Below, one piece after another: positions 1 to 64,000 of a stretch of DNA of 64,000 nucleotides. Made by a program: the position numbers and the translations under genes. The notes beneath the pieces are model-generated. The model ran no database searches. It was not told the origin of the DNA and saw only the letters and a program-made list of their open reading frames with translations. The stretch spans positions 32,001-96,000 of IMG/VR virus record IMGVR_UViG_3300045988_136394. One strand, 5' to 3'. This stretch comes from a virus. Positions within the stretch are counted from its first letter, which is position 1. The number at the start of each line of letters is the position of its first letter.

Positions 1-273
1 GCAGTCCTCAACAGCGTCTTCATCCGCATCTTCGACTTCTTCTTCCTCAGAATCCTCAGAAGCTTCCTCGTCAACTTCCTCTTCAGTTTCTTCTTCTTCA
101 AGATCTTCGACTTCCTCAACTACTTCTTCCTCAACTTCCTTGTAAAAGCGTTCATAAGATTTGCGATTAACAATTCTTTCTTTACCGGAGTTCAAATCTT
201 TTAAAGTGATGTCATCTCCATCTTTGCTAACCAATTCAAATTCTGCGTTGTTTCTTGTGCAAATTACTTTCAT
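1..273 (-). CDS. Partial CDS (N-terminal part in window; continues beyond position 1); highly acidic E/D-rich protein
   Basis: ATG at 273 on minus strand; open frame to window edge; translation MKVICTRNNAEFELVSKDGDDITLKDL... then an E/D-rich tail. Not in ORF track because it lacks a stop. Confidence 0.4.
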   Translation of the reverse strand, partial: MKVICTRNNAEFELVSKDGDDITLKDLNSGKERIVNRKSYERFYKEVEEEVVEEVEDLEEEETEEEVDEEASEDSEEEEVEDADEDAVEDC

Positions 274-350
274 AATACTACCACACTTTCTAAATAAATT
301 TTGTAAGGTTTTCACCTTCAATTACATTATACCCTTCGTAAATTCAAAAG

Positions 351-1361
351 TCAATACTTTTTGGATAAAAAAATTTCAGGGCAATTTTTAAATTCCTGCT
401 CAGATAAATCATTAATATCTTTACCTCTTGGAACTACTAAAGATTTAACCAATTTATTATCAATAACTTTAATTAATCTCTTAGCGCCTTTATCTCCAGC
501 TTCATCTCCATCAAAAGCGGCTACTATTTTTCTAAAAGGAAGTTTTTTAATTAAATTAAATTGTTCTGGCGTGCCTGTACCTAATAATGCTATAGCAGCT
601 ACACCATATTTAACAGCCGTTATAGCATTTATTATACTCTCACACACATATAATGTATCTTGACTATAATCCAATTCATACACACCATATAATGGTTTAA
701 ACACGTTTTCCGGATAATGGTAAAGCTTGAAATGTATTGCCCTTCGTGCAATAAACAGAGTTCTGCCCTGCATATCCCTCACAGGGAATGTTATGCAGGG
801 AAAGGTATTTTCATTTTTCTTTAACTTAAATTTAGGGTCATAACCAATATCGTATTTTTCAATAAGTTCTTCAGTAAGACCTCGTTTAAACATATAATCA
901 TGATAATAACGATATCTATCTAATTGTTTTTCCGGAACATATTGTTGTTCTGAATGATTACTATTTCTACTCAATTTTAAATCTAAAGGTTTTCTATCTT
1001 CTATATCTATAGATAAAAAATTCTTTATTAGCCACTTTGTACCATATGCACCCGAATCATCATATCCATAAATATAACTAATCATTTCAGGTAGTGTTGC
1101 AGTATAGCCACATGTAAAACAATGTACAGTCCCGGCTGGAATTTTTTTACCATTTATTATTTTATCAACTCTTGATATACCACAAGAAGGCCTTTTTTCT
1201 TGCCCATTATTATGCACCGGACAACAAATTTGTATATTTGAATCTGTTACTATAAACCGACCAAACAAACTAATACCTAATTGTTCTTCTATCTGTGATT
1301 GTAAAAATTGCAAAATAGAAACATCGTCTTCTAATAAAGCTTTGCCCCGAATTGTAAACAT
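351..1361 (-). CDS. DNA primase, DnaG-like (CHC2 zinc finger + TOPRIM)
   Basis: Zinc-binding CPVHNNGQEKRPSCGIS...HCFTCG motif; TOPRIM-like LLGTG...AFDGDEAGDKG acidic motif; adjacent to DnaB-like helicase. Confidence 0.85.
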   Translation of the reverse strand: MFTIRGKALLEDDVSILQFLQSQIEEQLGISLFGRFIVTDSNIQICCPVHNNGQEKRPSCGISRVDKIINGKKIPAGTVHCFTCGYTATLPEMISYIYGYDDSGAYGTKWLIKNFLSIDIEDRKPLDLKLSRNSNHSEQQYVPEKQLDRYRYYHDYMFKRGLTEELIEKYDIGYDPKFKLKKNENTFPCITFPVRDMQGRTLFIARRAIHFKLYHYPENVFKPLYGVYELDYSQDTLYVCESIINAITAVKYGVAAIALLGTGTPEQFNLIKKLPFRKIVAAFDGDEAGDKGAKRLIKVIDNKLVKSLVVPRGKDINDLSEQEFKNCPEIFLSKKY

Positions 1362-2686
1362 TAAAAGACCTCTTTTCTATCTTTATATTTTTTACGTTGT
1401 GTTTCTTCGACTTTTTGCCGTTCTTGTGGGGCTACTGAATCCGTTGCACTTGGCACATAAACAAAACGCCCTTTATCGATATCCCAAAAATAAATCAGGT
1501 TTACTCCTACAGCACCAGTTCTATTTTTAGTCAACGATAATTTTAAGCCAGCCCCTGTTTGCCTAATAAACAATACCTTTGAACTATTTTGACCGATACT
1601 ATCGCTATCGGCTAAATTAGTTAAGTCTGGATCGTCTTGAACATTATCTTTACGAATATCACCATCACGATTTAATTGAGATAATCCGATTATTGGAATA
1701 TCATATCTTTCGGATAAACGCATTAAACCTTCAGTTATACTAAATAATTGTTCTGTTTTACTTTTTCCTCGACGATATGTTTCATCGTCCATTAAACTGT
1801 ATTGGTCAATACCAATAATATCAGCCTTACAAGCCGTTATCATTGATTGTATAGAGGATACGGTTGCCCTACCGCCAAAACTTTTAGGTGTAAAAACATA
1901 AAAAGGCAGCATATTTTTCTGTGTTTTATCAATAAAATCTTCATAACCTGAAACATTTTCACCAATAACAAGAGCTTTGTTCGAAAAATTGGCTAATAAA
2001 GTATCAAAACGATACCCAATTTGCATATCATTCATTTCGCCACTGTACATAGCAATACGCTTGCCCTGTTTCCATGCCTCTACTAACATTTTCAATAATA
2101 TCCACGTTTTACCCTGATTAGGTCTTCCTGCTACAGTCAATAATTCGTTTCCTGGCTCTAATCCATATATTACTTCGTCGAGTTCAGGAAATCCGGTTTT
2201 GATATAATTTGTTCCAAATTCCTTTTTTTGTTGGTGTAATTCTAATCTTTCTTTTGCTTTTTTAACTATATTAGAGCCACCAACAATATTTTGACTATTT
2301 AATGCAACTACCTGTGCAGATAAATAATTCAAAGCTTCCCTTGAATCGTCCCGCATTTTATCTGCGGTTTCCTGCACTACAGAAACCATCTGTGAATATA
2401 AATATTCTTCTCTTAGAGTGCTAATTAAAAAGTCGTCAGTTTCTTTAACTTCTGTAATTGGGAAATCTGGAAAATTTTGAAGCATTGTTTCTTTATCCGG
2501 AACTTTGCCATAAAGACTAACATGTCTACGAATAAAATTAAACTCTTCTTCGTATTCTAAAAAATAATCTTCCGTTAGGTTGTTTTGTGTAACAATATCA
2601 AAACTTCCTGTATTTAAACATTTGCTTAAAATTTGAAGTTTAACCACGACGTCTATCCTTTCCACGCAAAGCAACAATATCTCCAC
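1361..2686 (-). CDS. Replicative DNA helicase, DnaB family
   Basis: Walker A GRPNQGKTW, DnaB-like motifs IIGIDQYSLM and SQLNRD. Start uncertain: non-ATG at 2686, GTG at about 2647 overlaps the upstream stop. Confidence 0.85.
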   Translation of the reverse strand: MEILLLCVERIDVVVKLQILSKCLNTGSFDIVTQNNLTEDYFLEYEEEFNFIRRHVSLYGKVPDKETMLQNFPDFPITEVKETDDFLISTLREEYLYSQMVSVVQETADKMRDDSREALNYLSAQVVALNSQNIVGGSNIVKKAKERLELHQQKKEFGTNYIKTGFPELDEVIYGLEPGNELLTVAGRPNQGKTWILLKMLVEAWKQGKRIAMYSGEMNDMQIGYRFDTLLANFSNKALVIGENVSGYEDFIDKTQKNMLPFYVFTPKSFGGRATVSSIQSMITACKADIIGIDQYSLMDDETYRRGKSKTEQLFSITEGLMRLSERYDIPIIGLSQLNRDGDIRKDNVQDDPDLTNLADSDSIGQNSSKVLFIRQTGAGLKLSLTKNRTGAVGVNLIYFWDIDKGRFVYVPSATDSVAPQERQKVEETQRKKYKDRKEVF

Positions 2687-3326
2687 TCAAAATTCGACTG
2701 GATAAGCGTTTACCAACCTGTTTTTCTAAATCTTTATCAGAAACATTACTTGTAAAAATATTAGCAAGTCCCATATTCATTCTTGAATTAATAAAATCAT
2801 ATAAAGTATTTTGTTCAAAAGCGCTTAATCCTGAAACTGCAACATCATCCCAAACTACTAAATCAACAACAGGAATTAAATCTAATAAATCTTGTACATT
2901 ATTTGCTGAATTAAAGGATTGTTTTATGGAAAACAATAAATTTTGTGTAGAAAGGAACAGTCCCCGAGGTTTAAATCCGTTACCTAGCCAGATTTCACTA
3001 AAGTATCGCAGGAGAAATTTGGTTGCCCATGTAGTTTTCCCATTACCTGTAAAACAACTGTGAATAAATAAATTTTCACCCGCCGCCACAAAATTAATAA
3101 TATCCTGTTTTAAATCATTAAGATATTCAAAACTATCATAATCACAACTATCAGGTTTTAAATTTACAGATTTCTGATATACTTTTGGAATACGGCTAGT
3201 ATAAATTAAAAAATCAAATTCCATAAATCTTAAACAACTAGCACAACAGTCAGTTGTTTTGTACTTGCCACAAACATCTTTAAACCAGCATTTTTCACGA
3301 TCAAATTTATACTCATACATAATCAA
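2640..3326 (-). CDS. DnaC/IstB-like ATPase (putative helicase loader)
   Basis: P-loop FTGNGKTTWA; immediately upstream of DnaB-like gene with overlapping stop/start. Confidence 0.6.
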   Translation of the reverse strand: MIMYEYKFDREKCWFKDVCGKYKTTDCCASCLRFMEFDFLIYTSRIPKVYQKSVNLKPDSCDYDSFEYLNDLKQDIINFVAAGENLFIHSCFTGNGKTTWATKFLLRYFSEIWLGNGFKPRGLFLSTQNLLFSIKQSFNSANNVQDLLDLIPVVDLVVWDDVAVSGLSAFEQNTLYDFINSRMNMGLANIFTSNVSDKDLEKQVGKRLSSRILSGDIVALRGKDRRRG

Positions 3327-4102
3327 TACACCTTGTCAATAATAGTGTGATCTAATCCATCATCTTCCGGAGTTTGTTGGATATTATCAATAGGCTTATC
3401 TTTACGTTGCAATTCCCACACAGGCACTAAAACTTTATATCCTGCCGCAAGGGCTGTTTGAACTCTTGAATATACTTCTGTAAAAGATCTGCCTTTAAGG
3501 CTATTTAAAATTGCTTGCCATTGTTCTGGCTCTAATTTAAATTTTAATCGATATTTTAGATATGAACTCAAACAAGCTTTTAATACAGTCCTGTCATTCT
3601 TTATTAAAAAATTTTCTAAAAGAAAAGCGTCCAACTGCTTATCAAACCGCGAAAAATTATTTTCTTTGCTTGTTTTAGCACGTACCCCCCTTATACCCCC
3701 TAGTTTATTATCTATATTGCTATTTGGTATATTATTCTTATTGTCTAATTGTCTAGTATTATTATATTTATTATTTTCTTGTGTTCTACTTTCTGGAACA
3801 CGTTGTTCTACTTTCTGGAACACGTCAAAATTAATAGCATACGCATTTTTTAGTCCAATACCATTTTCGTGCATTGACTGTTTTTTTAGAATCAAATCTT
3901 TCTCGACTAAAGAATTTATACATTTCTGAACTGTTGCATTTGATAAATTTAAATGTTCAGCAAGACTTCTAATAGTCATTGTAAAATACTGATTTTCAAC
4001 ATTTGCATATCTATAAATTACAGCATAAATTGTTAGCTCCGAACCACTTAATTTAAGGTCTTTAAACATCCATTCGTGTACTGTATAGTAGAAATCTTTC
4101 AT
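3323..4102 (-). CDS. Replication initiator / replisome organizer (N-terminal winged HTH, DnaD-like C-terminus)
   Basis: HTH segment LSGSELTIYAVIYRYAN...TIRSLAEHLNLSNATVQKCINSLVEKDLI; position at head of helicase-loader-helicase-primase operon. Confidence 0.55.
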   Translation of the reverse strand: MKDFYYTVHEWMFKDLKLSGSELTIYAVIYRYANVENQYFTMTIRSLAEHLNLSNATVQKCINSLVEKDLILKKQSMHENGIGLKNAYAINFDVFQKVEQRVPESRTQENNKYNNTRQLDNKNNIPNSNIDNKLGGIRGVRAKTSKENNFSRFDKQLDAFLLENFLIKNDRTVLKACLSSYLKYRLKFKLEPEQWQAILNSLKGRSFTEVYSRVQTALAAGYKVLVPVWELQRKDKPIDNIQQTPEDDGLDHTIIDKVY

Positions 4103-4120
4103 AATTTTTCCTCAATTCTT

Positions 4121-4420
4121 TTATTTGTATACAATTTTTGTCGGTTTATCAATTCTTCTAGTATTAGCTTTTATAAAATCCTGTCTAGCTGCTTTTGTAG
4201 CAACTTGTTCATCAGACATTTTTTCTTGCAATTCAATTTCAATAATAATCTCTAACTCTCTATATTTTTTATAAATTGGGCAACTATCTTGCATACAGGG
4301 CTTGAAGTCTGTAATGATCTCCCCTTTATTATTAGCCCCTTTGTGTTCTACCTCGCAGGCATTAACGGTGTTGATACCCACTAATAAAGCCATACTCATT
4401 AACAATACTTTTTTCAACAT
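4121..4420 (-). CDS. Small secreted Cys-containing protein (signal peptide)
   Basis: N-terminal MLKKVLLMSMALLVGINTVNA signal-like; strong RBS AAGGAGG 9 nt upstream. Confidence 0.55.
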   Translation of the reverse strand: MLKKVLLMSMALLVGINTVNACEVEHKGANNKGEIITDFKPCMQDSCPIYKKYRELEIIIEIELQEKMSDEQVATKAARQDFIKANTRRIDKPTKIVYK

Positions 4421-4446
4421 AATAAATCCTCCTTATAACAGGAAAA

Positions 4447-4477
4447 GCCCCCTATATGATTGGCGGTCATAGGGGGC
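4447..4477 (-). terminator. Hairpin terminator/attenuator (stem GCCCCCTAT/ATAGGGGGC, 13-nt loop), short U-tract in both directions
   Basis: Perfect 9-bp GC-rich stem seen in sequence; T4 after stem on minus strand, T3 on plus. Confidence 0.55.
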
Positions 4478-4590
4478 TTTAGCCTGACAAATAAACAAAA
4501 ATGAGGGTTAAAAAGCGGCAAATACTTTTTGGAGTTACTCCTGAACATATCCGGGAACCGACCGCCAAGCTATTTCCCGCTTCTGTTATT

Positions 4591-4619
4591 ATAATACCAC
4601 AACCATTACAAGCTGTCAA
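4591..4619 (-). promoter_or_regulatory. Sigma-70-like promoter, minus strand: TTGACA-17 nt-TATTAT
   Basis: Plus-strand tgtcaa at 4614-4619 and ataata at 4591-4596 with 17-nt spacer; lies upstream of leader + hairpin + secreted-protein gene. Confidence 0.5.
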
Positions 4620-4636
4620 TACTTCGTAAAAAATTT

Positions 4637-4849
4637 TTATCTGCCACCGAACATCTTACTTGTTTCAATAATTTGATTATCTACTTCATCATTTACACGA
4701 CTCCAGGCTTTCTGCCTTACTTCATCTATATTGTCGTCAGTTTCTAGGCTAATCAACTCACTGGCTTCAAAAGTAAAAAATTCACCCTGTATCTGACAAC
4801 TTCTTTTACTGGAAACTGTGATTTCTTTAATCTTTGACATATTTAACAT
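4637..4849 (-). CDS. Hypothetical protein
   Basis: ORF in co-directional operon; overlaps next gene start. Confidence 0.45.
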   Translation of the reverse strand: MLNMSKIKEITVSSKRSCQIQGEFFTFEASELISLETDDNIDEVRQKAWSRVNDEVDNQIIETSKMFGGR

Positions 4850-5186
4850 CCATCCTTTGTGATTTTTTAACTACTTGAAAAGCAATTAATTCTTGTGGAA
4901 GTTTTTTATCCTCAAAAGCTACTTTATCTAACATATCATAATCAATAACTGTTTTAACTGTTAGACATTCTGGATGATTTTCTTCAAGCCATGTTATTAA
5001 TCTATCTTCATTGAAACTTGTTTGTTCAACTTCTTTAATTATTACTTCGCCATCATCAACAGTTATTGAAGATACATTATTTTTTTGCATATAAGCACGA
5101 ACATCTTCTTTTAACTTTTTAAGTTTTTTACTAAGAATGCTTTCTTCTTTATGTACACTAATTAATTCTTTTATTATTTTGTTCAT
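4827..5186 (-). CDS. Hypothetical protein
   Basis: ORF, co-directional, tight spacing. Confidence 0.5.
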   Translation of the reverse strand: MNKIIKELISVHKEESILSKKLKKLKEDVRAYMQKNNVSSITVDDGEVIIKEVEQTSFNEDRLITWLEENHPECLTVKTVIDYDMLDKVAFEDKKLPQELIAFQVVKKSQRMDVKYVKD

Positions 5187-5190
5187 TTTA

Positions 5191-5475
5191 TTACCTCCAA
5201 ACTAAATAAGCACAGCCAACAATTAATAATACAGCAAAAATAATAAACGCTACGTATTCACTTGAAGATACAGGAGCTCCAATATCATTACACAAATAAT
5301 TGTTTACCGTAGAATTTTCAGATTCTTTAGCTTTTGGTAAAGAATTATCGGCTGGAACAAAAGAATTGCAAACTTTAGCTGTTTTTTGATTGCATGTATC
5401 TTCAAAAAAGCATAAATTGCAATCTGTGCTTTTAGGTTTAAAACCTCTTCTTTTCTTTCTACGACTTCTTGACAC
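5191..5475 (-). CDS. Hypothetical membrane-anchored Cys-rich protein (basic N-terminus, C-terminal TM)
   Basis: MSRSRRKKRRG basic start; several Cys; C-terminal hydrophobic helix FIIFAVLLIVGCAYLVW. Confidence 0.5.
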   Translation of the reverse strand: MSRSRRKKRRGFKPKSTDCNLCFFEDTCNQKTAKVCNSFVPADNSLPKAKESENSTVNNYLCNDIGAPVSSSEYVAFIIFAVLLIVGCAYLVWR

Positions 5476-5486
5476 ATTATCCCTCC

Positions 5487-7157
5487 TTAATAAAGTAACA
5501 TATTAATGATTTCCTGCATACGAATAATATTACCACTATCAATAATACCTTGTGATAATAATTCTTTACGCCGAACAATCATCTCGACCTTTTCATCTAT
5601 TGAATTGGCACAAACAAGAGAATAAATATTCAAATCATTTGTTTGACCAATACGATGACATCTATCAATACATTGCTGTTTATCTGCACCAGTCCAAGGA
5701 CTATCAAAAAATATTACATTATTTGAATTATTGAAAGTTAAGCCAGTACCCATTAATTTTATAGTACCAACTAAAGCAACTTTGTTTTTGTCTGACTTAA
5801 AGGCATTTTCTGTGTCCTTTAGGTTTTTATTTTTGGCAAGATACCCCATAGCATTGTAAGGTTTTAGGATATCAACTATTATCTGCACTACCTCAGCCCA
5901 ATTACTAAATATAAGGCATTGTTCCCCTCTACTGGCAATTTCGTCCACCAGTTCTACTAATTTATCTAATTTAGCAGATTTTTGAACTGTAGAGCTTACT
6001 AGCTGCGGAGTTCCAACGACCTGTCTTAATCTTGTAAATTGTGCTAATGGATTTGGACTTAACATTATTAAATCAATTTTATCTTGCAATCCAGCTAATA
6101 CTTCTTTGTATAAAGGTTCTTGCTCTTTATACATATCAACATAAACTGTTTGTGGAAATTTTTGTGGTAATTCTAAAACATCTTCTTTTAATCGTCTTAA
6201 TTGAATATTTTTCAATCTTGTTTTTAATTCTTGCAAATTTCGATATCCAACTATTTCACGATCCATATACCCACCAAAAATACAATAATGATTTTTAAAG
6301 GCTGTATAACTATTTTCTTCATAACCTAATGATTTAAAGATAATAAATAAATCCATAGGTTGATTAACTAATGGTGTACCACTCATTGTTACACGATAAT
6401 CATTTTTGTTTTTGGTATTCATCACCTTAATGAATCCTTTTCCCTGTGCAGAGAGTGGATTCTTAACCTTATGAACTTCATCAATGAAAATAGCTCCTAT
6501 AGTTCCATTCTCATGATATTTTTTTAGTAATTTAACAATAGCTTCTTCCCGAAATGCTTCTATATTTATAATCCAGAAAAATTCTTCCGGAACTTCTTCT
6601 AAATCTTCTAATTTAGCTTTTGTTCCACCATCATATAATTTATTACTTCTTTTTCTAGAACGAAAACCTAATAATTTATAAGTTTCATCACTATGTGTTT
6701 CAATTTCATCACGCCAGTTCCAACGTAGTGAAGCTACACCACAAATAACAAGGCAATGCTCTACACCTTGTATTTCCTTCAGATATCTGGCTAAATCAAT
6801 TATTTGCTTTGTTTTACCAAGACCTTGTTCATCACCTAAATGCCAATGTCTTTTATCAATACCATATTTAACACCTTCTATCTGATATTGATAAGGCTTT
6901 GTTTTAAATGTAAAATCTCCAAGATCATTTTGCAATAATTCTTCACCAATTATTTGGTATTCTTGATTAATTAAAATATTTTTCACTGCTTGTAAATGTA
7001 TAGGAGCAATTTCCCAACAATCAGAATTTACATGAAAATATCTAAATTCTAATTTTCTAAATTTACTTACAATATCAATATCAAAACTGCATTTAATAAA
7101 TAAACAGTATTGAAAATCTTTAAATTTTTTAGATTCTTTCACATTAATTCTAATCAC
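5487..7157 (-). CDS. SNF2/RAD54-family DEAH helicase
   Basis: Motif I LGDEQGLGKT, motif II DEVH, helicase C motif VI QQCIDRCHRIGQ. Confidence 0.85.
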   Translation of the reverse strand: MIRINVKESKKFKDFQYCLFIKCSFDIDIVSKFRKLEFRYFHVNSDCWEIAPIHLQAVKNILINQEYQIIGEELLQNDLGDFTFKTKPYQYQIEGVKYGIDKRHWHLGDEQGLGKTKQIIDLARYLKEIQGVEHCLVICGVASLRWNWRDEIETHSDETYKLLGFRSRKRSNKLYDGGTKAKLEDLEEVPEEFFWIINIEAFREEAIVKLLKKYHENGTIGAIFIDEVHKVKNPLSAQGKGFIKVMNTKNKNDYRVTMSGTPLVNQPMDLFIIFKSLGYEENSYTAFKNHYCIFGGYMDREIVGYRNLQELKTRLKNIQLRRLKEDVLELPQKFPQTVYVDMYKEQEPLYKEVLAGLQDKIDLIMLSPNPLAQFTRLRQVVGTPQLVSSTVQKSAKLDKLVELVDEIASRGEQCLIFSNWAEVVQIIVDILKPYNAMGYLAKNKNLKDTENAFKSDKNKVALVGTIKLMGTGLTFNNSNNVIFFDSPWTGADKQQCIDRCHRIGQTNDLNIYSLVCANSIDEKVEMIVRRKELLSQGIIDSGNIIRMQEIINMLLY

Positions 7158-7215
7158 AATTATTGGCCTCCTTATATACTAATTATACCGCAATGATTTT
7201 AAAATGTCAATAAAA

Positions 7216-7245
7216 AAGAGTACATTCCGAAGAATGTACTCTTTA
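7216..7245. terminator. Bidirectional hairpin terminator (AAAGAGTACATTC-cgaa-GAATGTACTCTTT)
   Basis: 13-bp perfect inverted repeat flanked by A/T runs, directly after stop of 7248..7712 gene. Confidence 0.65.
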
Positions 7246-7247
7246 AA

Positions 7248-7712
7248 TTAAGCTTTGGCGACTTGCATATAGTAGCGATAAGCTTTGCCTTCGCTAACAT
7301 CGGGATCTTCAAACCAAGCCTTGCTCATTTTAACGTAGGTCGCTGTATCAGAACCTAATACGTTGTAATAATCGCTATAAAGCATATTCATTACAAAATA
7401 TAAATCCCAACGGTTAAATCCGATACATTTAATACCATACTGGCGGATTACATCATCAATCTGTTCAACAGACCAGTGAGCTCCTTCCGTACCATCTACG
7501 TTCTTGAAATTTTCAACAGCTTTTTCAGCTAACCAATCACTAAAATGCTCACCATAACACTCTTTATACAATTTGTCAACGACTTCGTCATAAACTTCTT
7601 TATCCGAATATTTTAATGGTTTAATAGCACTTTTAAAAGTTTCCATTAAAATATCATTAGTAAGACCTAAATCTTTCTGCTCTTTAAGATGTTTTAATAA
7701 TGTTTCTAACAT
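7248..7712 (-). CDS. Hypothetical protein
   Basis: ORF with coupled stop/start to next gene. Confidence 0.5.
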   Translation of the reverse strand: MLETLLKHLKEQKDLGLTNDILMETFKSAIKPLKYSDKEVYDEVVDKLYKECYGEHFSDWLAEKAVENFKNVDGTEGAHWSVEQIDDVIRQYGIKCIGFNRWDLYFVMNMLYSDYYNVLGSDTATYVKMSKAWFEDPDVSEGKAYRYYMQVAKA

Positions 7713-7713
7713 A

Positions 7714-8091
7714 TTAATCTTCCAATACTTCTACCGTAGGTACAGTAGGTGCTGTTGGAGTATAAACAGTATTAGGCACACAACACAACATAGAGAAATG
7801 ATTCGGGTCACTACCAAAGATAATTGGATAAACTCTACGGCAACGAATTTGATCTGCTCTTAACAGATTACCTGTGCGGGTATAAACCGGATAAACAGTA
7901 GTTCCGATTTGAATCTGCACTGGAAGCGTATTCGCCCCTGAAGGAAGACTCTGTGCAAGCACAAGACAAAATCTTTTTAAATTGGTGAGTGTAGGTGTAG
8001 TGCTAAGAGTGATAACTAGATTAGTTGAAGTAGTTGTGATGCTGGAACTTTTAATAAATCTATCACAGCGGTTACAGGCCACAATAATCAC
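7714..8091 (-). CDS. Hypothetical Thr/Cys-rich protein
   Basis: ORF; T-rich low-complexity stretch; CNRC and CC motifs. Confidence 0.4.
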   Translation of the reverse strand: MIIVACNRCDRFIKSSSITTTSTNLVITLSTTPTLTNLKRFCLVLAQSLPSGANTLPVQIQIGTTVYPVYTRTGNLLRADQIRCRRVYPIIFGSDPNHFSMLCCVPNTVYTPTAPTVPTVEVLED

Positions 8092-8098
8092 TTCCTAA

Positions 8099-8764
8099 TT
8101 AGATGCAGCCACAGCCATTGTTGCAACCGAATCCATTAGCGGAAGTATAGGGGCTGCAAGTAATGTATGCGGGCTGCGGGAATGGACGAACTGCGTTAAT
8201 AATGTTTTGAGTTTGGGACAAGTTGCCAAGTTGCAGTTGAGCAGCTTGCAGTTGATCACGAAGCTCTTGCATTACGTTTGCAGTCATCAGAGCACGAGTT
8301 GCTTCAGCTTCTGCATGAATTGCAGTAGTGATTTCACAAGTGTTCTTGTAGTTTTCTGCACGAACAGCATCAATATTGCGATTAGTTTCGCAGCAGCATT
8401 GCTGTGCGGCAAAGCGACTTTCTGCGATTGCAGCATTAGTCTGGTTGAATCCTTGACACAGACCCATTTGTAAAGCGCCAGTAGATTCACAGATATCTTT
8501 TTGGATACCGAAATTCTGATTAGCAAGCTGATTAAAGCCACGATCCAAAGTATTATTAAGGTTGGTATAAAGAAATTCATTAGTCAAGGTATTTACAGCA
8601 CCATTAGCGCCGTTACCACCAAAACCGCCGAAGCCACCGCCCCATGCGAGTAAGAAAAATAACATTACTACCCACATCCAGCCAGCTCCACCACCCATGA
8701 AGCCATCGCCATCAGATTTGTTCATGTCATAGACAGGAACCATTTGAGCACCTTCGAATGCCAT
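8099..8764 (-). CDS. Hypothetical membrane protein with Gly-rich segment and Cys-rich C-terminus
   Basis: TM helix WMWVVMLFFLLAW followed by GGGFGGFGGNG; CCCE and C-terminal CNNGCGCI. Confidence 0.45.
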   Translation of the reverse strand: MAFEGAQMVPVYDMNKSDGDGFMGGGAGWMWVVMLFFLLAWGGGFGGFGGNGANGAVNTLTNEFLYTNLNNTLDRGFNQLANQNFGIQKDICESTGALQMGLCQGFNQTNAAIAESRFAAQQCCCETNRNIDAVRAENYKNTCEITTAIHAEAEATRALMTANVMQELRDQLQAAQLQLGNLSQTQNIINAVRPFPQPAYITCSPYTSANGFGCNNGCGCI

Positions 8765-8817
8765 GATAAAACACTTCCTTTAATTTATTAAATCAAAATC
8801 TTTAGGTGCGCACCTTT

Positions 8818-9051
8818 TTAGATTTTAATTCCAAAATTACTTAAAACTCCCATAATTTGTTTAGGATCAATACCTTGAGTTTTAGCTAAATTAAAAGCCG
8901 TTTCTTTTAATTGATCCGGAGTTTTGCCTTGTGCCATTTTCATGGCCTGTTGAAATTTAGGGTCATTTCCGAACATGTGCTGCATTGCCGTTTGAGGATT
9001 TTGCATTTGCCGGAGTTGGTTGAATGCTTGCATCATTTGCATTAGATTCAT
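8818..9051 (-). CDS. Hypothetical Q/M-rich small protein
   Basis: ATG at 9051 with RBS AGGAGG 8 nt upstream; overlaps 3' end of upstream gene by 89 nt in another frame. Confidence 0.45.
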   Translation of the reverse strand: MNLMQMMQAFNQLRQMQNPQTAMQHMFGNDPKFQQAMKMAQGKTPDQLKETAFNLAKTQGIDPKQIMGVLSNFGIKI

Positions 9052-9481
9052 TTTGCTGACCTCCTAACTGATTTAAGAAATTTTCTATATTCTGTACCCG
9101 CTGATTTAAACCATTAAAATCATTAGATGTTACATATTCAATCTTATTTTCTTGTGGATTTACTAACTTATAAGTTTTTAATTCGGCTAAACCATTCATA
9201 CTCAATTGTTTTGTATAAATTTCACCATCTTGAATATTCACAAATACACTCATAGAGCCATCTAAAGCAATTCTAGCAGCTTTAGCTTCTTCTAAACAGG
9301 TAACAGGAACTGCTGATATAAATGATTGCATTTGTTGTGGCTGTTCTACTTGTCCGAACATATTTGGAACTTGAGGATTTATGGCTCTCTGCATTTGCTG
9401 AACTTGTTGCATACGATTATAACCATAATTAGGATTTGTCATTGGATTATTCATAGGATTCATATAATTATCGGGATACAT
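8963..9481 (-). CDS. Hypothetical protein with N/Q/M-rich low-complexity N-terminus and globular C-terminal domain
   Basis: RBS GGAGG 8 nt upstream of ATG 9481; N-terminal 60 aa rich in N, Q, M, P. Confidence 0.5.
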   Translation of the reverse strand: MYPDNYMNPMNNPMTNPNYGYNRMQQVQQMQRAINPQVPNMFGQVEQPQQMQSFISAVPVTCLEEAKAARIALDGSMSVFVNIQDGEIYTKQLSMNGLAELKTYKLVNPQENKIEYVTSNDFNGLNQRVQNIENFLNQLGGQQNESNANDASIQPTPANAKSSNGNAAHVRK

Positions 9482-9582
9482 ACATTTGTCCTCCTACCGC
9501 CGCCACCATATTTGGTTGATATTAAACTTTTTTGTAGTGGCGCATGGTTTATTACCTGTAATTATTGTAACAAAAATAAACC

Positions 9583-9622
9583 GCCCACACATATCCTAAA
9601 TTGTGTAGACGGTTTGTCTGTT
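9583..9622 (-). terminator. Rho-independent terminator after sigma-like gene
   Basis: Imperfect hairpin AAACCG..CACAC/GTGT..CGGTTT followed on minus strand by TTTATTTTTGTT. Confidence 0.5.
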
Positions 9623-9632
9623 TATTCCCTTG

Positions 9633-9932
9633 CTATTGTTTTTGCAATAGGAGCTCAATATATGGTTTTACTTCGTCCGGAATTAATTCCTTTTCATTAC
9701 TAATAATGGTTTGTAATTCCTTTTTGGCATTCCATAAGGCTTTGCCTACTGAAGAACTTTCAATTCCTAAGTCATCGGCTATCTCATAATATGATTTACC
9801 CTCAATATAAAACTTCCATAAAAGTAATTCACTTTTTGTTTTCAAGCCAGTCCCTTTTATAATCACCTTTAGTGCAATTAAAGATAATGTTTTAAGTCTT
9901 TTATTGAAATCTGATTCAGTCATTAGCTCCAA
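9633..9932 (-). CDS. Sigma-70 region-4-like HTH protein (putative phage transcriptional regulator)
   Basis: Segment SELLLWKFYIEGKSYYEIADDLGIESSSVGKALWNAKKEL matches region-4 HTH pattern. Confidence 0.6.
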   Translation of the reverse strand: MELMTESDFNKRLKTLSLIALKVIIKGTGLKTKSELLLWKFYIEGKSYYEIADDLGIESSSVGKALWNAKKELQTIISNEKELIPDEVKPYIELLLQKQ

Positions 9933-10296
9933 ATACCCGCCAAGCTGTTATAATTCCTCCAACTAGACCACCTATAATTAAAGTTAGTATTGTATTGACA
10001 ATTACTCTCTTATAATTATAGTAGTCCTTTAAATCTTTCATTTGATATTCTTCAAAATCTCGCTTTAAAGAACCTATACGTCCATGGAGAATTTCTTGAT
10101 CTTTATTTAATCTAGATTCTAATTTATCAAATAATTTTAAAATAGTAACGACATTAAAGTTTATCTCTTGCACATCTTTACAGGTTTGACGGAATTGTTC
10201 TTCAAATAATTCTGACCGTTTTTCGTATCTATCACAACGGCTTTCTAAAGTTTTAATCCTTTGTAATAGTTCTGCAATTACCTTTTCATTTTCCAT
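9916..10296 (-). CDS. Coiled-coil protein with C-terminal TM anchor
   Basis: Heptad-like charged N-terminus; C-terminal TLIIGGLVGGIITAW helix. Confidence 0.5.
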   Translation of the reverse strand: MENEKVIAELLQRIKTLESRCDRYEKRSELFEEQFRQTCKDVQEINFNVVTILKLFDKLESRLNKDQEILHGRIGSLKRDFEEYQMKDLKDYYNYKRVIVNTILTLIIGGLVGGIITAWRVFGAND

Positions 10297-10630
10297 TTAT
10301 TGTTGCTCCGTTACTTCTGTTCATAATAACACTGTTTCCAGCATCGGAAATAGTATCAGATTCTTCCGTAACAGTTCTTACAATACCTTGTTCATAAGTA
10401 AAATATTCTTTAGCAATAAGCACCGACGAAATACCCAATGCACAGGCACAAAAAAAGATGCAACAGAGAAAACCAATGACTAAAATTTTTAAAAGTCCTA
10501 ATAATTTTACATTATAGTCCCGATAAATTTGAGCGTCTTTTGCTTTTTTATCTATTTCATCTTGTCTTTGCATTAACCTCTCTAGATACTTATCTAGGTG
10601 CTGCAAATCTTTATCATTTGGATTTTCCAT
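10286..10630 (-). CDS. Hypothetical membrane protein
   Basis: Central hydrophobic helix LLKILVIGFLCCIFFCACALGISSVLIA. Confidence 0.5.
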   Translation of the reverse strand: MENPNDKDLQHLDKYLERLMQRQDEIDKKAKDAQIYRDYNVKLLGLLKILVIGFLCCIFFCACALGISSVLIAKEYFTYEQGIVRTVTEESDTISDAGNSVIMNRSNGATINGK

Positions 10631-10639
10631 TACATCCTC

Positions 10640-11059
10640 CTAGGATATCGCAATTAATAAAACAGTACCAAGTCCAATATACAATAAAGTTTTTTCAGCT
10701 TTTAATTGTTTAATCTTCTTTTTGTATTCTTTGGACTCCTGTTCTAAAGTCTGATTGCAACTCTCTAAGTATTTGATTTTGTTGTCGTAAGATGTCTTCA
10801 ACATCGTTTGCTGTTTTTCCAATGTTATTACTGACTGATTGGCTTTCTGTAAGTTGTTGTTTAATTCCGTCCGTTGTTTTTTCAACGTCAGAATTTTGTT
10901 TATCGATTGTTCGTTTAGGGATATCGCTTGCGCTATTTGTTGTTCTTGCATTTCGAATTTCTTCGCTGGAACTAAATAATAATCCTGTGCATAAGCCTGC
11001 TGACATAAACCCAATGATAAACCAAACAACAAAAGCATGAAAAATATTTTTCTTTTCAT
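10640..11059 (-). CDS. Secreted/membrane-anchored coiled-coil protein (signal peptide + C-terminal TM)
   Basis: MKRKIFFMLLLFGLSLGLCQQAYA signal; long coiled coil; C-terminal LLYIGLGTVLLIAIS. Confidence 0.5.
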   Translation of the reverse strand: MKRKIFFMLLLFGLSLGLCQQAYAQDYYLVPAKKFEMQEQQIAQAISLNEQSINKILTLKKQRTELNNNLQKANQSVITLEKQQTMLKTSYDNKIKYLESCNQTLEQESKEYKKKIKQLKAEKTLLYIGLGTVLLIAIS

Positions 11060-11192
11060 TTACCATTGCTTCCAAGTAAAGTAAACTCCGATTGCAAATC
11101 CAAGTCCAAAGGAAATCAGTTTTGGATAACGATTAAAAGTAGCTTTTATTTTATCAAAAAATTCTTTAATTTCTTCCATTTTAGATTCCTCC

Positions 11193-11735
11193 TCAGTTAT
11201 TCTGTTTCCAGATTGCCAATCCACGAATTACATCACCGCCGGGCTGGTTTTTCTTACCTGTTCCGGGGTCGTCTAAAAGAAGTAAATCCCATCTCATATC
11301 GGGATCGTTACCATAAAGACCATAACCATCAATATCAGCGATTTCTGCATGAGTCATAACATGCTCTGAGTCTATTGGAATTTCTAGAACAGTTGCTATA
11401 AAACAAATTACCTCGGCTAACCGTTCGACTTGAATTGGTGTTGGTGGATAACCGTTCCAATTAATTCTTTCAGGATTTTTATAAACAGTCGCCCCATAAG
11501 CACAACATAAAGCGATTCCAATAGCATTACTGTTTCGATGCCATGTATGCTCTTTGTAGTCTGTAAGTTCACCATTAATACGAACAGTTCCATCACTTTC
11601 AATACAAATATGATAATGTTCTTTTTCAACACTATTCATTTTGTATAATCCACCTGTATGGTGACAATAGATTCGATTAATACCACTATTTTTAGCCCTT
11701 TCGGCAAGTGCAATGATCTCATTTATAGTTACCAT
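11193..11735 (-). CDS. Endolysin, N-acetylmuramoyl-L-alanine amidase (amidase_2/PGRP type)
   Basis: YCHHTG and zinc-binding H/C pattern typical of PGRP amidases; start taken at ATG 11735 (RBS GGAGG 9 nt upstream) rather than track start 11792. Confidence 0.8.
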   Translation of the reverse strand: MVTINEIIALAERAKNSGINRIYCHHTGGLYKMNSVEKEHYHICIESDGTVRINGELTDYKEHTWHRNSNAIGIALCCAYGATVYKNPERINWNGYPPTPIQVERLAEVICFIATVLEIPIDSEHVMTHAEIADIDGYGLYGNDPDMRWDLLLLDDPGTGKKNQPGGDVIRGLAIWKQNN

Positions 11736-12048
11736 TGTCTTTTTCCTCCTTTCCTTCAAGAATATCTGATATGCCATTATTATTTTTATCAATAAATAAT
11801 TTAGCTAAAAATGTAATGGCATAAACAGTTGACCCACTTACAAAGAAAGTCAAAAATGAAATAATTATCGGCAAGTCCGCTTCGTTTGTTACATTTAGGT
11901 TATGTATCCATCCGTAAACAAACATTACAGTAAAGCCGAGATACACCAATATAAGGTAGAAAGCTATATACTTAATGTATTTGTTACCTATTAATTGTGG
12001 TGTATTTTCAACCAATTTTTTAAACCAGTTAAGTATTTTATCTTTCAT
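11719..12048 (-). CDS. Putative holin (two TM helices)
   Basis: 109 aa, two hydrophobic helices, charged C-terminus, 3' overlap with endolysin start. Confidence 0.6.
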   Translation of the reverse strand: MKDKILNWFKKLVENTPQLIGNKYIKYIAFYLILVYLGFTVMFVYGWIHNLNVTNEADLPIIISFLTFFVSGSTVYAITFLAKLFIDKNNNGISDILEGKEEKDNGNYK

Positions 12049-12096
12049 CTTATACTCCTTAATTATAGTATATTATTTTTATTTTGTCAAGCTTTA

Positions 12097-12825
12097 TTAA
12101 GATACTAATACTTGCAATTCATTTATTTTATCTTCAAAATATCCAACAGGAGCTTGTGTTTGACCAGTAGTCCCATCCTCACAGGTTACTTCAACATTAA
12201 GTGATTCTGCTGTTTTTAATACATTATAACCAGCATATGATAGTAAATATCTACCATCAGCGAGAGTCTTTCCTGTTTCTGTATATTCAGAACCTATTGA
12301 TATGTTAACAGTAGCTCCTCTAACTATACCTTGAGAATTAACAACTTGAATATAAATTCTTACATCTTCACCATAAACAGATGAATTAGCATTTAAAGCT
12401 GGATAAAAATATACTCTACAATCATTACTCCAATTAAAATAAACAGTCTGACCTTTTCGTACAGCTAAATTACCACATAAATTAATATATGGTTGACCAT
12501 AATCACAATAAATTAAAGTGCCATAATTAGTTGTATCTGCATTAGTAGAGTCCCAAACATTTAACCAACTATTTACAACATTACTACCTCCAACCTTCAT
12601 TCCCCATATATAACCATCACAGGGGGCTGTCCAGGAATCTCCCTGATTTTTTAAATTAATAATTATCTTGTTATTAGACGGCATACTCAATTTATTATTT
12701 TTTGCTAATAATTCCCAAGTTGGATCATGATAAAATTCATCACGATGATCAAAAGCCATTTGCCATTGTTTGTTAGGTGTTATACTATTAAAAAAACATC
12801 TACAAAATGTTATTGCTTTTTCCAT
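12097..12825 (-). CDS. Hypothetical protein, tail-fiber-associated
   Basis: Position between tail fibers and lysis cassette. Confidence 0.45.
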   Translation of the reverse strand: MEKAITFCRCFFNSITPNKQWQMAFDHRDEFYHDPTWELLAKNNKLSMPSNNKIIINLKNQGDSWTAPCDGYIWGMKVGGSNVVNSWLNVWDSTNADTTNYGTLIYCDYGQPYINLCGNLAVRKGQTVYFNWSNDCRVYFYPALNANSSVYGEDVRIYIQVVNSQGIVRGATVNISIGSEYTETGKTLADGRYLLSYAGYNVLKTAESLNVEVTCEDGTTGQTQAPVGYFEDKINELQVLVS

Positions 12826-12850
12826 TGTAAATATTCCACTTCTGCACCGC

Positions 12851-13450
12851 CTAATCTAAAATAATCGCATCCAATTCCTCTTTGCTTTGAGCTGCATTTA
12901 CTTCAGCCTGTTTATTCCAACCTGCCTGCTTACACGTACCTATATGGGTAGAAAGGTCAGCGCACCATTCAAGCACCTGTTCCGGCGTAAGATAGAATAT
13001 CGTTTTGTCAGTGCTTCCGTCTGCGTAACCACGTACAGGGCAGCCTGTAGGATACTCTACAGCAAAGCGATCAGTATTTACGTTCAAGGCTATACCCTGC
13101 ATTGTAAGTTGTGTATCCTTGTCGCTGTCGTATCTGATCAGTTCTCCACTACATTCAGACGTAAAACCGCCGGTGATTTTTCCTTCTGTCCAAGCGTCTA
13201 CCTCTGCCAGTTTATTTGCCTTCAGTTCTTCTAAGTCAGGCGTAGGAGGTTCATATATACTATAACTTCCATCAGATTTACGTATATACTCATGCCCATC
13301 AATATTTCCTAACAATAATTGATAATCTTCTTCTGATACTTCTTCAAATCCATTATCTAATAAATTTTGTATTTCTTCACTTGTTTTTTCTTCGTAGACG
13401 TAAGTCTCCCCACGTCTACCATTATTATCAAATTTAATTAAATATTTCAT
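12851..13450 (-). CDS. Putative tail fiber assembly/chaperone-like protein
   Basis: Directly downstream of large tail fiber; hairpin-coupled start. Confidence 0.45.
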   Translation of the reverse strand: MKYLIKFDNNGRRGETYVYEEKTSEEIQNLLDNGFEEVSEEDYQLLLGNIDGHEYIRKSDGSYSIYEPPTPDLEELKANKLAEVDAWTEGKITGGFTSECSGELIRYDSDKDTQLTMQGIALNVNTDRFAVEYPTGCPVRGYADGSTDKTIFYLTPEQVLEWCADLSTHIGTCKQAGWNKQAEVNAAQSKEELDAIILD

Positions 13451-13477
13451 TTGTTACTCCTCTCTTATTTGCAATAA

Positions 13478-15796
13478 TTAGCTAACCCCTATTGCAAATA
13501 TATAACAATCGCCCCAGTTTTGAATATCATCGTTATAGCCATTGTTGGTATTAAATGTAATGCTTGTATTAGACCTTGCTATAATATAAGGCACTAAGTT
13601 GGAGCTACACATTACATTTGAATAATAGCAAGTGGTAAAAGTGCGTGGAAATGTAAGTGTTCCACTGATGATATTACTTCTATTTACATATTCCCATTGT
13701 ACAGTTAAACCTGTACTGTTTTCTCTTGCCCAACCATTAGTACCTTTGGAGATTGTCCATGAACTATCTCCTGCTAATGCACTTATAGCTTGTTTAACTC
13801 TTAAAGGGGACATAAACTTTGTGTTATTAGTACCAGCCTCGGCTTCCGCTTCACTGGCAATAACAGGTTTGGGTATATCAATAGTTACATTACCATTTGT
13901 CGGTTTTATTCCATTAACACTTTTAACTACACTATTACTTAAATTAGTTAAGTCAGATTGTTTAGCTATTTGAGTCCAAGAAGGATTAGTATTATTAGTA
14001 ACATGGTAATGAGTGACATACATTGTTTGATTCGTGCCTGTAAAATGAAATATAGTAATATCTCCTGTAAGTCGAGTAGCTATAAAGTTACCATAACTTG
14101 CAGGATATATATCCGCAAAATTTTGTGCTTCAGAAGCATAATACTCCAATACACTGTTTATTGGTAATGCGGAGTGAATAGAAGCGAATGTTTCTTCCCC
14201 TGGAGTTATTCCGATTTGTTCTAAAGAAGTATATGTTGTTAAATTAGAACCACTTCCTGCATCACAGTTAATGGTAATATCTTGCGTGCCGTCAAAAGCC
14301 ACACCATTTATTGTGCGTGCGGTTTGTAACTTTGTTGCTGTATTAGCATTACCTAACCATTTTGCAACACCATCATGTGTGACCGTTGCAAAGGGATTAT
14401 TATTGCTAGAAAAAGTTACTTTTGTATTATCGTCACGTATGACAAACACATTATTATTCGTTCCAACTCTAAATACATGAGGTTGATTTGTGCTTGTGTG
14501 ATAAAATAATCCACCTAAATTATCCGTCCCAATTCTTGCTTGTACTGTTTCATTTGTTGGAGGAATACCAAAATTTATACTACCACTGCTACCTGCCGCA
14601 CTGCCATTTGATACTTTAATGTTTGCTCTGAAAGTATTTAAAGCTGTAAAGGTATTTGCTTGATTTAATAAGCCTACTTCATCAGTACAAGCAATTTCTC
14701 GCCATGCAGTCCAACTACTATTTTCATGGTAAAAACAGCGTTGATACGTTCTTGAAGCTACATAACTACTCCCATAAGTTCGATAAATCTGGACTAAACT
14801 TGTTCTAGGGGCATTAAATCCAATCAATACACTTAATACACCGCCCCTTGGCGTTGCATCATTATAGCTAGTGGGGAGATTTGCTATTGTGTTTGCTTCT
14901 GTATTGCTTTGTACTTGATATTCTCCAGGAGTTTTGTAATCATTAAAATCGCTATTTGAAGGGATAAAATTCGTTATGTTTAAATATTTAGCCGAATTTA
15001 CATCTCCGTTAGCTATACTATCATCTACATATTTTTTGTTCGGCACATCATTATTTACTGTAGGAGTTTTGTGTACTGTCAGTTCCAGCCCATTTGCATT
15101 AGTATATTTACCCCACGGAGTATTATTTAACGAGCTAAATTCTACTGTGCCATCAGAATTATACACGCTAGCAAAGGATGTTTGAATACCGCTTTGTAAA
15201 AAACAATGTCTATAATCAGCGGCACGCATTATTAATTCGCCTGTTTTATTTCTGACTATACTAGGTGTTTGTTCACTACCTTCAGGTTTTAGTCCGAGCC
15301 ATAAATAAGTTGATGCATCACCAGGAGTGGTAGCACTGCCCCGTATGTTTAAATTTGCATTAAATATAGCACTACCATTCCAATAGTTATTGCCTGTCCA
15401 TGTGTTATTGCCTGCTAATTTGCCATAGGTCGTATGAATATTATTGCCATTAATATCAGCTAATGCTTTTGTTGCTGTACCCGCTGCATATTCTTGAAAT
15501 GCGTCCATTGTGCCTAATTTAGTATCATCTACGACTTGATATTGTACTGGAGGAGTAACTCCTATTATCATTACAGTATCGCCATTTTGAACATCATCAA
15601 CAGTTAAAGCAAGCATATCTGTAACAGTATCAACCTTTATAACATTATCCAAGCCTGCTGGAGGAATATTAGAAATATCTAATTGTCCTTTTATACGAGT
15701 GGCATCAATATCACTGGTATTTACATAATCAATTAAACTATTTATATATTTGATAAATGCCAGTCCGGATAATGTTTTCGTTATTTTCTCAAACAT
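13478..15796 (-). CDS. Tail fiber protein (772 aa)
   Basis: Size and position; shares conserved segments (NTFTALNTFRANI, TARTINGVAFDGTQDITI) with the block-2 fiber at 43428..46103. Confidence 0.8.
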   Translation of the reverse strand: MFEKITKTLSGLAFIKYINSLIDYVNTSDIDATRIKGQLDISNIPPAGLDNVIKVDTVTDMLALTVDDVQNGDTVMIIGVTPPVQYQVVDDTKLGTMDAFQEYAAGTATKALADINGNNIHTTYGKLAGNNTWTGNNYWNGSAIFNANLNIRGSATTPGDASTYLWLGLKPEGSEQTPSIVRNKTGELIMRAADYRHCFLQSGIQTSFASVYNSDGTVEFSSLNNTPWGKYTNANGLELTVHKTPTVNNDVPNKKYVDDSIANGDVNSAKYLNITNFIPSNSDFNDYKTPGEYQVQSNTEANTIANLPTSYNDATPRGGVLSVLIGFNAPRTSLVQIYRTYGSSYVASRTYQRCFYHENSSWTAWREIACTDEVGLLNQANTFTALNTFRANIKVSNGSAAGSSGSINFGIPPTNETVQARIGTDNLGGLFYHTSTNQPHVFRVGTNNNVFVIRDDNTKVTFSSNNNPFATVTHDGVAKWLGNANTATKLQTARTINGVAFDGTQDITINCDAGSGSNLTTYTSLEQIGITPGEETFASIHSALPINSVLEYYASEAQNFADIYPASYGNFIATRLTGDITIFHFTGTNQTMYVTHYHVTNNTNPSWTQIAKQSDLTNLSNSVVKSVNGIKPTNGNVTIDIPKPVIASEAEAEAGTNNTKFMSPLRVKQAISALAGDSSWTISKGTNGWARENSTGLTVQWEYVNRSNIISGTLTFPRTFTTCYYSNVMCSSNLVPYIIARSNTSITFNTNNGYNDDIQNWGDCYIFAIGVS
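14268..14680. repeat. About 400-bp segment of tail fiber gene homologous (roughly 85-90% in the aligned stretches read by eye) to 44563..44955 in the block-2 fiber
   Basis: E.g. ggtaatatcttgcgtgccgtcaaa(a/t)gccacaccatttattgtgcg and gcaatgtttgctctgaaagtatttaaagctgtaaaggtatt present in both. Confidence 0.7.
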
Positions 15797-16976
15797 TTTC
15801 AGTAACTCCTTCCACTAAATCATAAATACATAATCTACCTGCAAAAGGATAAATTGCTCTTAATGTAACTGATTTATCAGTCATAGTATTAAATTCCATA
15901 TCCACGAAAGGCACTCTAATATATTGATTATTAGCTTCGTCCTTCATTTGAATATTTAAAATTGCTTTACCACTTGTATCAATTTCGATTGTATATGTAT
16001 CCCCATCAGCGACCCATAAATCTTCCGAAATCTCATCTGTAAATTCGAGGTAACTTGCAGCCTGATGAAATTTTTCATACCATTCCTGAATTTGCAAATA
16101 TTGCATATTTACATTTTCAGCTTTATTCGTAAGATCTTTTTCAATTTCTTGAATATTTTCATGTCTTGTTTGAATATCGGCATAAATGGTATCAATTTGT
16201 TCTTTTGCTTCTGTTACAATCTCTTGATTAGCCTGCGCTCTATCTGCATCTAATTTAGCGGATTCTGCACTTTCTGCGGCATTGGATTCTGAATTAGCGG
16301 CATTTAATTCAGATTGTTTAGCATTTTGTGAATATATTTTAGATTCACCAGCATAACGTCCAGCTTCTGTTTCTGACTTACTAGCCGCCTCTGCAGAAGT
16401 TTTAGCCGCTTCTGCATATTGATAAGCTGTATTTGTTGATTCCTGAACTTGATGAAGTAAATCTTCTATATCTGATTTAACATCTTTAACATTTTGATAA
16501 ATTACATCAATTTGGTTTTTAATATTTTGGGAGGCTTCTTGTGCCTTTTTAGCTTCATCAGCCGCTTTAACAGCTTTATCTGCATTTTCCTGAACTTGTT
16601 GAACATATTGTTCAAATATATCTGGAGTAGGATCTTCAGGAAGTAGACTATCCTCATTAAACCCACTATCAATAATTTCTATATCGATTTCATTAGTTGT
16701 TGCTCTTTTGTTATCCATAGATACGGCAAAAGCATTTACCTGCATTATTCCTGCACCAACTAAAACTTCCCACGGTACTGGATATTCTACGCCATCTGAA
16801 ATGTTGGTTACATTGTAAGTTTTTCCATTCTTGGTAAATTGTACTGTCTTACCTACATAATTAGCCCAATCTTCAGAGGTTTCAAGTGTAAATGTTAAAT
16901 AACCCTTACTATCTGCAACAACTTCAGAATCTCCATAATAACTCAATCTTTGTTTAAATATTCTAAATTTTATCAT
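15789..16976 (-). CDS. Tail fiber/structural protein with long Ala/Glu/Lys-rich coiled coil
   Basis: Low-complexity coiled-coil centre, position in fiber cluster. Confidence 0.55.
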   Translation of the reverse strand: MIKFRIFKQRLSYYGDSEVVADSKGYLTFTLETSEDWANYVGKTVQFTKNGKTYNVTNISDGVEYPVPWEVLVGAGIMQVNAFAVSMDNKRATTNEIDIEIIDSGFNEDSLLPEDPTPDIFEQYVQQVQENADKAVKAADEAKKAQEASQNIKNQIDVIYQNVKDVKSDIEDLLHQVQESTNTAYQYAEAAKTSAEAASKSETEAGRYAGESKIYSQNAKQSELNAANSESNAAESAESAKLDADRAQANQEIVTEAKEQIDTIYADIQTRHENIQEIEKDLTNKAENVNMQYLQIQEWYEKFHQAASYLEFTDEISEDLWVADGDTYTIEIDTSGKAILNIQMKDEANNQYIRVPFVDMEFNTMTDKSVTLRAIYPFAGRLCIYDLVEGVTENV

Positions 16977-17029
16977 TTTTAATTCCTTTCTTTAAAGATC
17001 AGAATAAGCTCCATAACCATACGGCTAAT

Positions 17030-17278
17030 ATAAATACTACTCCAGCGCAAGGTTCTTTCCGTACTTGGAAGTTTGATCCAGTAGCTTCCGGAGTGTTTTC
17101 ATCTACCTATTTAGGACGATGGGCAAATAGCAAAAATGGCGGAGATGATGCCATGTGGCAAGTTAACTTTAATTTAGCAAATACATTAAATAATATTACT
17201 ATTGGAAATTCTGGAGAATCTGAAGGATTTCCAAAACACGTTATAATGCCTTATTACCTGAGAGTTTTAAATATTTAA
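17030..17278 (+). pseudogene. Start-less tail fiber C-terminal domain paralog, opposite orientation, convergent with 17267..18241
   Basis: Open frame from 17030 without ATG; encodes GVFSSTYLGRWAN...FPKHVIMPYYLRVLNI, homologous to C-terminus of adjacent fiber (...AYPKHIIMPYYLRILNI). Confidence 0.45.
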
Positions 17279-18241
17279 TATTCTTAAATAATATGGCATA
17301 ATTATATGCTTTGGATAAGCTTCTTCTCCACCTGTATTCACGCCTGTAGATTCAATTTTAATATCATGATTATGGTCGCCATTAAATTGTATAACTTCAC
17401 GAGTATCACTTTTATGAGCACATTCGCCAGCCCATGTACCAGTTCCGGAAAATACGCCAGTTGTTCGACCCCAACTGCCTCCAACCTGATTTCCTGCAAT
17501 GAAAGTTCCTCGAAGTTGTGTAGTTCCAGTCTTATTTCCAGTGGCCAAATTATGGTTATGGAGCTTATTCTGATCTTTAAAGAAAGAACCAGCATTTTCT
17601 CCACCACGACCAAAATCTAATATAAATGGAGTTCTAAAAGTTGTACTGTCATCACCAGTTGAAAAATAGCCAACAGAAGTTTTATTTAATGTTAACATTT
17701 TTTGCCATTCAACTTCAGAAGTTAAAGGATAATATTTTTGAACAAAATCCCACAATTCTGGATATTCTGATCTATTTAATACATGACTTTGTGTCATTTT
17801 TAAGTATCCTGGAGGAGCGCTATTCCATAATTGCTGTTTAATCGTTCCTATTGGTGTAGTATCTGCAGATACTTGAATTGGTTGTTCTTCCCAAATAATA
17901 TCATTATCTGTTATCGTTCTGGAACCTTCTTGTCCACTTGCTTCCGACCATGTTGGTTCATTACTTCCACTTGTACCAGCATTTTTAGATACTAATTTAG
18001 TATGCAATCCAAAAGGATAAAGTAATACAGAATTTTTAGGATATGCTGTATTCGGTTGCCAAGAAAATCTTTTTAAAAATTCTGCATGCTGTTGCAATGT
18101 ATTTTCCCAACCATTAATATTTTTAGCCATTACAATGTCGTTATCTGTGTCATGCCATAAATGAGCGATGTAATCAGTAATTTTCATAACAATATTATTA
18201 GCCATTTGTTCCAACCTCCCGAATATTAATTCGATGTTCAA
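17267..18241 (-). CDS. Tail fiber protein (short fiber)
   Basis: Position after XkdU-like gene; C-terminal receptor-binding-like domain. Confidence 0.6.
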   Translation of the reverse strand: MNIELIFGRLEQMANNIVMKITDYIAHLWHDTDNDIVMAKNINGWENTLQQHAEFLKRFSWQPNTAYPKNSVLLYPFGLHTKLVSKNAGTSGSNEPTWSEASGQEGSRTITDNDIIWEEQPIQVSADTTPIGTIKQQLWNSAPPGYLKMTQSHVLNRSEYPELWDFVQKYYPLTSEVEWQKMLTLNKTSVGYFSTGDDSTTFRTPFILDFGRGGENAGSFFKDQNKLHNHNLATGNKTGTTQLRGTFIAGNQVGGSWGRTTGVFSGTGTWAGECAHKSDTREVIQFNGDHNHDIKIESTGVNTGGEEAYPKHIIMPYYLRILNI

Positions 18242-19115
18242 TCATAGTATCTAAAGCAATAGGAATATAAACAGGATCATTAGAAAGAATTAAATCTTTC
18301 CCATCTAAAAATTTAATATTAGTGATTAATTTTATTTCTTCCCAATTTTCAATATTATATTGGATTCTTAAATACCCACCAGTAATAATTTTTTGAACAA
18401 AATTTGTTATCTTATAAGTATCATTTATAAGAACTGCCTGTATTTCTTCCCCTGTAAATGTTTTTAATTTATTAAGCATTAATGGAGTCAAGGATTGCAC
18501 CTCCTCAGATTTTAATTTTGCTAATTCTTGAACACTTATAATAGGTTTTTGACCTACTTTCCATTTACCACCTAAAATATAATTCCACCACCATTTTTGT
18601 TGATAAATTTCTTCGCCAACTTCAATCGTATTTGGAATAAATGGAACATTGATAAATACAATGTTTGCAGGTTTTATTTTATTTATAGTAGCAATACTTT
18701 CCTTATAAATAAAAGAATTAGAAGCATTACTTTTAATGTATAAGGTATAATTCGGATAATCCATTTCTATTTCATAATTATTTTTTCCAAATAAAGAGTC
18801 TAATTTTTGACGAAGATAAATCATTGTATAATAGGATAATGTTTGTATCCTATTTAATAATCTAAATCTTCTTTCCTCCAATGTTTCTGTTTCCGGATCT
18901 GCAACTATTTGGAATAATTGTTCATAAGCATAAATACCATCTTCATCTGCGTATGCAATAAATTGATTATTTTTTGCTTTATTTAATAACAAGTATAAGT
19001 TATTCCAAATATCATTTTCAACTTTAATTAATTCATCTGTTTCTAAAATACCTTCATAATAACGAGGAAAATAACGACCAATTCTAGTTCTGTATAAACC
19101 ATACCTATTGTTCAT
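18198..19115 (-). CDS. Baseplate protein, XkdU/P2 gpI-like
   Basis: Size and position immediately after baseplate J. Confidence 0.55.
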   Translation of the reverse strand: MNNRYGLYRTRIGRYFPRYYEGILETDELIKVENDIWNNLYLLLNKAKNNQFIAYADEDGIYAYEQLFQIVADPETETLEERRFRLLNRIQTLSYYTMIYLRQKLDSLFGKNNYEIEMDYPNYTLYIKSNASNSFIYKESIATINKIKPANIVFINVPFIPNTIEVGEEIYQQKWWWNYILGGKWKVGQKPIISVQELAKLKSEEVQSLTPLMLNKLKTFTGEEIQAVLINDTYKITNFVQKIITGGYLRIQYNIENWEEIKLITNIKFLDGKDLILSNDPVYIPIALDTMIEHRINIREVGTNG

Positions 19116-20271
19116 CTAGACTCACCGTACCTAATACAGGAATTTCTTGTAATGAACTTGTTTCTGTTAATTTAATATCTGTGTCTGTTTCATTTAATTT
19201 TAATTCATAGGCACTAGATACACCTTTAACATTTAGAATAGCAAAATTAATTCTACCTAAATAAACAGTTACAGAATAATTATTTTCATCGTCACTATTT
19301 TCCCAAGCTTCTCTTAAAGACAAAAGATAATTTTCTAAAGCAGCTTTAATATCAGGCATCAAAGTTTCTAATTTATATCCTGGCAATAAAGTGATTTTTC
19401 CAGACACATTAATTGTTCTAGGTAATGGAGTGCTTACTGTTACTTTATGCCCAATGGGAGCAATACCTAACCCTAAACCAGTTTCCCCGCCAGAATTTTC
19501 CGGATCGAATTTTTCTAAAATAGTTTGACAAAATTCTGAAGAACAAGAATTGTAATCTGTATCAATAATACTTAACTTTACAGTTCCTCCGCCTGCCCAT
19601 ACAGGATAAACTTGAACGCCACCAATGCCCGGAATTTCTTTAGCCCATTGCCGATACTGTGCAATATTACCACCAAACGCTGTTTTCATTAAATTAGCTA
19701 AAAATCTTTCTCTTAGAGAATCATCTGATTCTTCTTCTTCTCCCGGATAAAGTAAAGTAGTAATTTCAGCACTTGCCAACTTTTCAATATAATCATTAGG
19801 AACGATTCTACCTATATAACTATTTCCCACGCTACCAACAGTATTGCATTGCATAACATAACTTCCGGGTACTACATCACCATCTTCATTTGCGTATACC
19901 TGTACTGCGGTATAATTTAAGATAGTATCTCCAACGGTTGAAAAAGATTGTCCAATAGAAATTTGACAAGGTTCATCCAGCTGTGTTTTAAATACTCCTA
20001 ATTTTTTAGCGTATGTTGCGGGATCTCGAGTTATACCCCCCTCTATTACACGCCCATCAAGCCATAATCCATTTGCAGTTTCGATATATGTTTGTTCGAT
20101 AATATCAGCTAAATATAATATGTGTTTTGCGGCTTCATAACAACATGGTGATAAAGCATCCCGAATAATCGAACCTTCTCGTTTATCAACATTATCTGGA
20201 ACTTTGCTTAATGCTTCCGTTAAAATATACTCATAGGTATACTTTTGCAGGTATTCACTTAAAACATTCAT
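19105..20271 (-). CDS. Baseplate J-like protein (XkdT-like)
   Basis: 388 aa, conserved position between gp25-like and gpI-like genes. Confidence 0.75.
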   Translation of the reverse strand: MNVLSEYLQKYTYEYILTEALSKVPDNVDKREGSIIRDALSPCCYEAAKHILYLADIIEQTYIETANGLWLDGRVIEGGITRDPATYAKKLGVFKTQLDEPCQISIGQSFSTVGDTILNYTAVQVYANEDGDVVPGSYVMQCNTVGSVGNSYIGRIVPNDYIEKLASAEITTLLYPGEEEESDDSLRERFLANLMKTAFGGNIAQYRQWAKEIPGIGGVQVYPVWAGGGTVKLSIIDTDYNSCSSEFCQTILEKFDPENSGGETGLGLGIAPIGHKVTVSTPLPRTINVSGKITLLPGYKLETLMPDIKAALENYLLSLREAWENSDDENNYSVTVYLGRINFAILNVKGVSSAYELKLNETDTDIKLTETSSLQEIPVLGTVSLDEQ

Positions 20272-20669
20272 TTTTTCACCTCCAAAGTTATTGGCAATAC
20301 GCCAGATTCAGTTTGTAAATCTAAAGTAATTGACATATAGTCAAGTCCTTCTTGTGTAAACTGTAAATTACTAATAGCGTAAATTCGAGAATCTGCTAAT
20401 AAACAATCTTCCAAAGCTCTCTGTAAGTCTGCTTGAATATAATCAAAATCTTTACCGATATACTTTTCTAATTCAATTCCATAATTTTTAGAATAAATAA
20501 CATAAGCATATCTTTCAGTATCGAAATTTTTCATTATTGCTTGTTCAATAGCAGACTGTCCATCTGTTGTACCTATAATTCGTTTATTATAATTATCAAC
20601 CTTATAGGTTCTTGTAACTTCATTTTGCCCTATTTGATTTACAATAATATTGCGATTTGTGGGTATCAT
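20268..20669 (-). CDS. Baseplate wedge gp25/W-like (XkdS-like)
   Basis: 133 aa, characteristic size and position. Confidence 0.6.
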   Translation of the reverse strand: MIPTNRNIIVNQIGQNEVTRTYKVDNYNKRIIGTTDGQSAIEQAIMKNFDTERYAYVIYSKNYGIELEKYIGKDFDYIQADLQRALEDCLLADSRIYAISNLQFTQEGLDYMSITLDLQTESGVLPITLEVKK

Positions 20670-21067
20670 GGTATTCCCTCCACCCTTTGCTGAATTAAAA
20701 ATTTCTGTCCATTATTAAATCTAATTAAAATAACTCTGTCGCCGGGATTCAAGCCACGCCATAATTGTATCTCAGGAAGCTCTTCTGTGGTATTGTGCAT
20801 ACCATTATGAATAGCTTGATGTTTATGCTTTACTTGTCCTTTTTCCGGAAAAGGAATCTTAATTATTGTTTCCTTACATAAAGCTCCGACAACTAATTGA
20901 TTTTCACCTAATGTCGTTCTCGAATCTAATTGTACACTTAAAGGAGAAACAGAAAGCACTGTTCCGTATACACAATCAGACATATCGGAACTTTGAGCTC
21001 TCTGTTTTACCATTTTTCGCGTTATACTTAGAATCCGAACAACTCCAGAATCTTCCATATTAAACAC
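20666..21067 (-). CDS. XkdR-like small tail protein
   Basis: Position. Confidence 0.45.
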   Translation of the reverse strand: MFNMEDSGVVRILSITRKMVKQRAQSSDMSDCVYGTVLSVSPLSVQLDSRTTLGENQLVVGALCKETIIKIPFPEKGQVKHKHQAIHNGMHNTTEELPEIQLWRGLNPGDRVILIRFNNGQKFLIQQRVEGIP

Positions 21068-22049
21068 CTACATCCAAACTATATTGACTTAAATTTAATT
21101 TAACTATGTGCTCATTATTTTTCCAAGTGTGCGAACAATCTGTTGCAATATATTCCTGCATATTAACAAATCCAGCTTTAGTTAGAGGGTCTAATTTAAC
21201 GGTTAACCAATTTCCAGCTCTAAAAGAATAGGGTAAACCAACACACTCAACTCTTAAAGATTTTAATTCCCTATTTTTAACCTTCAAAAGAGCATCGCCT
21301 CTTTGTTTGATTTGATTTTCAGTTGCTGTTTTATCTACTTTTTCGTAATATTGCAATATGCCCCATTTACGCTGATTTTCATCATCCTGAGCCACATAAA
21401 CTTTACGAACTCCTTCTTTCGTATTGTCTTGTACTAATTTTACACGATTATATGAATCCCTGTCAATGTTTTTCTTAAAATTGTAACCTGTAATATTTAA
21501 ATCGTCTGAAATGTAGTAGTTTGTTTTTGTTGATAATAAACTGATTTGTTCTAATGTACCATAATTATCTCTTAGAATAAACCAATTTTGTATATTCACT
21601 AACGCTTCGTCATAGCCATAATTAATTATTGAATACAAGGATTTTCCATCATGAACTCGTGGAGAAACTTCCCATGAACAATCATCAACTATTTTGTAAG
21701 TAAATTTCCAGTCTTCACAAATAGCTTTAAAAATCTGAGTTGCTGTCTTTCCGGAAAAGACATAGGATTCTTTATTTTTTAAATAAAAAACTTGATCAAC
21801 AGCTTCATAAGTAATAGTATCTTCAGAAGCTGTCATATTAACAACATATCCATAGAAAATTGGTATATCGTCAATTCTTAAATTAACTGTGGTTGCAAAT
21901 TCTAAAATTAATTCAATATTATTAGGTACGGAGAATCTTAATTTTCCAGGCTGTTCTAGCAATGTCGTTGTCCAAGATATATCAAAGACAACTTGAGAAA
22001 TTTCAAAAACTTTAGTATTCGGAAGTTGTACAGCTAATAAAATATTCAT
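21060..22049 (-). CDS. XkdQ-like tail/baseplate hub protein
   Basis: 329 aa, position after XkdP-like. Confidence 0.55.
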   Translation of the reverse strand: MNILLAVQLPNTKVFEISQVVFDISWTTTLLEQPGKLRFSVPNNIELILEFATTVNLRIDDIPIFYGYVVNMTASEDTITYEAVDQVFYLKNKESYVFSGKTATQIFKAICEDWKFTYKIVDDCSWEVSPRVHDGKSLYSIINYGYDEALVNIQNWFILRDNYGTLEQISLLSTKTNYYISDDLNITGYNFKKNIDRDSYNRVKLVQDNTKEGVRKVYVAQDDENQRKWGILQYYEKVDKTATENQIKQRGDALLKVKNRELKSLRVECVGLPYSFRAGNWLTVKLDPLTKAGFVNMQEYIATDCSHTWKNNEHIVKLNLSQYSLDVGV

Positions 22050-22906
22050 TACAGTATACCCGATATTTTATTTACCGCTGTTTCGGATACCCAACCAATC
22101 CAACGGTCTTCATTATCAGTTATATGGATTGCTCCATTATTATCGAAATCTAAAAGATTTACGTAACAGCCAGTTTTATTCTTAACATACCTATCTACAA
22201 ACTGCATAGCTGGATCTTTATAAATTGTACCTGTTACACTTACTTCATCCCCCATTGTTAAGGCCTCGGATTCATCTGTTCTTAATCCACCAGTATCAAC
22301 AGTTATTGTACCATCTTCATCAACGGTAGCGTTATTAACTGCATAAATCTGATAAACCTTAAATTCGATATCATAATATGGATCTGGATCTGCTTCCTTC
22401 CAATCATAATCGAATTTTTCAATAGATACAAGCTTATTAAATCCAACAGCAAGTCCAGTAATAATTAACCTTACAGGTTCTTTGCTATCTCTAATCTTAC
22501 TAAATAAACTTACATAAAATGAAGGTTCATGAAATTGTGCTTTATTTTGCCTATCTAAAATTTGCTTAATTAATGCAGTATAAAAAGTTTGTTCTGAATT
22601 GCCTGTTAGCACATATGGATAGTTCTGTGTTTCTATTGTTGGGAAAAAACAACTAAATCCAATCGTGCTTAATTTAGGATTTTTTAAAACATTTATTTCT
22701 CCTAATGATACAATAGGGTATGTTTTATTATTTCCCGGAGTAGCGATTTTTAAGTCTGAAGGATTTACAGGAATTTGCACTGTATCTCCTTTATACACAA
22801 TAAATATCTTTACATCGCCTCTAGCCCTACTTATAGAATCCGAATTTGGAGAAAGGCTCTCAAGAAGTGTGGTAGTATCACTTATTTTTCCGGATTGTGC
22901 AACCAT
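22049..22906 (-). CDS. XkdP-like tail protein
   Basis: Immediately downstream of tape measure. Confidence 0.5.
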   Translation of the reverse strand: MVAQSGKISDTTTLLESLSPNSDSISRARGDVKIFIVYKGDTVQIPVNPSDLKIATPGNNKTYPIVSLGEINVLKNPKLSTIGFSCFFPTIETQNYPYVLTGNSEQTFYTALIKQILDRQNKAQFHEPSFYVSLFSKIRDSKEPVRLIITGLAVGFNKLVSIEKFDYDWKEADPDPYYDIEFKVYQIYAVNNATVDEDGTITVDTGGLRTDESEALTMGDEVSVTGTIYKDPAMQFVDRYVKNKTGCYVNLLDFDNNGAIHITDNEDRWIGWVSETAVNKISGIL

Positions 22907-22912
22907 TTTATC

Positions 22913-24628
22913 CTACTCCTCTCCAACACTTAAATTATAGGCATTTTCAAACATATCCGCCAAATCATCTGCAATTTGTCCTACATCTGCATTTTGATGC
23001 ACATCTCCAAACACAACTCTCATAATTGGACGCATTGTAGTATACCTATTCACAAATTCTATTGCCTGAGATTCTTTGATCCACTTAATACTATCTTCAT
23101 CAAGACTAATTTTACCACCTTTAACATTTTTTACTTCTCCAACAGTATCAAGATCCGTAATAGGTTTAGCTTTAACTCCACCAGTAGCTCCAACACCATT
23201 TGGATTAAATGTATTTTTCATGGTATTTAAAAAACTGTCTATTTTAGTGTTAGTATCTTTAGCAAAATTAGTTCCCCAATCATAACCTGATTTATAACTA
23301 GCTCCTACATCTTCCATCGCAAACATACTTACATAACCAATTTTTTCTTTACCTAATTTATCTAAAACAAAATTCATTCCTCGAAGAATTATGTTATTAA
23401 ATAGTAAGATAAAATAATCGGCAACCATTTTTACTAAATTCATAAAGGCTGTTTTCATTGCATTAATACCACCCATAATAACTCCAAAAGCTTCCGGAAA
23501 AGCTAAAAATAATTTCATTAACATTCCGACGGCGGCTACTACGAGCAATACTTGCCAATTCATAGCAATAAAACTTAATGCCAACGCAGCGGCTCCAGGA
23601 AGCGCTGCTGCAATATTACGAACTAATATAACAAGAGAAACGCCTGCAATGTAGCCTAAAATTCCAGCTAATATATCAAAATTTTCTACAAGTGTTTGAA
23701 TCATTCCTACGCCGCTGGTACTAATGCCAGTAAATATTTCATCCATTCCAATTAGCAGACTATTTCCAGCCATCGTCATAGCTTGACCGAATGTTATAGG
23801 AAGTTCATTAAATTTATTTTCAATTTCTGTAGCTTTTTGAAAAACTGCATTCTTAATTACTTCAGCAGTTATTTCCCCATTTTTTTGTGCTTCTTTAAAA
23901 GCTGCATCATCAAGTCCCATATAATTTTGTATAGCTTTTTTAATTAAAGGAGCAGATTCGCGAATAGTACGCATTTCATCGCCTTGCAATCTTCCAGAGG
24001 CCATAGCTTGTGTGAGCTGATACATGGCCGCTTTTTGTTCTTGTGGTGTACTACCACCAACAAGGAAAGCCTTATTTACTAACTCAGTAAAAGCTATTAA
24101 TTCATTGTTATTTGCAAAAGCGTGTCCTGCAAGAATACCCATACGACCAATAACTCGGCTTGTAGCTAAATAGTCAGCTCTTGATCTTTGTGCAGAATCA
24201 TAAATATCTCTGGATAGTTGATCTTGTGTTCTTAAACCATCATTAATAATATTTAATCTCGCTGCATTTAACATTAAGGCATCGCCTATATCTGTTACAC
24301 GTCCAATTTCTGAAATGGTACTTTTCAACAAATACACACCAGCTAATAATTCTGTTAAAGGATTCATTGCATTTGAAAATACGTTTCCAATAGGATTTTC
24401 ATCTTTAAAGCCAAGCCCCTTAATTAAATTCTGAGAACGATTAACATCAGAATTAAAATCTTTAAGTAAAGCATTAGCTTTTGATATATCCCGCGAAGCT
24501 GCTTTAAATAGACTCGCTTCGCCCGGCGTTTGATTTAATGCCGTTAAAGTAAGACGAAGCGAGGCTAAAACCTTATTTAGCACAGGGGACATTTGATCGT
24601 TTAAATATAATGTATTCCTGACTTCCAT
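22913..24628 (-). CDS. Tail tape measure protein
   Basis: 571 aa, TM helices, motif QAMASGRLQGDEMRTIRESAP typical of TMPs. Confidence 0.8.
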   Translation of the reverse strand: MEVRNTLYLNDQMSPVLNKVLASLRLTLTALNQTPGEASLFKAASRDISKANALLKDFNSDVNRSQNLIKGLGFKDENPIGNVFSNAMNPLTELLAGVYLLKSTISEIGRVTDIGDALMLNAARLNIINDGLRTQDQLSRDIYDSAQRSRADYLATSRVIGRMGILAGHAFANNNELIAFTELVNKAFLVGGSTPQEQKAAMYQLTQAMASGRLQGDEMRTIRESAPLIKKAIQNYMGLDDAAFKEAQKNGEITAEVIKNAVFQKATEIENKFNELPITFGQAMTMAGNSLLIGMDEIFTGISTSGVGMIQTLVENFDILAGILGYIAGVSLVILVRNIAAALPGAAALALSFIAMNWQVLLVVAAVGMLMKLFLAFPEAFGVIMGGINAMKTAFMNLVKMVADYFILLFNNIILRGMNFVLDKLGKEKIGYVSMFAMEDVGASYKSGYDWGTNFAKDTNTKIDSFLNTMKNTFNPNGVGATGGVKAKPITDLDTVGEVKNVKGGKISLDEDSIKWIKESQAIEFVNRYTTMRPIMRVVFGDVHQNADVGQIADDLADMFENAYNLSVGEE

Positions 24629-24647
24629 AGGCTAACCTCGCTATCTT

Positions 24648-25216
24648 TTATGTTTTCGTTTTCTTTTGTAATTCAGCATCTTGTTTAGCGGCGATTTCAA
24701 TAAATGCCAGCACACAGGCTTTTTCTGAAATTGGCAAATTTAGATATTCAGAAGGCTTCCAATGAAGTCTTCTGAAACACCAAAATGCTGCCACTGTATC
24801 GGAATCTCCTTCTTTAAAGAGCTGTTTTACTTTTTTGCTGTGTCAACAGCCTCTTCACCATAGCCAGAATGTTGCATGATTTTATTTGCAATAAATTCAA
24901 TTTCGCCGGGTTTAAATTTAGCTTTAACAAATTCCGTTGGAACTGTAACACCACCTAAAACAGCCGGGTCACGGAAATTAGGGTTTACACAGCCAATAGC
25001 CATTAAGCTACTGGATAATGCCATGTTATCAACTGTTGGTTCACCTTTTGCATTAATTTTAATTGCCTTAGCTCTAGCTTCTTGCCATTCATCGGCATCA
25101 ATAGCTCTAATAGTAATTGTTATTCCTGCAAGCTCACCCTTTAAAGCAATTTCTTTTGTATCACGTATATCACGATTTCGAATAAGATCTAAAAGTTCCA
25201 TTATAATAACCTCCAA
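24648..25216 (-). CDS. Tail assembly chaperone; 24827..25216 is the short product, with a -1 frameshift extension reaching 24648
   Basis: Slippery heptamer A_AAA_AAG (plus 24830-24836) immediately before the TAA stop; the -1 frame stays open for 61 codons and ends just before the TMP RBS. Confidence 0.7.
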
Positions 25217-25696
25217 TTAAATTTCCGGATTAGGGCTTGAAAAGTAATCTAAATATTCAAAGTCGGAGAATGTGCAAGTCATAGACTCTTCCAAAACTTC
25301 GCTTTCAACATCTAATTTTGCCAAGACCCCTTCATCAATATTGCAGTAATAGAATGCAGACACCTGTTTTCCGATTGTGGTAGTTGGGTCATTATTCTTG
25401 ATAGTAATAGTGAAATATAAATCTTTACCTGTTTTAGCGTATTCACGCATAAGTTTACGAAATACAGAAGAAACATAGTAAAGAGTAAATTCACCTTTAC
25501 CAGACCAGCCAGAAGATTTATGTTGCGCCCCACGAAAACCAAGAGAACGAAATTCTTTCTTGCGTTTTGTGAAAGTCATTGTACAATCCTTAATCATAAA
25601 CAATTCTGTAAGAACACCGTCAACAACCATAGTTGCCCAACCTTCTTGACCGGAAACGGCATCGCCAGCTCGTAAATAATCATACTCCTGTGACAT
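25217..25696 (-). CDS. Tail tube protein (XkdM-like)
   Basis: 159 aa, position between sheath and chaperone. Confidence 0.7.
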   Translation of the reverse strand: MSQEYDYLRAGDAVSGQEGWATMVVDGVLTELFMIKDCTMTFTKRKKEFRSLGFRGAQHKSSGWSGKGEFTLYYVSSVFRKLMREYAKTGKDLYFTITIKNNDPTTTIGKQVSAFYYCNIDEGVLAKLDVESEVLEESMTCTFSDFEYLDYFSSPNPEI

Positions 25697-25713
25697 TATT
25701 TAATCCTCCCTTC

Positions 25714-27048
25714 TTAACGACGAATAGTTACTGTCATATACAATTTTTCCATTGAATCAACAGGCTGTAAATACAATTCAACTACAACTTCGTCAAGGTT
25801 AGCACCTTGTCTGATTGTAATGTCTGTAGAGCCGTCAAAATTCTGAATAGCGCCCATTTTTTGAAGTTTATTTAAGTAATCAACGATATCAGCTTTAAAT
25901 ATTTCTCGACCATCATCATTATTATTCTGTTTACCTAAATAACTCTTTTCAAATAATAAACGAATATCATTATTAATTTGATCAATGGTACGAATTACTC
26001 TGTTTTTACTAAAAGAATAATCTTTTAGTGCAGTAAACGTATGCAATGTATTAATATCCTGTTCAACAACAACAACGCCATCTTGGCGAGAAGAAAGAAT
26101 AAATTTACCCCTTCTTAAAGCATCAATAATTTGTTCATGTGTCAATTGATTAATGATTTCTGTTGCATCTTCAAAAGCATAATAAGTTAAAGATTTATTA
26201 ATTGCACAACCTGCACTCATACCAGTTACACGAGCCACAAAAATAGGAACTGTAATCTCATACTGAGCGGATATATAACCTTGATTAAGAGTAGAAATAA
26301 TACCCTCTGTATCTGCATCAATATTATTTAAAACGGCCTGAACTTTCGTTCCGGTTGTTTCTCTCATATAACTGATAAAGGATTTTACTTGAGCGTGTAT
26401 TTCAGTTGATGTTTCGAGTGGGATACCCATTGTATTCCATTTTGCAGTTTTCAGTAATTCAAAATAACGAGTATAATTAGAATTAACTACAGTCCCATTT
26501 GTGCCATCTTCCAATTCCCCGCCCGCATCAGCTGTTAAAGATGCTGAACTTGTACCACTAAAATCAACAAAATCATTATTTTCGATATCGCCTACAGTAG
26601 TCCCTGTCTGTGTATCCTTAACAATTCCATTAAAAGTAGTAATAACATCGAATGCAGACCCATTTTCAACCACGGAAACGGCAATTTTATTTCCGCCAAC
26701 ACCTGCATATTTCGCAGTAGCCGTAAGATTGTTTAAAATAAGCTTTGCTTTAGTGCCTCCAGTATCCATACGGAAAAGCAAAACTTTAGAACAATCTGTC
26801 AAAACTTGCTGATATATTAAAGATTCTTCATCCATAATATTACAGCCAATAATACTTTCACAGGAGCCATCTAAAAGTTGTTCTGGAGTTAAACTAATTA
26901 ATACATCATTAGCGCCAAAGTTCATTTGAATTGGTAATGTAGCAATTCCACGATCGCCTACCATATTCAAAGGCTGAGATGCACTTTGAAAATTAATATA
27001 AGCACCCGGACGAACTTTATTCATAGCTTCAAAAGTTCCACCTGCCAT
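25714..27048 (-). CDS. Tail sheath protein (XkdK-like)
   Basis: 444 aa, position, sheath-like sequence. Confidence 0.8.
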   Translation of the reverse strand: MAGGTFEAMNKVRPGAYINFQSASQPLNMVGDRGIATLPIQMNFGANDVLISLTPEQLLDGSCESIIGCNIMDEESLIYQQVLTDCSKVLLFRMDTGGTKAKLILNNLTATAKYAGVGGNKIAVSVVENGSAFDVITTFNGIVKDTQTGTTVGDIENNDFVDFSGTSSASLTADAGGELEDGTNGTVVNSNYTRYFELLKTAKWNTMGIPLETSTEIHAQVKSFISYMRETTGTKVQAVLNNIDADTEGIISTLNQGYISAQYEITVPIFVARVTGMSAGCAINKSLTYYAFEDATEIINQLTHEQIIDALRRGKFILSSRQDGVVVVEQDINTLHTFTALKDYSFSKNRVIRTIDQINNDIRLLFEKSYLGKQNNNDDGREIFKADIVDYLNKLQKMGAIQNFDGSTDITIRQGANLDEVVVELYLQPVDSMEKLYMTVTIRR

Positions 27049-27545
27049 TATTCTTCATCCTCCATTCGTTGAATTTCCAAAACTTGCATTTTAGGTTCTT
27101 CAGGCAAAATAAGTTTTGCCTTAATTTTATAATTAACAAAGAACTGTAAGACATTTTCAATAATTTGATAATTCATCTTACTTGCCTTTGCTTTTCTTGT
27201 TACTACTTCATCGCCATCTTGTTTATCTGGAATGTCGATTATTCTTAGAATACCAAACAATTTTTCAGCCATATCACGATATTCACTATGCCTACCATAA
27301 TCAGATTCTTCTAAATAATATTCGACTTTCATTCGATATGTTCTCCAAGCCGAAGCAGTCATCCCATTTTCTTGTGTTACATCAATTACAGATAATACGA
27401 AAAAGGGCTCTACTGCACCTTCCATTATCTTATTTTTAAAAATAGTTGGAATTATGGGTGGGTCTACAGAATCATTTTTTAACCGATTTGCAATATTTTT
27501 TGCCATTGCACTAATAATGAAATCGCCTTTAATTGGTATAATCAT
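27048..27545 (-). CDS. Tail completion / head-tail joining protein
   Basis: Position. Confidence 0.45.
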   Translation of the reverse strand: MIIPIKGDFIISAMAKNIANRLKNDSVDPPIIPTIFKNKIMEGAVEPFFVLSVIDVTQENGMTASAWRTYRMKVEYYLEESDYGRHSEYRDMAEKLFGILRIIDIPDKQDGDEVVTRKAKASKMNYQIIENVLQFFVNYKIKAKLILPEEPKMQVLEIQRMEDEE

Positions 27546-28012
27546 AATCCTTTTCCTTTATAAAATGCTTTAAATGCAGCTTCAAAGTTGGCTTTAATTG
27601 TATCATCATATCTATCAATTGCGATCCGGCACATATGAAAACCATTTACAAAAGGCTTTTTTAATACTATTCCTGATTTAGCTCCTTTTGTATAAACAAA
27701 CTTCCCACCAACAAAAATTCCAGGAACAAATCTACCGACTTGTTGCCTATGCCCATCTTCCACATATGACGCATATTCTAGTGAATTGAAAATTTGAATA
27801 TAATAACCTTTAGCAGTTTTAAAAACTTGAGTTAATTCCCAGCGATTTCTTAAATCCCCTGTCTTAACTGGAGTTAGTGCTTTTGTGTCAGCTAATACCT
27901 TCATGGCCTCTTTTAAAAGAAACTGACGACAAAATAAATCATAATCTTTTTCTAGGTTCTCAAAATTTTTTAAAAACTTGTCAAAATCTTTATGATCAAA
28001 TTTTATAGACAT
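27542..28012 (-). CDS. Head-tail joining protein (HK97 gp10-like)
   Basis: Position, size. Confidence 0.45.
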   Translation of the reverse strand: MSIKFDHKDFDKFLKNFENLEKDYDLFCRQFLLKEAMKVLADTKALTPVKTGDLRNRWELTQVFKTAKGYYIQIFNSLEYASYVEDGHRQQVGRFVPGIFVGGKFVYTKGAKSGIVLKKPFVNGFHMCRIAIDRYDDTIKANFEAAFKAFYKGKGL

Positions 28013-28404
28013 TAGGCAAACTCCCTATTTACAAGAGCGAATTGCTGATGGGAAGTATGCTTTTCAGGTCTACCAGCATAATCTGTATATGTATCTAATA
28101 CATTTCCATGATCGTCTAGTACATAAGCTTTAATCTTATCACCTTTACGAATATCATAGGAAGGATCACAAAAAATTCCAATATGCTGATTTGTTGGGTT
28201 TATTAATAATGAATCTTCTTCCGGTAAATCTTGATAATTCAAACTAATTTTACAAGGAATTTTTGTATAAATAGGCTGAACGGATTGTTCATTTGATACA
28301 GTAAAGTCCTCCCCCATAGTTAAACCTAACCGATAAACTTCCATTCTGTCTTTATACATTAATGATTTAAAGAGTTTTCTTGTAAAACCAATTTTTATCA
28401 CCAT
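28012..28404 (-). CDS. Head-tail adaptor
   Basis: Position. Confidence 0.45.
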   Translation of the reverse strand: MVIKIGFTRKLFKSLMYKDRMEVYRLGLTMGEDFTVSNEQSVQPIYTKIPCKISLNYQDLPEEDSLLINPTNQHIGIFCDPSYDIRKGDKIKAYVLDDHGNVLDTYTDYAGRPEKHTSHQQFALVNREFA

Positions 28405-28832
28405 ACTAACCTCCGAAATTTCTTCAGTTGGGATTCATAATCTAAAACAACAGTATCTAAATTAGCTTGATGACTTCTTAAATTCTTGTTATATATAGAG
28501 GTATCGCTACCACTTCCAAAGGTTATAGTAGTATCCCCTACTCTTATAGAGTTGATATTGCCTGTATTCACATCTGGCTCGGCTTCTTCCTCCTCACCTT
28601 CTACAGAAACAGTTGTTGCCTTTATAAACTCATCTTCATACCTAAATAAGTCAACTACCATATTCGCAAAAGTATAAGTTAATTCTTTAGGAATCTCATT
28701 AATATTACAATAATTTAAAATAGTCTGTTCTATTTCATCTACTGTTATTTTTAGTAAAGGCTCGGAGGGTGTATCCGCTCCGAGCTTTACTTTTACAATG
28801 TCCGTAACTAAAGATTTATCAACAGTTTTCAT
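28398..28832 (-). CDS. Head-tail connector
   Basis: Position after capsid. Confidence 0.45.
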   Translation of the reverse strand: MKTVDKSLVTDIVKVKLGADTPSEPLLKITVDEIEQTILNYCNINEIPKELTYTFANMVVDLFRYEDEFIKATTVSVEGEEEEAEPDVNTGNINSIRVGDTTITFGSGSDTSIYNKNLRSHQANLDTVVLDYESQLKKFRRLVW

Positions 28833-29038
28833 TCCGTTAATCTTCCAGATTTAGATTTTTTTCTTTTTGGAGTTGCAACAGGTTTTTCTTCCTGTTCTAC
28901 TTGTTCTTCAAAAACAACAGCTCCAGATTTTTTCATTTCCGGAAGATCAGATTCATCGGCGATAATATCAGTATAGGGAGGATATACTTTACGATTATAT
29001 TTTACAGTTATGGGAAACTGTACTTTAACCTTAGACAT
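28829..29038 (-). CDS. Small hypothetical structural protein
   Basis: ORF with coupled stop/start. Confidence 0.4.
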   Translation of the reverse strand: MSKVKVQFPITVKYNRKVYPPYTDIIADESDLPEMKKSGAVVFEEQVEQEEKPVATPKRKKSKSGRLTE

Positions 29039-29052
29039 ATTAGCCTCCTAAA

Positions 29053-30132
29053 TTATTGAACTTTCATTACATAAATGTCATCCATTCTTTCGAAGGAAGG
29101 CAGCATAATAGCATCTACAACAGTAAATACATTTACTGGATGCGGTTCTTTAACTGTGGTAATGGCAACACCATTAGCTACAACAGAAACAGAAGCGGAA
29201 GAATTACCGCTCATTAAATCATATTCTTCAGGAGTAGTGCCAAACCAAGTATTACCTAAAGAATAACTCGGTAACAAAGTTACATATCCATCAGGATAGA
29301 ATTTATGGTCAACACCTTGTTCATCTTTGAACATCTTATCATATGTAATGATTTCAAGTTGAGTTTCTTGACTTACAAAGGATTTAGCCTGAGCGCTAGA
29401 AACCAACATATTCGGAGCTGCTAATGGATTCATAAATTTCTTAATGGATTCAGAAGCCAACATATCTCGCAATGTTTTAGTTGTCATCAATGCTCGAGTA
29501 AGAGTGACACCATATTGATCAGCCATTGTAGTTGTTGCGTCAAGTAAGTCACCAATCGGATCATTTACAGCTTTCTTTTCTTGAGTCCAAACACCATCAC
29601 CAGTCAAAGTGATTTTATGGTCGGAAGCCCAATCGCCGTCAGGATCATAATTATATTGATAACTAATATCACGACCAGTGCCTGCGGTTGCAGTAACAGA
29701 GATAGTACCATCTACCAGCAAGCTCATACGCATACGTTCTGCTTGTACCAATGCACCATCTACAAGACGAGTAATATCGTCATATACACGTGCAATAGTA
29801 GGCTGTGCAAAAGGAATGCCTTTAGCCAACAGATTTTGAATATCCTGACGTTCTTTTTCACCAATACGAGTTGCTTCACGGAAGAACGGCATTTCCGTAG
29901 AAACTTCAGTAACACCAATACGATCTCTTAAAGTCGCTTTGGTATCAAAAGCAGACGGTTGCAATGCAACAGGAAGTTGATTACGACCTTTAATCCATGC
30001 AAGCTCAAGACCATTATTTTTATTATTAGGGAAAAATTGACTACCAATCATAGGATTTTTCATGGCTGTATTAACATCAGTCCAATAAGCTGCAATGGCC
30101 TTTGAATCAAAAATTTCAAAAATAGATTTCAT
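29053..30132 (-). CDS. Major capsid protein
   Basis: 359 aa; downstream of scaffold. Confidence 0.75.
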   Translation of the reverse strand: MKSIFEIFDSKAIAAYWTDVNTAMKNPMIGSQFFPNNKNNGLELAWIKGRNQLPVALQPSAFDTKATLRDRIGVTEVSTEMPFFREATRIGEKERQDIQNLLAKGIPFAQPTIARVYDDITRLVDGALVQAERMRMSLLVDGTISVTATAGTGRDISYQYNYDPDGDWASDHKITLTGDGVWTQEKKAVNDPIGDLLDATTTMADQYGVTLTRALMTTKTLRDMLASESIKKFMNPLAAPNMLVSSAQAKSFVSQETQLEIITYDKMFKDEQGVDHKFYPDGYVTLLPSYSLGNTWFGTTPEEYDLMSGNSSASVSVVANGVAITTVKEPHPVNVFTVVDAIMLPSFERMDDIYVMKVQ

Positions 30133-30157
30133 TTCTATTATTCTCCTTTACTAATAA

Positions 30158-30538
30158 TTAACTACCAACAGACGCATCCGCAGGTTGTAAGATGGTCATA
30201 TCATCTTTTAAGAAATAAATCATTCTTAAATTTTTAAGTGCTGCATCTGATGGCTGAGCAGGTAAACGATCTGCTCGAATAAATCCATGTAAAACAATAG
30301 CCATGGAAGCATCACTTTCAGTTACATCATAATCTTGCAATACAACACCAATCGCTTTATTGTCATTAGACGGATAAATAGTACCCGCTTTAATAATAAA
30401 ACGATCACCTTCTTTAACTACCATACCACCAGCCTCTGTGGCTTTTGTGGCCTTTCTTGCAATAGATACATAGTGATCAGGCATTGCAAGAATATGCTTA
30501 GCAGAATCGTAAGCAATAGTTTTGTACTTCATTGTCAT
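30158..30538 (-). CDS. Hypothetical head protein
   Basis: Between scaffold and capsid. Confidence 0.45.
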   Translation of the reverse strand: MTMKYKTIAYDSAKHILAMPDHYVSIARKATKATEAGGMVVKEGDRFIIKAGTIYPSNDNKAIGVVLQDYDVTESDASMAIVLHGFIRADRLPAQPSDAALKNLRMIYFLKDDMTILQPADASVGS

Positions 30539-30540
30539 TT

Positions 30541-31152
30541 TTAATTTCCTCCTTCTGTCTGAATCCCAAGCATTTGAAGTTTTTGTTTTGCTAAAGATTT
30601 ACCGAAATCTTCACTTGTTGTAGGCTCTTTTTTATTGGTATCACTGTCCCTCGGTGTATTGCCACTAGGATTTCCAGGATTATCCGCAGGTTTAAACAAG
30701 AAAGATTTATCTTTTTGCAAAGATTCAACCTGTTCTTTCAGTCCACTAACAACCTTGTCCCCATCTAATTTAATTAGACTTAAATCGATTAACCCTTTTA
30801 CAAGTTGCAAATCGTGCGGTTTATTTTCGCCAGCTAATAAGGCTAATTCAACTGCATTAACTTTGCGTAATTTTTCGAGCTGCTCTTTATACTCAGTTTC
30901 CTTCGTAGTAGCCTCGCCCTGAAGTTTTTCGATTTTGGCGGCAAGTTCAGCATTAGTACCTTCAAATTTTTTCAATTTTTCCAGTTCTGTTTTATTGCTG
31001 TTGACTGTTGCAACAAGGTTTTCATTCTCTGCCTTTAGCACATCATAAGTCCCTTTAGGCACATAACCTTCCATAGCTGCATTATGCAGTTGTATTGCTT
31101 TTTCTGCTTGTTCTTCTGTTAAGCCAAAAGCAATCAAGGCTTCTTTTGTCAT
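30541..31152 (-). CDS. Scaffolding protein (coiled coil)
   Basis: Strongly helical E/K-rich sequence. Confidence 0.6.
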   Translation of the reverse strand: MTKEALIAFGLTEEQAEKAIQLHNAAMEGYVPKGTYDVLKAENENLVATVNSNKTELEKLKKFEGTNAELAAKIEKLQGEATTKETEYKEQLEKLRKVNAVELALLAGENKPHDLQLVKGLIDLSLIKLDGDKVVSGLKEQVESLQKDKSFLFKPADNPGNPSGNTPRDSDTNKKEPTTSEDFGKSLAKQKLQMLGIQTEGGN

Positions 31153-31176
31153 ATCATTCGCTCCTTTTCATAAAAA

Positions 31177-31212
31177 ATGTACTCGTAGAATCATCTACGA
31201 GTACATTATACA
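31177..31212 (-). terminator. Hairpin (AATGTACTCGTAGA-atcatc-TACGAGTACATT) with downstream T-run on minus strand; possible intra-operon attenuator
   Basis: 14-bp perfect inverted repeat. Confidence 0.5.
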
Positions 31213-31244
31213 ATATAAATTCTTAAAATTCAATATAAAAGTTC

Positions 31245-32282
31245 TTATTTATTTACATATTCTTTTAACCATTGTTTATAACTGATATTTTTATCAACTG
31301 TATAATAACTTTCTTCTTTAGCAATGCGTTGTGTATAAGATTGCCCATCTATAACTGGAACAGTTGTTGTTCTACAATTTGGATGAAATGGTGGAAAGTT
31401 TACCCCTCGTTCAGCTTTAGATACTTTAAAAATTCTACCGTCCATACTTATACAAATTTCTGATGTTTTAAAATCCAAAGTTGCTAAAAGTTGATATTCT
31501 TTTATGCCAGCTTGTGTATAAGCTTGTAAAGCCGCCTGATTTGCTACATTATTCATTTCAGTTCTGACTAAAGTCATTGCTACACCTTGGCGTGTATTCA
31601 TGGCACTGGCAATTTTATCCGCAACATATCTAGATGATTTTCCAGCTGCAAAAGCAAATTGCATTTCTTTTTTAAGATTATAAATTAGCATTTCTTTATT
31701 TTTCCAAAGACGATCACTAAAATCCTCTCCTAAATAATTTTGTGAGAGAACACTAATAACTAAATCTTTGGAAGGGGTAGTGAAGGACATGCCTACGCCC
31801 GAATAAGTCTGCACGTCATATAAAGTATGGTAGTACATATCTTCATAGCCTTGTAGGTATATATTCGGTTGTTGATCTTCCTGTTTTAATAATAGCATTT
31901 CAATAGCATGCCTATATTCGGCTATTAATAATTCTAATCTGGATAATCTTGCACGATCTTGAAGTTCCTTTAAATTTTTAAGGTAACTTTGAGCATTTTT
32001 AGTATCATACTGTGAAGCCTGTTCAATATAATCTTGAATAATTTCTTTAAATTCTGATAATTCTTTACCGGATAATCTTTTTTTAGCCATTTCTAAAGAA
32101 ATTTTATTTTCTTCTGCATATTTAGCATAAAAAAGCATTAATTCTTCCTGAAGCTCTTTAATTACTTTTTTATATTCTTTAGCTAGTTCAAGATTATAAT
32201 CAACTGCAATATCTTCCACAGCTTGCAAATTACGTTCTGCTCTTTGTTGCCAATAATCCTGATTACTCATTATTTCCTCCAT
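31245..32282 (-). CDS. Head morphogenesis / minor head protein (SPP1 gp7 / Mu F-like)
   Basis: 345 aa immediately after portal. Confidence 0.6.
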   Translation of the reverse strand: MEEIMSNQDYWQQRAERNLQAVEDIAVDYNLELAKEYKKVIKELQEELMLFYAKYAEENKISLEMAKKRLSGKELSEFKEIIQDYIEQASQYDTKNAQSYLKNLKELQDRARLSRLELLIAEYRHAIEMLLLKQEDQQPNIYLQGYEDMYYHTLYDVQTYSGVGMSFTTPSKDLVISVLSQNYLGEDFSDRLWKNKEMLIYNLKKEMQFAFAAGKSSRYVADKIASAMNTRQGVAMTLVRTEMNNVANQAALQAYTQAGIKEYQLLATLDFKTSEICISMDGRIFKVSKAERGVNFPPFHPNCRTTTVPVIDGQSYTQRIAKEESYYTVDKNISYKQWLKEYVNK

Positions 32283-33801
32283 AAGAAGCTCTTGTTAATT
32301 TTAACTGCATATCAAGTTCTTTTTGTTGTTCTTCTTCTTGTTCTTTTTCCAATAAACGAATCTCTTCTTTTGGATCAATAACCCATGGATGATTCGAAAC
32401 AATGGTTTGTTTACTAATAACACCTTCACTATTTTTACAATCGAGAATTGTTTGGGCTTCATTAGTAATCATATCAGTATTAAAGATGATATCGAAATCT
32501 TCAGAAGTAAAATCTTTATTATTAAATGTTTTTTCGTGTTCTTTAATAAACCATGCAAGAGATTCTAAGGCTTCGATTACTTGCACACCTATATCGTTAC
32601 AATCCAAAGACAAATCAATGTATTTAAATTTTAAAGCTTCACCACTAATATCTCGCATTTCATCTTGTTGAGTATCTACACCCGAACCATCTTCATAAAT
32701 ATCTTTACGTAAACGATTTAAATGTAATTCGGCTCCCTCTAATTTAAAAGGTATATCTAAATTAGTAAGATCGCCCTCTTCCGTTACATAGGCAACTTTT
32801 GTTTGCTTTAAATTAAGCATAAATTCATCTTTATCTGTGCCATCATAACCTTTAACAATACGAATACTATTAGGAACATCATGAATTTGATCACTAATAT
32901 CACTGGTAATGGAATCATAGTCATCTATTAAAGTTTTAATGTATCTTAATAATGGCAATTCTTCCATGTTATATTTAATACAAACAAAAGGAACACGTCC
33001 CCAAGACATGGGATCAGATACATAAATAGGATTTCCAAATTCATCTGTATCAATTAAACCATTTTCATTAGTTTTCTTCTTCTTAATTCGAAAATGACTA
33101 TCAACAAAACTTTCTTTATCCGGATCAATTCGTATTCCATCAGCTGTTAATTCATAAAACCAAACTCCTTGAGGTGTATAATATTCAATTTTTTGATGTG
33201 GAATTTGATCTCCATTTGGCTTAATTTCCATAATTTCATAAAATCGAATTACTGCATCTAAAACTGTATGGTCTGCATCTGCCCAAAAAGGAATGATTTC
33301 ATAATCGGGCATTCTTTTAAATAATAAATTTCCATCTTCATCATAATAAACTTGAAACCAATTAATTCCGGAAACAACAGCTTGTCTAACCATATTTTGT
33401 AAACGACGAAGAAATTTTTTATTAAAATAACCTTGAAGGATTTGTTCAAACTCTTCATTTTTACATTTGATAGTAAAGGCTTTACTTAAAAGATAGTTAA
33501 CTTTTTGATTTACTAATTTACGATAAAAAGAATGTCTTAATTTAACATTAGACACAGTATTATCAATAATTTGTAATCCTTCGCGATTAAAATAAAATCT
33601 TATTTTATTATCAATCTCGGTTTCATTTTCAAAATACTCTCTTGCTACTTTTCTTTCCTTAAACAAAGCACTATTTTGAAATTGTTGAACAGCTCCAGTT
33701 AAAAAATCTTCTTGTGGTTTACCATAGCTACTCATACGACGAATGTTTTCTGCATTAAAGTCATTTGGATCAATTCTCATAAAATCAGGTAATTTTAACA
33801 T
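32263..33801 (-). CDS. Portal protein
   Basis: 512 aa directly after terminase large subunit. Confidence 0.75.
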   Translation of the reverse strand: MLKLPDFMRIDPNDFNAENIRRMSSYGKPQEDFLTGAVQQFQNSALFKERKVAREYFENETEIDNKIRFYFNREGLQIIDNTVSNVKLRHSFYRKLVNQKVNYLLSKAFTIKCKNEEFEQILQGYFNKKFLRRLQNMVRQAVVSGINWFQVYYDEDGNLLFKRMPDYEIIPFWADADHTVLDAVIRFYEIMEIKPNGDQIPHQKIEYYTPQGVWFYELTADGIRIDPDKESFVDSHFRIKKKKTNENGLIDTDEFGNPIYVSDPMSWGRVPFVCIKYNMEELPLLRYIKTLIDDYDSITSDISDQIHDVPNSIRIVKGYDGTDKDEFMLNLKQTKVAYVTEEGDLTNLDIPFKLEGAELHLNRLRKDIYEDGSGVDTQQDEMRDISGEALKFKYIDLSLDCNDIGVQVIEALESLAWFIKEHEKTFNNKDFTSEDFDIIFNTDMITNEAQTILDCKNSEGVISKQTIVSNHPWVIDPKEEIRLLEKEQEEEQQKELDMQLKLTRASYGGNNE

Positions 33802-33810
33802 AATAACCTC

Positions 33811-35082
33811 CTAAAAACTAAATGTTCTGCGATTACATCTTTCAGTTGCATATCTTAGTGCGTCCATTAAATGATTATATTCATCCATAGGTTCATTAAT
33901 TGGTTTTCCAGTATCTTTATCTTTATCCCATACATAGTTACTAAATTCAACAACGTGATTCATGCAGCGTGGGTGAACATAAATATGATAATCTTGCAAT
34001 TTTTGAATACCCGCAAGAACGCTACCTTTACCTTTTTTAGCAGCTTTAATACGATTTAGACCTAATAATCTTAATTCGTTAATTGTTCTCGCATCCTCAT
34101 TATCTGCAATAATAACATCATTCATATATCCCTTATATCTAATATTGTCACGAATTTGTTGATTTGTTAGTTGAGTACGATAAATTTCATCGTAAACAAA
34201 AATTTCGTATTTATCCTCGTCAACAAAAATACAACTCATTGCAGTTGGGTCATTCGCATAGCCAAAGTCAAGACCTTTGAAATCTCTATAAATTGGAATA
34301 CCTTTTTTATTTTTAACATCTCTAAAATATGAGATATCAAAATCAGCTTCTTCCCAATTACTATAGATAAGACCTTCTGCAATACCCCAATCTCCCATTC
34401 CTTCGATACTATAACGACGAGGATTAGTACGTTTCATTTCCTCGAATATTTTTATATCATCTTCGCCTAAAAATTCATTACATTGATAATTTGTTGTTAA
34501 AGCTAATATATTTACATTATCGGCTTTATCAAAAAATCTTTTTTTGATCCAAATTTTATCAGACCACGGATTGAATGTAAAAGTATGTTGTTTAAATAAT
34601 GGATAAGGTATAGCGCCACGAATTGATAAGTCAACCTTATTAAATTCATCTTCATTAGAACATTGAAAAGCTTCTTCCCACCATACCCAGCAAATATATC
34701 CATCTTCTACTGTGATAGATGTGATTGATTGTGCGTCGTCCATGCCTCTAAAGAATATCTTTTGTCCGGAAGGTTTATAAGTGATTTCCAAAGGATTAAC
34801 TGTGCAATGCCATAAATGGTCTACACCTAATCTATTAATAGCCCATTTCAACTGTCTATAAGTAGAATCTCTGTGTGTATTATAGTAACGTCTAACTACC
34901 ATTGTGTTCGGTTTTAATCTATACCGTTCGTAGAACTTCATCATATTATAGATATACCATAAAGCAGTAGTACAGGATTTTTTACTACCACGACCACCTT
35001 TTAAGCACCTATAACGACCTTTAAAGTTCCAAAATTTGGCGTAACCACGACCAACAACTTCTGCTATATTAATCGTGGCCAT
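33811..35082 (-). CDS. Terminase large subunit
   Basis: P-loop GGRGSKKS near N-terminus, acidic nuclease-type C-terminus, size. Confidence 0.85.
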   Translation of the reverse strand: MATINIAEVVGRGYAKFWNFKGRYRCLKGGRGSKKSCTTALWYIYNMMKFYERYRLKPNTMVVRRYYNTHRDSTYRQLKWAINRLGVDHLWHCTVNPLEITYKPSGQKIFFRGMDDAQSITSITVEDGYICWVWWEEAFQCSNEDEFNKVDLSIRGAIPYPLFKQHTFTFNPWSDKIWIKKRFFDKADNVNILALTTNYQCNEFLGEDDIKIFEEMKRTNPRRYSIEGMGDWGIAEGLIYSNWEEADFDISYFRDVKNKKGIPIYRDFKGLDFGYANDPTAMSCIFVDEDKYEIFVYDEIYRTQLTNQQIRDNIRYKGYMNDVIIADNEDARTINELRLLGLNRIKAAKKGKGSVLAGIQKLQDYHIYVHPRCMNHVVEFSNYVWDKDKDTGKPINEPMDEYNHLMDALRYATERCNRRTFSF

Positions 35083-35640
35083 TTAGTCCTCCAAATCCTC
35101 TTCCCCAACGAAAGAAACAGCGCTATTAACATTGACGTTATTTTCGTTAAAGCCATGCATAGTATTCAACTCACTAACTGCATCAACAATGCCTGTGACT
35201 TGAATTTTATTAAGATGATTTTTCTGACGAAGTTTAATCATCTTATTTACAAGACTTTTAATAACCCTCGGGTCTTCTTCTTCCTCAATTTGTTCCTGAA
35301 GGAATTGTAATTCTTCTTCAAAGGCTTGATTAACACGTTCCATTTCATTTTGGCAAGTAGCTATAACATAACGAAGTTTTTCAATGGATTCTTCCTTAGA
35401 CCATTTTATAGACTTTAACTGTTCCTGTTCTCTAGCCTCAATTAATTTTCTAATACGATTTGCGATTGCAGGTTGCTGTGCTTTCGAATAAGCCGATGCG
35501 CCAACACTTTTCACTGTATCTAATTTTTCCGGAAAATGTTGTCTAAAAGCATCAACATATCGAACACCCATTGCAATATCCATACAGAACGCTTCTTCTT
35601 GCTCTGTTAAAATACCTGCAAGAGATACTAATGCTGCCAT
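35083..35640 (-). CDS. Terminase small subunit
   Basis: LTEQEEAFC motif near N-terminus; start chosen at ATG 35640 (RBS AGAAGGAGG). Confidence 0.55.
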   Translation of the reverse strand: MAALVSLAGILTEQEEAFCMDIAMGVRYVDAFRQHFPEKLDTVKSVGASAYSKAQQPAIANRIRKLIEAREQEQLKSIKWSKEESIEKLRYVIATCQNEMERVNQAFEEELQFLQEQIEEEEDPRVIKSLVNKMIKLRQKNHLNKIQVTGIVDAVSELNTMHGFNENNVNVNSAVSFVGEEDLED

Positions 35641-35657
35641 AATTAACCTCCTTCTAA

Positions 35658-35690
35658 ATAAAAATAAGGATACCAAAAAGATATCCTTAT
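35658..35690 (-). terminator. Rho-independent terminator (AAGGATATC-loop-GATATCCTT + T-run) separating early region from packaging genes
   Basis: 9-bp perfect stem, T-rich tail on minus strand. Confidence 0.6.
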
Positions 35691-35731
35691 TCGTATCTTT
35701 TATTTAATTGTAGAACAGAAAGTTAAAAATG

Positions 35732-35980
35732 TCAACTATCTTTTGTTTCTAACAGGTGTGTTCCATTTAAAATGTATAAAAGATATTCACAACTTTTAGA
35801 AACGGCCGAATAATCCTCGTCGAATTTATCGCTATAACATTTCCATAATGTAAGGTTAGAACCGAAATAAAATATTCCATAATACTTTCCAGTAAACCCA
35901 TCATAAAGTTTAAACTTTTGTTGAATTTTTATACCAAGCTCAGATAAAACCTTTACTGTTATATTTTTCTGTATAACCAA
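35732..35980 (-). CDS. Hypothetical protein
   Basis: ORF. Confidence 0.4.
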   Translation of the reverse strand: MVIQKNITVKVLSELGIKIQQKFKLYDGFTGKYYGIFYFGSNLTLWKCYSDKFDEDYSAVSKSCEYLLYILNGTHLLETKDS

Positions 35981-36021
35981 ACACCTTAACCCCCTTTATA
36001 ACTCCTAATATAAAGGCATTT

Positions 36022-36465
36022 TCATTTGCCTGTACTTCCTACTCCGCCAACTCTTTCAGGTAGATTATCTACATCTTCGGTATCCACAGTATGATATCTA
36101 TGAAAAATACCCTGTGCAATACGATCGCCTTTTCTAAACGTATATGGAGCATTACCTCTATTAGTAATGTCAATTAGGATTTCTCCTTCATTATCCGGAT
36201 TATTATAATAATCAGCATCAATAATGCCTGTCCCGTTAGTTAACTGTAAATTATATTTAATACCTAAACTAGAACGAATATGAATATACAAAACTTCATT
36301 ATCATTCATTTGACATTTAATACCAGTTTTAAAAAGAATAGATTGTCCTGGATTTAAAGTTACTCCTCCCCATGGAGCAAAAAAATCATAACCAGCTGAT
36401 TTTTTTGTTTTTCTTTGTGGAATAAAAGCTTCCTTTACTTTTGATACTTTTTCAAAATTACGCAT
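36022..36465 (-). CDS. dut: dUTPase
   Basis: Motifs KSAGYDF, NGTGIIDADY, RVGGVGSTGK; start at ATG 36465 (RBS AGAGGTGA). Confidence 0.8.
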   Translation of the reverse strand: MRNFEKVSKVKEAFIPQRKTKKSAGYDFFAPWGGVTLNPGQSILFKTGIKCQMNDNEVLYIHIRSSLGIKYNLQLTNGTGIIDADYYNNPDNEGEILIDITNRGNAPYTFRKGDRIAQGIFHRYHTVDTEDVDNLPERVGGVGSTGK

Positions 36466-36760
36466 TATCTTCACCTCTACGATAAATTCTATGAATTTGA
36501 TAAAATTTGAAAGCTCCAATATAATATTCATCACATTTATCAATTTTCACTGCATATATATCTTCAGAATCACTAACTAATTCAGGATTTAAAGCATGAG
36601 AAACGATGCCTAAACCAACTCCGGAAACAAGAACTCTATCACCTTGCTCTAAATGATAGCCAAGTATCCATGTTAACCAACGTAAGAAATTCATAATTAC
36701 ATCAGAAAACACAAAAGCTCCTAATGTGCTTATAAATGCAACCACACAAAACTCTAACAT
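36458..36760 (-). CDS. Hypothetical membrane protein
   Basis: Hydrophobic N-terminus. Confidence 0.4.
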   Translation of the reverse strand: MLEFCVVAFISTLGAFVFSDVIMNFLRWLTWILGYHLEQGDRVLVSGVGLGIVSHALNPELVSDSEDIYAVKIDKCDEYYIGAFKFYQIHRIYRRGEDNA

Positions 36761-36924
36761 TACTTATTCAATCCTTTCCATAACAGCATATGTATTCTAA
36801 GTAACATAAATAAAATACAAGCTAATAAAATTTCTATGGAAGTTATCCAAAAACCCGCTTGTGATTTAAGAAAGCAAAAAGCGATTGCAACTCCAACAAA
36901 ACCATTGCATATCATTTCAAACAT
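36760..36924 (-). CDS. Small two-TM membrane peptide (54 aa) missed by ORF track
   Basis: RBS GGAGGA 7 nt upstream of ATG 36924; TAATG overlap with next gene; MFEMICNGFVGVAIAFCFL... Confidence 0.45.
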   Translation of the reverse strand: MFEMICNGFVGVAIAFCFLKSQAGFWITSIEILLACILFMLLRIHMLLWKGLNK

Positions 36925-37232
36925 TTTATTTCCTCCAATTTACGACTGACTTTAACTGTATCTGCATCAGGTTTTAATAATTCTTTAACAGCCTCACAAA
37001 GAATTTTATTATTATGCAAGCATGTATCATAGGCTTTTAAGATTGATTCTTTTTCTTTCAAATCATTAGAACATTTAGTTAAATAATCAATATATTGTTT
37101 TTGTAATTCTGAAAATTTTTTTGTAGCTATATTCCACATGAAATATAATACCACATTAACAATAATACTACAAAGAATGAGTAAAATTAAAAAGATTTCA
37201 GTTTCCGTGAACATTTTCTTTTCTCCTTTCAA
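36912..37232 (-). CDS. Hypothetical membrane protein
   Basis: N-terminal TM. Confidence 0.4.
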   Translation of the reverse strand: MKGEKKMFTETEIFLILLILCSIIVNVVLYFMWNIATKKFSELQKQYIDYLTKCSNDLKEKESILKAYDTCLHNNKILCEAVKELLKPDADTVKVSRKLEEIKCLK

Positions 37233-37497
37233 ATTTATTTTGTAACAAATTAATAAATTCTTTTGTTGCCATGTGTAATATATCCTGTTTTAAGGCAGCG
37301 TTATAATACTTTAGGTGAATGAAAACAATGCACTCTTGCACATAAATATTATTTAAGTATAAATCTGCCATACAGGATTTACAAACATGTAAAGTAACGG
37401 TTTCAAGTTGTGATTCTGTGCATTGATAGGGAGAAAACCATTTAGGAATCCAATCTACTAATTTATCACTTTCTTTATTGCAAATAGTACATTTCAT
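37198..37497 (-). CDS. Cys-rich hypothetical protein
   Basis: CxxC pairs. Confidence 0.4.
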   Translation of the reverse strand: MKCTICNKESDKLVDWIPKWFSPYQCTESQLETVTLHVCKSCMADLYLNNIYVQECIVFIHLKYYNAALKQDILHMATKEFINLLQNKFERRKENVHGN

Positions 37498-37835
37498 TCC
37501 TTCACTTCCTCAAACAAATCTTTAACTTTTACATTTAAAGCCTGTGCAAGACTGATAAGGGTACTTAATCGAACACTATTCTGTCTATCACTGGTATTTG
37601 TTTCGATAAGTCTAATAGTTGTAGGGGCTACCCCGGAAACGGCGGATAAAGCTTCCCTTGTCCATCTTTTTTTCTCCCTATATTGCCGAACCTTATAAAT
37701 AACTTTTTTTGTTTGTGTTGGCTTTACAATCATTTTAATATCATTAGTTTTAATATAATCAATTTTATGAATTTTTAAATAATGTAATACTTTAGTAAAA
37801 GCTTCAAATAATTCTGAATTAACTATTAGATTCAT
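37494..37835 (-). CDS. XRE-family HTH transcriptional regulator
   Basis: C-terminal WTREALSAVSGVAPTTIRLIETN...LSTLISLAQALNVKVKDL HTH. Confidence 0.6.
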   Translation of the reverse strand: MNLIVNSELFEAFTKVLHYLKIHKIDYIKTNDIKMIVKPTQTKKVIYKVRQYREKKRWTREALSAVSGVAPTTIRLIETNTSDRQNSVRLSTLISLAQALNVKVKDLFEEVKE

Positions 37836-37844
37836 TTTCTACAC

Positions 37845-38036
37845 TCATTTCTGATTAATATCAACAACTATTGGATTTAAATACTTATCTTTAACTTGCA
37901 TATCTAGTATTTTATTTGTTAACTCATAAATACATTGTAAAGCATTTTGTCTTATTGTAACATCTTCATCTTCCTGACAAGCACAAACCATGGCCTCGAT
38001 AAGTTTAGTTAAATTTTCATCATTAATAATTTCCAT
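37845..38036 (-). CDS. Hypothetical protein
   Basis: ORF. Confidence 0.35.
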   Translation of the reverse strand: MEIINDENLTKLIEAMVCACQEDEDVTIRQNALQCIYELTNKILDMQVKDKYLNPIVVDINQK

Positions 38037-38398
38037 TATAATCTACCTCTTTCACTATCTGCTAATTTAGTACATTCTAAATGATATATTCTACCTTTAC
38101 CATACGCACCACAATTTATAATAGCAGTATCTGTATTTACAATATCTTTAATATTTTTATTGACTTCTATAAATTGTTCTTCTGTGACAGGTAAAATTAC
38201 CCCTATTTTTAATTTAAATTCGGCGTTTACAAAGGCTTTTGTTGCATCGTGAATGAATAAATCAAAAACATTACATTCATACCCCAGTTGTTCATTTTTT
38301 ATCGGTTTTCCATTTTTAAGACAATCTTTAAGGGGATTGATAATATCCCATTTATAAATACCACTAAATTTAACTATAGCTGTAGCTTTAACTAACAT
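38036..38398 (-). CDS. Hypothetical protein
   Basis: ORF. Confidence 0.4.
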   Translation of the reverse strand: MLVKATAIVKFSGIYKWDIINPLKDCLKNGKPIKNEQLGYECNVFDLFIHDATKAFVNAEFKLKIGVILPVTEEQFIEVNKNIKDIVNTDTAIINCGAYGKGRIYHLECTKLADSERGRL

Positions 38399-38400
38399 TA

Positions 38401-38658
38401 TTAACCCTTCTTTCTCATTTGTTGTTCATATTGTTTAATTTGTTCTTCTATTTCGTGAATTTTATTCTTAATTTGATTAATATTTTCCATATTCTTAGAT
38501 TGTATTTCATTAAATGTAGAAACATATTCTTCTTTACTACAGATTTTCTTTTCTAATAATAAAGTTAAAATTGTCATGTTACTAGATCTTGTTATTTCTA
38601 AATCTTGCTGAGTTTCCGCTAATTCTTTTAGTATTTTAAAAATAAAACGATATAACAT
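38401..38658 (-). CDS. Hypothetical coiled-coil protein
   Basis: Start moved to ATG 38658 (RBS AAGGAGAA) instead of track start 38715. Confidence 0.4.
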   Translation of the reverse strand: MLYRFIFKILKELAETQQDLEITRSSNMTILTLLLEKKICSKEEYVSTFNEIQSKNMENINQIKNKIHEIEEQIKQYEQQMRKKG

Positions 38659-38669
38659 AATAATTCTCC

Positions 38670-38810
38670 TTAAAATATTATTTGTCTTATAGCATACAAA
38701 ATTAAAAGTATACATATAATCAGATTAAAATAAGATTTATTGCGCATATATAGTTGTAGACTGACAGTAAATAATATACCTAAAATAAAAGAATCAAGTT
38801 TACCATTCAT
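38670..38810 (-). CDS. Small TM peptide (46 aa)
   Basis: RBS AGGAG 9 nt upstream of ATG 38810; hydrophobic MNGKLDSFILGILFTVSLQLY... Confidence 0.35.
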   Translation of the reverse strand: MNGKLDSFILGILFTVSLQLYMRNKSYFNLIICILLILYAIRQIIF

Positions 38811-38828
38811 AAATTTAACTCCTAATAA

Positions 38829-39173
38829 TTACCGTCCAGTTATTAAATAATTCAAAGTTGCCCCTAACGGATTTTGTAAATAGGCTAAATACTCACTGAC
38901 GCCAGTAATGAAACAACACACCATACCTATACTTAATATGCCAAGAATAACAGATATTAAAGTTATGATAAACAATATATCATCTTTATACCTATATTTT
39001 GGAAATAACTTATAAAAAAGATAAAAAATAAAAATTATAAAAATTTCGAAAAATACCATTGCAATTAAATCATTAAACATATGATGCCCATAATATTCAA
39101 TTAAATCATCTAAACTTTTTTCGCCTACTGTGGTTAAACTATTTAAAATCTGAATAATTGTTTCTTCTTTCAT
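38829..39173 (-). CDS. Hypothetical membrane protein
   Basis: Multiple hydrophobic helices. Confidence 0.4.
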   Translation of the reverse strand: MKEETIIQILNSLTTVGEKSLDDLIEYYGHHMFNDLIAMVFFEIFIIFIFYLFYKLFPKYRYKDDILFIITLISVILGILSIGMVCCFITGVSEYLAYLQNPLGATLNYLITGR

Positions 39174-39592
39174 TATTCTTCCTCCTGTATTATTAAATCT
39201 TTATAGTCTTTATCTAAATATCTTTTCGCTTCTTCTTCCGACCTGTATAATTTTCCTGCTTTGCGTAATAATTGATGAAGTGTAGAGTCCGTATCAAATC
39301 TGACTTCTTGAATATAACCTGAAACAGTCACATAATAAACCATTTCACCATATTTAGGATAAAAAGGTTTTTTCTTTATAAAAGCTCTGCCAATTAATAA
39401 ACATAGTAAATTATAAGAATAACCACCATTTCTACTGGCACATTTTAAAATATCTTCCGGTTTTTCAAAATTTTTATTGATATAAAATAGTTCATTAGAT
39501 ATCTTTTCATGGTCTTTATCCAAAATATAAAATTTTTCACCTGCTTGTAAATCATTATCGTCTAAAAATTGTTGTATATATTTATTCATCAT
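39173..39592 (-). CDS. Hypothetical protein, paralog of 41172..41519 (KYIQxFL family)
   Basis: N-terminus MMNKYIQQFLDDNDL vs MVSKYIQYFLNENNL. Confidence 0.45.
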   Translation of the reverse strand: MMNKYIQQFLDDNDLQAGEKFYILDKDHEKISNELFYINKNFEKPEDILKCASRNGGYSYNLLCLLIGRAFIKKKPFYPKYGEMVYYVTVSGYIQEVRFDTDSTLHQLLRKAGKLYRSEEEAKRYLDKDYKDLIIQEEE

Positions 39593-39887
39593 CGTCATCT
39601 CCGTTATTTTCCATAATAGCCCCGCAAGCCTGACAATAATTGTCTTTGCTATATAATCCGAACTTGCTGTCGCATACGCTACATTGGATAAAGTTGCCAT
39701 ACTTATCAGGTTCTAATTCAATCCAATGCCCATGCTTACGTTCTTCTACAACTGGCATTGTATCAAGCCTATCAGCAGCACTTTGATAACCACTTCTAAT
39801 GCCGTCGAAAAAGCCAGGCCAAGCGGGTATAGTTTCAGCTATTGCTAATAACTCAGCTTTCGCCTTATCAGCGTCTATCAATCTCAT
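39582..39887 (-). CDS. Zinc-ribbon protein, paralog family (ERKHGHW...C.VC...C..CGA)
   Basis: Shared C-terminal motif with 39891..40154 and 41500..41916. Confidence 0.5.
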   Translation of the reverse strand: MRLIDADKAKAELLAIAETIPAWPGFFDGIRSGYQSAADRLDTMPVVEERKHGHWIELEPDKYGNFIQCSVCDSKFGLYSKDNYCQACGAIMENNGDDDDE

Positions 39888-39890
39888 AAT

Positions 39891-40154
39891 TTATTCACCG
39901 TCCATTTTAGCCCCGCACTCCGGGCAGTATTTTGTTTCGTATTCTTGTGGTTTTTTGCAAACGCTACATATGCTAGTATCTAAATCAATATCTTCCCAAT
40001 GCCCGTGCTTGCGTTCTTCTACTGTAGGGGCTTTGTCTATTAAACCTTGAAAAACGTTTAACGCATGAGCAAAACGAAAATCAGCCTTTGCATAAGCGTT
40101 TAACACTTCATTCATTAGTTCCATGCTTAAAGCGTCTTTATCTATTAATTTCAT
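39891..40154 (-). CDS. Zinc-ribbon protein, paralog family
   Basis: C-terminus EERKHGHWEDIDLDTSICSVCKKPQEYETKYCPECGAKMDGE. Confidence 0.5.
   Translation of the reverse strand: MKLIDKDALSMELMNEVLNAYAKADFRFAHALNVFQGLIDKAPTVEERKHGHWEDIDLDTSICSVCKKPQEYETKYCPECGAKMDGE
39895..39947. repeat. 53-bp exact direct repeat (copy 1); copy 2 at 41516..41568
   Basis: Identical string tcaccgtccattttagccccgcactccgggcagtattttgtttcgtattctt at both sites. Confidence 0.8.
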
Positions 40155-40195
40155 AATCTATTATGACTCCTTAAATTATAATATATGTTTCATTG

Positions 40196-40690
40196 TCACA
40201 ATACGTCGTCAGCCTCAATAACGGTCTTGTCATCATATTTTGATACCAATAGTACATCATGTCCGTAATATCCGTTGTGTTCATTATATGCAGCAAATTG
40301 TAACAAGCCTCTAGTCGTTTCAACATTAATAAACATAGCTGATCCAGCATCTAGATCTTCTTTCATGTTTGATACTATTGTCCCCAACTTAGTATCGGTA
40401 ACATAAACATTTTTTAATTCACTGCCAATAAAGCTTCCAAAATCGTCTTCACTAGATAAATAGCCCCAATTTTCACAACAATCTTGTTCATTATTTATGA
40501 CAAAATATAATTGTCTTGAATCTGTTTCAATACAATATCCATCATATGTGTTCCATTTATTATCAAAATAGACATCACTAACTTCTGTTATATTTTTTAT
40601 AATTTCCATATTTTTATTCACGCTCCAATACAGGCTCATAAGTTTCAAGGAAGATATCTTCATTTTTACTCGCTCCAATTTTTCGCGCAC
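40196..40690 (-). CDS. Hypothetical protein
   Basis: ORF. Confidence 0.45.
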   Translation of the reverse strand: MREKLERVKMKISSLKLMSLYWSVNKNMEIIKNITEVSDVYFDNKWNTYDGYCIETDSRQLYFVINNEQDCCENWGYLSSEDDFGSFIGSELKNVYVTDTKLGTIVSNMKEDLDAGSAMFINVETTRGLLQFAAYNEHNGYYGHDVLLVSKYDDKTVIEADDVL

Positions 40691-40980
40691 TCGTCACATA
40701 GCACCTCTACTTCATCTAAAACTGTTGCTGTATCATTCTGAACACGTGTCCCACAGTTTGAACAAGACAGCCACCAGCCATGACTTAAAAATTCTTTTGC
40801 TGGTATTATTTTACTGGCTCCATATTTATCAGCCCACGGAACACGATAAACCCGTATTTCTGTAAATTCTCTATCATGTTCGGAAGCAAGTAACGCTTTA
40901 GCTTTTCCCGGTGTAGCCGCCCAAACTACATGACTTTCGTCACGATATTCGTCGTCCCATTCATAAGCTTTTATATTCAT
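40666..40980 (-). CDS. Hypothetical protein with C-terminal zinc ribbon
   Basis: CSNCG...CDEC. Confidence 0.45.
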   Translation of the reverse strand: MNIKAYEWDDEYRDESHVVWAATPGKAKALLASEHDREFTEIRVYRVPWADKYGASKIIPAKEFLSHGWWLSCSNCGTRVQNDTATVLDEVEVLCDECAKNWSE

Positions 40981-41002
40981 TCTTTTTTATCTCCTATACA
41001 TT

Positions 41003-41257
41003 TTAATCCGCTTCAAATAGCGGAATATCTTTTCCTACACTGGCTATACGCTTTTCGGCTATGTCGCAATATTCCGCTGATATTTCAAAACCTATAAATT
41101 TTCTGCATGTTAATATAGCCATTTTTGCTGTTGTACCGCTGCCACAAAACGGGTCTAGAACAACATCACCTTTATTTGACCAATTTATTAAACAATGTTT
41201 GGCTATGGATAACACCTTTATTCCTTCCTTCGTCAACCGCGACGTAAAAATATACGT
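41003..41257 (-). pseudogene. Truncated DNA methyltransferase (C-terminal motif I fragment of beta-class N6A/N4C MTase)
   Basis: DPFCGSGTT SAM-binding motif + IGFEI; frame opens only about 85 codons before stop; no N-terminal catalytic (DPPY) region; upstream replaced by 41172..41519 gene. Confidence 0.5.
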
Positions 41258-41519
41258 CGCCTATTTCGGGCTGCCACGGTTTCTTTTTGACATAGTATAA
41301 GCCAGTTAATAAACCTAACAATATAGTGGGGCAAAAGTTTTCATCCTTTTTAGAAATTAAAATGTCATTTGTGTATGTTGGAGTGTTTTTAAAGAAAAAT
41401 GCTTCATTATCTTTATATACTTTACTGCCGTTTTCGTACACTATTGTAAATTCTTCGCCTAATTCTAAATTGTTTTCATTTAAAAAATATTGAATATATT
41501 TACTTACCATTATTATCAC
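41172..41519 (-). CDS. Hypothetical protein, paralog of 39173..39592
   Basis: Shared N-terminal motif. Confidence 0.45.
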   Translation of the reverse strand: MIIMVSKYIQYFLNENNLELGEEFTIVYENGSKVYKDNEAFFFKNTPTYTNDILISKKDENFCPTILLGLLTGLYYVKKKPWQPEIGDVYFYVAVDEGRNKGVIHSQTLFNKLVK

Positions 41520-41916
41520 CGTCCATTTTAGCCCCGCACTCCGGGCAGTATTTTGTTTCGTATTCTTCTATGTTTTGGCAAACGCTGCACATACTTGCGT
41601 CAAAAGTAATGTCTATCCAATGCCCTTTATCACGTTCTTTTTCCGCTGGCATATCGTTAATAAGTTCGTAGGCGCATTGATAGCCATTAAATTTTCCTTC
41701 GTAAAACCTACCGCTATATTCTTTTATAGCTTCTCCTGCAAGATATAGTGCTTTTAATGCGGGCTTAAAAAGCTGTATCTGCTGCCCACATTTTGGGCAG
41801 TAAACAGAATCGCTGTTATTCACCGTGTCCGTGATGTGATAATCACATTCAGGGCAAAAATCTACTCTTTCCCCATTTCTTAATTTAAATCTCTTGCTAT
41901 ATTTTATATTTGTCAT
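41500..41916 (-). CDS. Zinc-ribbon protein, paralog family
   Basis: CPECDYH...CPKCG plus C-terminal ...EYETKYCPECGAKMDGD. Confidence 0.5.
   Translation of the reverse strand: MTNIKYSKRFKLRNGERVDFCPECDYHITDTVNNSDSVYCPKCGQQIQLFKPALKALYLAGEAIKEYSGRFYEGKFNGYQCAYELINDMPAEKERDKGHWIDITFDASMCSVCQNIEEYETKYCPECGAKMDGDNNGK
41516..41568. repeat. 53-bp exact direct repeat (copy 2)
   Basis: See copy 1. Confidence 0.8.
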
Positions 41917-41930
41917 ATTTTTTCACTCCT

Positions 41931-42386
41931 TTATGGCAGTCCCCTTACTGTTACTATTTCCTTTTTATCGTTGGCACGAATTTCTACTGTATGAATTTCA
42001 AATTTTTGCACATAGCCGCACTTGTTATATATCGCCTGTGCGCCTTGTTTCGCCCTTGCAAACGTTTTATAAAGCTTAACTTCTCCATTGATTGTTGGAA
42101 CGTGTCCCGGTACATATATATCGCCTTGAAGTCCTATTGTTCCAGTGTAGTAGCCTAAATTGTTGCCTGTGCAATTTCCGAAATTATGAATTAAATAAAT
42201 CGCGTACCGGGTATGTGAATCTAGTTGAAAAAAATCCCCGTACTGCTTTGCCGCCGTCAAGGTCGGAAAAGATTTTATCATTCTATCTCGAAAATATAAT
42301 ATGTAGTGTCGGTTCACTTTTTCTATCGTGATTAAATGGCTATGTGACATTTTATAACAGTCATTTACTTTATCTTTAATCCACAT
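41931..42386 (-). CDS. Hypothetical protein, first gene of early leftward operon
   Basis: RBS AGAGAGG; about 300 nt downstream of consensus promoter. Confidence 0.5.
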   Translation of the reverse strand: MWIKDKVNDCYKMSHSHLITIEKVNRHYILYFRDRMIKSFPTLTAAKQYGDFFQLDSHTRYAIYLIHNFGNCTGNNLGYYTGTIGLQGDIYVPGHVPTINGEVKLYKTFARAKQGAQAIYNKCGYVQKFEIHTVEIRANDKKEIVTVRGLP

Positions 42387-42696
42387 TCTGGTAAACCTCT
42401 CTTATAATGATATCTGTAGTTATTCGGTATATTTCACGAATAGCAATCGTGTTTTCTTGGCGGTATTTCAAACTAAAAAGTTTTATGTAGTCTTTTGCTA
42501 TTTCCATGCTATCAAAATCTAACTTTTCTTGTATCTTGCCATTTATAACAATGCAGTATATCTTTTTTTACAACAGCGTTACTATCTTGCATTTTATTCC
42601 TCGTCTGCTTCTTCAACTTTCGGGTAACGCATATCAAGATATTCGCAGTCTATATTGCCCCCTTTATTTTTTTATTTTTCCTTACCTCTTGTCTAT

Positions 42697-42725
42697 ATTA
42701 TAGCCCCCCTTTGTCTTGTTGTCAA
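42697..42725 (-). promoter_or_regulatory. Consensus sigma-70 promoter on minus strand: TTGACA-17-TATAAT (copy A)
   Basis: Plus tgtcaa 42720-42725, attata 42697-42702, exact 17-nt spacer; duplicated with flanks at 56693..56721. Confidence 0.65.
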
Positions 42726-42751
42726 GTATTTTTTGAAAAATTGCAAAATTA

Positions 42752-42782
42752 AAAAACAGGGCAAAAGCCCTGCTTTTTTGCT
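42752..42782. terminator. Bidirectional hairpin terminator AAAAAACAGGGC-aaaa-GCCCTGCTTTTTT
   Basis: 7-bp GC stem flanked by A6 and T6; ends block-2 tail operon. Confidence 0.65.
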
Positions 42783-42902
42783 TTTCTGCTTTTTGGTTAT
42801 AAGTTAGGAAAAATAAATTCAAAAACAGAAAGACTGTCAGCTTGGTAAACTGTAGCGATTATTCTGTGATTAATTAAGTTTTTAAAATTATAACACACTT
42901 TT

Positions 42903-43418
42903 TTAAAATTCAACTGAAAAAATCTTGTCTGCACGTTTATATTTGTTTACCGCGTCCCGTGCTTGCTTGAAGCGGTTGTACGCGGATTGTTGCAGCAAGG
43001 CGGATTTTAATAAAATGCTTTCAAAGTCGCCTACCGTTAATGTTACAAGCTCATATTCTCCCGCTTCATTTTTTGCCCTAAAAAGGTTATCGCCTTTCAT
43101 TTTTGCAACTTCATGCGCCGAATTAAATTTAATAATGTTGTCCGTGTCCCGGTCAATGTAGTAAGTCTTACCGTTGACTTCGTACTTTGTGGGGACTACT
43201 AATTCGGACTGATATTCTTGATATAGCTGGCTAATGCGTATAGCTCGGGCTTCATCCGTACTGTAATTTAATTCTAATTTTAATATATTTAACGCGCTAC
43301 ACTGTTCATCTGTCAATGTGTTTGGAAGTGATACATTCGGCATAGCTCGCCGCAACGCGTTAATGCTGGTGTAGTCAGTCCCTTTGTATCTATACACTGT
43401 TTTTTTGTCCATTTTCAA
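42903..43418 (-). CDS. Hypothetical protein downstream of tail fiber
   Basis: ORF. Confidence 0.45.
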   Translation of the reverse strand: MKMDKKTVYRYKGTDYTSINALRRAMPNVSLPNTLTDEQCSALNILKLELNYSTDEARAIRISQLYQEYQSELVVPTKYEVNGKTYYIDRDTDNIIKFNSAHEVAKMKGDNLFRAKNEAGEYELVTLTVGDFESILLKSALLQQSAYNRFKQARDAVNKYKRADKIFSVEF

Positions 43419-43427
43419 ACCCCTTTC

Positions 43428-46103
43428 TTAACCGCTATACGGCAGGACTACTGTGTCGCATACCTGAATTGAAAAGCTGCTTCCATAATTCGTTATTGCT
43501 ATAATATTAATTATATTGTTCGCATTTGCCGTTAAGGTCGGCGCAACACCTTTAGGGTAGTAGACTGTGCTAGCCGTCGGGAACTTCCAAGTTACCGCCG
43601 GAACAGTAGCCCCCACATGTAACCAAATGGTTAATGTCTTACACATATGAGGCCCCGATCCAAAGGGCGCTTTGAAGTCTATTGCCGAAAAATTCATATT
43701 TAAGCTCGACGGGTTATTGATCGAACAGTTAACCAGATAGCAATTTGCTGTTGATTCATAATCAACGGTATTCCCTGTATTTGGCGATGCGAAGCGAGTA
43801 ACTTCCGCTGTTCCCGTAAAGTAAAGGCAGCTTTCATTGTTCCCAGCTTGAATAACGCCGTTAAATATGCCAGTATTTAACGTTGAGCCAACCGTTAAGC
43901 TCTGTGATATATAAAAGTTACCATTGCTATCAATGCTGCTTGTGTTGCTGGCTAGGTTGTTCGGCGTGAATAGTATCTGCCCATTACTGTCTGCCTTTAT
44001 AGTTACATTATTGTTATTTCTGTCAACTTCTAATATCTTAAAGTTTCCAACTTGCAAGGCTGCATTTTTCGTATAGCTGATAGCAGAATTATTCTGTAAA
44101 GAAAATATACTGTAGTCAGTGCTAATGGCTTCTGCTTGATTTGAAAGCCGCATACCTGCCGTGTTATCGGCTGCCTCGGGGTAAAAACCTATGATTTTGC
44201 TTGTACCGCCGCCACCTACTCTTAAACCACTTGAAGTGCTATACTTTAGGATATTATTAGATAAAAAGTCAAGTGTAGCCGTCGTTGCAGTACCGCCTAT
44301 TGTGGCAACTTCTGTTGCGCCAACGTTAAAAAAGTGTGCCAGTCCTTCTGTTGCTGTATAATACATTGCTCCGGTAGTAGTGGAATTTATCTTTGCTTGC
44401 GTTGTTGCGCTATTAGGCTTCATGCCTAATGTGATAGTTCCACCACTGCCCGCAAGTGCGCCGTCCCTAACTGTTATAGGTTTGTTAAATGTGTTCGTTC
44501 CTGTAAAGTTGTTATCTCCTGCGGCGGTAACATCACCGCCACCGCTTGCCTCAATGGTAATATCTTGCGTGCCGTCAAATGCCACACCATTTATTGTGCG
44601 GGCAGTTTCTAGTTTCGTAGCTGTCTTTGCATTACCTAACCATTTTGCAACGCCGACATTTGTTATTCGCGCAAATTCAAAGGCATTATGTGAAAAGATT
44701 GCTGTTTCACTTTCGTTAGTAGTTATGGATGTAGCCGCAGTATTATTGCCAATTTTGAAGTAATGTCCAGTTTTTTCTGTAGCAATATAGTTTAACGCCC
44801 CTGTTGTGCTAGATATGATATTCGCTTGTACTGTTGCTGTACTGGGTTTTACGCCAAAAATAACCTGTCCTTGACTGCCTGCCGCTGTGCCGCTTGATAC
44901 AGCAATGTTTGCTCTGAAAGTATTTAAAGCTGTAAAGGTATTGGCTGAATTTAATTGAGCGTATCCACTTAAATCATGGTTACCGCCTAGAATATCCCAT
45001 TGTGCGCCGTCCCATGCTACGTTGTCCCCTGCTTTAATACCGTGGTCGGGGTCTGCCGTTTCGACGTTATAAACGTCACCTATTTTCTGCCCAGTAGTCG
45101 GTAAATCTGCGTAAGTCGCAACGCTGCCTTTATATTGATATACCGTTGTTAATCCGAGTTGTTCGGCGGTTACTTTGTGCGGGTTATTGAAGTCAGCTTC
45201 ATGTGTAGCAAGGTTATTCGCTACAGTATTTATCTTTTTAGTTAATGTCGTCGTAGTTCCGTCAATATCTGCTTTTGTAGCCAGCTTATACCACTCTGAC
45301 CAGCTGCTAACGGTAGCCGGGTCACTGTTTTCTACAATTTGCCCGAAACGGTTATAAATCGCTCCGGTCGTTTTGCTCACCCATAGCTGTTTACATACGC
45401 TGTCATTATAATCGTTATCAACGTTTAAAAAGCCCGGGTTTGTTTCGGGCGCGTTAGGATTATTAGAAGCTTGTAAATACCAGCGATGAATATCAACTAA
45501 TGTGTTTACATCTGTCGCTTCTGTCACGTTATTATAATAGTTTAAAATGCTTAACTGCTCAATTTTTGTCAATGCGTCCTCTGCTTTTGTTAACGCATTT
45601 TTAGCGTCATTAGCTGCGCTGTTAGCGGCTTTTTGCGCAGCGTCAGCAGTATTTTGCGCAGCGTCGGCGGCTTTTTGCGCAGCGTCGGCTAAATCGTATG
45701 CTTCGTCTGCTCTTTTTTGCGCTGCTGCTGCGGCTGTAGCGGCAGATGTTCCAACGCTTAAAGCATTGTTTGCAATATTCAATGCAGTATCAGCGGTTTG
45801 TTGCGCTGTTTGAGCCGCGGCAAGTGCATTATTCGCCGTTTCTAATGCTGCTAAAGCTATGTTATAAGCCTGTTGTGCTATTTTTAACGCTTCATCTGCG
45901 ACTTGTTCCGTTGCATATGCTACGTTGCCTATATCGTTAATAGCGTCCTCTGTTTGTTGCTGAAAGTATAACCCTGGCAGTGCGCCCTCTATCGGCAGGT
46001 ATTTGAATTTGTAGTATTCTCTGTTTAATATCTTGTTATTAATGTCATCTAATAACCTAGCATTTCTTATACGGGTTGAGTTGACTATATTGTTAATATC
46101 CAT
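43428..46103 (-). CDS. Tail fiber protein (891 aa) with Ala-rich repeat region
   Basis: Conserved fiber segments shared with 13478..15796; imperfect 21-bp tandem repeats around 45600-45700 encoding DAAQKAA-like heptads. Confidence 0.8.
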   Translation of the reverse strand: MDINNIVNSTRIRNARLLDDINNKILNREYYKFKYLPIEGALPGLYFQQQTEDAINDIGNVAYATEQVADEALKIAQQAYNIALAALETANNALAAAQTAQQTADTALNIANNALSVGTSAATAAAAAQKRADEAYDLADAAQKAADAAQNTADAAQKAANSAANDAKNALTKAEDALTKIEQLSILNYYNNVTEATDVNTLVDIHRWYLQASNNPNAPETNPGFLNVDNDYNDSVCKQLWVSKTTGAIYNRFGQIVENSDPATVSSWSEWYKLATKADIDGTTTTLTKKINTVANNLATHEADFNNPHKVTAEQLGLTTVYQYKGSVATYADLPTTGQKIGDVYNVETADPDHGIKAGDNVAWDGAQWDILGGNHDLSGYAQLNSANTFTALNTFRANIAVSSGTAAGSQGQVIFGVKPSTATVQANIISSTTGALNYIATEKTGHYFKIGNNTAATSITTNESETAIFSHNAFEFARITNVGVAKWLGNAKTATKLETARTINGVAFDGTQDITIEASGGGDVTAAGDNNFTGTNTFNKPITVRDGALAGSGGTITLGMKPNSATTQAKINSTTTGAMYYTATEGLAHFFNVGATEVATIGGTATTATLDFLSNNILKYSTSSGLRVGGGGTSKIIGFYPEAADNTAGMRLSNQAEAISTDYSIFSLQNNSAISYTKNAALQVGNFKILEVDRNNNNVTIKADSNGQILFTPNNLASNTSSIDSNGNFYISQSLTVGSTLNTGIFNGVIQAGNNESCLYFTGTAEVTRFASPNTGNTVDYESTANCYLVNCSINNPSSLNMNFSAIDFKAPFGSGPHMCKTLTIWLHVGATVPAVTWKFPTASTVYYPKGVAPTLTANANNIINIIAITNYGSSFSIQVCDTVVLPYSG

Positions 46104-46118
46104 TTTTTCACCCCTTTG

Positions 46119-46844
46119 TTAATCGCTTATTAATGGTAGCCAGCGCACATACTCCGCGCCACTCACTAAATAGGTAGCACCTTTTGGTACTGGAAAAGAT
46201 ATTGAACAGTTTCCTTGTCCGTATTTACCTCTACCTGCGGTATACATTACTTCTAAACCGTTTACATAGCCAGTAATCCCAGTATTCCGATAACTTTTTG
46301 CAGTTATAATTCCGTCTGTTGTAGCAGTGCCATTTGATGAAACACTTGAATAACTGCCGAAATGTGTTGCCACAGGTTTGGGTATCTCTCCAATGGATAT
46401 GTCTATCTTATCTTGTACTTGTTCAGGTGTGATACCGCCTATATATGGCAAAAGCTCTTGCCAGTATGTTGTATCAATGCCCGGAGTTTTTAGCCCTGCC
46501 GCCGTATCTACGCCATTAGCAAGAATGCACATATAAAGCTTGTTGTTGTGATTTACTAGGCAGTTTGCAGAATACTGTAAAGTCGTCTTGTAAGTCATTA
46601 AACCGCCGCTTTGCTGCCAATAAGCGAAAGCGGATAACATATAAAGAATACCGTTAAAGTCTGCCCGTGTCGGGGCTATGCCGCCTGCCTTAATTGGGAC
46701 TTGCGTTATAGCAGGGAAGCCGTTCGTCTGTGACGCTAATCCCGTTGTTTCGTTATTCGTTGCCGGAATGATGTTTTTTGTCCCTTCGTTTGCAAAGGGT
46801 CTTTCAAATAAATACAATGGTTCTTGAACTACTGGTATAGCCAT
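46119..46844 (-). CDS. Tail fiber/baseplate-associated protein
   Basis: Position between gpI-like and fiber. Confidence 0.45.
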   Translation of the reverse strand: MAIPVVQEPLYLFERPFANEGTKNIIPATNNETTGLASQTNGFPAITQVPIKAGGIAPTRADFNGILYMLSAFAYWQQSGGLMTYKTTLQYSANCLVNHNNKLYMCILANGVDTAAGLKTPGIDTTYWQELLPYIGGITPEQVQDKIDISIGEIPKPVATHFGSYSSVSSNGTATTDGIITAKSYRNTGITGYVNGLEVMYTAGRGKYGQGNCSISFPVPKGATYLVSGAEYVRWLPLISD

Positions 46845-46864
46845 TTTAACACTTCCTTTTTTCT

Positions 46865-47524
46865 TTATTCTATAGATTGGAGAGGGTACGGGTCAAAGAC
46901 GCCATTATTGAATGGTTGAAGCAGGCTGCCGTTAAAACCAAACGTATTATCGATATCAATCATTATCAGTGACCAGCCTACGCCTGCGCCTACGATTAAA
47001 TTCGCGCCTATCCTAAATATGGCAAGCTGTACATCTGTTAAATACATTGTGAATACGAAGCGAACGTGCATGGGATAGTTATTGTAAAACGTCCCGTCCT
47101 CTCTTTGCTTTTCGTCGATAACGTTGAATACAACGCCGCCCAGCTCCGGAAAAAGCTTGTTTAGCATATAGTTAAGCGTCGCAAGGCTTGCGTCGGTGAT
47201 ATTAGCTAAAGCTTTATAGTAAAGCAGTGAGCGGTATTCATCATCTTTTAACGTGAATTTTTTCCCGTTGATAGGGTCTGTTATAGTTCTGCCCATAACA
47301 AGGATTTCGCCCCATATATCAAGTCCAACGCCGTTAGCCGTCGCTATATTAAATATATTGTCGTAAAAGACAAGCATATCTTTGCTAGGATTAATGTTTG
47401 AGCGAAAATCATCTAAAATCTGATAAATAGTTGTGCTGCTACCGTATTGACTTTGGATATACGGTTGTAGTTCAACACGTATATTGTCGCACTCGCGCAC
47501 ATCTTCTTGCCCTCTAAAGTCCAT
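46865..47524 (-). CDS. Baseplate protein, XkdU/gpI-like
   Basis: Position after J-like gene. Confidence 0.55.
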   Translation of the reverse strand: MDFRGQEDVRECDNIRVELQPYIQSQYGSSTTIYQILDDFRSNINPSKDMLVFYDNIFNIATANGVGLDIWGEILVMGRTITDPINGKKFTLKDDEYRSLLYYKALANITDASLATLNYMLNKLFPELGGVVFNVIDEKQREDGTFYNNYPMHVRFVFTMYLTDVQLAIFRIGANLIVGAGVGWSLIMIDIDNTFGFNGSLLQPFNNGVFDPYPLQSIE

Positions 47525-47536
47525 GTTTAAGCCCCC

Positions 47537-48736
47537 TTAATCTAGTACAGTAATCGTGATATTGCTTTCGCTCATTACTGGTATCTGATTAGCTGGAATA
47601 TCAACGCTATCAGTCCATTCTGACCCGCTAGGGTATGATATCTCAATATTTTCAAGGTTATCTACACCGACGTCAACTATATCGGCGTAGAAGCGGCTTG
47701 CGTAAATCGTCTGTGCCATTTTCGCGCGTCCGTATTTATTTAATTCGCCGTTGAAGTTTTGAAGAACAACTTTTTTAATTTGTTCTTCGTAATTGGTCGG
47801 AAGCGTCGAAGTTTTCCTTATCTTTACAGACAGCGCGAATGTTGTTGTTGTCGGTATCTCAATGTAGTAAACGAATTCATTGCCTTTTTCATCTACATAA
47901 GCGATTTTTGTGTTTCCCGAAATTCCACAGCCGCCGTCAATTTTTTCGTGAATCGTTTTGGCTATACTCTCTATGTTCCCGCCATAGACGCTACAGTAAA
48001 TGCTATGCGGGGGCAGTGTGACGCCGTAAAGCACTTTGTCCGTGTCACCGCGGTTTTCTAAAACCGATACGGCTACTACGTCGGAAAGGTTAGCTAGTGC
48101 GCCCTCAACCGCCGACGCTATGCCGTGGGCGTTCTGTGCTACGCTGGCACGTCTGCGCTGCTCAAATTCTGCCTGCGTTTCGCTGTTTCGTCCGGTGACG
48201 CCTGCGGCTAGATTTGTTATGCTGTCCCAGCCGGGAACAACGGTAACTATCTTCGTAAGCTGCCCTACGCCTATTTCAATAGCCCCACGCTGGCTACAGC
48301 GGAAAATAGCTGTAGCTGTTCCGTCCTCTCCTATGGTCGTTACTGTGACGTTCGTATATGTGTATCCCTTTTGGTCTTGGACTATAGCTCCATAGGGTAT
48401 AACTGTGCCGTATGCGCCTTTGATGTTGCCCGTAACAAGGGTTGCTATGGCTATATGGCGTTCAATGAAGTAAATGCCTGCTAGTGCGTCCTGCCATATT
48501 CCAAGCGCGGTTTTTGGATTGAACATATTCGCAAGATAAAGAATCTCACTATCTTTCCTGTTAATCAATACAGCCTGTCCGTCAATAAGCTGCCCCGCTG
48601 GTGTTTCGGGGGCTGTGTCAAGCAATGGCTTATTGGGGTCTGTCGCGAATGCTTTTTGCCATTGAGTTACAAGGTTAGCCCGTATCGCCGCCGTTCCGCT
48701 TGATACAAGCCCCGTATCCGGGTTAAATGTTATCAT
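47537..48736 (-). CDS. Baseplate J-like protein
   Basis: 399 aa, position. Confidence 0.75.
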   Translation of the reverse strand: MITFNPDTGLVSSGTAAIRANLVTQWQKAFATDPNKPLLDTAPETPAGQLIDGQAVLINRKDSEILYLANMFNPKTALGIWQDALAGIYFIERHIAIATLVTGNIKGAYGTVIPYGAIVQDQKGYTYTNVTVTTIGEDGTATAIFRCSQRGAIEIGVGQLTKIVTVVPGWDSITNLAAGVTGRNSETQAEFEQRRRASVAQNAHGIASAVEGALANLSDVVAVSVLENRGDTDKVLYGVTLPPHSIYCSVYGGNIESIAKTIHEKIDGGCGISGNTKIAYVDEKGNEFVYYIEIPTTTTFALSVKIRKTSTLPTNYEEQIKKVVLQNFNGELNKYGRAKMAQTIYASRFYADIVDVGVDNLENIEISYPSGSEWTDSVDIPANQIPVMSESNITITVLD

Positions 48737-48748
48737 TATAAATCCCCC

Positions 48749-49363
48749 TTAATCGTTTAATCTAAATGGATTGATATGAAAAGCGATCATAGATTGCCCC
48801 GCAGTCCCCTTGAATTTCCAGCCTAAATAAATTCGCAGATAAAACCATTTGCAATATTTTTTTGTGTAAAATATGCTCCATGTTTTATTTAAAAATATTC
48901 GATTATCGTTAACGACAGCGATATAGCATTTGTCGTTTTCAGCATAGTTATAGTCAACGTATGTTTTTACCTTATCAGCTAATACATAACGCCCGCAAAC
49001 CTCATAAGAAAAGCCATAAGCAGTATTTCTGTAAAGCCAAACATTGCGGCAAATATAACGCTGAATTTTTTCCCATATAGTAAAATTCGGGTCTAATATC
49101 TCTACGTATCCCGGCTTCATGGCGTATTTATTTTTGAATTCAGGGGTGTATTTATAATGCTTGTCAAAGTCATATCTAAACAGCTTTGGAACGCCGCTGT
49201 TAATTGTATGCGGTATGTCGATACAATTATCGTAAGTCTGCCACCAGCGCAGAGGATATGGAAGTTCTCCGTGTTCGTTTGAGAATAATATTACAACTGG
49301 ATTAGTTACATAGCATATCAATGTAAACATGATATCTAATATTAGATAAAAAATGTAAGTCAT
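48749..49363 (-). CDS. AT-rich inserted gene inside baseplate module: N-terminal TM anchor, W/Y/C-rich 170-aa domain, unknown function
   Basis: Local AT-rich composition contrasting with flanking J and gp25-like genes; TM MTYIFYLILDIMFTLICYV. Confidence 0.5.
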   Translation of the reverse strand: MTYIFYLILDIMFTLICYVTNPVVILFSNEHGELPYPLRWWQTYDNCIDIPHTINSGVPKLFRYDFDKHYKYTPEFKNKYAMKPGYVEILDPNFTIWEKIQRYICRNVWLYRNTAYGFSYEVCGRYVLADKVKTYVDYNYAENDKCYIAVVNDNRIFLNKTWSIFYTKKYCKWFYLRIYLGWKFKGTAGQSMIAFHINPFRLND

Positions 49364-49374
49364 GTTTTCGCTCC

Positions 49375-50103
49375 TTAAAAATCAATTTGAACGTTTTCGC
49401 TTTCCAATACTGTCGCTTGCACTTCACCGCCCATGACACGCCCGCTTTCATCAAATGTTAAGTCAACTTCTGCTCCTGTTACTCCGTTCACGTTCAGAAC
49501 GGTTTCACGTATGCGAGTTCGCAGGATAGGGGCGGCAATCGCAGGGGCTTTGCCCAGCTCGATTTCAAAATGTGGAATCCCGCGCGTTTGTGCTAAATAA
49601 GCGTCGTTTTTGAACAGCCTGACTGCGTTCGCCGCATTCTGTGCTATAGCATATGCGCCGGATACTAACGCTATCTGTCCGCTTGCGTCACTAAATATAT
49701 CCCACTTGTCATTAAGGTATAGCGTACGCCCTATATCGCCGGGCGTAAAATACGGGTTCATTTCAATTCCATATTTACCTGTGACGTAAATAGGTTCTTG
49801 GATATTGGGCGGCTTTGGCGGTTTCGGTTTATCTTTAGCTTTAACTTCAATCTGATACGTATTATCAATATCTATTGAGCCTGTAAGTGGTTCAAACGTG
49901 TATATCTGCGTTATAGGTTGTAAGTCAACTCCCACAACGCGCATTGTTTCGCCTTTGATATAGCTGCTTTCATCAGATTTAGACGTAACATAACCTTTTA
50001 TAGTCGGATATGCTTCGTCTGCTCTGTTTTGCGCTGCTGACGAAAAATCCGCTTCGTTTGGGCTGGACGTAACAAACGCTTTTAATTCAACAACTTCTGC
50101 CAT
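49375..50103 (-). CDS. Baseplate wedge gp25/W-like domain protein with N-terminal extension
   Basis: C-terminal segment GIPHFEIELGK...ETVLNVNGVTGAEVDLTFDESGRV resembles GPW/gp25 fold signature. Confidence 0.5.
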   Translation of the reverse strand: MAEVVELKAFVTSSPNEADFSSAAQNRADEAYPTIKGYVTSKSDESSYIKGETMRVVGVDLQPITQIYTFEPLTGSIDIDNTYQIEVKAKDKPKPPKPPNIQEPIYVTGKYGIEMNPYFTPGDIGRTLYLNDKWDIFSDASGQIALVSGAYAIAQNAANAVRLFKNDAYLAQTRGIPHFEIELGKAPAIAAPILRTRIRETVLNVNGVTGAEVDLTFDESGRVMGGEVQATVLESENVQIDF

Positions 50104-50114
50104 GTTTACACCCC

Positions 50115-50297
50115 CTAACTTTTTCTAAAATAACTGGTTTCTTGTGTTTTAGAGTTTTTTTGTGACTTCTTATTCATTCTTTCGTATATTTTAGGCAAGC
50201 ATTCTTTACATATATAATAAGTCTTATGATATGCGGGCATTTCAAAAGCCCACTCAATAGGCTTTATCTTACCGCACGAAGTACATTGATGTATCAT
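50115..50297 (-). CDS. Small zinc-ribbon protein
   Basis: CTSCG...CKEC. Confidence 0.4.
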   Translation of the reverse strand: MIHQCTSCGKIKPIEWAFEMPAYHKTYYICKECLPKIYERMNKKSQKNSKTQETSYFRKS

Positions 50298-50298
50298 T

Positions 50299-50520
50299 TT
50301 AGCAATTCCCCTTTTTTAGCGCAGCTTCAACCTCTTTGATATGTAACTGGTTTTCGTTTCGGATTTCTAAAACGGATAATTTAGTAATGCAATCTATACA
50401 TATACCGAATTTGTTATTAAAGTAGTAGTAACCAGTAAGCAAAGGCTTATTGCAGCGGCAGCAAATTCTATCTATATCCATTTTATCACACCTTAACTTT
50501 TGATATTTAAATTGAATCAA
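50299..50520 (-). CDS. Small zinc-ribbon protein (TTG start per track)
   Basis: CCRC...CIDC. Confidence 0.35.
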   Translation of the reverse strand: MIQFKYQKLRCDKMDIDRICCRCNKPLLTGYYYFNNKFGICIDCITKLSVLEIRNENQLHIKEVEAALKKGNC

Positions 50521-50820
50521 GTAATATTAAGTAATCTACATTCGCATGAAAAACAGTATCTTCTAATATTGGCAAAAACCTATCATCTTGCACTGTTATT
50601 TCATATACCGTTTCCGCATACAAATTCACAGGAACGCCAACGGTAGAATTTACTTTTGCATAGTAAGTTAATTCTTCTGTTTTAAAATCTGATATCTTAA
50701 AAGTTACAGGTAGGTCTATAATTCCCGGCTGATAATCAGGGCATTTCAGATAAAAATTTATAGTTACTACAGCGGGTATGTCCCCCCCGAATTTGCAATT
50801 AATACCCTGCGGCTAAACAT
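50508..50820 (-). pseudogene. Frame-broken paralog (copy C) of MF(N/S)RR(L/V)L...SGGDIP family; G7 tract where G8 restores frame
   Basis: ATG overlapping upstream stop (TAATG) encodes MFSRRVLIANSGG then stops; the -1 frame after the G7 run (plus C7 at 50782-50788) continues DIPAVVTINF... for about 90 codons. Confidence 0.5.
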
Positions 50821-51338
50821 TAGCTTGTCAACTCCGTTTCAGTAAAGCTAAAATTTAATAAATTCTGCGGGTATAAATTGCCTACTTGTGCGCCGGGCTT
50901 TATTGCTACAATAAAAAACAAACAGCTATTTACAGAGGTTATTTTATTTGTAGAATTTATAGCAAGAGGACTGTTTGGCGATATCGCAGCGTATATATTA
51001 CTTCCGTCTAAAGCCTGCAAGAGTGCTGTTTTATCTTGAAACAATACTGGTCTAACTTGGCTTTGCTGTGTTCCTATCGCGGATATAATAATCGTTCTGG
51101 ACTGATACCCCGCTGTTAATGTTCCGCTAGATATTTCAAAGCCTGCCTCTGTTCTTAAATATAACGGGAATCCGATTAAAGGGCAAAAATTCGCAACACC
51201 TACTTTTGAGGTTGGGTACGAGATGATATCTGTAAATGTATTTACAGTGCCTAAATTAAAAGGAGTGCTTATGTCGATTTCTTCCCCGTCTGCTGCTCCT
51301 ATGTTGCCGCCAGTATACCAATGTAAATGATTAGCCAT
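50820..51338 (-). CDS. Hypothetical structural-like protein, YxGG-N-terminus family (copy 3)
   Basis: N-terminus HWYTGGNIGAADGEEIDIS similar to 51355..51759 and 52076..52450. Confidence 0.45.
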   Translation of the reverse strand: MANHLHWYTGGNIGAADGEEIDISTPFNLGTVNTFTDIISYPTSKVGVANFCPLIGFPLYLRTEAGFEISSGTLTAGYQSRTIIISAIGTQQSQVRPVLFQDKTALLQALDGSNIYAAISPNSPLAINSTNKITSVNSCLFFIVAIKPGAQVGNLYPQNLLNFSFTETELTS

Positions 51339-51354
51339 TGTTCGAACTCCCTTC

Positions 51355-51759
51355 CTATTCGATTGTTTTTCGCAAATCTATAACATAAGCATAGATTTTT
51401 ATAGACGTATCTACAGTAGCCCCATCACTTGCTGTTGCGTAAAAAGTAAAGGTTAATTCTTGATTGACATCCGAAACTGTTTTTAATACGGTTTCAAAAT
51501 ACCCCCCTGTTAAACCTATCGTTTGCGTAATTGAGTTGTTGAATGAAGTTATACGGCATTTAGTAAATTTATCGGCATTAACTCCAACTAAAACCTGTCT
51601 ATAACTTTCTCCCGCGTCTGCTCTGATATACACCTTAACGCTTTTGCTTGCTGCCGTGCTACCCGACGGGAAAAGCCCTGTAGCTGTGATAGGATTTATT
51701 GATGTAACTTCTGTACCGTCTTTTTGCCCTGTTGTCCCGTCTATATAGAATCTAATCAT
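51355..51759 (-). CDS. Hypothetical protein, YxGG family (copy 2)
   Basis: N-terminus FYIDGTTGQKDGTEVTSI. Confidence 0.45.
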   Translation of the reverse strand: MIRFYIDGTTGQKDGTEVTSINPITATGLFPSGSTAASKSVKVYIRADAGESYRQVLVGVNADKFTKCRITSFNNSITQTIGLTGGYFETVLKTVSDVNQELTFTFYATASDGATVDTSIKIYAYVIDLRKTIE

Positions 51760-52069
51760 TTTCTAGCCCTCTTTCTACCTTTTTTATCGCCCAATCAATA
51801 ATGTTTTTTAAATCAATAAATATATTTGTGTTGCAGTCAGGTGCGCAAGACATTTCTACCTCTATCGCTGTCATACATTCATTTAACAGCTTTTCTACGA
51901 CTTTTTTGTCATAAGTTATACTTAATGCCGTTTTTCTGAATTCTTGGCAGTATATATCTAGCTTGCCTGTTATTTCTTTATCATTGTCAGGAATATCGAT
52001 TTTTATCGCCTTAATATAAGCGTTGCCGCTTAACATCAACAGTTCATCCTCGCACTTTATTATAATCAT
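51752..52069 (-). CDS. Hypothetical Cys-containing protein
   Basis: ORF. Confidence 0.4.
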   Translation of the reverse strand: MIIIKCEDELLMLSGNAYIKAIKIDIPDNDKEITGKLDIYCQEFRKTALSITYDKKVVEKLLNECMTAIEVEMSCAPDCNTNIFIDLKNIIDWAIKKVERGLEND

Positions 52070-52075
52070 TAAAAT

Positions 52076-52450
52076 CTACCCCTCTGTTAATACTGTTTCA
52101 ATATATTTCAGCAAAAATCTGTTTAATACGGTTTGTCCGAACTCTGCCCCTTCCGGAATATTCGACCGCACATAAAACAATGTGTTTGTATCGCCGATAT
52201 TCGCGAATTCTAACTTTTGACCCCACGTGTTCCCGTCTTTAGATAACTGTAACCATTCAGGGTTGCTGCCGATAACAGAAAGCGAAACGTTATAAACATT
52301 AGTCGTTAACGCCGCCCGCAGCGCATAGGCTACAATGTGTCCAAGCTCCCCTTTTTTATCTGTGTACTTCAAGATATCGCTTGTAGTGATTAGTGTTCCG
52401 TCTGTTCCGCCGGATGTAACACTGCCGTTATAAATGCTTAATTGCGCCAT
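52076..52450 (-). CDS. Hypothetical protein, YxGG family (copy 1)
   Basis: N-terminus SIYNGSVTSGGTDGTLITTS; RBS AAAGGGGG. Confidence 0.45.
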   Translation of the reverse strand: MAQLSIYNGSVTSGGTDGTLITTSDILKYTDKKGELGHIVAYALRAALTTNVYNVSLSVIGSNPEWLQLSKDGNTWGQKLEFANIGDTNTLFYVRSNIPEGAEFGQTVLNRFLLKYIETVLTEG

Positions 52451-52497
52451 AAATAAGCCCCCTTTTATTTTTTATTTAACTATGTTATAATTTTAGC

Positions 52498-52577
52498 GTA
52501 GCATAGTCGTAAGCCCTTATATTTTTTCATTCAACGAACCTCTGCAAAATTGGCAATCGGAAACGGTTGCTTTTTTT
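52498..52577 (+). ncRNA. Candidate sRNA unit 1 (extended -10 promoter tgtTATAAT at 52483-52491; terminator GCAATCG-gaaa-CGGTTGC + T7)
   Basis: Promoter and terminator seen in sequence on plus strand; no ORF. Confidence 0.3.
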
Positions 52578-52601
52578 GCGCCCTGTTGATATAATTTAGA
52601 C

Positions 52602-52684
52602 ATTCACAGTCAGCGTTGATTGTTGGTAACTAAAAAGGGTCACAGAAGCGCAAATGCAACGCACATTTGCGTTTTTCTGTTTTA
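52602..52684 (+). ncRNA. Candidate sRNA unit 2 (promoter TTGCTT-17-TATAAT at 52567-52595 with TGn; terminator GCGCAAATG-loop-CATTTGCG + T-run)
   Basis: Canonical spacing; strong 8-bp hairpin. Confidence 0.35.
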
Positions 52685-52744
52685 TATGATAAAATAAATA
52701 CGGTACATATCAGTTTATCTCCCCAACGATAGGCTGATATAGTA

Positions 52745-52766
52745 AAAAGCCCTGCGGGGCTTTTTA
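52745..52766. terminator. Bidirectional terminator AAAAAGCCC-tgcg-GGGCTTTTT
   Basis: Perfect 6-bp GC stem with A5/T5 flanks. Confidence 0.55.
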
Positions 52767-52807
52767 TTTTTGTTTACATTATACCACATGTGCGTTATAA
52801 TAAATAT

Positions 52808-52908
52808 GGTACAAAATTAAACCGCCTTTTTATCATGTGACGCAAAACAAGTTAAAAAGCAGCAGACAAAAGCAAAGTTAACGCTTTGCTTTTTCTGTTT
52901 TTATGCTA
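52808..52908 (+). ncRNA. Candidate sRNA unit 3 (promoter TTTACA-17-TATAAT at 52773-52801; terminator AAGCAAAG-ttaacg-CTTTGCTT + T-run)
   Basis: Promoter and terminator geometry. Confidence 0.35.
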
Positions 52909-52918
52909 TAATATTTAT

Positions 52919-52979
52919 GTGGCGTCAGCTCTCCTGTTGAATTAAAATAAAAGAAGCAATCATAAGAGGTTGCTTTTTT
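52919..52979 (+). ncRNA. Candidate sRNA unit 4 (promoter TTTGCT-16-TATAAT with TGn at 52885-52912; terminator AGCAATC-ataaga-GGTTGCT + T7)
   Basis: Promoter and terminator geometry; terminator T-run doubles as -35 of next promoter. Confidence 0.3.
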
Positions 52980-53004
52980 TGCGCCTTGTTGCTATAATTA
53001 AATA

Positions 53005-53077
53005 TGCAGAAGCTGCCCCTTCTCGCAATCCTTTTTAAACAAAAAAACACCCTGCTTTTTAGCAGGGTGTTTTTTTA
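53005..53077 (+). ncRNA. Candidate sRNA unit 5 (promoter TTGCTT-17-TATAAT with TGn at 52970-52998; strong bidirectional terminator ACACCCTGCT-tttt-AGCAGGGTGT flanked by A7/T7)
   Basis: Near-exact repeat of unit 2 promoter; 3' end convergent with small peptide gene. Confidence 0.35.
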
Positions 53078-53185
53078 CTTCGTCATTTGCCCCAATCCTG
53101 CGCCGATAATTAAAAAGCAAACGCAGAAAAAAACGAAATTCATAATTAAGCCGTTTTCTTTTAGAACGGTAAAAAACTTATCCAT
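53075..53185 (-). CDS. 36-aa hydrophobic peptide (candidate type I toxin-like membrane peptide)
   Basis: RBS GAGAGGGGGG 8 nt upstream of ATG 53185; MDKFFTVLKENGLIMNFVFFCVCFLIIGAGLGQMTK; stop abuts bidirectional terminator; 5'UTR hairpin AACGCTGT/ACAGCGTT next to RBS. Confidence 0.35.
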   Translation of the reverse strand: MDKFFTVLKENGLIMNFVFFCVCFLIIGAGLGQMTK

Positions 53186-53295
53186 GATATACCCCCCTCT
53201 CTTGAACGCTGTTTAGGTTACAGCGTTTTATTTTTGCTTGTATATAGTAATTGTCCTAAAAGTATTTTGAAACGATTACAGGGCAAATATGAGCG

Positions 53296-54240
53296 TCATT
53301 CTTTTCCCGTCGACCCAAAACCGCCCTTGCGGACTTCGTTTGTATCGTCGCTGTCGCATACAGTATATTTAACAAAAATACCTTGCATAATTCGTTCGCC
53401 TTTTTTAAAACTCACGATTTCATTACTGTTATTTTGCAGGCAAATGCCTATATTGCCGTCGTTGTCGGGATTGGAAAAATAATCGGCGTCAATAATTCCT
53501 GTCCCATTCGCTAGTGTTACATGCTGTTTAATGCCTATTGAGCTGCGAATATATAGCATTAACACTTCATCATCAGGCATAAACGCTTTAACGTTTGTTG
53601 GAATAATAGCCGATATGCTGTGGGGATTTAAGCGCACATCACAGGGTAGCACGAAGTCATAACCTGCGCTTTTTGCTGTTTTCCTTTTCGGCAGCACTGT
53701 ATCGGCAGGGGCATTTTTTACGGGGTAAAATTTGCGGGAAACTTTTTCTTCTTCTAAAATTCCGAATTTTACCGGGGCTTCAAACTGATTAGAATTTTCC
53801 ATGTTATCACCTTTAAATATTTCATTTATTTTGTTTTGCAAAAGTTTGCTCGGATTATCTACGATGATTTTTTCACCATTCGTTAATCTAATAATAACTT
53901 TTATCACGTTATTTTTCAAGTTTCGCGTTTCGGTAACGTTAGTTATGCTTCTTATTTGATTAATGTTTTGAATTATTTTTAAAGCTCTGTTCTCTGCTTT
54001 TATCTGCTCTCGGTAGGATTGTTTAAATTGGTTATCAAAAAAAGATTTAAAATTATTACCGCTAGATGTTTGGTCAATAACTTTTCTGATCGATATATAG
54101 TCTTTTGGTATTCGGCATTTCGTGATTATTTCCTCGGCTGCTTTTACAGCTTCTATATCACTGCTATATTTACAACATTTTCCTATCAATAAGCAACACC
54201 GCGGTTTAAGCTTGCTGTTTTGTTTAACTATTTCGCCCAT
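53296..54240 (-). CDS. dut: dUTPase with about 146-aa N-terminal Cys-containing extension
   Basis: C-terminal half has KSAGYDF, NGTGIIDADY, RKGGFGSTGK; internal ATG 53802 with RBS AAGGTGA could give stand-alone dUTPase. Confidence 0.7.
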   Translation of the reverse strand: MGEIVKQNSKLKPRCCLLIGKCCKYSSDIEAVKAAEEIITKCRIPKDYISIRKVIDQTSSGNNFKSFFDNQFKQSYREQIKAENRALKIIQNINQIRSITNVTETRNLKNNVIKVIIRLTNGEKIIVDNPSKLLQNKINEIFKGDNMENSNQFEAPVKFGILEEEKVSRKFYPVKNAPADTVLPKRKTAKSAGYDFVLPCDVRLNPHSISAIIPTNVKAFMPDDEVLMLYIRSSIGIKQHVTLANGTGIIDADYFSNPDNDGNIGICLQNNSNEIVSFKKGERIMQGIFVKYTVCDSDDTNEVRKGGFGSTGKE

Positions 54241-54477
54241 GTAATACCCTTTTTTTCGATTTCAATATAATAAAAACTCACAACTTCAACTGCCACTCAA
54301 AATATGTTTAAATATACTCAAACACATCGAGAAATTGAAGTCCTCACGAATACTTCTTACTGCTTCATTGTGTATGTTTTGACGATTGCAGGCAATACGC
54401 TACTCACAAGTTCTTGTACACTCCACAGTCGTTAATTCCCGAAATAGCCTTCGGTACATACTTACATTTGCTTTTAA

Positions 54478-55641
54478 TCATGCAATCTTGTAAGTTTTAG
54501 CATCTTTTAAATTAAGTGCCGCATTGAAATCCCTGTCTGCAACATAGCCACATTCACATCTGTAAATTCTATCTGAAAGCTTTAAATTTTTCCTGATAGA
54601 ACCACAATGGTGACATGTCTTTGAAGATGGATAAAATCTATCTGCTACCCTTAATTCAATGCCTTTTTCATCACACTTGGCTTTAAGCCTTTTTCTAAAT
54701 TCATAAAACTTCTGAGATGCAACAGCTTTTGAAAGACACCTGTTTTTCATCATTCCTTTTACATTTAAATCTTCAATCGTTATGTAAGACGGTTTGGTTT
54801 TCACTATCTCAGCGATTGTCTTGTTAATGTAATCAGTACGGATATTATCCATTTTATGATGAAGTTTTTGTACCTTAAGCTTTTGTTTCTGTATATTTGC
54901 TCTTTGAGTGGACTCTCCTTTCTTTAAATTTTCATACTTTCGGGAAAGACTTCTCTGTTCCCGGATCAGTTGTTTTTCAAGTTTCTTTAATCCTGCCGAT
55001 TTGTTGATGTTCCTGTATGTCTTTCCATTTGAAATAATAGCAAAGTCTTTTAGCCCAAGGTCTATACCGATTCCCTCGTTTAAGTTATTGTTAATATTGA
55101 CATCGGGAATCTCTACAAGAACAGAAACATAAAATCTGCCAGCCTTAACAGACACTGTACCACTTCTGATCATATATCCATCCTTTGTTGTTGGGATATA
55201 TCCTTTTTCTTTGATACGGACCCAGCCCAGAGTTGGGATCTTAAGTCTGTGCCTTTCGCATTGACAATCCTTTGGGTTATTTCTGACGAAATACATTTTC
55301 ACATCAGATTTACCTTTCTTTTTAAATTTAGGAAAATCACTCTGATGTTTAAAAAATCTTGTAAAAGCAGCACATCCATCTTCGATAGACTTTTTTACGG
55401 CTTTTGAATACACTTCCCTGATCCATGTTTTGTCAGGATTATCTGGAATGTATTCGTTATTAAGCCATAGACTAAAGCTCTTACCAGTCATAAACTTTTC
55501 ACCATTATCATGCAGGGCTTTGTTGTGACCAAGGTAGAAGTTATAAACATATCGGCAAGTGCCTATCGTCTTACGGATTCGGGCTTTCTGTTCTTCAGTT
55601 GGGTTGATTTCCGTCTTGAAGCTCTTTAGCAATCTCTTCAT
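54478..55641 (-). CDS. tnpB: TnpB (OrfB_IS605 family, RuvC-like + zinc finger)
   Basis: GIDLGLKDF (RuvC-I), CHHCG...CECG zinc finger, RDFNAALN (RuvC-III). Confidence 0.85.
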   Translation of the reverse strand: MKRLLKSFKTEINPTEEQKARIRKTIGTCRYVYNFYLGHNKALHDNGEKFMTGKSFSLWLNNEYIPDNPDKTWIREVYSKAVKKSIEDGCAAFTRFFKHQSDFPKFKKKGKSDVKMYFVRNNPKDCQCERHRLKIPTLGWVRIKEKGYIPTTKDGYMIRSGTVSVKAGRFYVSVLVEIPDVNINNNLNEGIGIDLGLKDFAIISNGKTYRNINKSAGLKKLEKQLIREQRSLSRKYENLKKGESTQRANIQKQKLKVQKLHHKMDNIRTDYINKTIAEIVKTKPSYITIEDLNVKGMMKNRCLSKAVASQKFYEFRKRLKAKCDEKGIELRVADRFYPSSKTCHHCGSIRKNLKLSDRIYRCECGYVADRDFNAALNLKDAKTYKIA

Positions 55642-56242
55642 CCTTTTCTATTTGTTTTTTATACTTACGAAGTCCGTACAATCTACAGGAAAAAACATGA
55701 AGTATAGATACAATATCCTGTACAAGTTCTTCTTGCGGTGATAGTTCTTCATTGTTCACTATCACTATAGTTGTATTGAACTTCATACAGAATTTTTCAA
55801 ACCAGTCATATCCAAATCTGATAAATCTGTCTTTATGTGCAACTATGATGGTTTTAATTTTTTGTTCCATTACTTCATCTAACATCTGATTCCACTTTTT
55901 GCGGTTATAGTTTAAACCACTGTCATAATCTTCAATACATTGGTCTACAATCATTCCTCTGGCATTACAGAATTGACGTAAAAACGATACTTGATTCTGT
56001 AAATCATCCTTTTGATTTCTTGTAGAAACTCTTGCATAAATAACAACTTGTCGAGTATCATTCTCTGTATCTATGCCTTTGAATTGAAGATATTGGTTGT
56101 AAGTATAATAACGCCTGTCAGTTGGAGTTCGATTCGCTTTTAGCGTTCCTTCCCTGTCCCAACGCTGTAATGTTTTCACAGAGACACCTAATAATTCAGC
56201 AAAATCTTTTGGTTTATAATTAGTGATATTCGATGTGTTCAT
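55595..56242 (-). CDS. tnpA: IS607-type serine recombinase transposase TnpA (N-terminal MerR-like HTH + resolvase catalytic domain)
   Basis: HTH DFAELLGVSVKTLQRWDREG; catalytic VIYARVSTRNQ; start taken at ATG 56242 (RBS GGGGGG). Confidence 0.8.
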   Translation of the reverse strand: MNTSNITNYKPKDFAELLGVSVKTLQRWDREGTLKANRTPTDRRYYTYNQYLQFKGIDTENDTRQVVIYARVSTRNQKDDLQNQVSFLRQFCNARGMIVDQCIEDYDSGLNYNRKKWNQMLDEVMEQKIKTIIVAHKDRFIRFGYDWFEKFCMKFNTTIVIVNNEELSPQEELVQDIVSILHVFSCRLYGLRKYKKQIEKDEEIAKELQDGNQPN

Positions 56243-56356
56243 AGCAATACCCCCCATGAGCACATTTTAACACATTTAATCACTAATATCAATGTTATCG
56301 ATTGCTTAAAAATTCTCCTTTGATATGTCACATAATTTTGTACGCTTTCAAGTTTT

Positions 56357-56617
56357 TCATCTGTTATACCTTCTATCTCTGATGATTAAATCCATATCTA
56401 GGCTATCCAGCAGCTTTATTAAATCGTTAATGTTGACAAAACCTCTTTTAAAACGGTCGTGCAATCCTGTTTCATTGATATTCATTTCTGCTGCAACTTC
56501 TTTTAAATACCTCTTGTCCCTGCGTACCAGCCTTCTGACCCATGTTTTAAACGCTACCGGGTCAGCTAATTTCTCGGCAGCGTTCCATTCTTTCAGTGTT
56601 GGTTTTTCAAACTTCAC
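56357..56617 (-). CDS. Small HTH-type regulator (GTG start)
   Basis: Immediately downstream of consensus promoter copy B. Confidence 0.45.
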   Translation of the reverse strand: MKFEKPTLKEWNAAEKLADPVAFKTWVRRLVRRDKRYLKEVAAEMNINETGLHDRFKRGFVNINDLIKLLDSLDMDLIIRDRRYNR

Positions 56618-56692
56618 TTTATCACCTGCCTACTTTTTAATTTTTTCATAATACTGCCCCTTTATTTTGATTTTCCCTTACCTCTTGTCTAT

Positions 56693-56721
56693 ATTATAGC
56701 CCCCCTTCGTCCTATTGTCAA
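56693..56721 (-). promoter_or_regulatory. Consensus sigma-70 promoter TTGACA-17-TATAAT (copy B), with about 60 bp of flanking sequence homologous to copy A (~120-bp cassette counting the downstream terminator)
   Basis: Plus tgtcaa 56716-56721 and attata 56693-56698; flank cctcttgtctatattatagcccccc shared with 42.68 kb. Confidence 0.65.
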
Positions 56722-56745
56722 GTCTTTTTTTAATCACAAAATAAA

Positions 56746-56772
56746 AAGCAGGGCGTTTGCCCTGCTTACTGG
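56746..56772. terminator. Hairpin terminator AAAAAGCAGGGC-gttt-GCCCTGCTT (homolog of 42752..42782)
   Basis: 7-bp GC stem. Confidence 0.55.
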
Positions 56773-56774
56773 TA

Positions 56775-57056
56775 TTAATGGGGTAGTTTTTTATAACATT
56801 CTATGCACAGAAGCCCTTTTTCCTGCTGCCTTTTCCCGCATTGAGTGCATAGCCCGGCAGCTTTGAGTTTTTCCCGCCGCTGCTTTGCATATTCAAGCCG
56901 CTGCGCCTTGTGTGCGTGATAATATGCATAGTAATACTTTTCGCACTCTTTACAATGCAGCTTGCCCGCTACAGCTTTACGCTTATAACATCTTGGGCAG
57001 TATCCTTCCGCTTTCAATTCCTCACGGTAGGCTTTCGCCTTTTCTGCTTTATTCAT
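56775..57056 (-). CDS. Tandem CxxC zinc-finger protein
   Basis: CPRC...CKEC and CTQCG...CIEC. Confidence 0.45.
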   Translation of the reverse strand: MNKAEKAKAYREELKAEGYCPRCYKRKAVAGKLHCKECEKYYYAYYHAHKAQRLEYAKQRREKLKAAGLCTQCGKRQQEKGLLCIECYKKLPH

Positions 57057-57083
57057 GTCAATTCACTTCACTTTGTTTTTTTC

Positions 57084-57783
57084 TTAATAATCTAAAACGT
57101 TTGGAGTTACGCCGTTTATGCTTGCAGAGTAGGACATTATAATCTGAATATTCGTAGTAATTGCACCCTCTATTGCATCTCCTGCATATGAACTTACCCA
57201 TTCCTTAGAATCAGAAGAACTATTATACCTGTATACTAGTACATCCCAATATTCAGGTTCGGGTATACTTCCTTCTTCTACAGTAGCCCAACGTATATTA
57301 TAAGTTTTACCGCCTGTTACACCAATATATCTAGGCAGATTAGGGTCAACAAACTCATTTACATAGGTATCTTCTGTTGTGATTTTTAAAACTTTCACAC
57401 CTGGCGGGATAGTGATAGTAAAAGCATTTACAGTGCTACCCTTCCACAATACAGTTTCCTTTGTTGGCAGCGGGGGTTCAAGGGGGGGATAAAACAACAT
57501 ACTCTGTTTCATATTCGACGTCGGTGGGAATAATCCATTTCCCTGTAGCCGCATTATATCCTGCCGCCGTTATCGTATAAGATATTTCTGTTCCTGTCGG
57601 CACTCCATAGAAAACGGCTATTCCTTTATTATCAGTATTAGCTAAATTGCTTTCACCGTTGTAAGTCAGCTCCACTCTTGCTGACCGAACGTGACCGCCG
57701 TCGGGCGTGTCTACATGGATTTCAAGCACAGAATAAGTTTGCTGCTTCCCCCCCGAATCTATTAATAAACGCCTGTTGAACAT
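57084..57783 (-). pseudogene. MFNRRLL-family fiber-like gene (copy B) split into two overlapping ORFs by a C7 tract (plus G7 at 57482-57488)
   Basis: 57478..57783 and 57084..57554 fuse into one 233-aa Ig-like fiber protein if the tract were 6 nt; N-terminal MFNRRLLIDSGGK with in-frame G7 at 57748-57754. Confidence 0.5.
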
Positions 57784-57796
57784 AGTTATCCTCCTA

Positions 57797-58282
57797 TCAC
57801 GCTATACTTGCTGTTATAGGCAACTTTTCAATCTCTCTATTATATCCGCAATACAATACGTTGCAGGGAAACATAAATAAACCAGAACTAACGGCAGCTC
57901 GAAGAATATCATCATTAAAATAAACTAATCCGTTCGCTGTACCTAAATACTTTCCGTTATTTACATTGGTTAGCCGTAATGTCCCGCGTGCGTTACTAGC
58001 AAGGTCAGCCCAATTAAAGTAATCAACTCTATATTGCTGTCCTGCTGCCACGGCAACAACTTGCCGAAATAGTCGGCTATATGTGGGATTCATTGTACTA
58101 CGCGGATACCAGTATAACCCTAATCGCGTCACATTTTCGGGAATGGTAAATGTCGGCATATATTCCACTCGATTTTGAGCGTTATATTGATTTCGTGACG
58201 GAACAAAACAGGCGCTAGGAACATCAACGGGAATAGGAATATCCCCCCCTGATGTGGCTTGAAGTAATCTTCTATTAAACAT
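57797..58282 (-). CDS. MFNRRLL-family fiber-like protein (copy A, intact)
   Basis: MFNRRLLQATSGGDIP; G7 tract (plus C7 58243-58249) in frame. Confidence 0.5.
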   Translation of the reverse strand: MFNRRLLQATSGGDIPIPVDVPSACFVPSRNQYNAQNRVEYMPTFTIPENVTRLGLYWYPRSTMNPTYSRLFRQVVAVAAGQQYRVDYFNWADLASNARGTLRLTNVNNGKYLGTANGLVYFNDDILRAAVSSGLFMFPCNVLYCGYNREIEKLPITASIA

Positions 58283-58712
58283 TTTATCACTTCCTTAAAA
58301 TTCAGAATAAATCATATAGCAAATACCAATGATAGCCCACGTTATCGCACCCATAAATATCGCTTCCACGTCAACGCCTGTCTTTCTTTTGTCGCAGCGT
58401 TTTTCTCGCCATAACTGCCCATTCGTGTGATGACCAAACCAAACATGTCGGGCAAATATTTACATCAAGCCGCCCGTAAGTAAAGCTTTTGCAAGCGTCC
58501 GCTGAATATTCTTCATTGCATAGATTGCACTTAATTTTCCCGTTTCCCATTTCAAAACCTCTCTTAGTTTGTATGCTAAATTTGCTGGTATAAATGCGGT
58601 AAAATACGGTATTTTATCGCTAAATTATTTATGTAGTTTAAATGTCAAAAACAGCGTTTTTTGCTATCTCTTTTTTTGAGATATCAAATTTACCCATTTT
58701 TGATGTTTTGCT

Positions 58713-59426
58713 TTATTTAGGTGTGCCAGTATTACTATTGCCGCTTTCAACATTTCCGTGAACGTGGTCGGCAAAGCTAATACCTTTGATTGTCGCATTG
58801 TCGATAACATCAAGCCGCTGCTGCACGGTTGTGTTACCTGTAACGGTCAGATTGCCATTTATGGTAGTGTTACTGTTAATGGTCGTCTGACTGGTGTTAA
58901 TTGTGACGTGCTGCGGGGCTGTGACGATAACATTGCCGTCCGGTAGAATCTGAATGTAGCAGGTCGGCTGCTGGTTTAAAAATCCGCCGATAAAAAAGCC
59001 GTCTGAAATATCAAAGTTCCTAAAGCTACCGGGCTGGACTGGTTCAGGTGTTCCGTTAATAACGTTGGATACGTCCCGCTGACAGAATACCGCAAGTCCA
59101 ATATCACCCGGTACAGGGTCGCAAACTAATGCCGCTGCGCCGCCCTGTATTCTGCAATAGGGTAAATTATAAAGCGGGGCTGGATTTATGGCGTTGTTTT
59201 TGGCGTCTAGGGCAACTATTAAGGGCAGTACATCAACTCGCCCTGTGGGGCTTATTCCGTCGCTGTAAACAGCTTGGACTTTGCACGGCAACGCCGTATT
59301 TACCCTGCCATTCAAAAAGTTTTCGATAAAATACGCCATTTCGTTACCCGGACTATTTCCCGTAAAAGGTGAACGAGTGCTTTCAACCGTCGGCGAAATT
59401 ATTTGAGATTTTTTCAAAGTATCCAT
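58713..59426 (-). CDS. Baseplate spike-like protein (gpV/Mu gp45-like) with C-terminal Thr/Asn-rich beta-helix-like repeats
   Basis: Position after D-like gene; C-terminus TINTSQTTINSNTTINGNLTVTGNTTV...HVHG. Confidence 0.5.
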   Translation of the reverse strand: MDTLKKSQIISPTVESTRSPFTGNSPGNEMAYFIENFLNGRVNTALPCKVQAVYSDGISPTGRVDVLPLIVALDAKNNAINPAPLYNLPYCRIQGGAAALVCDPVPGDIGLAVFCQRDVSNVINGTPEPVQPGSFRNFDISDGFFIGGFLNQQPTCYIQILPDGNVIVTAPQHVTINTSQTTINSNTTINGNLTVTGNTTVQQRLDVIDNATIKGISFADHVHGNVESGNSNTGTPK

Positions 59427-59427
59427 A

Positions 59428-60294
59428 TCAGCTCTCCTGTACGTAAACGGCTTTGACTACGCTGTCCCACGCTCCCGCAGCTTGCGAATTAAAACATTCT
59501 AGGTTATGCGTCAAGCTCGTTACTTTCCATACGCCTGTAGCTCGCGGAACAACGCTTTCCAGCTTTACTAACCCGCCCAGTGTGATAGTAGGGTCAAATT
59601 CGCATTTAAACTCTATGCCGTCCTGCGTGAAAGACGGGTAGCCGATTAAACCAGTTCCTACCTTTATCAACACAGCATTACCGCTGCGCGCTCCGTTTTT
59701 CGGAGTTATCACGACTTTACTGTCGTCAATATATAAATCAATGCCTAGTTGCTTTGCTAGCTTGTGCATTTTTTCGATTGGACTGCCTGTAAAGGTTGTG
59801 TTTCTGACGCTTGCTGAAACGCCCTCGTTGATAAAGGTGTATCCCGCTTCTGTCGCGAATTGCTCGAACAGTTTCGCAGCGTCGGTAGTGCCTTGTACAG
59901 CGATTGGCGGCGTTGCCAACAGCGCAGGATAAATACCCGCCGCTGCTTTGATATCAAAAGATATCTCCGGCGCACCGCTAAAGTTAGCGGCTGCCAGTGT
60001 AAACTCACCTTCAAAGACTGTCCCAACTATACCCGTATCGTCGCCAACTTCAAGGCGAATAAAGTTCTTTTCTGACTGCTGTGGATAAAATGCTAACGTG
60101 CTTGCCGTTTCCATGACACTTAAAGGTAAACCGTATATACTGGCGGTTAAAGTGTTCTTGTCCTCGCCGCCCGGCTTCGATATCGTCGCTTTAATGCGGT
60201 GGTTTTCAATAATAATAGTATTGCTATTCGTATTCGGAAAAGTCCCGCTACGAAGCGTTATAGTCGCTCTAAGGGCTTTTATAGAAAAACTCAT
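59428..60294 (-). CDS. Tail protein, P2 gpD / XkdQ-like
   Basis: Position between TMP-distal gene and spike; start at ATG 60294 directly after upstream TAG. Confidence 0.5.
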   Translation of the reverse strand: MSFSIKALRATITLRSGTFPNTNSNTIIIENHRIKATISKPGGEDKNTLTASIYGLPLSVMETASTLAFYPQQSEKNFIRLEVGDDTGIVGTVFEGEFTLAAANFSGAPEISFDIKAAAGIYPALLATPPIAVQGTTDAAKLFEQFATEAGYTFINEGVSASVRNTTFTGSPIEKMHKLAKQLGIDLYIDDSKVVITPKNGARSGNAVLIKVGTGLIGYPSFTQDGIEFKCEFDPTITLGGLVKLESVVPRATGVWKVTSLTHNLECFNSQAAGAWDSVVKAVYVQES

Positions 60295-60295
60295 G

Positions 60296-60604
60296 CTACA
60301 TCTCGCTTTCCGGCACGAAGCACAAGACAAAACGTGTTCCTAGCTCTTTATAGTCCGGCTGCGCTCCGTGTCCTTCTTTGTCCACAAATAGCAGATTTCC
60401 GCTGAAATTCAATTTAGGCTGCTGTAAGATCAACTCATTAGTTACACACAGCGCGCCTGTACATATCACTTCATCCTGTACGCTTAAATCACAATATAGT
60501 TTGTCATAACGCCAGTATAAGCGAATTTGGCAGATTTGACCGTCAAGCGTTACCGTGAATTGCTGATTAGGTATAGCGTTTAATGGTATCGTTTTATAAG
60601 TCAT
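60296..60604 (-). CDS. Hypothetical tail protein
   Basis: ORF coupled to neighbours. Confidence 0.4.
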   Translation of the reverse strand: MTYKTIPLNAIPNQQFTVTLDGQICQIRLYWRYDKLYCDLSVQDEVICTGALCVTNELILQQPKLNFSGNLLFVDKEGHGAQPDYKELGTRFVLCFVPESEM

Positions 60605-60613
60605 AATGTCCCC

Positions 60614-61186
60614 CTACAATCCCAAAACCTTTTTTATATCGTATGCTACACTACTGTTTTCGGAATCGTCCCCGTTGCTAGGATTAGTGTTGCCCCTGTC
60701 TACGGTTGAAGCGTCTGACGCGCTGGCGGCGTCGTCTGTTGTTATTGGCTGCACATCAACATTTGTATACTGGCTTTTCTGCTGCCGAATCTCGACAAGA
60801 TGAATGTTTACTACAAGGGTCGTTAATGCCTGCCCCTCGTTAAAAGCATAATCATATTTGTCTAGCGTCATGTTTTGGTGTTCTTTAAGCGGCGTAACAA
60901 ATGATATTAATTCCGTTGTTGTCCGCAGACGTTCCAGCACCGCTACAGCCTGTTGAAGTTCTCCCGGCGTTCCGTCTTTAGCAAGCGTTACTGTGATATC
61001 CATAGGGGCAGTAGTTTTATTGTAGGCAGCAAAGCTACCTTGTTCTAGGTAATCGTATGTAATATTAGCTTCCGCTTTTACTGTGCTGCCTAGATAGGTC
61101 GTAAATGTGGCTAGTGCTGTACCTGCGCTGTCGGCAAGTAGCCAGTTCTGCCACTCTTTACCGCTCCAATTCCATAATTTCGCCAT
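60614..61186 (-). CDS. Tail protein downstream of TMP (XkdP-position)
   Basis: Position. Confidence 0.45.
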   Translation of the reverse strand: MAKLWNWSGKEWQNWLLADSAGTALATFTTYLGSTVKAEANITYDYLEQGSFAAYNKTTAPMDITVTLAKDGTPGELQQAVAVLERLRTTTELISFVTPLKEHQNMTLDKYDYAFNEGQALTTLVVNIHLVEIRQQKSQYTNVDVQPITTDDAASASDASTVDRGNTNPSNGDDSENSSVAYDIKKVLGL

Positions 61187-61198
61187 ATTTACGCCCCC

Positions 61199-62665
61199 TT
61201 ATTTAATGCCGCTTGCATTCGTAAAGAATAGCCCTGATTTCTCACTGATTGCTCCACCCATGTCGGCAGCTATGCCGCTTGCGTCCGTTGCTGCGGTATG
61301 GATATCAATTTTTCCTACATTGATTTCTTGATTGGTATTGCTACCTCCGCCGCCTGCTGCAATAGCCTGCAACGACGGTATCGGAGTATTAGCTTGTTCC
61401 CACCGTTCGGAAATGGTAGCTTTTATACTGCTCAATGAAGGAATTTTGTCTAAAATCTTCCCTATCCATTCCCACGCTGATTCGAGCGGGGATATTAAGT
61501 AGTCGTTAATAAACCCTGCAATGGCTTTGAACGCTGCGCCGCCTGCTGTAACAAGTAACGCCATTGCTGTTACGATTTTATAAAATCCCATTAAGGCGAA
61601 TAATAAGATTTGTTTCAGTATCTCCCATGCTATTTGAGCTGCCTGTTTCAGGTACTCCCACGCCGTTTGCAGTGTCGCAAGGACTTCATCTCCTGTCCCC
61701 AACATTTCCCATAAATCTTCAAAGGCACTCTTGCCGCCATTGGCATACACCCATAAATCTTCTAGGACTAATAGAAACGCCGCTATAAGCATTATAACCC
61801 ACGTTATAGGATTGGCTAGTATGGCGGTGAATAAACTCCATAGGGTAGGCAGTAATAAGCCCGTAACAACGGCTACAATAGCGTATAACGCCATCGTTAA
61901 TATATCGCCGTGCTTCTGCATATAGGCGAATGCATCCGTTAATGCTAGGGCGAATTGGGTCAGTGTCGGAGCAGCAAACCGCAGAATCGGCAAAAATACG
62001 AATCTAAAAGAACGGCTTAATTCAGTAATGCTGTCGTTAAACTTTGCAGCTATAACCGTATCCTCTTTTGTGAAATATCCTAAATCCTTTTGACGTTTTA
62101 TCAGGTCGTCTAAAGCTTGCCTACCACCTTGCAAAAGTCCTATCGTACCTTCGTCGAGTTGTAGTGAAGATAATATACTTTGACTTTCCAGCTTGCTCAT
62201 ACCTTCAACAGCTCCGGCTAAATCTCGCAAAACGTCAAATACATTGCGGACTTTTCCGCTGTCGTCTACTACTGCAACGCCCAGTTGCTCAAAGAATGGC
62301 AGGATACGGCTTTTACCTGTAACAGCGATACGGGTCAACTGTTTATTAAGTCCTTCGACGCTGTTAAACAATCCCCTGACGCTGCCGCCTGATAGTTCTG
62401 CCGCGTTGCCCCATGCGTATAAATCCGGAGCATTTGCACCAATTCTGTCGGCAATCTTACCAACTTCGTCAGCCCCTGCTGCCAAACTTTTAACTTGAGC
62501 TATAATTGCACCGAATGAAAAGAAAGCGGCAGCGGCGGCTGTTCCTTTTTTCGTTAGCTTGGAAGCAAAGCTTTCTGTTTTTTTGTCGGCTTCATCTATT
62601 CCTTTGTTAAAGTCTGTGGGGTCTAGCCCTAGAGTTATCATAAAACTATCAATAACTGTAGCCAT
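61199..62665 (-). CDS. Tail tape measure protein
   Basis: 488 aa, multiple TM segments, position after chaperone. Confidence 0.7.
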   Translation of the reverse strand: MATVIDSFMITLGLDPTDFNKGIDEADKKTESFASKLTKKGTAAAAAFFSFGAIIAQVKSLAAGADEVGKIADRIGANAPDLYAWGNAAELSGGSVRGLFNSVEGLNKQLTRIAVTGKSRILPFFEQLGVAVVDDSGKVRNVFDVLRDLAGAVEGMSKLESQSILSSLQLDEGTIGLLQGGRQALDDLIKRQKDLGYFTKEDTVIAAKFNDSITELSRSFRFVFLPILRFAAPTLTQFALALTDAFAYMQKHGDILTMALYAIVAVVTGLLLPTLWSLFTAILANPITWVIMLIAAFLLVLEDLWVYANGGKSAFEDLWEMLGTGDEVLATLQTAWEYLKQAAQIAWEILKQILLFALMGFYKIVTAMALLVTAGGAAFKAIAGFINDYLISPLESAWEWIGKILDKIPSLSSIKATISERWEQANTPIPSLQAIAAGGGGSNTNQEINVGKIDIHTAATDASGIAADMGGAISEKSGLFFTNASGIK

Positions 62666-62668
62666 TTT

Positions 62669-63327
62669 TTAACCCCCTTTCGTGTTTTTTCGCATATAGT
62701 CGGCTAGTAAAAAGTCATTAGTATTTTTATTAGCCAAAATCTCGCACATATCTAATAAATCATCATAGCTGTAAATTGTTTGAAGTTCATGCAGTGTGGC
62801 AAGTCTTGCGGCGACTACGTTAGCAACAGAGGGCGTGACATTTACTGTTTTTTCGAGAAATGAATACCGTTGCTGCTCGGCGACAAGTCGGGCGTTTCGT
62901 TTGACTTGCCGCCTTTTAGAAAACTAGAAAAATTCACCTCAAAGGCTTTCTTTTTCAACGTCCATAGGCTACCTACTTCCTCAATAACTGCGTCTATTGT
63001 TTCCGGCATTAATTCTTGCTCTACACCGTCGGAAGTAATTAGCGAACAGCATTTAAGCAGCTCGTTGCCCAGCTCGGCGACTTCTTCCACGTTAACATTT
63101 CCTAAAGATTTAAAAACTTCATCAATGTTAACATCACGCCAGTTAATCTCGGAAATGCCTTTCCCTTCCGGCAGTCCGTTGAATGAATTTGCAATTCCGC
63201 CGTGAAGTGCCACGGCTGCAAGTTTAATGATAAACATCTCGAGTTTTGTTGCGGGCATTTGTCGCGCCTTAAATTTTAGCGTTCTTTCTGCGTCTTGTAG
63301 CGTAAATATGATTTCTTTTCTAGCCAT
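62669..63327 (-). CDS. Tail assembly chaperone; 62842..63327 is the short form, with a -1 frameshift extension reaching 62669
   Basis: A6 run G_AAA_AAA_C (plus 62847-62854) just before TAA; the -1 frame stays open for 57 codons and terminates TAA 3 nt before the TMP ATG. Confidence 0.6.
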
Positions 63328-63395
63328 TTTTTGCTCACTCCTTTTATAAGAATAGGCGATACTATGAATATCGCCTATTAGTTAACTATATTATA

Positions 63396-63812
63396 TTAGC
63401 TTCTAGTTTCAAAAGCAAACGCTGCTGTAACGGGGTCAAGCACCTGTTTAAGTGCTGGGAAGTCTTTAGCGTTAGTTAATACGCCATTCGAGAACATGAA
63501 CGAAGTTGAAATGCTCGGAATGTTTATTGATAAACCTAGCCGAACGATTTTTTTCTGTGTTTCCATGTATTTAGCCAACGCCCTGATATAAGTTAAAGAC
63601 GGGCTATTTGCTTCAAAGGTAAAGTGTATAATATGCGGTTGCGGTGTCCAGCCTGCCGCCATATGTCCGTCAACGCCCATACGAACGATACTGATTTGTC
63701 GCTCGTCTTGGTCTACAGCTTGGTCGGTAGCGTAGTTTTGCAACAGAACACCTGCCGGGAACAGTTCTTCAATCGTTAAGAAACATTTTGCATTTGCTGA
63801 TGTAATATCCAT
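63396..63812 (-). CDS. Tail tube protein
   Basis: 138 aa, RBS AAAGGGGG, position between sheath and chaperone. Confidence 0.65.
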   Translation of the reverse strand: MDITSANAKCFLTIEELFPAGVLLQNYATDQAVDQDERQISIVRMGVDGHMAAGWTPQPHIIHFTFEANSPSLTYIRALAKYMETQKKIVRLGLSINIPSISTSFMFSNGVLTNAKDFPALKQVLDPVTAAFAFETRS

Positions 63813-63831
63813 TTATAGCACACCCCCTTTT

Positions 63832-64000
63832 TTATAACACTACGGTCAGCGGAACGACTAATCTGTTAACGCTGCCGCCATACGTGTACCAAACATTTAT
63901 AATCGGGCTATCACGGTTAACCCTTGCTGCTGCGCCTGGGTCTAACACTTGGATATAATAGCCATTGGTGTAAAGCTCTGTAGAGATATCTTCCCCTGCT
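63832..64000 (-). CDS. Tail sheath protein, C-terminal fragment (gene continues beyond window end)
   Basis: Open frame to window edge ending ...GGSVNRLVVPLTVVL*; position upstream of tube. Confidence 0.55.
   Translation of the reverse strand, partial: AGEDISTELYTNGYYIQVLDPGAAARVNRDSPIINVWYTYGGSVNRLVVPLTVVL

What the first reader, a model, noticed from the sequence alone, without database searches (positions are those of the whole stretch)
52451..53295. Tandem array of five plus-strand promoter-terminator micro-units with no ORFs, convergent with a 36-aa hydrophobic peptide gene (type I toxin-antitoxin-like sRNA locus)
An 850-bp non-coding stretch sits on the otherwise empty plus strand and holds five successive sigma-70-type promoters. 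Four have an extended TGnTATAAT -10; the promoters at 52567-52595 and 52970-52998 are TTGCTT-17 nt-TATAAT, and the two others carrying TGn have shorter or weaker -35 spacing. Each promoter is followed 60-100 nt later by a hairpin plus U-tract terminator. In three cases the terminator's GGTTGCTTTTTTT tail also provides the -35 element of the next promoter. Two units carry a near-identical 32-bp promoter repeat.
The last unit ends in a strong bidirectional terminator at 53042-53077. That terminator abuts the stop codon of a minus-strand 36-aa peptide with a strong RBS and a single TM helix (MDKFFTVLKENGLIMNFVFFCVCFLIIGAGLGQMTK), and the peptide's 5'UTR has a hairpin next to the RBS. Convergent sRNA/toxin-mRNA pairs that overlap at their 3' ends are the layout of Bacillus prophage type I TA systems (txpA/RatA, bsrG/SR4). 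A five-unit tandem sRNA array is not something I recognise from described phage loci.
Basis: partly seen in the sequence, partly recalled or inferred. Interest (0 to 1): 0.75.

Follow-up and report, generated by a model that had tools for sequence, protein, structure and literature searches.

The report
Tandem small-RNA gene array in phage
A human-gut phage carries, on the strand opposite to all its protein genes, a row of six tiny self-contained promoter-to-terminator units. They most likely make six different 60-95-nt regulatory RNAs; clusters of this kind are known in bacteria, but I know of no described phage example.

Summary
The gap 52451-53295 has six, not five, plus-strand sigma-A-type promoter-to-terminator units with no conserved ORF. 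It ends at a bidirectional terminator shared with a conserved minus-strand 36-aa membrane-peptide gene.

About 40 related human-gut phage contigs keep the array. The -10 elements are almost invariant while spacers vary. Units u2 and u4 vary less than codon positions 1+2 of the neighbouring genes. G-U pairs and folding energy favour the plus strand. A 71%-identity relative keeps four units, with hairpins rebuilt from different sequence.

Unit number varies (2, 4, 6 or 7). Units recombine at a shared terminator/promoter junction.

The array lies in a self-transcribed accessory segment that interrupts the tail/baseplate operon; that operon is contiguous in distant relatives.

Best reading: a cluster of autonomous small-RNA genes, probably base-pairing regulators that act through exposed C/U-rich or conserved loops. 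Targets are unknown.

The type I toxin-antitoxin reading is weak:
- the peptide has no toxin family;
- it is probably the last gene of an operon;
- overlap with u6 is limited to the terminator;
- par-like complementarity is not significant.

No expression data exist.

The parts
52483..52578 (+). Unit u1: extended -10 TGTTATAAT (52483-91), predicted start about 52498, terminator hairpin 52552-71 plus T-run. About 81-nt RNA. Contains AAGCCCUUAUAUUUUUU and ACCUCU.
   Evidence: The -10 is invariant in 20+17 relatives. Present in every lineage, including L042 and L044.
52567..52684 (+). Unit u2: TTGCTT-17-TGATATAAT (52567-95), start about 52602, terminator 52644-76. About 83-nt RNA. Conserved single-stranded motifs AUUCACA and GGGUCA.
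   Evidence: Diversity: body 0.010, terminator 0.002, against 0.07-0.13 at codon position 3. The L042 homologue keeps the motifs with both hairpins replaced.
52667..52774 (+). Unit u3: TTGCGT-17-TGATAAAAT (52667-95), start about 52702, 5' hairpin 52707-40 with loop UCUCCCCAAC, bidirectional terminator 52741-68. About 73-nt RNA.
   Evidence: z -6.2. Three stem variants all keep the hairpin and an invariant C-rich loop. Absent in L042 and L044.
52773..52901 (+). Unit u4: TTTACA-17-TATAAT (52773-801), start about 52808, terminator 52868-93. About 93-nt RNA. Conserved 5' CAAAAUUAAACCGCCUUU and apical loop GUGACGCAAA.
   Evidence: Diversity: body 0.010, terminator 0.003. 3 of 53 and 1 of 40 sites vary in 17 further contigs. 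Conserved in L042 with an identical terminator and a rebuilt middle stem.
52904..52981 (+). Unit u5: TGCTATAAT (52904-12), start about 52919, hairpin 52925-40 with loop CUCUCC, terminator 52948-81. About 63-nt RNA. This is the most variable unit.
   Evidence: The body is replaced or hybrid in L001, L007 and L012. An extra unit follows it in L009 and L011. Diversity 0.147.
52970..53083 (+). Unit u6: TTGCTT-17-TGCTATAAT (52970-98), start about 53004, 5' hairpin 53005-27 with C-rich loop GCCCCU, 16-bp bidirectional terminator 53041-76. About 79-nt RNA.
   Evidence: z -6.8. Present in all lineages. In L042 the hairpin is rebuilt but keeps CCCC in the loop. The terminator loop flips tttt/aaaa among relatives. 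The terminator is deleted in L048.
52546..52596 (+). Terminator/promoter junction repeat, copy 1 (u1/u2). Copy 2 is at 52949-52999 (u5/u6). This is the recombination module of the array.
   Evidence: 51 nt, 82% identity; exact 18-mer twice, 0.11 expected. L044 joins u1 directly to u6 at this junction.
52949..52999 (+). Terminator/promoter junction repeat, copy 2 (u5/u6).
52778..52786 (-). Minus-strand extended -10 (TGGTATAAT), back-to-back with the u4 promoter. Possible promoter for the downstream tail genes; its roughly 320-nt leader would be antisense to u1-u3.
   Evidence: 0 of 9 sites vary, against 4 of 9 in the rest of the u4 spacer. Present as TGATATAAT in L042. Function inferred.
53075..53185 (-). 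36-aa ORF MDKFFTVLKENGLIMNFVFFCVCFLIIGAGLGQMTK (one predicted TM helix). Its stop codon lies inside the tail of the u6 terminator.
   Evidence: The frame is kept in all relatives, including an in-frame 3-nt indel and L042. Diversity: position 3 0.067 against positions 1+2 0.030. No family.
53186..53235 (-). 5' leader of the peptide gene: SD GAGAGGGGGG (53192-53201) and hairpin 53204-28. Read on the plus strand, this is a terminator-like hairpin followed by a T-run.
   Evidence: Diversity 0.008. The hairpin is kept in L042 with a different stem and a 7-T run.

Best explanation
The gap holds six autonomous transcription units. Each has a host sigma-A-type promoter (mostly extended -10) followed 60-95 nt later by an intrinsic terminator. 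All six lie on the strand opposite to every phage protein gene. Each most likely makes one small structured non-coding RNA: a 5' hairpin, a single-stranded linker and a terminator hairpin.

The units form an accessory, 'moron'-like small-RNA cluster. The cluster sits inside a self-transcribed segment (own promoter, dUTPase-fusion gene, 36-aa peptide gene, terminators) that interrupts the tail/baseplate operon of a phage of gut Lachnospiraceae.

The array evolves like cassettes. The terminator of one unit overlaps the -35 of the next. Recombination at this shared junction deletes, duplicates or swaps units, giving 2, 4, 6 or 7 units in relatives.

Most likely mode of action (inferred, not shown): the RNAs are base-pairing regulators. 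Exposed loops or linkers would pair with ribosome-binding regions of host or phage mRNAs and block translation. The candidate contact sites are:
- u1: CCUCU;
- u3: CUCCCC;
- u5: CUCUCC;
- u6: GCCCCU;
- u2 and u4: their own strongly conserved motifs.

Shown: the sequence features, their conservation, the strand bias of structure and the modular evolution. Inferred: transcription, RNA function and targets.
For: - Promoter and terminator density is far above chance and limited to the plus strand.
- Conservation pattern in 20 relatives: -10 elements have diversity 0-0.06 and the u4 -35 has 0. u2 and u4 bodies and terminators have 0.002-0.010. Codon position 3 has 0.07-0.13 and positions 1+2 have 0.02. 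The pattern repeats in 17 further metagenome contigs.
- The plus strand is the structured one: -188 against -161 kcal/mol, and 29 against 12 G-U pairs.
- The divergent relative L042 (71% aa identity in the flanking gene) keeps u1, u2, u4, u6, the peptide gene and its leader hairpin. Promoters and architecture are the same; stems are rebuilt from different sequence; loop and linker motifs are kept.
- No conserved ORF lies in any unit.
- Unit gain, loss and swaps occur at the junction repeat.
- In the 55-58% relatives L039 and L041 the flanking gene sits inside a contiguous tail operon with no gap. In the window the hub and spike genes lie upstream of the inserted segment.
- u3 and u5 pair with the window's translation-initiation regions better than shuffled versions do.
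- CU-rich/UCCC loops that bind Shine-Dalgarno sequences are an established mode for low-GC Gram-positive sRNAs (PMC4132741).
Against: - There are no expression data of any kind.
- No Rfam family matches.
- No extended complementarity to any other part of the 64-kb window.
- The best predicted pairings do not beat shuffled controls in energy.
- The u1 match to the neighbouring gene's ribosome-binding site is significant only in the window lineage (p 0.0025, against 0.54 and 0.17).
- The host genome could not be searched for targets.
- u2-u5 are dispensable in one lineage (L044).
- A conserved minus-strand -10 inside the array means that part of the conservation may serve minus-strand transcription.
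- The family is confined to one phage lineage, so covariation rests on few independent lineages.
Confidence: 0.55

Rival explanations
1. Cis-acting antisense barrier or switch for the downstream tail genes. The tail/baseplate operon is interrupted here, so the genes from 52450 leftwards must be expressed in one of two ways: by read-through across the bidirectional terminators, or from the minus-strand extended -10 at 52786-78. In this reading, six promoters firing head-on, and their RNAs (perfectly complementary to any such leader), block or time tail-gene expression. They would do so by transcriptional interference, duplex-triggered cleavage or masking of the ribosome-binding site. The RNAs would then matter mainly in cis.
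For: - The array begins about 20 nt from the SD of the first downstream gene.
- No consensus minus-strand promoter serves 52450-42903, although the phage uses perfect TTGACA-17-TATAAT promoters elsewhere.
- The minus-strand TGGTATAAT is invariant while the adjacent spacer varies, and it is kept in L042.
- Three terminators are bidirectional.
- In the window lineage u1 carries a diverged copy of the neighbouring gene's RBS region (D7, p 0.0025).
- The operon is contiguous in distant relatives.
Against: - A purely cis role does not explain why u2 and u4 loop and linker sequences are kept more strictly than protein-coding positions.
- It does not explain why structure favours the plus strand.
- u4-u6 lie upstream of the putative minus-strand promoter.
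- L044 has neither that promoter nor u2-u5.
- The minus-strand promoter fires straight into the u3 bidirectional terminator.
- The u1-RBS complementarity is not kept in L042 or L044.
Confidence: 0.25
2. Type I toxin-antitoxin-like pair. u6 is the antitoxin RNA and the 36-aa membrane peptide is the toxin. They are transcribed convergently into a shared bidirectional terminator, as in par/Fst loci. The other units are unrelated neighbours or spare antitoxins.
For: - u6 and the peptide gene are adjacent and convergent in every lineage, including L042 and L044.
- They share a bidirectional terminator.
- The ORF is small, hydrophobic and conserved.
- Its SD is predicted to be sequestered, and a conserved hairpin abuts it.
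- That hairpin is a plus-strand terminator, so read-through of u6 would give a full antisense RNA. This is constitutive in L048, where the u6 terminator is missing.
- 9 nt of u6 can pair with the SD, ranking 2nd of 114 initiation regions.
Against: - u6-RBS pairing is not better than shuffled controls in three lineages.
- An SD change in L010 is not compensated in u6.
- The peptide has no toxin family and no relatives outside this phage lineage.
- It lacks the Fst signature.
- No convincing promoter of its own was found. A 48-nt deletion upstream of it is tolerated in L045, and it follows the dUTPase gene in one operon.
- The idea explains only one of six units.
Confidence: 0.12
3. A DNA-level element, such as a transcription-activated replication origin, a packaging site or an RNA-polymerase sink. 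On this view the hairpins and promoters matter as DNA, and the short transcripts are by-products or primers.
For: - The region is non-coding, AT-rich and hairpin-rich, and lies between gene modules.
- Transcription-dependent phage origins exist (my own knowledge, not checked here).
Against: - No change in GC skew.
- No iterons or tandem repeats.
- G-U pairs and energy favour one RNA strand.
- Unit number varies from 2 to 7.
- The element is absent from distant relatives that have the same flanking gene.
Confidence: 0.04

Closest known systems
LhrC1-5 multicopy sRNAs of Listeria monocytogenes, and the C-rich/UCCC class of low-GC Gram-positive sRNAs (RNAIII, RsaE, SprD, FsrA)
   Same: - Several short sRNA genes, each with its own promoter and intrinsic terminator. 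My recollection, not checked here, is that some lhrC copies lie side by side in one intergenic region.
- Architecture of hairpin, linker and terminator.
- CU-rich motifs exposed in loops or linkers that bind Shine-Dalgarno regions (PMC4132741). The u3 loop CUCCCC contains the LhrC CUCCC/UCCC motif.
   Different: - The LhrC copies are near-identical paralogues under one regulator. Here the six bodies are different sequences, with only promoters, terminators and short 5' ends shared.
- This locus is in a phage, not a chromosome.
- Terminators overlap the next promoter.
- Binding, targets and expression are untested.
- u2 and u4 do not carry the motif.
Phage- or island-borne trans-acting sRNAs: S. 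aureus Spr RNAs such as SprD, and E. coli prophage sRNAs (Pas, DicF, and others)
   Same: - Small regulatory RNAs carried as accessory cargo of phages.
- Each is an autonomous promoter-terminator unit.
- They evolve by horizontal transfer and copy-number change (bioRxiv 10.64898/2026.05.13.724894; SprD and my own knowledge).
   Different: - The known cases are single genes or pairs, not a head-to-tail array of 4-7 different units with overlapping control elements.
- They come from other hosts.
- No sequence or Rfam similarity.
par/Fst type I toxin-antitoxin loci (pAD1 RNA I / RNA II)
   Same: - Convergent transcription of a short RNA and a small hydrophobic-peptide mRNA into one bidirectional intrinsic terminator.
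- A stem-loop next to the SD in the peptide mRNA (PMC7472228).
   Different: - No significant DRa/DRb-type second complementarity.
- The peptide lacks the Fst/Ldr signature and has no family.
- No clear toxin promoter; the gene ends an operon.
- Five further units have no toxin partner.
Phage antisense or immunity RNAs: lambda OOP, P22 Sar, P1/P7 C4, P4 CI
   Same: Short promoter-terminator RNAs encoded opposite to, or upstream of, phage operons. They control neighbouring phage genes by pairing, in some cases through duplicated target-like sequences (my own knowledge, not checked here).
   Different: - Those are single RNAs with a defined, extended complementary target in the phage.
- Here no conserved extended target was found in 64 kb, and there are six units.
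Phage 'morons': autonomous promoter-gene-terminator insertions between phage genes
   Same: - Each unit, and the whole 56.77-52.45-kb segment, has its own host-type promoter and terminator.
- The segment interrupts an otherwise contiguous operon.
   Different: - Classical morons encode proteins. These units encode no ORF and are stacked in tandem on the opposite strand.

Membership tests
par/Fst-type type I toxin-antitoxin | Convergent toxin-mRNA and antitoxin-RNA promoters | tested here: inconclusive
   The u6 promoter is clear and invariant. No convincing promoter was found for the peptide gene. The candidate region is deleted in L045. The gene follows the dUTPase gene downstream of a consensus promoter at 56721-56693.
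par/Fst-type type I toxin-antitoxin | Shared bidirectional intrinsic terminator giving complementary 3' stem-loops | tested here: met
   16-bp perfect palindrome at 53041-76 with A- and T-runs. The stop codon lies in its tail. Kept in L042 and L044 with a different stem sequence. Missing in L048.
par/Fst-type type I toxin-antitoxin | Direct repeats (DRa/DRb) that make the antitoxin complementary to the toxin's SD and start codon | tested here: not met
   Duplex energy of u6 against the peptide initiation region versus 400 dinucleotide shuffles: p 0.20 (window), 0.89 (L042), 0.24 (L044). Only 9 nt, CCCCUUCUC to GAGAGGGGG, in the window.
par/Fst-type type I toxin-antitoxin | Fst/Ldr toxin signature: TM helix, conserved Trp, charged C-terminal tail, PXXXG | tested here: not met
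   The peptide has a TM stretch but no Trp, ends in QMTK, and has no PXXXG (criteria from PMC7472228). No NCBIfam or Pfam hit. Only close relatives among 1.84e9 proteins.
par/Fst-type type I toxin-antitoxin | Peptide is toxic when over-expressed and is rescued by the RNA | not testable with these tools
   Needs an inducible expression experiment.
Bacillus prophage type I TA (txpA/RatA, bsrG/SR4) | Antitoxin overlaps roughly 75-120 nt of the 3' part of the toxin mRNA | tested here: not met
   The predicted u6 RNA ends at 53077-83 and the peptide stop codon is at 53075-77, so the overlap is the terminator only, about 36-40 nt. The overlap lengths for the Bacillus systems are from my own knowledge.
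Trans-acting C-rich (UCCC/CU-rich) sRNAs of low-GC Gram-positive bacteria | Independent gene with its own promoter and intrinsic terminator, and no ORF | tested here: met
   (sequence level only; transcription not shown).
Trans-acting C-rich (UCCC/CU-rich) sRNAs of low-GC Gram-positive bacteria | C-rich motif exposed in a loop or linker | tested here: met
   The u3 loop CUCCCC, u5 loop CUCUCC and u6 loop GCCCCU are unpaired in the MFE and centroid folds. The u3 loop is invariant across stem variants. The u6 loop keeps CCCC in L042. u2 and u4 lack the motif.
Trans-acting C-rich (UCCC/CU-rich) sRNAs of low-GC Gram-positive bacteria | Pairs with the SD region of defined target mRNAs and represses translation | tested here: inconclusive
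   u3 and u5 pair with the window's initiation regions better than shuffles do (mean -13.4 against -12.1 +/- 0.7, and -12.1 against -10.3 +/- 0.5). No single target stands out. The host genome could not be searched.
Any Rfam RNA family | Score at or above the family's gathering threshold | tested here: not met
   Only RAGATH-18 at 54357-54429 passes. All hits inside the array are terminator-driven and below threshold.
Repeat-spacer guide arrays (CRISPR, TIGR) or type III antitoxin repeat arrays (ToxI-like) | Regular direct repeats of fixed period that separate or form the units | tested here: not met
   TRF finds no array. The repeat finder gives only the 51-nt junction pair and short matches. 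Unit lengths differ and each unit has its own promoter.
Phage moron (autonomous accessory transcription unit) | Own promoter and terminator, inserted between genes that are adjacent in related phages | tested here: met
   The operon is contiguous in L039 and L041. In the window the hub and spike genes are followed by terminator 56767-46, a consensus promoter, the accessory genes and the array, and then the homologous gene at 52450.

The most novel reading that the evidence does not exclude
The array is a cassette system for regulatory RNAs. Each unit is a standard 'promoter - variable seed-bearing body - terminator' module. The terminator of one unit doubles as the -35 of the next. Recombination at this shared junction lets the phage gain, lose and swap small RNAs. 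The result would be a rapidly reshuffled repertoire of trans-acting RNAs used for host take-over or counter-defence in gut Lachnospiraceae. That would make it a promoter-driven analogue of a guide-RNA array, with no associated effector protein.
Probability: 0.2. Interest if true: 0.8.

Novelty: new variant of a known kind. Interest (0 to 1): 0.55.

Why it matters
Phage-encoded regulatory RNAs are documented mostly as single genes in E. coli, Salmonella and Staphylococcus prophages. Almost nothing is known about them in phages of the dominant gut Firmicutes.

This family is common in human-gut metagenomes: about 40 contigs were retrieved here, and one protein cluster has 2461 member sequences. 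It devotes about 600 bp to six differently sequenced, strongly conserved small transcription units.

If they are expressed, this would be:
- a compact natural example of stacked, insulated sRNA genes;
- a handle on how a gut phage reprogrammes its host, or times its own tail genes, through RNA;
- a case where sRNA repertoires evolve by cassette-like recombination.

The terminator/-35 overlap is also a tidy design for synthetic biology.

If they turn out to be only a cis-acting barrier, the locus still shows how an accessory insertion inside a tail operon is insulated.

Tried and rejected
- INPHARED phage DNA search of the region: no match.
- Rfam at permissive E-values: only sub-threshold hits driven by terminators.
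- Exact junction 18-mer in IMG/VR: one unrelated high-GC phage coding region, a chance hit.
- u4 motif pattern in IMG/VR: the family itself plus six chance hits inside coding regions of unrelated phages.
- u4 terminator in 185,579 species genomes: none, so no prophage copy or host homologue was found.
- Peptide search in IMG/VR and in 1.84e9 representative proteins: only this lineage.
- Complementarity of the unit bodies to the rest of the window: nothing beyond 13 nt.
- A first whole-window duplex scan timed out.
- Pairing tests of u1 and u6 against the neighbouring ribosome-binding sites: not conserved or not significant.
- A phage ProQ-like gene seen faintly in relative L048 is absent from the window.
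- Micro-ORFs are not conserved: the 70-aa plus-strand ORF, MQRTFAFFCFI in u2, and 4-7-aa ORFs at the starts of u4 and u5.
- L037, a 51% dUTPase relative, is a different phage and not comparable.
- Origin of replication: no skew change or iterons.
- PADLOC: no defence family in the neighbouring proteins.
- I first took the 86-aa protein at 56360-56617 for an HTH regulator; Pfam gives no hit, so I do not call it that.
Full report
**What is there**

The window is phage-like. Almost every ORF of at least 100 aa that looks like a gene lies on the minus strand. The stretch 52451-53295 lies between a minus-strand 124-aa gene with no family (52076-52450) and a minus-strand dUTPase-fusion gene (53296-54240).

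Reading the sequence gives six plus-strand promoter-to-terminator units, not five.

| Unit | Promoter | Terminator |
|---|---|---|
| u1 | TGtTATAAT 52483-91 | 52552-71 |
| u2 | TTGCTT-17-TGaTATAAT 52567-95 | 52644-76 |
| u3 | TTGCGT-17-TGaTAAAAT 52667-95 | 52741-68 |
| u4 | TTTACA-17-TATAAT 52773-801 | 52868-93 |
| u5 | TGcTATAAT 52904-12 | 52948-81 |
| u6 | TTGCTT-17-TGcTATAAT 52970-98 | 53041-76 |

In four junctions the 3' arm and T-run of one terminator supply the TTG of the next -35. The exact string GGTTGCTTTTTTT occurs twice, not three times. It is part of a 51-nt repeat at 82% identity.

**Is it more than chance?**

- TGNTATAAT occurs 11 times in 128 kb of strand sequence. Five of those are in this 515 bp, four on the plus strand.
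- Every terminator-like site the tool reports in 51-55 kb is plus-strand and inside 52552-53228: six sites, against 2.5 +/- 1.6 in shuffles.
- My own scan finds few plus-strand terminators elsewhere in the window.
- The predicted RNAs (63-93 nt) each fold as 5' hairpin, linker and terminator, with z-scores from -1.7 to -6.8.

**Relatives**

No deposited phage matches. IMG/VR, Logan/ENA and JGI metagenomes hold about 40 contigs, where labelled from human gut, at 91-97% nucleotide identity, typically about 50 kb long.

In 20 aligned sequences the diversity per site was as follows:

| Feature | Diversity |
|---|---|
| Codon position 3 of the flanking genes | 0.07-0.13 |
| Codon positions 1+2 | about 0.02 |
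| -10 elements | 0-0.06 |
| u4 -35 | 0 |
| u2 body / terminator | 0.010 / 0.002 |
| u4 body / terminator | 0.010 / 0.003 |
| u1, u3, u6 bodies | about 0.047 |
| u5 body | 0.147 |

Seventeen further contigs give the same picture. Promoter hexamers are kept while spacers vary, and two bodies are kept more strictly than protein-coding positions. That is the signature of functional promoters and functional RNA sequence.

The plus strand is the structured one: -188 against -161 kcal/mol over the array, and 29 against 12 G-U pairs.

**A divergent relative**

L042 has 71% amino-acid identity in the 124-aa protein. It has the same gap between a dUTPase gene and the homologous gene. The gap holds four units (u1, u2, u4, u6 homologues), the peptide gene and its leader hairpin.

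- Promoters are again TGnTATAAT-like or TTTACA-17-TATAAT.
- All four RNAs fold in the same architecture.
- In u2 both hairpins are different sequences, but the single-stranded AUUCACA and GGGUCA are kept.
- In u4 the 5' CAAAAUUAA-CCNCCUUU, the apical GUGACGCAAA and the whole terminator are kept, while the middle stem is rebuilt.
- In u6 a differently built hairpin still displays CCCC.
- Three stem variants of u3 keep the hairpin and an invariant UCUCCCCAAC loop.

These are few lineages, so covariation is supportive rather than statistically strong.

**Modular evolution**

- L044 (81% relative) has only u1 fused to u6 at the shared junction.
- L009 and L011 have a seventh unit, with its own TGTTATAAT and a u1-type terminator.
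- L001, L007 and L012 carry replaced or hybrid u5 bodies.
- L048 lacks the u6 terminator palindrome.
- The loop of that palindrome flips tttt/aaaa among relatives.
- L004 has a TnpB-only insertion element exactly at the u5 start.

The six-unit form is the common one.

**Context**

In 55-58% relatives (L039, L041) the homologue of the 124-aa gene sits inside a contiguous tail operon: Dit-like, hub gp41, Apex spike, and so on through sheath initiator and baseplate J. There is no gap.

In the window the Dit, hub and spike genes lie at 58.7-61.2 kb. Reading leftwards from them:

1. a minus-strand terminator (56767-46);
2. a perfect TTGACA-17-TATAAT promoter (56721-56693);
3. an 86-aa gene;
4. an IS607-type element, whose TnpB is 99% identical to a copy in Coprococcus comes;
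5. the dUTPase gene;
6. the 36-aa ORF;
7. the bidirectional terminator;
8. the array;
9. the tail operon, which resumes only here.

The array therefore belongs to a self-transcribed accessory ('moron'-like) insertion in a phage whose host is probably a Lachnospiraceae. The host assignment is an inference from the shared insertion element and from portal similarity to Firmicutes phages.

**How it most likely works**

No unit has a conserved ORF, and Rfam has no match. The RNAs look like typical low-GC Gram-positive base-pairing sRNAs. u3, u5 and u6 expose C-rich loops (CUCCCC, CUCUCC, GCCCCU) and u1 carries CCUCU. Motifs of this kind bind Shine-Dalgarno regions in LhrC, RNAIII, RsaE and SprD (PMC4132741). 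u3 and u5 pair with the window's initiation regions better than shuffles do.

I therefore favour autonomous trans-acting sRNA genes, with confidence 0.55 for the package; I would put the existence of the RNAs somewhat higher (my judgement).

Targets remain unknown:
- No extended complementarity exists in the window.
- No single predicted target beats shuffled controls.
- The host genome could not be searched.

**Rivals**

(a) A cis-acting antisense barrier or switch for the resumed tail genes.
- For: a minus-strand TGGTATAAT at 52786-78 is invariant although the neighbouring u4 spacer varies, and it is kept in L042. Its leader would be antisense to u1-u3. In the window lineage u1 also carries a diverged copy of the neighbouring RBS region (p 0.0025).
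- Against: that match is not kept in L042 or L044. A cis role does not explain the strict conservation of the u2 and u4 loops or the plus-strand structural bias.

- For: the shared bidirectional terminator and the small conserved membrane ORF fit par/Fst.
- Against: the defining second complementarity is not significant in three lineages. The peptide has no family or distant relatives and lacks the Fst signature. It ends an operon. Five units are left unexplained.
- One point in its favour remains. The conserved hairpin at 53204-28 is a terminator on the plus strand, so u6 read-through would make a full antisense RNA. This would be constitutive in L048.

(c) A DNA-level element such as an origin. 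There is no skew change, no iterons and no tandem repeats.

**Novelty and limits**

Phage-borne sRNAs, multicopy sRNA clusters and morons are all known. A head-to-tail array of four to seven different sRNA units, with overlapping terminator/promoter junctions and cassette-like turnover, in a gut Firmicutes phage, is something I could not find described.

I rate it a new variant of a known kind, with moderate interest.

Everything rests on sequence analysis of one phage lineage. Transcription, targets and peptide toxicity are untested.

Noticed in passing
window 54357-54429 (-), next to 54478-55641 (-) and 55595-56263 (-): A RAGATH-18 RNA (69.8 bits, above gathering) lies just 3' of a TnpB gene that is paired with a serine-recombinase/MerR-type TnpA. 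This is an IS607-type element with its guide-RNA scaffold, inserted between the 86-aa gene and the dUTPase gene. Relatives lack it. The TnpB is 99% identical to a copy in Coprococcus comes MSK.16.63.
   Followed up: partly
L004 / L036 (IMGVR_UViG_3300045988_146503), equivalent to window about 52919: A 1475-bp TnpB-only element (400-aa ORF) is inserted exactly at the predicted u5 transcription start. It lies in the plus orientation, so it sits under the u5 promoter.
   Followed up: partly
window 42680-42709 and 56676-56705; promoters 42725-42697 (-) and 56721-56693 (-): An identical 30-nt element (about 70 nt similar overall) carries perfect TTGACA-17-TATAAT minus-strand promoters at two places 14 kb apart, bracketing the accessory segment plus the baseplate/fibre module. 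Two more perfect promoters lie at 7210 and 12090.
   Followed up: partly
window 42895-42750 (-): Another ORF-less promoter-to-terminator unit, this one on the minus strand: TGTTATAAT at 42895-87, about 115 nt, then the bidirectional terminator 42772-57. It lies just after the last tail-fibre-module gene. The fold has z -4.7. It may be a further sRNA or a 3'UTR element.
   Followed up: partly
window 52778-52786 (-): A minus-strand extended -10 (TGGTATAAT) overlaps the u4 -35. It is invariant in relatives and present in L042. It fires directly into the bidirectional u3 terminator, so its role is unexplained.
   Followed up: partly
window about 42000: G+C content steps from about 0.30-0.35 (1-42 kb) to about 0.37-0.45 (42-64 kb). 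Head and tail genes also seem to occur in both parts, so the genome is mosaic or the window spans modules of different origin.
   Followed up: no
window 53296-54240 (-); L042 1936-3325: The dUTPase carries a roughly 170-aa N-terminal extension with no family. In L042 the dUTPase gene is split by an HNH endonuclease gene.
   Followed up: no
window 53057-53060; L048 and L045 equivalents: The loop of the u6 terminator palindrome is inverted (tttt/aaaa) among close relatives. L048 has the whole palindrome deleted. L045 lacks 48 nt (about 53229-53276) upstream of the peptide gene.
   Followed up: partly
L048 480-908: A 142-aa gene upstream of the dUTPase gene in one relative has a faint Phage_ProQ_C_like hit, hinting at an RNA chaperone. 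It is absent from the window.
   Followed up: yes
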